Positions 1 to 64,000 of a DNA stretch of 64,000 nucleotides are shown here, in pieces. Source of the stretch: Escherichia coli (lineage in GTDB: Bacteria > Pseudomonadota > Gammaproteobacteria > Enterobacterales > Enterobacteriaceae). The stretch's first letter is position 1. Each line of letters opens with the position of its first letter. Both the position numbers and the translations under genes were made by a program. The DNA is taken from NCBI RefSeq assembly GCF_003334765.1, contig NZ_QOWT01000013.1; one strand, written 5' to 3'. The notes beneath the pieces were generated by a model that saw nothing but the letters and a program-made list of their open reading frames with translations, did no database searches and was not told the origin of the DNA.

Positions 1-24745: not shown

Positions 24746-27358
24746 TCAAGCCAGTGCTTTAGTTATCTTCTCGTACAGATCGCCAGAGAGATTTTCCAGC
24801 CCTTTCAACTGTTCCAGCGCCGCGCGCATTTTCTCCTGACGTTTGGCATCGTAACGTTTCAGGCGAATCAGCGGTTCAATCAGACGTGAAGCCACCTGCG
24901 GGTTACGGCTGTTGAGGTCGGTAAGCATTTCCACCAGGAACAGGTAACCGCTGCCATCTTCGGCATGGAACGCTGCCGGATTGCTGCCCGCAAACGCGCC
25001 AATCAACGAACGAATACGGTTCGGGTTGCTCATGGTAAATGAGCGATGCTGCAACAGGCCGCGCACCGTCTCCAGCACATTCGCCGCCGGGCTGGTGGCT
25101 TGCAGGATAAACCATTTATCCATCACCAGACCGTTCTGATGCCACTTGTCGTCGTACTCCTGCATCAGCGCGTCACGGCAAGGCAGCTGTGCGGCAACCG
25201 CCGCAGAAAGCGCCGCCAGCGCATCAGTCATATTGTTTGCTTCGTGGAACTGCTTGCTCACCAGCACATCAGCCAGATGCGTTTCACCAAAAGCGAGGAA
25301 ACGCAGGCAGGCATTACGCAGAGTGCGTTTTGCAATATCTTCATGCTCAACACGGTACTCGCTCTGGTAATTCGCGTTGTAAATAGCCAGTAGCTCATCC
25401 GCCAGTTCAGTCGCCAGAGTACGAGTGAGTGCTTCGCGTACTTCGGCAATAGCAATCGGGTCGATGATATCGAACAATTCAGCCATTTCATTGACAGAAG
25501 GCAGCGTCAGGATTTCTGCCGCCAGCGCTGGATCAATCTTCTCATCAAGCAGTACCGCGCGGAAAGCATCAGCCACATGCACCGGCAGAGACAGCGGCTG
25601 ACCTTGCTGATGACGCGCGACGTTCAGCTTGATGTAGGTTGCCAGCAAACTTTGCGCCGCATCCCAGCGGGAGAAATCATTACGCGCATGACGCATCAGG
25701 AAGGTCAGTTGCTGATCGCTCCACTTATATTCCAGTTTCACTGGCGCAGAGAATTCGCACAGCAGCGCAGGCACCGGCTGGAAGTAGACATTATCAAAGA
25801 CAAAGGTCTGTTCCGCCTGAGTGACGTTCAGCACGGAATTCACCGGATGACCGCCTTTCTGCAACGGGATCACTTTGCCTTCGTTATCATACAGTTCGAT
25901 GGCAAACGGAATATGCAGCGGCTGTTTTTCTGCCTGATCCGGCGTGGCTGGCGTGCGCTGGCTGATGGTCAGGGTGTACTGCTCGGTTTCCGGATTGTAG
26001 TCGTCTTTGACGGTCACAATCGGTGTACCGGACTGGCTGTACCAACGGCGGAAATGGGAGAGATCGACATTCGACGCATCTTCCATCGCCTGCACAAAGT
26101 CGTCACAGGTCGCTGCACTACCATCATGACGCTCGAAATAAAGCTGCATCCCTTTCTGGAAGTTTTCTTCGCCAAGCAGGGTGTGGATCATGCGAATCAC
26201 TTCCGCGCCCTTCTCGTAAACGGTCAGGGTGTAGAAGTTGTTCATCTCAATGACCATATCCGGGCGGATCGGGTGCGCCATCGGGCTGGCGTCTTCTGCA
26301 AACTGCAATCCGCGCATGGTGCGTACATTATTGATGCGGTTAACTGCGCGGGAACCAAGGTCAGAGCTGAACTCCTGATCGCGGAAGACGGTTAAACCTT
26401 CTTTCAGGCTGAGCTGGAACCAGTCGCGACAGGTCACTCGGTTACCGGTCCAGTTATGGAAATATTCATGGCCGATAACGCGTTCAATATCGAGGTAATC
26501 TTTGTCGGTGGCGGTGTCGGTGCGGGCCAGCACATATTTGGAGTTAAAGATATTCAGCCCCTTATTCTCCATTGCGCCCATATTGAAGAAATCCACCGCG
26601 ACGATCATATAGATGTCGAGGTCATACTCCAGGCCAAAGCGTTCTTCATCCCATTTCATGGAGTTTTTCAGCGAGGTCATCGCCCACGGCGCGCGATCAA
26701 GGTTGCCGCGATCGACGTACAGCTCCAGTGCTACTTCGCGACCAGAACGCGTGGTAAAGGTATCGCGCAGTACATCAAAGTCGCCTGCCACCAGCGCAAA
26801 CAGGTAGCACGGTTTCGGGAACGGGTCCTGCCACTGTACCCAATGGCGTCCGTTTTCCAGTTCGCCTTGCGCAACGCGGTTACCATTGGAAAGCAGGAAG
26901 GGATATTTGATTTTATCGGCAATAATTTTGGTGGTAAAACGCGCCAGCACGTCCGGGCGGTCGAGATAATACGTAATATGGCGGAAACCTTCGGCTTCAC
27001 ACTGGGTGCAAAGCGCATCGCCTGACTGATAAAGCCCTTCCAGCGCGGTATTCGCCGCCGGGCTTATTTCATTAATGATCTTAAGCGTAAAACGCTCCGG
27101 CAAATTACTGATAACCAGTGCGCCCTCTTCTTCTTTCCAGGCGGTCCACGGCTCATCATTAATATGAACAGAAACCAGTTTGAGGTCTTCGCCGTTGAGA
27201 CGAAGGGGAGCATCTGATGCACCATGACGGACAGCCTGGCTGACCGCGGTAACGACCGTCTTTTGCGCGTCGAGGTCAAAGGTCAAGTCAATATCAGTAA
27301 TCTGGTAATCCGGCGCACGATAATCGTGACGGTATTTGGCTTGTGGCTGTTGAGTCAT
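24746..27358 (-). CDS. pepN: Aminopeptidase N (PepN, 870 aa)
   Basis: Translation MTQQPQAKYRHDYRAPDYQITDIDLTFDLDAQKTVVTAVSQ... includes the zinc motif region HEYFHNWTGNRVTCRDWFQLSLKEG; recognised as PepN. Confidence 0.92.
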   Translation of the reverse strand: MTQQPQAKYRHDYRAPDYQITDIDLTFDLDAQKTVVTAVSQAVRHGASDAPLRLNGEDLKLVSVHINDEPWTAWKEEEGALVISNLPERFTLKIINEISPAANTALEGLYQSGDALCTQCEAEGFRHITYYLDRPDVLARFTTKIIADKIKYPFLLSNGNRVAQGELENGRHWVQWQDPFPKPCYLFALVAGDFDVLRDTFTTRSGREVALELYVDRGNLDRAPWAMTSLKNSMKWDEERFGLEYDLDIYMIVAVDFFNMGAMENKGLNIFNSKYVLARTDTATDKDYLDIERVIGHEYFHNWTGNRVTCRDWFQLSLKEGLTVFRDQEFSSDLGSRAVNRINNVRTMRGLQFAEDASPMAHPIRPDMVIEMNNFYTLTVYEKGAEVIRMIHTLLGEENFQKGMQLYFERHDGSAATCDDFVQAMEDASNVDLSHFRRWYSQSGTPIVTVKDDYNPETEQYTLTISQRTPATPDQAEKQPLHIPFAIELYDNEGKVIPLQKGGHPVNSVLNVTQAEQTFVFDNVYFQPVPALLCEFSAPVKLEYKWSDQQLTFLMRHARNDFSRWDAAQSLLATYIKLNVARHQQGQPLSLPVHVADAFRAVLLDEKIDPALAAEILTLPSVNEMAELFDIIDPIAIAEVREALTRTLATELADELLAIYNANYQSEYRVEHEDIAKRTLRNACLRFLAFGETHLADVLVSKQFHEANNMTDALAALSAAVAAQLPCRDALMQEYDDKWHQNGLVMDKWFILQATSPAANVLETVRGLLQHRSFTMSNPNRIRSLIGAFAGSNPAAFHAEDGSGYLFLVEMLTDLNSRNPQVASRLIEPLIRLKRYDAKRQEKMRAALEQLKGLENLSGDLYEKITKALA

Positions 27359-27576
27359 AAATAACCTTTAGCATCTTTTATAGAGTCTGGTGTTCAGTCT
27401 ATTCCTGTTGCGTAAATCGCGCTATGCAGAATCTTCATCTTTTCAGGTACAAACGCCTTTATTGCTACATTTTTATAACATACACCGCGTAATGCCATCG
27501 ACCAGAAAGGTGGCATATGGTGTGATCGGGGTTCAATAAATTGCGAAACAAGGTATACTCCAGCAGTTCCTGAAGA

Positions 27577-27594
27577 TGTTTATTGTACTAAACG
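27577..27594 (+). promoter_or_regulatory. NadR operator of pncB (TGTTTA-N6-TAAACG palindrome), with a -10-like TATACT at 27553-27558
   Basis: TGTTTATTGTACTAAACG is a near-perfect TGTTTA/TAAACA inverted repeat 30-47 bp upstream of the pncB ATG. pncB is a known NadR-repressed gene. Confidence 0.6.
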
Positions 27595-27623
27595 CTCCTG
27601 TACGAGGACGCTACTGCGCACCT

Positions 27624-28826
27624 ATGACACAATTCGCTTCTCCTGTTCTGCACTCGTTGCTGGATACAGATGCTTATAAGTTGCATATGCAGCAAGCCGT
27701 GTTTCATCACTATTACGATGTGCATGTCGCGGCGGAGTTTCGTTGCCGAGGTGACGATCTGCTGGGTATTTATGCCGATGCTATTCGTGAACAGGTTCAG
27801 GCGATGCAGCACCTGCGCCTGCAGGATGATGAATATCAGTGGCTTTCTGCCCTGCCTTTCTTTAAGGCCGACTATCTTAACTGGTTACGCGAGTTACGCT
27901 TTAACCCGGAACAAGTCACCGTGTCCAACGATAATGGCAAGCTGGATATTCGTTTAAGCGGCCCGTGGCGTGAAGTCATCCTCTGGGAAGTTCCTTTGCT
28001 GGCGGTTATCAGTGAAATGGTACATCGCTATCGCTCACCGCAGGCCGACGTTGCGCAAGCCCTCGACACGCTGGAAAGCAAATTAGTCGACTTCTCGGCG
28101 TTAACCGCCGGTCTTGATATGTCGCGCTTCCATCTGATGGATTTTGGCACCCGTCGCCGTTTTTCTCGCGAAGTACAAGAAACCATCGTTAAGCGTCTGC
28201 AACAGGAATCCTGGTTTGTGGGCACCAGCAACTACGATCTGGCGCGTCGGCTTTCCCTCACGCCGATGGGAACACAGGCACACGAATGGTTCCAGGCACA
28301 TCAGCAAATCAGCCCGGATCTAGCCAACAGCCAGCGAGCTGCACTTGCTGCCTGGCTGGAAGAGTATCCCGACCAACTTGGCATTGCATTAACCGACTGC
28401 ATCACTATGGATGCTTTCCTGCGTGATTTCGGTGTCGAGTTCGCTAGTCGGTATCAGGGCCTGCGTCATGACTCTGGCGACCCGGTTGAATGGGGTGAAA
28501 AAGCCATTGCACATTATGAAAAGCTGGGAATTGATCCACAGAGTAAAACGCTGGTTTTCTCTGACAATCTGGATTTACGCAAAGCGGTTGAGCTATACCG
28601 CCACTTCTCTTCCCGCGTGCAATTAAGTTTTGGTATTGGGACTCGCCTGACCTGCGATATCCCCCAGGTAAAACCCCTGAATATTGTCATTAAGTTGGTA
28701 GAGTGTAACGGTAAACCGGTGGCGAAACTTTCTGACAGCCCTGGCAAAACTATCTGCCATGATAAAGCGTTTGTTCGGGCGCTGCGCAAAGCGTTCGACC
28801 TTCCGCATATTAAAAAAGCCAGTTAA
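27624..28826 (+). CDS. pncB: Nicotinate phosphoribosyltransferase PncB (400 aa)
   Basis: Translation from the ATG at 27624 begins [39 protein letters not shown].... The track ORF starts at 27576, inside the putative NadR box, which supports the downstream start. Confidence 0.9.
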
Positions 28827-28833
28827 TATCATC

Positions 28834-28860
28834 AGGGAGCTAATCGGCTCCCTTTTTTTA
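28834..28860 (+). terminator. pncB intrinsic terminator
   Basis: AGGGAGC-TAATCG-GCTCCCT stem followed by TTTTTTTA, 8 bp after the pncB stop. Confidence 0.75.
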
Positions 28861-28994
28861 CCTTTAATTCCGAAATCTTTCGCTGCATTTGCGAATTCTG
28901 CTTGTCTGATTGCAGATGCCAGGTAACATAGGTATCCCCCCATTTACGGGTGGACAAGTGTTTATTTTTTCCGACTATTAACAGAGAGAATATT

Positions 28995-30395
28995 ATGAGC
29001 GTTGTGCCTGTAGCCGACGTACTCCAGGGCCGTGTAGCCGTTGACAGCGAAGTCACCGTGCGCGGATGGGTACGTACCCGCCGAGATTCAAAAGCTGGCA
29101 TCTCCTTCCTCGCCGTTTATGACGGTTCCTGCTTTGATCCTGTACAGGCTGTCATCAATAATTCTCTGCCCAATTACAATGAAGACGTCCTGCGTCTGAC
29201 CACCGGCTGCTCGGTCATTGTGACGGGTAAAGTCGTGGCGTCGCCGGGCCAGGGGCAACAATTTGAAATTCAGGCCAGCAAGGTTGAAGTTGCTGGTTGG
29301 GTTGAAGATCCAGACACTTACCCGATGGCGGCAAAACGCCACAGCATTGAGTATCTGCGTGAAGTCGCTCACCTGCGTCCGCGCACAAACCTGATTGGTG
29401 CCGTCGCGCGCGTTCGCCATACGCTGGCGCAGGCGCTGCATCGCTTCTTTAACGAGCAGGGATTCTTCTGGGTTTCAACGCCACTGATTACCGCATCTGA
29501 TACCGAAGGTGCAGGCGAAATGTTCCGCGTTTCTACGCTGGATCTGGAAAACCTGCCGCGTAACGATCAGGGCAAAGTGGATTTCGACAAAGACTTCTTT
29601 GGTAAAGAGTCTTTCCTGACCGTATCTGGCCAGTTGAACGGCGAAACCTACGCTTGCGCATTGTCCAAAATTTATACCTTCGGCCCGACTTTCCGTGCTG
29701 AAAACTCCAACACCAGCCGTCACCTGGCGGAATTCTGGATGCTGGAGCCGGAAGTGGCGTTTGCTAACCTGAACGATATTGCGGGTCTGGCTGAAGCCAT
29801 GCTGAAATATGTCTTCAAAGCGGTTCTCGAAGAACGCGCTGACGACATGAAATTCTTCGCTGAACGCGTAGATAAAGATGCCGTTTCACGTCTGGAACGC
29901 TTCATTGAAGCCGATTTTGCGCAGGTGGATTATACCGACGCAGTGACCATTCTCGAAAACTGCGGCAGGAAGTTTGAAAACCCGGTTTACTGGGGAGTCG
30001 ATCTCTCTTCTGAGCATGAGCGTTATCTGGCGGAAGAACACTTTAAAGCACCGGTAGTGGTTAAAAACTATCCGAAAGATATTAAAGCGTTCTATATGCG
30101 CCTTAACGAAGACGGTAAAACCGTTGCGGCTATGGACGTTCTGGCTCCGGGCATCGGTGAGATCATTGGTGGCTCCCAGCGTGAAGAACGTCTGGACGTG
30201 CTGGACGAGCGTATGCTGGAAATGGGCCTGAATAAAGAAGATTACTGGTGGTATCGCGATCTGCGTCGCTACGGTACTGTTCCGCATTCAGGTTTCGGTC
30301 TTGGTTTTGAACGTCTGATTGCTTACGTAACTGGCGTGCAAAACGTACGTGATGTGATTCCGTTCCCACGTACTCCGCGTAACGCCAGCTTCTAA
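28995..30395 (+). CDS. asnS: Asparaginyl-tRNA synthetase AsnS (466 aa)
   Basis: Translation from the ATG at 28995 begins [53 protein letters not shown].... The track ORF has a 15-codon upstream extension. Confidence 0.92.
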
Positions 30396-30408
30396 TTTAG
30401 CGTCTTCA

Positions 30409-30437
30409 AGAGCCAGCGCCCGCTGGCTCTTTTTTTA
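30409..30437 (+). terminator. asnS intrinsic terminator
   Basis: AGAGCCAGCG-CC-CGCTGGCTCT inverted repeat followed by TTTTTTT, 14 bp after the asnS stop. Confidence 0.8.
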
Positions 30438-30507
30438 TCTTTTCTGTCAAGTTATCTGTTTGTTAAGTCAAGCAATCTATTTGCAACCCCGCCATAACGA
30501 TCATCCT

Positions 30508-30536
30508 GTTACGGAATATTACATTGCAACATTTAC
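30508..30536 (+). promoter_or_regulatory. Candidate distal OmpR site (F4-like) of ompF
   Basis: GTTACGGAATATTACATTGCAACATTTAC contains TTACAT-type OmpR half-sites. Its position, several hundred bp upstream of the ompF promoter, fits what I recall of the distal F4 site; not verified. Confidence 0.35.
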
Positions 30537-30540
30537 GCGC

Positions 30541-30580
30541 AAAAACTAATCCGCATTCTTATTGCGGATTAGTTTTTTCT
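30541..30580. terminator. Orphan perfect palindrome with A/T-run flanks, shaped like a bidirectional intrinsic terminator
   Basis: AAAAACTAATCCGCA-TTCTTAT-TGCGGATTAGTTTTT is a perfect 15-bp inverted repeat (GC core TAATCCGCA/TGCGGATTA) with a 7-nt loop; it is not adjacent to any gene end (asnS ends 146 bp upstream and has its own terminator). Confidence 0.45.
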
Positions 30581-30787
30581 TAGCTAATAGCACAATTTTC
30601 ATACTATTTTTTGGCATTCTGGATGTCTGAAAGAAGATTTTGTGCCAGGTCGATAAAGTTTCCATCAGAAACAAAATTTCCGTTTAGTTAATTTAAATAT
30701 AAGGAAATCATATAAATAGATTAAAATTGCTGTAAATATCATCACGTCTCTATGGAAATATGACGGTGTTCACAAAGTTCCTTAAAT

Positions 30788-30850
30788 TTTACTTTTGGTT
30801 ACATATTTTTTCTTTTTGAAACCAAATCTTTATCTTTGTAGCACTTTCAC
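30788..30850 (+). promoter_or_regulatory. OmpR-binding region (F1-F3 boxes) and ompF promoter
   Basis: TTTACTTTTGGTTACATATT at 30788-30807 is the OmpR F1 box as I recall it, followed by phased TTTC/GAAAC-rich repeats up to the core promoter. The long 5' UTR to the ATG at 30997 is the known MicF target region. Confidence 0.6.
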
Positions 30851-30996
30851 GGTAGCGAAACGTTAGTTTGAATGGAAAGATGCCTGCAGACACATAAAGA
30901 CACCAAACTCTCATCAATAGTTCCGTAAATTTTTATTGACAGAACTTATTGACGGCAGTGGCAGGTGTCATAAAAAAACCATGAGGGTAATAAATA

Positions 30997-32085
30997 ATGA
31001 TGAAGCGCAATATTCTGGCAGTGATCGTCCCTGCTCTGTTAGTAGCAGGTACTGCAAACGCTGCAGAAATCTATAACAAAGATGGCAACAAAGTAGATCT
31101 GTACGGTAAAGCTGTTGGTCTGCATTATTTTTCCAAGGGTAACGGTGAAAACAGTTACGGTGGCAATGGCGACATGACCTATGCCCGTCTTGGTTTTAAA
31201 GGGGAAACTCAAATCAATTCCGATCTGACCGGTTATGGTCAGTGGGAATATAACTTCCAGGGTAACAACTCTGAAGGCGCTGACGCTCAAACTGGTAACA
31301 AAACGCGTCTGGCATTCGCGGGTCTTAAATACGCTGACGTTGGTTCTTTCGATTACGGCCGTAACTACGGTGTGGTTTATGATGCACTGGGTTACACCGA
31401 TATGCTGCCAGAATTTGGTGGTGATACTGCATACAGCGATGACTTCTTCGTTGGTCGTGTTGGCGGCGTTGCTACCTATCGTAACTCCAACTTCTTTGGT
31501 CTGGTTGATGGCCTGAACTTCGCTGTTCAGTACCTGGGTAAAAACGAGCGTGACACTGCACGCCGTTCTAACGGCGACGGTGTTGGCGGTTCTATCAGCT
31601 ACGAATACGAAGGCTTTGGTATCGTTGGTGCTTATGGTGCAGCTGACCGTACCAACCTGCAAGAAGCTCAACCTCTTGGCAACGGTAAAAAAGCTGAACA
31701 GTGGGCTACTGGTCTGAAGTACGACGCGAACAACATCTACCTGGCAGCGAACTACGGTGAAACCCGTAACGCTACGCCGATCACTAATAAATTTACAAAC
31801 ACCAGCGGCTTCGCCAACAAAACGCAAGACGTTCTGTTAGTTGCGCAATACCAGTTCGATTTCGGTCTGCGTCCGTCCATCGCTTACACCAAATCTAAAG
31901 CGAAAGACGTAGAAGGTATCGGTGATGTTGATCTGGTGAACTACTTTGAAGTGGGCGCAACCTACTACTTCAACAAAAACATGTCCACCTATGTTGACTA
32001 CATCATCAACCAGATCGATTCTGACAACAAACTGGGCGTAGGTTCAGACGACACCGTTGCTGTGGGTATCGTTTACCAGTTCTAA
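30997..32085 (+). CDS. ompF: Outer-membrane porin OmpF (362 aa precursor)
   Basis: Translation [74 protein letters not shown]... ends ...AVGIVYQF (C-terminal Phe, beta-barrel signature); recognised as OmpF. Confidence 0.95.
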
Positions 32086-32109
32086 TAGCACACCTCTTTG
32101 TTAAATGCC

Positions 32110-32140
32110 GAAAAAACAGGACTTTGGTCCTGTTTTTTTT
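32110..32140. terminator. ompF intrinsic terminator (bidirectional shape)
   Basis: AAAAAACAGGAC-TTTG-GTCCTGTTTTTTTT: a stem flanked by an A-run and a T-run, 25 bp after the ompF stop. Confidence 0.8.
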
Positions 32141-32269
32141 ATACCTTCCAGAGCAATCTCACGTCTTGCAAAAACAGCCTGCGTTTTCATCAGTAATAGT
32201 TGGAATTTTGTAAATCTCCCGTTACCCTGATAGCGGACTTCCCTTCTGTAACCATAATGGAACCTCGTC

Positions 32270-33460
32270 ATGTTTGAGAACATTACCGCCGCTCCTGCCG
32301 ACCCGATTCTGGGCCTGGCCGATCTGTTTCGTGCCGATGAACGTCCCGGCAAAATTAACCTCGGGATTGGTGTCTATAAAGATGAGACGGGCAAAACCCC
32401 GGTACTGACCAGCGTGAAAAAGGCTGAACAGTATCTGCTCGAAAATGAAACCACCAAAAATTACCTCGGCATTGACGGCATCCCTGAATTTGGTCGCTGC
32501 ACTCAGGAACTGCTGTTTGGTAAAGGTAGCGCCCTGATCAATGACAAACGTGCTCGCACGGCACAGACTCCGGGGGGCACTGGCGCACTACGCGTGGCTG
32601 CCGATTTCCTGGCAAAAAATACCAGCGTTAAGCGTGTGTGGGTGAGCAACCCAAGCTGGCCGAACCATAAGAGCGTCTTTAACTCTGCAGGTCTGGAAGT
32701 TCGTGAATACGCTTATTATGATGCGGAAAATCACACTCTTGACTTCGATGCACTGATTAACAGCCTGAATGAAGCTCAGGCTGGCGACGTAGTGCTGTTC
32801 CATGGCTGCTGCCATAACCCAACCGGTATCGACCCTACGCTGGAACAATGGCAAACACTGGCACAACTCTCCGTTGAGAAAGGCTGGTTACCGCTGTTTG
32901 ACTTCGCTTACCAGGGTTTTGCCCGTGGTCTGGAAGAAGATGCTGAAGGACTGCGCGCTTTCGCGGCTATGCATAAAGAGCTGATTGTTGCCAGTTCCTA
33001 CTCTAAAAACTTTGGCCTGTACAACGAGCGTGTTGGCGCTTGTACTCTGGTTGCTGCCGACAGTGAAACCGTTGATCGCGCATTCAGCCAAATGAAAGCG
33101 GCGATTCGCGCTAACTACTCTAACCCACCAGCACACGGCGCTTCTGTTGTTGCCACCATCCTGAGCAACGATGCGTTACGTGCGATTTGGGAACAAGAGC
33201 TGACTGATATGCGCCAGCGTATTCAGCGTATGCGTCAGTTGTTCGTCAATACGCTGCAGGAAAAAGGCGCAAACCGCGACTTCAGCTTTATCATCAAACA
33301 GAACGGCATGTTCTCCTTCAGTGGCCTGACAAAAGAACAAGTGCTGCGTCTGCGCGAAGAGTTTGGCGTATATGCGGTTGCTTCTGGTCGCGTAAATGTG
33401 GCCGGGATGACACCAGATAACATGGCTCCGCTGTGCGAAGCGATTGTGGCAGTGCTGTAA
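32270..33460 (+). CDS. aspC: Aspartate aminotransferase AspC (396 aa)
   Basis: Translation [56 protein letters not shown]... contains the PLP-lysine region [14 protein letters not shown]; recognised as AspC. Confidence 0.95.
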
Positions 33461-33461
33461 G

Positions 33462-33496
33462 CATTAAAAACAATGAAGCCCGCTGAAAAGCGGGCT
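33462..33496 (-). terminator. Hairpin GCCCGC-TGAAAA-GCGGGC with its T-tract on the - strand (candidate terminator for ycbL transcripts)
   Basis: On the - strand the stem is followed by TTCATTGTTTTT; on the + strand no T-run follows, so it is unlikely to be the aspC terminator even though it lies 17 bp after the aspC stop. Confidence 0.45.
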
Positions 33497-33520
33497 GAGA
33501 CTGATGACAAACGCAACATT

Positions 33521-33620
33521 GCCTGATGCGCTACGCTTATCAGGCCTACGCGTCCCCTGCAATATTTTGAATTTGCACGATTTTGTAGGCCGGATAAGGC
33601 GCTCGTGCCGCATCCGGCAT
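33521..33620. repeat. Pair of REP (repetitive extragenic palindromic) elements in opposite orientation (BIME-like)
   Basis: GCCTGATGCGCTACGCTTATCAGGCCTACG (33521-33550) and the inverted copy TTGTAGGCCGGATAAGGCGCTCGTGCCGCATCCGGCAT (33582-33619) match the E. coli REP consensus (GCCGGATAAGGCG...CGCATCCGGC / GTAGGCC). Confidence 0.75.
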
Positions 33621-33648
33621 AAACAAAGCGCACTTTGCCAGAAATCCA

Positions 33649-33675
33649 GGCCCGCATTAAAAGCGGGCTTTTTTA
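33649..33675 (+). terminator. Hairpin GCCCGC-ATTAAAA-GCGGGC followed by TTTTTT on the + strand (probable functional aspC terminator)
   Basis: GC stem plus U-tract on the + strand only; it ends 7 bp before the ycbL stop codon, so the aspC 3' UTR would span the REP pair. Confidence 0.55.
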
Positions 33676-33681
33676 TGTGCC

Positions 33682-34329
33682 TTACCAGACGGGCATTTCG
33701 TCTTGCAGGAAGGGATTATGCAGGCGTTCATAACCAAGTGTGGATAATGGTCCGTGACCCGGAATAAATATCACGTCATCCCCCAGTGGCAGCAATTTAT
33801 CTTTGATTGAAGAAATCAGTTGATTATGATCGCCACGCGGGAAGTCACTGCGCCCTACTCCGCCTTTGAAAATAACATCGCCAGAAATCAGCAGCTTTGC
33901 CCGATCATCAAAAAACACGACATGACCCGGCGTATGCCCAGGGCAATGTAACACCTGTAAAGTCACATTCCCTATGCTGATGGTATCGCCTTCGTTCAGC
34001 CAACGATCTGGCGTCAGCGGCTGGCACTCTTCCAGACCAAACATACGACTTTGCGCAGGCAAGCCTTGCAGCCAGAACTCATCTTCTTTTTCCGGGCCGA
34101 AAACCGGCACGCCGTAATGTTGCGCCAGTTCCGCCGCTGCGCCAACGTGGTCCAGATGACCATGCGTCAGCAGGATCTGCATCAGTGTCAGGCCGCTGTC
34201 ATCAACTTCCTGTTTGATTTTTTCCGCATCGCCGCCAGGATCGACCAGTGCGGCCAGACGGGTTTGTTCACACCAGATTAATGAACAGTTCTGGGAGAAT
34301 GCGGTGACCGGAATAATACGATAGTTCAT
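33682..34329 (-). CDS. gloC: Hydroxyacylglutathione hydrolase-like metallo-beta-lactamase fold protein GloC (YcbL, 215 aa)
   Basis: Metal-binding motif THGHLDHVG; translation [42 protein letters not shown]... recognised as YcbL. Confidence 0.85.
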
Positions 34330-34355
34330 ACTGCCCCTGTTTCGTTAAGCAATTA

Positions 34356-34904
34356 CTACCAGTGCCGTGCTGGCCCGGTATCAATATGCACAAAGTTACT
34401 ACGTGGATAATATCCTACACCACCTGCGCGCATAGATAACGCGGCTTTGCGAATATTGCTTAACGCGATACCTTCAATATGGAAATCCATCGCCTGGCCT
34501 TTAGTGTGATAGCTTTTCTTCGCTACTCCACGGCTGCGGGCGCGTAGTTCATTGTTGGTATCAATAGAACGATAACCGGAAATGAGTTGCACCGGTTTGC
34601 GCGTGCCTAACAACCCTTGCAGGCGATACAACTGGTCGAATAATCCTGGGTCGATGGACTTTATTTTGTTCGCGCGGTAATCGCGGAAAAAATGGTTAAG
34701 TTTTGCCAATTCTTCCTGAATATAGCCTCTGCCATCGAAAAACTCCGCTTTGATTGACTCTCCGGTATGAAGATTATTGAGTGTCAAAATGCGCGGGCGT
34801 GGGGTAGAGAGTGTTGCAAACGCAGGGGTCGGCAGGATGGCGGCACCGAGTGCAACGCCACCAAGCGCCAGCAATTTGCGGCGATTAGCGTCGAATTTGT
34901 CCAT
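34356..34904 (-). CDS. mepK: Murein endopeptidase MepK (YcbK), Tat-signal peptidase M15-like protein (182 aa)
   Basis: Translation from the ATG at 34904 begins MDKFDANRRKLLALGGVALGAAILPTPAFA (twin-arginine signal); recognised as YcbK/MepK. Confidence 0.85.
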   Translation of the reverse strand: MDKFDANRRKLLALGGVALGAAILPTPAFATLSTPRPRILTLNNLHTGESIKAEFFDGRGYIQEELAKLNHFFRDYRANKIKSIDPGLFDQLYRLQGLLGTRKPVQLISGYRSIDTNNELRARSRGVAKKSYHTKGQAMDFHIEGIALSNIRKAALSMRAGGVGYYPRSNFVHIDTGPARHW

Positions 34905-35084
34905 GATAATCAAGTCTACAGGTCAATGTTATCGTTTATATGCACTTCTGGCGCACAAGAGGCACCTTAACCGCCCGTAAAGCAGACGTCAAGATGACTC
35001 AACCCCAGCAGTGACGGGGGCTGCAGAGAATCGCCCCCAATCATGCTAATTATTACGACAACTGATTTCCCCGAACTACTTCAT

Positions 35085-64000: not shown

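Follow-up and report, generated by a model that had tools for sequence, protein, structure and literature searches.

Nicotinate phosphoribosyltransferase, the product of pncB, is an enzyme of the NAD salvage pathway. The E. coli gene was reportedly sequenced and characterized by Wubbolts et al. in the Journal of Biological Chemistry in 1990, and N-terminal sequencing of the Salmonella protein by Vinitsky et al. in the Journal of Bacteriology in 1991 is said to have found the mature protein to run from Thr-2 of MTQFASP.... The consensus of the binding site of NadR (NadI), or NAD box, is TGTTTA-N6-TAAACA (PMC2330245). In two publications on the regulon, pncB is placed among the NadR-repressed genes of E. 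coli and Salmonella, and its membership of the regulon is given as "in several enterobacterial genomes" (PMC5343134, PMC12421817). NAD boxes are found at nadB, nadA-pnuC, and pncB of the Enterobacterales, and the site described here is the pncB member of that set, with consensus, regulon, and organism group all alike. The 400-aa start and the NadR box of pncB are both already known and the RefSeq annotation is already correct, so that little is at stake scientifically. The practical value of the case is to illustrate the "longest ORF" trap: some public records, a minority, still have the wrong start.

The window, by which we mean the whole 64-kb stretch of DNA that was analyzed, is the pepN–pncB–asnS region of E. 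coli, asnS coming after pncB in the list of open reading frames (ORFs). Over 601 bases around the finding, 5426 of 5426 complete E. coli genomes match at 95–100% identity and have pepN and pncB annotated there. The protein encoded from 27624 is identical to E. coli PncB (b0931, NP_415451.1, 400 aa), and the RefSeq pncB start of K-12 MG1655 is the base equivalent to 27624 in both NZ_CP032667.1 and NC_000913.3, the gene occupying 989154–990356 (complement) in the latter. The NAPRTase domains PF04095 and PF17767 are present on all relatives. We consider it very probable that this segment is the promoter leader of pncB, with a NadR operator at 27577–27594 and translation from the ATG at 27624 to give the 400-aa enzyme. 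The features to which the text refers are the following.

24746–27358, minus strand: pepN, divergent from pncB (ORF list)
27532–27537, plus strand: TTCAAT, weak −35-like hexamer, 3/6 of TTGACA, 16-bp spacer to the −10; putative assignment
27545–27550, plus strand: GAAACA, NadR-like half-site between the −35 and −10; TAAACA in most other genera
27554–27559, plus strand: TATACT, −10 hexamer, 5/6 of TATAAT, at −12 to −7 of the transcription start site (TSS)
27566, plus strand: pncB TSS (G), giving a 58-nt 5′ UTR (Kim et al. 2012)
27574, minus strand: weak antisense TSS assigned to pepN, 5 reads, 5′ UTR of 216 nt (PMC3415461)
27576–27578, plus strand: in-frame ATG opening the 416-aa ORF, its TG being the first two bases of the operator
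27576–28826, plus strand: longest ORF, 416 aa (ORF list)
27577–27594, no strand assigned: predicted NadR operator (NAD box) TGTTTATTGTACTAAACG, with arms TGTTTA and TAAACG around the spacer TTGTAC; +12 to +29 of the transcript
27595–27623, plus strand: conserved 3′ part of the leader, containing GAGGA (27604–27608) 15 nt before the start codon
27624–28826, plus strand: pncB CDS, nicotinate phosphoribosyltransferase, 1203 nt, 400 aa, with start codon ATG at 27624–27626

The comparison set comprised 80 Enterobacteriaceae pncB loci, one genome per species at 82–98% protein identity, which with the window make 81. The hexamer TATACT is invariant in all 81 and ends 6 nt before the mapped TSS; an earlier note on this DNA had recognized it as the −10 element, correctly as to its identity, but one base out as to its position, 27553–27558 reading GTATAC. 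The −35-like TTCAAT sits within a conserved upstream block, GTGTGATCGGGGTTCAATAAAT, which is kept in most of the 81 loci. Judged as a sigma-70 promoter, the segment has a −10 close to TATAAT but no TTGACA-like −35 at 16–18 bp, and a consensus promoter scanner reported no sigma-70 site in 27300–27750 because the −35 is poor. A block conserved in most genera, TTATGGTGTGATCGGGGTTCAATAAAT (27515–27540), extends from upstream of the −35 region across it and contains TGTGA. A CRP site at TGTGATCGGGGTTCAA (27521–27536) was considered and rejected on reading, its right half scoring 2/5 and its centre at −37.5 fitting neither class I nor class II.

Transcription of the locus in MG1655 was mapped by Kim et al. 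(2012, PLoS Genet; PMC3415461, supplementary file 2), who determined primary 5′ ends by 5′ RACE-seq enriched with terminator exonuclease. They report the pncB TSS at NC_000913.2 989637 on the minus strand, with 180 reads, a 5′ UTR of 58 nt, and an upstream sequence ending in AAGGTATACTCCAGCAG. The K-12 leader is identical to that of the window, and this TSS therefore corresponds to window position 27566; TSS mapping had been named in the earlier note as the check on a predicted mRNA start around 27565, which was one base off. Relative to 27566, the two in-frame ATG codons at 27576 and 27624 lie at +11 and +59, respectively. The pncB TSS comes from this single dataset, no pncB entry having been found in the supplements of the other published TSS maps examined.

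The palindrome at 27577–27594 is an 18-bp inverted repeat that begins 47 nt before the pncB start codon, inside the leader. It had been called a near-perfect NadR-type operator from the letters alone, and it agrees with the published consensus at 11 of 12 positions (PMC2330245). When at most one mismatch to TGTTTA-N6-TAAACA is allowed, the 64-kb window contains this match and no other, where shuffles predict 0.16; at two or fewer mismatches, the window holds seven matches against 2.4 expected, all but the pncB box having two mismatches. This uniqueness in the window is, alone, suggestive, being modest and not decisive. A repeat finder with a 6-nt seed did not report the palindrome because its exact arms are only 5 nt long (GTTTA/TAAAC).

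The same operator is found 47 or 46 nt before the pncB ATG in 54 of the 80 other species (55 of 81 with the window), across many genera. The box in these relatives is TGTTTATTGTACTAAACG, and the occasional changes are confined to the N6 spacer. The stretch between the −10 and the box, on the other hand, varies in both sequence and length (17 nt in most loci, range 7 to 20 nt) while the box stays constant, which argues that the box is conserved for its own sake. At four loci of the Enterobacter cloacae complex (L023, L024, L025, and L029), 7 nt separate TATACT from the operator versus 17 nt in E. coli; the operator-to-promoter distance is therefore flexible and the operator-to-ATG distance fixed. 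The box at these four loci would begin at about +1/+2. A box at −47/−46 is absent from 26 of the 81 sequences, in agreement with the description of pncB as a regulon member in several enterobacterial genomes, and NadR regulation from the leader position is predicted not to be universal in the Enterobacteriaceae.

The motif is also present at other genes of the K-12 regulon. Upstream of nadA there is a NAD box, TGTTTAGCATATAAAACA, with one mismatch, and upstream of nadB a box, TGTTTAGTAAATTAAACA, with none, together with a weaker second site. Relative to the mapped nadA TSS, the box of this gene spans about −54 to −37 and overlaps the −35 region; since it is upstream of the TSS, the motif would act as DNA rather than as RNA. 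The two NadR-like boxes at nadB (L084:423–440 and 497–514) are 74 bp apart, and the perfect one spans −24 to −7 from the ATG, hence lying over the ribosome-binding region.

These comparisons bear on the possibility that the palindrome is not a NadR site at all but a chance match or an RNA hairpin in the leader. Such a reading can draw on the 16 of 100 window shuffles that yield one match at no more than one mismatch, and on the centroid fold of the leader, which pairs GUUU with AAAC. However, the hairpin is A-U rich and weak (centroid −3.7 kcal/mol), and the leader as a whole is less stably folded than its shuffles. A chance match is further opposed by the identity of the 18-mer across many genera while its spacer to the −10 ranges from 7 to 20 nt, by the occurrence of the same consensus upstream of nadA and nadB, at nadA outside the transcript, and by the literature, which puts pncB in the NadR regulon. 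We regard this reading as most unlikely, and predict that NadR binds the 18-bp palindrome as the repressor site of the pncB leader, a site that has already been described.

A NadR-like half-site lies upstream of the operator, at 27545–27550. It is present as GAAACA or TAAACA in 55 of 55 sequences having the downstream operator and in none of the 26 without it. This half-site may be an auxiliary or relic half-operator, and the co-occurrence could reflect shared phylogeny. Five Klebsiella/Raoultella loci (L048, L052, L053, L055, and L060), as well as a Trabulsiella locus (L037), have no leader operator. At about −156 from the ATG in these loci, the block homologous to the E. coli −35 region (the window 18-mer at 27533–27550) reads TGTTCAATATATTAAACT, which matches the consensus at 10/12 with N6 spacing; in L055 and L060, the two inspected, an insertion of ~60 nt separates it from TATACT. 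This block may be a differently placed NadR site in Klebsiella/Raoultella. In Enterobacter sp. Ag1, pncB is preceded at a distance of 197 nt by a perfect box, TGTTTAGTACTCTAAACA (L073:1304–1321), well removed from the conserved −10, and the upstream neighbor at this locus is a 406-aa ORF on the same strand in place of pepN.

Kim et al. also list the weak antisense start, at NC_000913.2 989629 on the plus strand (PMC3415461), and its conversion to 27574 on the minus strand was checked against the printed sequence. The −10 of this TSS would be TACAAT, made by the operator spacer on the minus strand, and NadR might also occlude this minor pepN promoter. The antisense start and its 216-nt 5′ UTR assigned to pepN could be taken to mean that the operator mainly controls this divergent promoter and that repression of pncB is secondary. 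This is scarcely credible given that the start has 5 reads versus 180 for pncB (PMC3415461), that the distance from box to pncB ATG is fixed across genera, including at loci without pepN as upstream neighbor, and that pepN is not named as a regulon member in the two publications on the NadR regulon (PMC5343134, PMC12421817). The operator is thus best read as that of pncB.

The longest ORF through pncB does begin at 27576, as the earlier note stated before arguing from the operator and −10 element that the shorter start is the real one. Its conclusion holds, but neither the operator nor the TSS suffices to exclude the long ORF, because the ATG at 27576 is still transcribed (+11) and operators can overlap coding sequence. 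The long ORF is excluded by a frame-breaking indel, by loss of the upstream ATG, and by the lack of a codon-phase pattern. The ATG at 27624 and the MTQFASP... that follows it are conserved in all 81 sequences, and this codon is also the RefSeq start. The upstream codon, in contrast, is ATG in only 5 of 81, namely Intestinirhabdus and four Escherichia sequences, of which the window is one. Citrobacter, Salmonella, Enterobacter, and relatives have TTG at this position, immediately preceded by a stop codon. In 20 species with an identical box, a 1-nt indel (caccATG versus cacctATG) shifts the upstream codon out of frame, and in one species (L036) there is an in-frame stop inside the "extension." Column variability at the three codon phases is 0.039/0.018/0.044 over the 48-nt extension versus 0.059/0.030/0.248 over the first 300 nt of the CDS; the extension is equally constrained at all three phases and so resembles regulatory or leader sequence, not codons. 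It has neither the conserved start and frame nor the codon-like substitution of an N-terminal extension.

Protein-level comparisons agree with the shorter start. The structures 3os4, 1yir, 4hl7, 2im5, 1vlp, and 1ybe in the PDB align to the 416-aa ORF only from residues 17–24, chain residue 1 of the Yersinia pestis structure 3os4 aligning to residue 17. A collection of 15 billion proteins does not contain the exact 416-aa sequence, and the exact 400-aa sequence belongs to a cluster of 5048 members, of which the listed full-length members are all 400 aa. Among the published N-terminomics and translation initiation site (TIS) supplements examined, neither TQFASPV nor MFIVLNAP was found and there was no pncB entry. 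The long forms in databases are a minority, comprising P0016 (417 aa, E. albertii, 124 members) and P0027, P0030, and P0031 (416 aa), with N-termini of (M)MFIVLNAP or LFIVLNAP; the K. pneumoniae gene model KPN_00967 is 1239 nt, and some of the other database entries of 414–433 aa are C-terminal frameshift variants. The longer-start records (416–417 aa in some Escherichia and Enterobacter-like sequences, and KPN_00967) are an annotation artefact.

Translation of the 416-aa ORF from 27576, whether it gave the principal product or only a minor extended proteoform peculiar to Escherichia, would have the operator overlap codons 1–7. The ATG at 27576 does lie inside the mapped transcript, in frame and with no stop, and the long-form entries (P0016, P0027/P0030/P0031) follow it. 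Within Escherichia the 48 nt differ by few substitutions, CCT/CCC and CGA/AGA, and these are also synonymous in the long frame, although as small-number evidence they argue only weakly for it. Against translation from 27576 stand the restriction of the ATG to Escherichia and one other genus, the broken frame in 20 species and the L036 stop, a third-phase variability of 0.044 compared with 0.248 in the CDS, and the lack of any match to residues 1–16 among homologues of solved structure. The 10 nt of mRNA preceding 27576, which are its entire leader, have no Shine–Dalgarno (SD)-like sequence or anti-SD complementarity, and the 400-aa form is that of RefSeq and of the great majority of database entries. 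We find a translated 416-aa form very unlikely; on the comparative evidence, the pncB protein is predicted to begin at ATG 27624 and to have 400 aa, the ATG at 27576 not being its start.

The 3′ part of the leader is also conserved. Its last ~35 nt (27590–27623; AACGCTCC..GAGGA[C/T]GC..GCGCACC) are kept in 81 of 81 loci, also in genera without the NadR box, and GAGGA[C/T]G is present in all 81, always 14–15 nt before the ATG. The AGGACG that had been put forward as the ribosome-binding site is present at 27605–27610 and its GAGGA core is invariant, but GAGGA ends 15 nt from the ATG at 27624, outside the 5–10 nt of a canonical SD, and is not a textbook ribosome-binding site. Its duplex with the 16S 3′ end (anti-SD) is −5.9 kcal/mol, and the last 15 nt before the ATG hold nothing SD-like and nothing closer that is purine rich. 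In 67 of the 81 sequences there is an ATG within GAGGATG, at about −16/−15 from the pncB ATG, where E. coli has ACG (27608–27610). At 14-nt spacing this ATG is in frame and would add five codons (MLLRT-MTQF); at 15-nt spacing it lies in a different frame and begins a short ORF that overlaps the start of pncB.

A conserved RNA structure in the leader was considered and rejected. Rfam gave no match for the leader, its fold is weaker than that of shuffled sequence (z = +1.68), RNAalifold gave −2.3 kcal/mol, and the leader alignment contains no covariation. Nor was support found for a 3-bp hairpin that, by forming between GAGGA and the AUG, would bring the SD closer to the start: 41 of 500 and 500 of 500 shuffles reached the observed values in its two registers. 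Initiation at a weak-SD start would be consistent with a leader that is open and unstructured. That the invariant ~35 nt (AACGCUCC...GAGGA[C/U]GC...GCGCACC-AUG) constitute an undescribed translational control element for pncB seems improbable to us, a judgment shared with a lesser variant in which the TAAACA half-site gives NadR a second functional contact and has co-evolved with the main operator. The control element could be a ribosome site of the long-spacing or standby type, an upstream initiation codon that competes with the start, or the target of an sRNA or protein.

We infer that pncB would be transcribed from 27566 by a promoter with a strong, invariant −10 (TATACT) and a poor −35. 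When NAD is plentiful, NadR, the NAD-responsive repressor of the Enterobacterales, would occupy the 18-bp palindrome and lower pncB transcription. From its position at +12 to +29, NadR would most likely clash with RNA polymerase at the downstream edge of the initiation complex, or block promoter escape. The ATG at 27576 would exist only because an A happens to precede the TG of the operator in Escherichia, and the 16-codon "extension" would be untranslated leader, conserved as DNA or RNA and not as protein.

The locus illustrates how a regulatory palindrome that starts with TG makes a spurious in-frame ATG or TTG. A frame-breaking indel and the absence of codon-phase relaxation together make a comparative test that settles such start-codon cases without experiments.

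In comparison with the other NAD boxes, nothing of substance differs at pncB, although the position of the box relative to the TSS varies. The pncB box is downstream of the TSS, whereas that of nadA lies upstream at about −54 to −37 and that of nadB abuts the start codon. Placement just downstream of the TSS is also known from repressors of the lac O1 type, O1 being centered at +11. The pncB operator likewise occupies the initially transcribed region and, by an analogy of position only, would be expected to repress through interference with RNA polymerase binding or escape.

What the first reader, a model, noticed from the sequence alone, without database searches (positions are those of the whole stretch)
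30541..30580. Orphan perfect palindrome with terminator architecture in the asnS-ompF spacer
AAAAACTAATCCGCA-TTCTTAT-TGCGGATTAGTTTTT is a perfect 15-bp inverted repeat with an A-run on one side and a T-run on the other, the shape of a strong bidirectional intrinsic terminator. asnS already has its own terminator at 30409-30437 and no annotated gene ends here. It lies directly next to the TTACAT-rich stretch I take to be the distal OmpR site. It could be the 3' end of an unannotated short transcript from 30438-30540, an insulator protecting the ompF control region from read-through, or a protein-binding palindrome.
Basis: partly seen in the sequence, partly recalled or inferred. Interest (0 to 1): 0.45.

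Follow-up and report, generated by a model that had tools for sequence, protein, structure and literature searches.

The report
Strain-specific terminator-like palindrome upstream of ompF
The perfect 15-bp palindrome between asnS and ompF is real and looks like a two-way transcription stop signal, but it is a young, strain-variable E. coli structure built on one conserved DNA block, with no mapped RNA end, so it is at most a minor insulator and not a new gene or regulator.

Summary
Observation confirmed. Arms 30541-30555 and 30563-30577 are 15/15 complementary with a 7-nt loop. This is the longest perfect inverted repeat in the 64-kb window. It folds at about -21 (+) and -20 (-) kcal/mol, with a U-tract on each strand.

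It is single-copy, has no Rfam match and is unannotated in RefSeq. It is not conserved as a structure. Only 1416 of 5425 complete E. coli genomes carry the perfect form; the others have one to seven differences. In the 13 E. coli spacers aligned across the whole hairpin, every difference lies in the left arm or loop. Some lineages have no hairpin.

E. albertii, another Escherichia species, Citrobacter, Salmonella and other genera lack the hairpin. They keep the right-arm block (ATTGCGGATWAG), and all except Salmonella keep the A-run. The constraint is therefore on DNA sequence, not RNA pairing.

asnS transcripts end at the proximal terminator. No 3' end is listed at either hairpin edge. No + strand promoter is predicted in 30438-30540. 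That interval holds a strong opposite-strand start (30509) that fires away from the hairpin.

Best reading: a lineage-specific, probably weakly functional bidirectional terminator/insulator, likely made perfect by arm homogenisation. Interest is low.

The parts
30541..30555 (.). Left arm of the palindrome (AAAAACTAATCCGCA). This is the young, variable arm. 30541-30545 is the A-run, which gives the U-tract of the - strand hairpin.
   Evidence: 15/15 complementarity; positions 30546, 30550, 30552, 30553 and 30554 are polymorphic among E. coli; not conserved outside E. coli except for the A-run.
30556..30562 (.). Loop (TTCTTAT).
   Evidence: One variant (T>C at 30557) occurs in the O18ac:H14 strain. 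30559-30562 already belongs to the conserved block.
30563..30577 (.). Right arm (TGCGGATTAGTTTTT). TGCGGATTAG is old and conserved. The T-run is specific to E. coli.
   Evidence: Invariant in all E. coli sampled. TTATTGYGGATTAG is identical in E. albertii, Escherichia sp. and 4 Citrobacter species. Salmonella has ATTGCGGATAAG. The T-run is replaced by GTAATT, GTCATT, GCATTT or AAGAAT in the outgroups.
30573..30578 (+). T6 run: the U-tract for termination of + strand transcripts, directly after the closing pair C30546-G30572.
30559..30573 (.). Conserved DNA block B (TTATTGCGGATTAG; core ATTGCGGATWAG). Its binder or role is unknown.
   Evidence: Alignments of 14 to 16 taxa. No consensus RNA structure on either strand.
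30408..30438 (+). Proximal asnS intrinsic terminator (AAGAGCCAGCG-CC-CGCTGGCTCTT plus T7), the real end of the asnS transcript.
   Evidence: -17.8 kcal/mol. A hairpin plus T-run is conserved right after asnS in almost all Enterobacteriaceae loci. SMRT-Cappable-seq places the asnS transcription-unit end at NC_000913.3 987,544, which is window ~30436.
30508..30538 (.). Distal OmpR site F4 (GTTAC/ATTAC/TTTAC repeats), adjacent to the left arm. The position is taken from the published -380 to -350 (my recollection of Huang, Schieberl & Igo 1994) relative to the ompF start at ~30888.
   Evidence: ompF transcription start at NC_000913.3 987,092, which is window ~30888. Existence and role of F4: PMC10002515. 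The exact footprint is from memory, not verified here.
30509..30521 (-). Opposite-strand promoter and start: -10 TAATAT at 30521-30516, start at 30509, firing towards asnS. The palindrome lies at -32 to -68 of this start.
   Evidence: Cappable-seq start at U00096.2 986,694 (+), score 74.5. Sequence. A matching 3' end lies at window 30336 (Term-seq 987,644 +).
30578..30592 (-). Weak opposite-strand start at 30578, exactly at the outer edge of the hairpin, preceded by an extended -10-like TGcTATTAG (30592-30584).
   Evidence: Cappable-seq start at U00096.2 986,625 (+), score 2.7. Sequence. It overlaps conserved block C (ATAGCACA).

Best explanation
The element is a young, lineage-specific quasi-palindrome with the full anatomy of a bidirectional intrinsic terminator. 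It sits in the distal ompF control region, directly after the OmpR F4 site.

**Shown**
- Two of its pieces are old, sequence-conserved DNA blocks: the core of the right arm (ATTGCGGATWAG), found from Salmonella to Phytobacter, and the A-run at the far left, found in the same genera except Salmonella.
- The rest of the left arm and the T-run are young. Only in E. coli are they complementary to those blocks, and perfectly so only in the K-12/BL21-like quarter of genomes.

**Inferred: origin**
The arms were made complementary by drift helped by replication template-switching (quasipalindrome correction). Strong selection is not needed to explain it.

**Inferred: how it works in K-12-type strains**
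Any RNA polymerase crossing it makes a 10-15-bp hairpin (about -20 kcal/mol) followed by U6 on the + strand or U5 on the - strand, and releases. On the + strand it would catch the little read-through that escapes the asnS terminator 130 nt upstream. On the - strand it would stop the weak opposite-strand transcripts that start upstream of ompF, including one that starts at its own edge (30578). That would keep them out of the F4 site, the strong antisense promoter at 30509 and asnS.

It is not the terminator of any annotated gene. Its contribution is probably small and differs between strains.
For: **Anatomy and significance:**

**Single copy, no RNA family, no annotation:**

**Haplotype counts in 5425 complete genomes:** perfect 1416; A546 only 534; A546+C550 2015; about 1460 others, including hairpin-less TAACCTGGA types. 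Predicted stability ranges from -21 to about -6.5 kcal/mol.

**Right arm and T6 invariant** in every E. coli sampled.

**Outgroups keep block B but not the hairpin:** block B is kept everywhere, the A-run everywhere except Salmonella, and the T-run nowhere except C. koseri (T5). RNAalifold finds no consensus structure on either strand beyond Escherichia.

**Direction of change:** the two changes that separate K-12 from the commonest haplotype (C>T at 30550, A>C at 30546) both create pairs with the invariant arm.

**Literature:** perfect inverted repeats of 13 bp or more are about 150-fold over-represented in MG1655, and template switching is the proposed cause (PMC5941160; PMC7202029).

**Opposite-strand transcription exists in the spacer:** Cappable-seq starts at window ~30889, 30858, 30830, 30578 and 30509. 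A tiling-array and Affymetrix transcript, 'C0240', was reported on the opposite strand between ompF and asnS (PMC3082872).

**Insertion sequence targeting:** IS200C has inserted twice independently right after the T-run, as it did after another A-run/hairpin/T-run in strain LF82. So the DNA is treated like a terminator-type hairpin.
Against: - No RNA 3' end is listed at either edge (NC_000913.3 ~987,398-987,402 on - or ~987,440-987,444 on +) in the Term-seq tables of Adams et al. 2021. Those lists are thresholded and also omit the asnS terminator itself.
- SMRT-Cappable-seq ends asnS at the proximal terminator and reports nothing at the palindrome, but it selects long RNAs.
- Structure is not conserved even within E. 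coli, and some lineages lack any hairpin. This argues against an important function.
- Left-arm changes go both towards and away from pairing, so directional correction is not proven.
- The - strand start at ~30889 sits 1 nt from the very strong ompF start and may be a strand artefact.
- Same-strand (K-12 minus strand) Cappable-seq data were not held.
Confidence: 0.5

Rival explanations
1. The hairpin has no RNA-level role. Only the conserved right-arm block (ATTGCGGATWAG), together with the neighbouring conserved blocks, matters: it is double-stranded DNA bound by a protein, or part of the architecture of the OmpR/IHF repression loop of ompF. The palindrome is a neutral by-product of the variable left flank drifting or being template-corrected into complementarity.
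For: One-sided conservation across genera without any conserved pairing. Four further conserved blocks with no structure lie in the same distal region. The hairpin is lost in some E. coli lineages. No 3' ends are mapped.
Against: No known binding motif could be matched to the block, and no footprint or ChIP evidence was found. F4 itself is missing in Salmonella while the block persists, so it is not simply part of F4. A -20 kcal/mol hairpin with U-tracts would terminate whatever crosses it, so 'no RNA-level effect' in K-12 is physically unlikely if the region is transcribed at all, and one search shows that it is.
Confidence: 0.3
2. It is the terminator of an unannotated opposite-strand gene or transcript (the 'C0240' signal). 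In K-12 this could include a 39-codon open reading frame (ATG 30665 to TAG 30548-30546) whose stop codon lies inside the hairpin.
For: Stead et al. 2011 cite C0240 (Tjaden 2002) as a transcript and putative small ORF on the opposite strand between ompF and asnS. The ORF exists in the window. The - strand hairpin plus U5-U6 is decent in about 73% of E. coli genomes. Weak - strand starts lie upstream of it.
Against: The stop codon is destroyed (TAG>TTA) by the A546 variant, carried by at least 2,549 of 5,425 genomes in the two exactly counted haplotypes and by every non-K-12-type spacer examined, so the frame runs on. There is no Shine-Dalgarno sequence. The ORF region is unalignable or carries indels in E. 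albertii and Citrobacter. No start maps near the predicted - strand promoter at 30736-30707. No 3' end is listed at ~987,442 (+). C0240 could equally be the strong RNA that starts at 30509, downstream of the palindrome. Its coordinates could not be retrieved.
Confidence: 0.1
3. It is a dyad-symmetric operator: a dimeric regulator binds the two arms of the palindrome as DNA.
For: Perfect dyad symmetry in K-12. Location in a dense regulatory region next to OmpR F4.
Against: One half-site is polymorphic within E. coli and unrelated in sister species, while the other is invariant. A dimer site should constrain both halves. Fifteen-bp arms with a 7-bp spacer are much longer than typical operators.
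Confidence: 0.05
4. It is the 3' end of a short unannotated + strand transcript that starts between the asnS terminator and the hairpin (30438-30540).
For: Terminator shape on the + strand with U6. About 100 nt of unassigned sequence lies upstream.
Against: No sigma-70-like promoter on the + strand in 30438-30540 (manual inspection). No Rfam match. No + strand (K-12 minus) 3' end at 98739x-98740x. SMRT-Cappable-seq lists no start or end in 9873xx-9874xx. The interval is occupied by OmpR F4 and by an opposite-strand promoter. 30438-30500 is not conserved outside Escherichia.
Confidence: 0.03

Closest known systems
Bidirectional Rho-independent (intrinsic) terminators of E. coli (A-tract / GC-containing stem-loop / U-tract), such as the ompF terminator at 32111-32138 in this window
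   Same: A-run, 10-15-bp stem, 7-nt loop, and U6 (+) or U5 (-) directly after a closing G-C pair. Predicted stability equals or exceeds the neighbouring bona fide terminators (-21 against -17.8 kcal/mol for asnS).
   Different: It does not sit at the end of any annotated gene or between convergent genes. It lies 130 nt behind a terminator that already ends asnS. No 3' end is mapped. The structure is not conserved, whereas the asnS terminator is kept as a structure across genera.
Quasipalindromes corrected to perfect inverted repeats by replication template-switching (Ripley model; Lovett laboratory reporters; genome-wide excess of long perfect inverted repeats in MG1655)
   Same: The element is an imperfect inverted repeat in most relatives and a perfect one in one lineage. 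The changes that made it perfect copy the invariant arm. Repeats of 13 bp or more are about 150-fold over-represented in MG1655 (PMC5941160).
   Different: The two perfecting changes appear to be stepwise, since an intermediate haplotype exists in 534 genomes, rather than one templated event. Other lineages changed away from pairing. The mechanism cannot be demonstrated from sequence alone.
REP/BIME and other dispersed extragenic palindromes
   Same: Extragenic, palindromic, and located after a gene's 3' end.
   Different: Single copy per genome, AT-rich, and with no similarity to the REP consensus.
Distal OmpR site F4 and the ompF repression loop
   Same: Immediately adjacent to F4 (about -347 to -311 from the ompF start). 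The conserved right arm belongs to the same distal conserved module.
   Different: It has no GTTAC-type OmpR half-sites. The block persists in Salmonella, where F4-like repeats are absent. No published footprint covering it was found.

Membership tests
Intrinsic (Rho-independent) terminator | Stable stem-loop with G-C pairs and a short loop in the nascent RNA | tested here: met
   K-12-type sequence: 15-bp stem (5 G-C pairs), 7-nt loop, -21.2 (+) and -20.3 (-) kcal/mol, z -6.5 and -4.9. Other E. coli haplotypes range from -17 to -6.5 kcal/mol.
Intrinsic (Rho-independent) terminator | U-tract immediately 3' of the stem | tested here: met
   + strand: UUUUUU directly after the C30546-G30572 pair. 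- strand: UUUUU (K-12) or UUUUUU (A546 haplotypes).
Intrinsic (Rho-independent) terminator | RNA 3' ends map to the U-tract in vivo | tested here: inconclusive
   No entry at 98739x, 98740x, 98741x, 98743x or 98744x in the Term-seq tables of Adams et al. 2021. Nothing in the SMRT-Cappable-seq tables. Both are thresholded or size-selected, and the Adams lists also lack the asnS terminator.
Intrinsic (Rho-independent) terminator | Structure maintained in relatives (pairing kept, compensatory changes) | tested here: not met
   No hairpin in E. albertii, Escherichia sp. SCPM, Citrobacter, Salmonella, Phytobacter and others. Changes are one-sided. By contrast a hairpin plus T-run follows asnS in almost all loci.
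Bidirectional terminator between convergent units | Transcription arrives from both sides | tested here: inconclusive
   + side: asnS, but its unit ends at the proximal terminator. - side: weak Cappable-seq starts at ~30578, 30830 and 30858, and a possibly artefactual one at 30889. The strong - strand start at 30509 lies beyond the hairpin.
Dispersed palindromic repeat (REP/BIME, ERIC, MITE) | Many related copies per genome | tested here: not met
   One locus per genome in 5425 genomes; the 'two places' are the two strands of the same palindrome. One match in the window with up to 3 mismatches.
Known RNA family (Rfam 15) | Covariance-model match at or near the gathering score | tested here: not met
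   Only chance-level hits (best 20 bits against a gathering score of 79; E-values of 0.16 or more) over 30300-31100.
Dyad-symmetric operator | Both half-sites under sequence constraint | tested here: not met
   Right half invariant. Left half polymorphic at 5 or more positions within E. coli and divergent in sister species.
Template-switch-corrected quasipalindrome | Derived changes in one arm are the complement of the other arm; imperfect ancestral state | tested here: inconclusive
   Outgroups and most E. coli are imperfect. The two K-12-lineage changes both restore pairing. Other lineages changed away from pairing. No rooted phylogeny was built.

The most novel reading that the evidence does not exclude
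The palindrome is a recently born, strain-polymorphic bidirectional insulator. It was created in E. coli when two conserved cis-elements of the distal ompF control region were copied onto each other's flanks by template switching. It now ends opposite-strand RNAs (the 'C0240' signal, and a roughly 40-nt RNA starting at 30578) before they reach OmpR site F4, the strong antisense promoter at 30509 and asnS. Because hairpin strength ranges from about -6 to -21 kcal/mol among lineages, antisense read-through into F4 and asnS, and hence fine-tuning of ompF and asnS, would be a strain-variable trait.
Probability: 0.12. Interest if true: 0.5.

Novelty: new member of a known kind. Interest (0 to 1): 0.22.

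Why it matters
As it stands, it matters little. It is one more unannotated terminator-like hairpin, perfect only in laboratory-type E. coli, and it does not reveal a new gene or mechanism.

It has three modest points of value.

1. It is a caution for work on ompF regulation. K-12 constructs that carry the region from -350 to -310 include a strong two-way terminator that most natural E. coli lack in that form.
2. It is a clean natural example of an inverted repeat growing around conserved DNA blocks, which fits template-switch homogenisation.
3. The analysis exposes conserved but unassigned DNA blocks, and opposite-strand transcription, in one of the best-studied bacterial control regions. Those deserve a footprint or ChIP look more than the palindrome itself does.

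Tried and rejected
- **Rfam scan of the spacer:** only noise.
- **Dispersed repeat family:** rejected, single copy.
- **+ strand promoter in 30438-30540:** none (manual reading).
- **Predicted - strand promoter at 30736-30707** (TTTACA-18-TATGAT) as the start of a roughly 160-nt RNA ending at the hairpin: rejected. Cappable-seq has no start near window 30700, and the -35 is conserved only in Escherichia.
- **Conserved - strand terminator:** I pursued this because E. albertii and the commonest E. coli haplotype turn left-arm changes into G.U pairs on the - strand, and because the A-run is conserved. I rejected it as a general feature. The B2 haplotype does the opposite (a wobble pair on +). Citrobacter, Salmonella, Phytobacter and other genera have no significant hairpin on either strand. 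RNAalifold gives no consensus.
- **39-codon - strand ORF:** the frame is not conserved.
- **22-codon + strand ORF at 30622:** the ATG is not conserved.
- **Eyeballing the conserved block** against remembered consensus sites (IHF, CRP, Fnr, Fur, Lrp, ArcA, CpxR, PmrA, DnaA, MarA/Rob, sigma-54, sigma-28, LacI-type): no convincing match. No motif database was available.
- **Literature:** there is no full-text hit for the palindrome sequence. Several 3'-end or start-site papers had no held supplements. Tjaden 2002, Wassarman 2001, Hershberg 2003 and Huang 1994 are not held, so the C0240 coordinates and the exact F4 footprint are unverified.
- **Left-arm 'hypervariability':** not claimed, because my E. 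coli sample was chosen by hairpin identity class.

Full report
**1. What is there**

The window is E. coli. The asnS-ompF spacer is 99.8% identical to K-12 MG1655. pncB, asnS (ends at 30395), ompF (starts at 30997) and aspC all lie on the + strand.

The reported palindrome is exactly as described. The arms are 30541-30555 (AAAAACTAATCCGCA) and 30563-30577 (TGCGGATTAGTTTTT), 15/15 complementary, with a 7-nt loop and one further T at 30578.

It is the longest perfect inverted repeat in the 64-kb window. The runners-up are 12 bp: the ompF terminator and a hairpin at 24709-24738. None of 40 dinucleotide-preserving shuffles reached 15 bp.

As RNA it folds at -21.2 kcal/mol on the + strand (z -6.5) and -20.3 kcal/mol on the - strand (z -4.9). 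That is stronger than the asnS terminator at 30408-30431 (-17.8 kcal/mol).

On the + strand a closing C30546-G30572 pair is followed directly by UUUUUU. On the - strand the hairpin is followed by UUUUU. The observation and the description 'bidirectional intrinsic terminator shape' are therefore confirmed.

**2. What it is not**

- It matches no Rfam family.
- It is not a dispersed repeat: there is one locus per genome in 5425 of 5426 complete E. coli genomes.
- RefSeq annotates nothing in the spacer.
- No paper in the held library contains its sequence.

**3. Conservation, the decisive evidence**

*Within E. coli.* The 37-nt hairpin is perfect in only 1416 of 5425 genomes, including K-12, BL21(DE3), J53 and WG5. 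A further 534 genomes have A instead of C at 30546. Another 2015 have A546 plus C550, including O157:H7, O55:H7 and O111. The remaining ~1460 carry other variants:
- the B2/ST131/E2348-69 type, AAAAAATAATCTGCA;
- types such as TAACCTGGA (NCTC9066, W21, VE-T9) that have no hairpin at all, at about -6.5 kcal/mol.

In the 13 E. coli spacers aligned across the whole hairpin, every difference lies in the left arm or the first loop bases. The right arm and the T6 run are invariant in all 15 spacers that cover them.

*Outside E. coli.* Loci came from a scan of species-representative genomes with the AsnS C-terminus and from OmpF look-ups. The picture is the same and sharper.
- E. albertii, a second Escherichia species, five Citrobacter species and Salmonella all keep the right-arm block. 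It reads TTATTGYGGATTAG in Escherichia and four Citrobacter species, ATTGCGGATTAG in C. koseri and ATTGCGGATAAG in Salmonella. The A-run (CACAAAAAA) is kept in all of these except Salmonella, which has GAAAAA.
- Phytobacter and Enterobacter sp. ENT03 keep close variants of the block (TTGTTGCGGGTTAG, TTCTTGCGGATAAG) and the A-run. Three further loci (Superficieibacter, a soil MAG, Enterobacter sp. Bisph1) keep only its TTATTGCG half.
- The rest of the left arm is unrelated and the + strand T-run is absent, except for T5 in C. koseri.
- Folding each orthologue on either strand gives no significant hairpin outside E. coli. E. albertii on the - strand is marginal (-8.7 kcal/mol, z -1.9).
- RNAalifold finds no consensus structure beyond Escherichia.
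- The asnS-proximal terminator, by contrast, is kept as a hairpin plus T-run in almost every Enterobacteriaceae locus despite sequence change.

The constraint at the palindrome is therefore on one arm's DNA sequence, not on pairing.

The right arm is one of five conserved blocks in the distal half of the spacer: 30537-45, 30559-73, 30588-95, 30613-33 and 30692-720. That distal half exists only in Enterobacteriaceae, where the spacer is about 600 bp. Erwinia, Serratia, Yersinia and related genera have about 300 bp.

**4. Transcript evidence**

Coordinate mapping: NC_000913.3 = 986,982 + (30997 - w) + 1 for window position w. I verified this at the sequence level with a published 3' end. U00096.2 = NC_000913.3 - 777.

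- SMRT-Cappable-seq places the ompF start at 987,092 (window ~30888). It places the asnS unit at 989,038 to 987,544 (window ~30436). asnS transcripts therefore end at the proximal terminator. Nothing is reported in 9873xx-9874xx.
- The Term-seq tables of Adams et al. 2021 contain no 3' end at either hairpin edge. These tables also lack the asnS terminator, so absence is weak evidence.
- The Cappable-seq list of Ettwiller et al. 2016 is held only for the K-12 + strand, which is the window - strand. It gives starts at window ~30889 (score 22.9), 30858 (2.0), 30830 (2.3), 30578 (2.7), 30509 (74.5), 30492 and 30459. The first lies 1 nt from the very strong ompF start and may be an artefact.
- The strong start at 30509 has a -10 TAATAT at 30521-30516, inside the OmpR F4 repeats. 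It matches a Term-seq 3' end at window 30336. That defines a roughly 174-nt RNA antisense to the asnS stop codon and terminator. It fires away from the palindrome, which lies at -32 to -68 of it.
- The weak start at 30578 is exactly at the hairpin's outer edge. It is preceded by TGcTATTAG (30592-30584), which overlaps conserved block C. In K-12 such an RNA would begin with the hairpin and meet its own U-tract after about 40 nt.
- Stead et al. 2011 mention 'C0240' (Tjaden 2002), a transcript and putative small ORF on the opposite strand between ompF and asnS. I could not retrieve its coordinates.
- A 39-codon - strand frame (30665-30546) ends inside the hairpin. Its stop codon is lost with the A546 variant, which at least 2,549 of 5,425 genomes carry and which is present in every non-K-12-type spacer I examined. 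The region is not alignable in sister species.
- No + strand promoter is predicted in 30438-30540.

**5. Interpretation**

*Shown.* The palindrome is real and terminator-shaped on both strands. It is orphan, specific to E. coli, perfect in about a quarter of genomes, and one-sidedly conserved.

*Inferred, origin.* The two old blocks (the A-run and ATTGCGGATTAG) acquired complementary partners: the T-run on the right, and CTAATCCGCA on the left. The two changes that separate K-12 from the commonest haplotype (30550 C>T, 30546 A>C) both restore pairing with the invariant arm. An intermediate haplotype exists.

This is the pattern expected from quasipalindrome correction by replication template-switching. 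That process is the accepted explanation for the roughly 150-fold excess of perfect repeats of 13 bp or more in MG1655 (PMC5941160; PMC7202029). Other lineages changed away from pairing, so selection for, or systematic correction towards, a hairpin is not demonstrated.

*Inferred, function.* In K-12-type strains the element should terminate whatever crosses it. On the + strand that is the residue of asnS read-through. On the - strand it is weak upstream antisense transcripts.

The main rival is that the RNA structure is irrelevant and the conserved half is a protein-binding or architectural DNA element of the ompF distal control region. The two readings are not mutually exclusive.

**6. Comparison with known systems and novelty**

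The element works like a bidirectional intrinsic terminator and meets the structural criteria. It fails the conservation criterion, and the in vivo 3'-end criterion is unproven.

It is not a REP/BIME element, not an Rfam RNA and not a dyad operator. It is best filed as a new, unannotated member of a known kind, with an origin typical of corrected quasipalindromes. Interest is low (0.22). The more interesting items are side findings.

**7. Side findings**

- A strong antisense promoter is embedded in OmpR site F4.
- The distal conserved blocks have no assigned function.
- IS200C has repeatedly inserted immediately after terminator-type hairpins. Two independent junctions lie after this palindrome's T-run in 4 genomes. 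One genome has lost ompF between two such sites. A further copy lies after another A-run/hairpin/T-run in strain LF82.

Noticed in passing
window 30521-30336, - strand: A strong opposite-strand promoter lies inside the distal OmpR site F4. The -10 is TAATAT at 30521-30516. The Cappable-seq start is at U00096.2 986,694(+), which is window 30509, with score 74.5. A Term-seq 3' end at NC_000913.3 987,644(+), which is window 30336, follows a CGTACGTG...CACGTACG-UUUU hairpin. Together these define a roughly 174-nt RNA antisense to the asnS stop codon and terminator. OmpR-P bound at F4 would sit on its -10. This RNA may be the 'C0240' transcript of Tjaden 2002 and Stead 2011.
   Followed up: partly
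window 30578-30592, - strand: A weak Cappable-seq start (U00096.2 986,625(+), score 2.7) falls exactly on the outer base of the hairpin. It is 5 nt downstream of an extended -10-like TGcTATTAG that overlaps a block (ATAGCACA) conserved across Enterobacteriaceae genera. In K-12 the RNA would start with the hairpin and meet its own U-tract after about 40 nt.
   Followed up: partly
L007/L089 (strain GF60), L088 (366_BP0076), L096 (LF82); window equivalents 30577-30581 and 32138: IS200C has inserted immediately 3' of the palindrome's T-run in 4 of 5426 genomes, at two different junctions: after 30577/8 in GF60, and after 30581 in three related strains. In 366_BP0076 the right end of the IS abuts the T-run of the ompF terminator and ompF is deleted, leaving asnS-IS200C-aspC. 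In LF82 another IS200C copy also lies directly after an A-run/hairpin/T-run. This suggests IS200C targets the 3' flank of terminator-type hairpins.
   Followed up: partly
window 30537-30720; L008-L035, L097, L098: The distal half of the asnS-ompF spacer holds five sequence-conserved blocks with no conserved RNA structure and no function I could assign: CACAAAAAA, ATTGCGGATWAG, ATAGCACA, GC..TCYGGAYG.CTAAA, and ATTAAATATAAG.AA.TCATATAAATAG. This distal half (about 300 bp) exists only in Enterobacteriaceae. Erwinia, Serratia, Yersinia, Pectobacterium and related genera have a spacer of about 300 bp that aligns only to the proximal ompF promoter.
   Followed up: partly
L097 (Salmonella enterica CP191473.1) 609-1200: Salmonella lacks the GTTAC/ATTAC repeats of OmpR site F4 at the homologous position, yet it keeps four of the five distal conserved blocks (not the A-run) and the proximal F1-F3 region. 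This fits reports, recalled from memory, that ompF osmoregulation differs in Salmonella.
   Followed up: no
window 30396-30421: The asnS terminator region occurs as two sharply different haplotype blocks among E. coli, with eight linked differences at 30399-30407 upstream of the stem and a linked difference at 30421 at the first base of the 3' arm (G-C becomes G-U in the RNA). This suggests recombination between diverged alleles. The hairpin itself is preserved.
   Followed up: no
L099 (GCA_902846575.1, CADHDQ010000005.1) 1-1300: An ompF-like gene (86% identical to OmpF) is followed by aspC. It is preceded by phage holin and lysozyme genes instead of asnS, with no homology to the asnS-ompF spacer. 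This may be a rearrangement through recombination between ompF and a prophage-borne porin gene.
   Followed up: partly
window 30736-30707, - strand: This is the best sigma-70 consensus match in the spacer (TTTACA-18-TATGAT, 10/12). Its -10 lies in the deeply conserved ATCATATAAATAG block. No Cappable-seq start is listed near it, so the block is probably conserved for another reason, possibly an IHF or architectural site near -180.
   Followed up: partly

What the first reader, a model, noticed from the sequence alone, without database searches (positions are those of the whole stretch)
33461..33681. Mirror-image terminator hairpins flanking a REP pair give convergent genes overlapping 3' UTRs
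Two nearly identical hairpins (GCCCGC-TGAAAA-GCGGGC at 33478-33495 and GCCCGC-ATTAAAA-GCGGGC at 33650-33668) bracket two oppositely oriented REP elements. Each hairpin has its T-tract on the side that would terminate the gene transcribed from the far side. Both the aspC and ycbL mRNAs are therefore predicted to run through the REP pair and end next to the other gene's stop codon, giving about 190 nt of fully complementary 3' UTR and potential for mutual antisense control or REP-mediated mRNA stabilisation.
Basis: seen in the sequence. Interest (0 to 1): 0.35.

Follow-up and report, generated by a model that had tools for sequence, protein, structure and literature searches.

The report
Terminator hairpin duplicated by BIME insertion
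The two look-alike hairpins between aspC and gloC (ycbL) are two copies of one ancestral two-way terminator, duplicated when a 153-bp mobile repeat (BIME-1) inserted there, and published RNA-end maps show both genes still stop at the first copy, so the messages overlap by about 29 bases, not 190.

Summary

The hairpins are not a designed pair. About 70 other Enterobacterales species, and many E. coli genomes, have a 42-70 bp aspC-gloC spacer with one A-tract/hairpin/T-tract terminator. The K-12-type allele is found intact in 2811 of 5426 complete E. coli genomes. It carries a 173-bp insertion: a 153-bp BIME-1 (Y REP, IHF-like linker, Z1 REP) plus a second hairpin copy, which is a whole-hairpin target-site duplication.

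The BIME-1 ends (CAGAyTGmTGACAAA) match YPAL/RU-2 MITEs and full-length IS1182-family insertion sequences. Both of these are also flanked by 19-27 bp duplicated terminator hairpins.

Published Term-seq and SEnd-seq data place the aspC 3' end at window 33500/33501, at its proximal hairpin. The ycbK-ycbL(gloC) 3' end is at 33473, at the same hairpin. gloC therefore has a 209-nt REP-containing 3' UTR as predicted, aspC has about 40 nt, and the overlap is 29 nt.

The transcript ends are already published. The origin of the duplication, and the link between BIME-1 and IS1182, appear not to have been described.

The parts
32270..33460 (+). aspC coding sequence (stop codon TAA at 33458-33460)
   Evidence: ORF list. 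Matches K-12 b0928, 1 mismatch in 3000 nt against NC_000913.3.
33466..33476 (-). A-rich tract (AAAAACAATGA) kept by hairpin 1. Read on the - strand it is the tail UCAUUGUUUUU of the gloC-direction terminator.
   Evidence: Terminator scan on the - strand. The same tract precedes the single hairpin in empty-site alleles.
33477..33496 (.). Hairpin 1: the left copy of the duplicated ancestral bidirectional terminator, and the termination site actually used by both genes.
   Evidence: Sequence. Folds at -16.5 (+) and -14.6 (-) kcal/mol. SEnd-seq overlap region 984478-984506 = window 33473-33501, detected in log and stationary phase, genes ycbK:ycbL:aspC. Term-seq aspC 3' end 984479 = window 33500.
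33497..33669 (.). 173-bp segment present only in the 'occupied' allele: the BIME-1 plus the second hairpin copy. It is bounded by the 11-bp direct repeat AAAAGCGGGCT (33486-33496 and 33659-33669).
   Evidence: Direct repeat D1, spacing 173. Intact in 2811 of 5426 E. coli genomes and missing in L001 and L003. Missing in about 70 outgroup species.
33497..33514 (+). Left terminal inverted repeat of the element (GAGACTGATGACAAACGC). From memory, probably one of the outer BIME motifs named A and B by Gilson et al. 1991 (paper not held).
   Evidence: Shared by paralogous BIME-1 copies, by YPAL/RU-2 and by the ends of IS1182-family ISs.
33521..33549 (+). Y-type REP (GCCTGATGCGCTACGCTTATCAGGCCTAC)
   Evidence: Exact match to the Y consensus. 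Inverted repeats I2 and I3 with the Z1 REP.
33550..33584 (.). L linker of BIME-1, carrying an IHF-like site ATTCAAAATATTG (- strand, 33572-33560; 12 of 13 matches to WATCAANNNNTTR).
   Evidence: Rfam ES036/CssrF model hit at 33542-33584 (-), 53 bits against a gathering score of 37.6. BIME-1 definition in PMC3333891.
33585..33618 (-). Z1-type REP (GTAG-tagged, inverted relative to Y)
   Evidence: Z1 on the - strand starting at 33618. inverted repeats I1-I3.
33631..33649 (+). Right terminal inverted repeat of the element (CACTTTGCCAGAAATCCAG; family consensus CACTTTGTCAGCAATCTGA). From memory, probably the other outer BIME motif.
   Evidence: Alignment with paralogues. Comparison of ends.
33648..33674 (+). 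Hairpin 2 (33650-33668) with its T6 tract (33669-33674): the right copy of the duplicated terminator. It is a canonical intrinsic-terminator shape for the aspC direction but has no mapped 3' end, so I take it to be a back-up terminator. It is transcribed as part of the gloC 3' UTR.
   Evidence: No curated Term-seq 3' end at 9843xx.
33473..33681 (-). gloC (ycbK-ycbL operon) 3' UTR, 209 nt: hairpin 2, BIME-1 and hairpin 1
   Evidence: SEnd-seq + strand end at 984506 = window 33473. Length. The whole-spacer fold is -94 kcal/mol, z = -4.9.
33461..33501 (+). aspC 3' UTR, about 40 nt, ending 5-6 nt after hairpin 1
33682..34329 (-). gloC (ycbL) coding sequence

Best explanation
Origin. Enterobacteria ancestrally separate aspC and gloC by a single bidirectional intrinsic terminator: A-tract, GC hairpin, T-tract. 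In one E. coli lineage, which includes K-12, a 153-bp non-autonomous element inserted at the 3' foot of that hairpin. The element is a BIME-1: a Y REP, an IHF-site linker and a Z1 REP, framed by terminal inverted repeats CAGAyTGmTGACAAA. The insertion duplicated the whole stem-loop as a 19-20 bp target-site duplication. This left hairpin 1 with the old A-tract and hairpin 2 with the old T-tract. The 'mirror image' is a footprint of that event.

How the duplication arose (inferred). The staggered joining was done by an IS1182-family transposase acting in trans on a cruciform or stem-loop target.

Function (taken from published maps). Hairpin 1 still serves as the overlapping bidirectional termination site for both genes. 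aspC RNA ends 5-6 nt after it although the U-tract has been displaced. gloC RNA crosses hairpin 2 and the BIME and ends 4-5 nt after hairpin 1.

Hairpin 2 (inferred). Together with Rho, it catches aspC read-through.
For: Single hairpin is ancestral. Most of the 80 species loci have a 42-70 bp spacer with one A-tract/hairpin/T-tract. These include Citrobacter and another Escherichia with the same GCCCGC stem. E. coli empty-site alleles read ...AAAAACAATGAA GCCCGC TGAAAA GCGGGC TTTTTTATG.

One haplotype in E. coli. The sampled occupied alleles are at least 99.7% identical to the window. The sampled empty alleles are 93.5-97.4% identical in the flanks.

Boundaries of the element. Paralogous BIME-1 copies begin and end exactly at 33497 and about 33649. 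The remaining 20 bp of the insert are therefore the second hairpin copy.

The same outcome elsewhere. Elements with the same ends are flanked by duplicates of the local, species-specific terminator hairpin:
- in the same aspC-gloC spacer of Pseudocitrobacter faecalis (its sister genome has the empty site), Dryocola and Yersinia similis (a YPAL element);
- in the Cedecea ompF terminator;
- at six further metagenomic sites;
- at an Escherichia fbp terminator, with a perfect 23-bp duplication and an E. coli empty site.

Specificity. A strict scan of 397 kb found 4 identical-stem hairpin pairs, and 3 of them flank this element.

Autonomous relatives. Full-length IS1182-family ISs (NF033551 at 478 bits; Pfam) carry the same ends. 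On K. pneumoniae and Providencia plasmids they sit between perfect 19-bp and 27-bp hairpin duplications.

Literature. YPAL makes 3-26 bp target-site duplications at or next to dyad symmetries (PMC2229807). The IS1182-family member IS1272 targets stem-loops and terminators, and a published model predicts whole-stem-loop duplication when attack is at the 5' feet of the stem-loops (PMC5678879 and PMC4923244).

RNA ends. Term-seq places the aspC end at 984479(-). SEnd-seq places the overlap at 984478-984506.
Against: The two copies are not identical. The loops are TGAAAA and ATTAAAA, a 1-nt indel plus substitutions. Either the duplication was imprecise or the copies have diverged since.

Other E. 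coli BIME-1 copies show no hairpin duplication: cueO-gcd, inserted 2 nt after a hairpin, and entD-fepA. One copy lacks the terminal repeats altogether (yaaX-yaaA).

No IS1182-family relative of the plasmid ISs was found in the 5426 complete E. coli genomes at megablast sensitivity, apart from one partial plasmid hit. The transposase link therefore rests on shared ends and shared insertion behaviour only.

The aspC 3' end lies only 5-6 nt after a hairpin that lacks a U-tract. It could be a trimmed end rather than a termination point. The Rho-dependent signals on both strands show that some polymerases pass the whole spacer.
Confidence: 0.8

Rival explanations
1. Both mRNAs mainly terminate at their distal hairpins, which gives about 190 nt of fully complementary 3' UTR that mediates mutual antisense or RNase III control.
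For: The T-tract geometry fits. gloC does end at its distal hairpin. Read-through of aspC-direction RNA into gloC is reported: the Rho region at 984273(-) has coverage of 102 upstream and 21 downstream without BCM, and 114 and 105 with BCM. p19-captured dsRNAs map inside gloC.
Against: Two independent 3'-end data sets put the aspC end at window 33500/33501. No curated 3' end lies at hairpin 2. The mapped overlap is 29 nt. No p19 dsRNA was listed within the spacer in the text that is held, and that file was cut when stored.
Confidence: 0.12
2. Processing model. aspC transcription mostly passes hairpin 1, because its U-tract is gone, and stops at hairpin 2 or at Rho sites. The 33500 end is then made by endonuclease cleavage and 3'-5' trimming back to hairpin 1. 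Nascent transcripts would overlap extensively even though stable ones do not. This model is compatible with the duplication origin.
For: The tail after hairpin 1 is UGAGA, with one U in the 8-nt flank (table). The 3' overhang is only 5-6 nt. With BCM, coverage downstream of hairpin 2 rises to about that upstream. BIMEs and REPs are reported as Rho-dependent attenuators (Harris 2026 abstract; Espeli 2001, cited).
Against: Trimming would have to pass hairpin 2 and two REP hairpins, and these are known exonuclease blocks. No intermediates ending at those structures are listed. According to the authors of the SEnd-seq study, bidirectional terminators of this class depend neither on a canonical U-tract nor on Rho and work through polymerase collision. 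The BCM read counts are low, about 100.
Confidence: 0.3
3. Deletion origin. The two-hairpin, BIME-containing spacer is ancestral, and the single-hairpin alleles arose by slippage or recombination between the 11-bp direct repeats.
For: Recombination between the two AAAAGCGGGCT repeats would give exactly the observed single hairpin with the TGAAAA loop and the T-tract.
Against: About 70 outgroup species have the single hairpin. Empty-site E. coli alleles are the more divergent ones and each has its own loop variant. No sampled empty allele has flanks of the occupied haplotype (best 97.4%).
Confidence: 0.03
4. RAYT/REPIN origin. The BIME-1 was inserted by the REP-associated tyrosine transposase, and the second hairpin arose by an unrelated local duplication or was imported from the donor locus.
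For: The element contains a GTAG-tagged REP doublet, which is the accepted RAYT substrate (PMC3333891).
Against: Y1 (IS200/IS605-type) transposition makes no target duplication (established knowledge). The duplicated hairpins are always the local, species-specific terminator, so they are not imported. Duplication recurs wherever the CAGAyTGmTGACAAA ends are present, whatever the interior (REP doublets of different families, YPAL, non-REP interiors), and also around full-length IS1182 ISs.
Confidence: 0.07

Closest known systems
Overlapping bidirectional terminators between convergent genes (SEnd-seq, Ju et al. 2019; table reproduced in the Harris et al. 2026 supplement)
   Same: Hairpin 1 is entry 69 of that list: a 29-nt overlap, a hairpin of -14.6 kcal/mol, detected in log and stationary phase, genes ycbK:ycbL:aspC.
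   Different: As far as I could read, the published list treats it as one hairpin and does not note three things. It is one of two copies. The aspC-side U-tract was displaced 173 bp away by an insertion. Many E. coli genomes carry the undisrupted terminator.
BIME-1 / RIP / RIB elements of E. coli (Y REP - L linker with IHF site - Z1 REP; about 140 bp; present or absent among isolates)
   Same: The composition, the order, the size (153 bp with its ends) and the presence/absence polymorphism all fit.
   Different: Here the outer motifs are read as transposon-type terminal inverted repeats, and the insertion is shown to have duplicated its target hairpin. [quoted passage not shown]
YPAL / RU-2 miniature insertion sequences of Yersinia (De Gregorio et al. 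2006; Delihas 2007, 2008)
   Same: The termini are the same: ttcagactgctgacaaac ... cactttgtcaataacctca. Insertion is at or next to dyad symmetries with 3-26 bp target-site duplications. A YPAL sits in the same aspC-gloC spacer of Y. similis between duplicated hairpins.
   Different: The interior is unrelated: YPAL has a 130-nt palindrome, BIME-1 has two REPs and an IHF linker. I found no paper linking YPAL to BIME-1 or to IS1182 in the searchable library. De Gregorio 2006 itself could not be read.
IS1182-family insertion sequences that target stem-loops (IS1272/TnSha1 in staphylococci; Furi 2016, Wan 2017)
   Same: The target is chosen by structure (terminator hairpins) with no primary-sequence consensus. 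The published model includes a pathway that duplicates the whole stem-loop. Enterobacterial IS1182-family ISs with the BIME-1/YPAL ends show exactly that, with perfect 19-bp and 27-bp duplications.
   Different: IS1272 deletes or replaces the hairpin and makes no duplication. The element in the window has no transposase gene, and no partner IS was detected in E. coli genomes.
REP elements as 3' UTR stabilisers and partial Rho-dependent terminators (Harris et al. 2026 preprint; Espeli 2001)
   Same: The BIME lies in the gloC 3' UTR between convergent genes. Rho-dependent signals flank the spacer.
   Different: No measurement exists for this locus. aspC and gloC are not discussed in that paper's main text.

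Membership tests
Overlapping bidirectional terminator (SEnd-seq class) | Lies in the gap between convergent genes | tested here: met
   aspC (+) and gloC (-) converge on a 221-bp spacer.
Overlapping bidirectional terminator (SEnd-seq class) | The 3' ends of the two strands map on either side of one hairpin, giving a short complementary overlap | tested here: met
   Published coordinates are 984478-984506, which is window 33473-33501 around hairpin 1. Term-seq gives 984479(-). This rests on published data, not on a new experiment.
Overlapping bidirectional terminator (SEnd-seq class) | Independence from Rho | tested here: inconclusive
   BCM-sensitive regions are reported at 984273(-) and 984537(+), just outside the spacer. 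The effect of Rho on the ends at hairpin 1 itself is not reported.
Canonical intrinsic (Rho-independent) terminator | GC-rich hairpin immediately followed by a U-tract on the transcribed strand | tested here: met
   Met for hairpin 2 on the + strand (T6) and loosely for hairpin 1 on the - strand (UCAUUGUUUU). See the next row for the other two senses.
Canonical intrinsic (Rho-independent) terminator | The same feature for hairpin 1 in the aspC direction, where the aspC 3' end actually maps | tested here: not met
   The tail is UGAGACUG, with one U in 8 nt. The scan does not call it. Hairpin 2 on the - strand (tail CUGGAUUU) is not called either.
BIME-1 (RIP/RIB) | One Y and one Z1 REP in inverted orientation, separated by the long L linker, as a single copy | tested here: met
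   Y at 33521-33549 is an exact consensus match. Z1 is at 33585-33618 on the - strand. The L motif TGCAATATTTTGAATTTGCA is at 33558.
BIME-1 (RIP/RIB) | IHF binding in the L linker | not testable with these tools
   There is only a 12-of-13 match to WATCAANNNNTTR at 33572-33560.
MITE derived from an IS1182-family IS (YPAL/RU-2-like) | Terminal inverted repeats matching the ends of an autonomous IS | tested here: met
   GAGACTGATGACAAAC / CACTTTGCCAGAAATCCAG compare with IS ends CAGACTGCTGACAAAG / TTTGTCATTAATCTGA (L209), and with L138, L210 and L211.
MITE derived from an IS1182-family IS (YPAL/RU-2-like) | Small, with no transposase gene | tested here: met
   The element is 153 bp. ORFs crossing it are short, overlapping and run across the REPs, so I judge them spurious.
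MITE derived from an IS1182-family IS (YPAL/RU-2-like) | Target-site duplication, with occupied and empty sites among relatives | tested here: met
   A 19/20-bp hairpin is duplicated, with an imperfect loop. Empty sites are found in E. coli and the outgroups. At other sites the duplications are 19-27 bp.
MITE derived from an IS1182-family IS (YPAL/RU-2-like) | Mobilisation in trans by the cognate transposase | not testable with these tools
No partner IS was found in E. coli genomes at megablast level.
REPIN mobilised by a RAYT | GTAG/CTAC-tagged REP doublet | tested here: met
   GGCCTAC is at 33543-33549 and GTAGGCC at 33585-33591.
REPIN mobilised by a RAYT | Insertion without target duplication (Y1 transposase chemistry) | tested here: not met
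   A whole-hairpin duplication flanks the element.
Excludon / long antisense 3' UTR overlap | Long complementary transcripts from both genes, with reciprocal effects on expression | tested here: not met
   The mapped overlap is 29 nt. Only minor read-through is indicated. Reciprocal effects were not tested.

The most novel reading that the evidence does not exclude
E. coli BIME-1 elements that carry the outer motifs, together with Yersinia YPAL/RU-2 and several unnamed enterobacterial repeats, would be one superfamily of MITEs. They would be mobilised not by the REP-associated RAYT but by IS1182-family DDE transposases. These transposases recognise stem-loop or cruciform targets, attack at the feet of intrinsic-terminator hairpins and duplicate the whole hairpin (19-27 bp). 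Each insertion would then split a bidirectional terminator into two half-terminators and load a REP pair into one gene's 3' UTR. This would supply the missing in vivo dissemination mechanism for a major class of E. coli repeats.
Probability: 0.5. Interest if true: 0.62.

Novelty: new member of a known kind. Interest (0 to 1): 0.42.

Why it matters
1. T-tract geometry alone mispredicts real 3' ends. aspC stops at a hairpin whose U-tract was moved 173 bp away.

2. E. coli offers a natural allelic pair for studying a convergent gene pair. The intact occupied allele is in about 52% of complete genomes. The single, undisrupted bidirectional terminator accounts for roughly 30% of the sampled records. 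The pair can be used to test how an insertion in a terminator, a duplicated hairpin and a REP-loaded 3' UTR affect termination, polymerase collision and mRNA stability.

3. How BIMEs spread has been unresolved for decades. Shared ends and a shared insertion footprint with IS1182-family ISs give a concrete, testable candidate mechanism.

4. Duplicated terminator hairpins are a simple sequence signature for finding recent insertions of this element family in any enterobacterial genome.

Tried and rejected
Deletion origin of the single-hairpin allele. I rejected it on the outgroups.

Import of hairpin 2 from a donor locus. I rejected it because the duplicated hairpins are always the local, species-specific terminator.

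Rfam hits. Trp_leader and naRNA4 are below their gathering scores and I treat them as chance or REP-derived. ES036/CssrF is above threshold, but it is simply the BIME-1 L linker.

ORFs crossing the spacer (140, 87 and 49 aa). They are overlapping, run across the REPs and are not conserved, so I judged them spurious.

Sampling K-12 in 50-kb pieces to census BIME-1 copies. I gave this up after one piece, which held one BIME-1 lacking the outer motifs. A metagenome pattern scan was more productive.

A second autonomous-element candidate (L095, ends 3.5 kb apart). It looks like a chance match inside coding sequence and I did not pursue it.

Search for the partner IS in E. coli genomes. There was no match apart from one partial plasmid hit. 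Only megablast was used, so divergent relatives would be missed.

Papers I wanted but that are not held: De Gregorio 2006 (YPAL), Bachellier 1997 (BIME polymorphism) and Gilson 1991 (BIME motifs). What I say about the first rests on Delihas's summary and on memory.

The global folds pair hairpin 1 arms with hairpin 2 arms. I treat this as an equilibrium artefact of two identical palindromes and not as evidence for a long-range structure.
Full report
1. What is in the sequence.

The window is E. coli K-12-like, with 1 mismatch in 3000 nt against NC_000913.3. aspC (+, 32270-33460) and gloC/ycbL (-, 33682-34329) converge on a 221-bp spacer. Window and K-12 coordinates convert as K-12 = 1017979 - window.

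Hairpin 1 (GCCCGC-TGAAAA-GCGGGC, 33478-33495) and hairpin 2 (GCCCGC-ATTAAAA-GCGGGC, 33650-33668) are there as described. The pattern GCCCGC-N3-9-GCGGGC occurs nowhere else in the 64 kb, where 0.06 matches are expected by chance.

The consensus terminator scan calls hairpin 2 only on the + strand (tail TTTTATG) and hairpin 1 only on the - strand (tail TCATTGTTTT).

Between the hairpins lie these parts:
- a Y REP at 33521-33549;
- a linker whose motif TGCAATATTTTGAATTTGCA includes an IHF-like site (12 of 13 matches);
- a Z1 REP at 33585-33618, on the - strand.

This is a complete BIME-1. An 11-bp direct repeat, AAAAGCGGGCT, spaced 173 bp apart, overlaps both hairpins.

2. The two hairpins are a duplication made by an insertion.

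Only 2811 of 5426 complete E. coli genomes carry the full arrangement in one piece. Other sampled genomes have a locus about 170 bp shorter. In these the spacer reads TAA GCGTTAAAAACAATGAA GCCCGC TGAAAA GCGGGC TTTTTTATG, a single A-tract/hairpin/T-tract terminator.

I fetched the aspC region from 80 other Enterobacterales species. Nearly all have a 42-70 bp aspC-gloC spacer holding one such hairpin. This includes Citrobacter species and another Escherichia with the same GCCCGC stem. The single bidirectional terminator is therefore ancestral.

Within E. coli, the sampled occupied alleles are at least 99.7% identical to the window. The sampled empty alleles differ by 2.6-6.5% in their flanks and have their own loop variants. 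This pattern fits one insertion haplotype better than repeated excision.

Paralogous BIME-1 copies (cueO-gcd, entD-fepA) share sequence with the window exactly from 33497 (GA[G/A]ACTGATGACAAACGC...) to about 33649 (...CACTTTGTCAGCAATCTGA). The mobile unit is therefore 153 bp. The remaining 20 bp of the 173-bp insert are the second hairpin copy.

3. The same footprint recurs.

Elements with the same ends are flanked by two copies of the local, species-specific terminator hairpin at several other places.
- In the same aspC-gloC spacer: Pseudocitrobacter faecalis (a BIME-1 in the opposite orientation, hairpin GGCCGCTTTCGCGGCC, with a sister genome that has the empty site), Dryocola boscaweniae, and Yersinia similis.
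- In the ompF terminator of Cedecea.

A strict scan for identical-stem hairpin pairs 60-450 bp apart in 397 kb gave four hits. Three of them flank this element.

A metagenome scan for AGACTGATGACAAAC gave 28 element copies at about 17 distinct sites. Six of those sites show the duplicated hairpin. One site is a tandem array of three elements alternating with hairpin copies.

One of the six is a BIME-1 in the fbp terminator of an Escherichia relative. It has a perfect 23-bp duplication, and E. coli provides the empty site with a single hairpin.

Across all cases the direct repeats are 19-27 bp, which is the whole stem-loop.

Duplication is not universal. The cueO-gcd copy sits 2 nt after a hairpin with no clear duplication. 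entD-fepA shows none. The yaaX-yaaA BIME-1 lacks the outer motifs.

4. What the ends are.

The Yersinia element is YPAL/RU-2. The published 168-nt sequence begins ttcagactgctgacaaac and ends cactttgtcaataacctca. YPAL is reported to make 3-26 bp target duplications at or next to dyad symmetries.

The interiors of the elements differ widely: REP doublets of several families, YPAL, and non-REP sequences. The ends CAGAyTGmTGACAAA are constant.

A 1.5-kb metagenomic element with the same ends encodes an IS1182-family transposase. It scores 478 bits on NF033551 against a cutoff of 270, and has the Pfam domains DUF772 and DDE_Tnp_1_6.

Its enterobacterial plasmid relatives are 60-63% identical at the protein level. 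They carry ends CAGACTGCTGACAAAG ... TTTGTCATTAATCTGA and sit between duplicated terminator hairpins:
- 19 bp, perfect, in K. pneumoniae;
- 27 bp, perfect, in Providencia;
- an inverted-loop copy in Salmonella.

Published work on the IS1182-family member IS1272 shows structure-directed insertion into terminator stem-loops. It also proposes that attack at the 5' feet of the stem-loops would duplicate the whole stem-loop.

From this I infer that the aspC-gloC BIME-1 was inserted by a transposase of this kind. This step is inferred and not shown. No such IS was found in E. coli genomes at megablast sensitivity. I found no paper in the searchable library that connects BIME-1 or YPAL with IS1182.

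5. What the RNAs do (published data).

- Term-seq (Adams 2021) lists a single curated 3' end in the spacer, 984479(-), classed 'primary aspC', in two condition sheets. This is window 33500, 5 nt after hairpin 1. Nothing is listed at hairpin 2.
- The SEnd-seq table of overlapping bidirectional terminators (Ju 2019, reproduced by Harris 2026) has entry 69: 984478-984506, AGUCUCAGCCCGCUUUUCAGCGGGCUUCAU, detected in log and stationary phase, genes ycbK:ycbL:aspC. This is window 33473-33501, which is hairpin 1.

aspC therefore ends at its proximal hairpin, with a 3' UTR of about 40 nt, even though the tail there (UGAGA) has no U-tract. gloC crosses hairpin 2 and the BIME and ends at hairpin 1, with a 3' UTR of 209 nt. 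The complementary overlap is 29 nt.

The authors of the SEnd-seq study describe this class of terminator as neither canonical-intrinsic nor Rho-dependent, and as driven by polymerase collision at a hairpin.

Read-through does exist. BCM-sensitive regions are reported at 984273(-), 25 nt into gloC antisense (coverage 102 upstream / 21 downstream without BCM, 114 / 105 with BCM), and at 984537(+), 18 nt into aspC antisense (173 / 17 and 226 / 69). Small RNase III-type dsRNAs map inside gloC.

It remains open whether the 33500 end is a true release point or a trimmed end.

6. Verdict.

The 'mirror image' is the footprint of a whole-hairpin target-site duplication by a BIME-1 with IS1182/YPAL-type ends. 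Hairpin 1 remains the working bidirectional terminator. Hairpin 2 is a displaced half-terminator. It is probably a back-up for aspC read-through, and that role is inferred.

The transcript ends, BIME-1, its presence/absence polymorphism, YPAL duplications and stem-loop targeting by IS1182 are each already known. Two things appear new: that they come together at this locus, and that BIME-1 outer motifs are IS1182-type terminal repeats.

Noticed in passing
L002:1-520 (E. coli 2015C-3905); corresponds to window ~33543-33546: In some E. coli genomes (rows H16 and H17) an IS621 (IS110-family) element is inserted inside the Y REP of this same BIME. The junction is immediately 5' of CTACGCG, so the site is GGC|CTAC. 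From memory, REPs are the known target of IS621.
   Followed up: partly
window 33542-33584 (- strand): The Rfam family ES036 (CssrF sRNA) matches at 53 bits, above its gathering score of 37.6. The match is simply the L linker of BIME-1, so this 'sRNA family' looks like a repeat-derived model.
   Followed up: partly
L103:449-771: A metagenomic contig carries three tandem copies of a 128-nt element with the same ends. The copies alternate with copies of one terminator-like hairpin (CCCCGCCTTATGCGGGG), which looks like repeated insertion into the duplicated target.
   Followed up: no
L064 (aspC-gloC spacer), L210:250-1900, L212 vs L183: In several cases the two hairpin copies, or the occupied and empty alleles, have loops that are reverse complements of each other: ATAA/TTAT, TCT/AGA and TTGC/GCAA. 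In L210 at least 27 nt of the flanks are also inverted. This suggests loop flipping or inversion between palindromic copies.
   Followed up: partly
L005/L088 (cueO-gcd); K-12 138648-138678: A second BIME-1 with the same ends is also polymorphic (2737 of 5426 genomes). It sits 2 nt from another SEnd-seq-mapped bidirectional terminator hairpin (entry 5, gcd:cueO) without a clear hairpin duplication.
   Followed up: partly
window ~33824-33869 and 33803-33830 (+): p19-captured RNase III-type small dsRNAs map inside the 3' third of gloC. They lie next to a promoter-like site on the antisense (+) strand. The antisense RNA could come from aspC read-through or from this site.
   Followed up: no
L019, L028, L031, L032, L033, L039, L045 (aspC-gloC spacers): Seven other species carry one or more REPs between the aspC stop codon and the terminator hairpin without duplicating it. 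One locus (L031) has a 474-bp REP array. This spacer is evidently a recurrent landing site for repeats.
   Followed up: no
L138:150-1760: The Rhizobium-like IS1182-family IS lies between two different terminator-like hairpins. The left one has an A-tract and the right one a T-tract. They are not a duplicated pair.
   Followed up: no
window ~32138; L036:1141-1401: The ompF terminator upstream of aspC is the strongest Term-seq 3' end in this neighbourhood (985841(-), score 334046). Its orthologue in Cedecea is where a MITE with the same ends inserted, with a 20-bp hairpin duplication.
   Followed up: partly
L087:5531-5682 (K-12 yaaX-yaaA): A BIME-1 between another convergent pair lacks the CAGAyTGmTGACAAA ends and has an unrelated hairpin on one side only. 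Not all BIME-1 copies belong to the class with terminal repeats.
   Followed up: no
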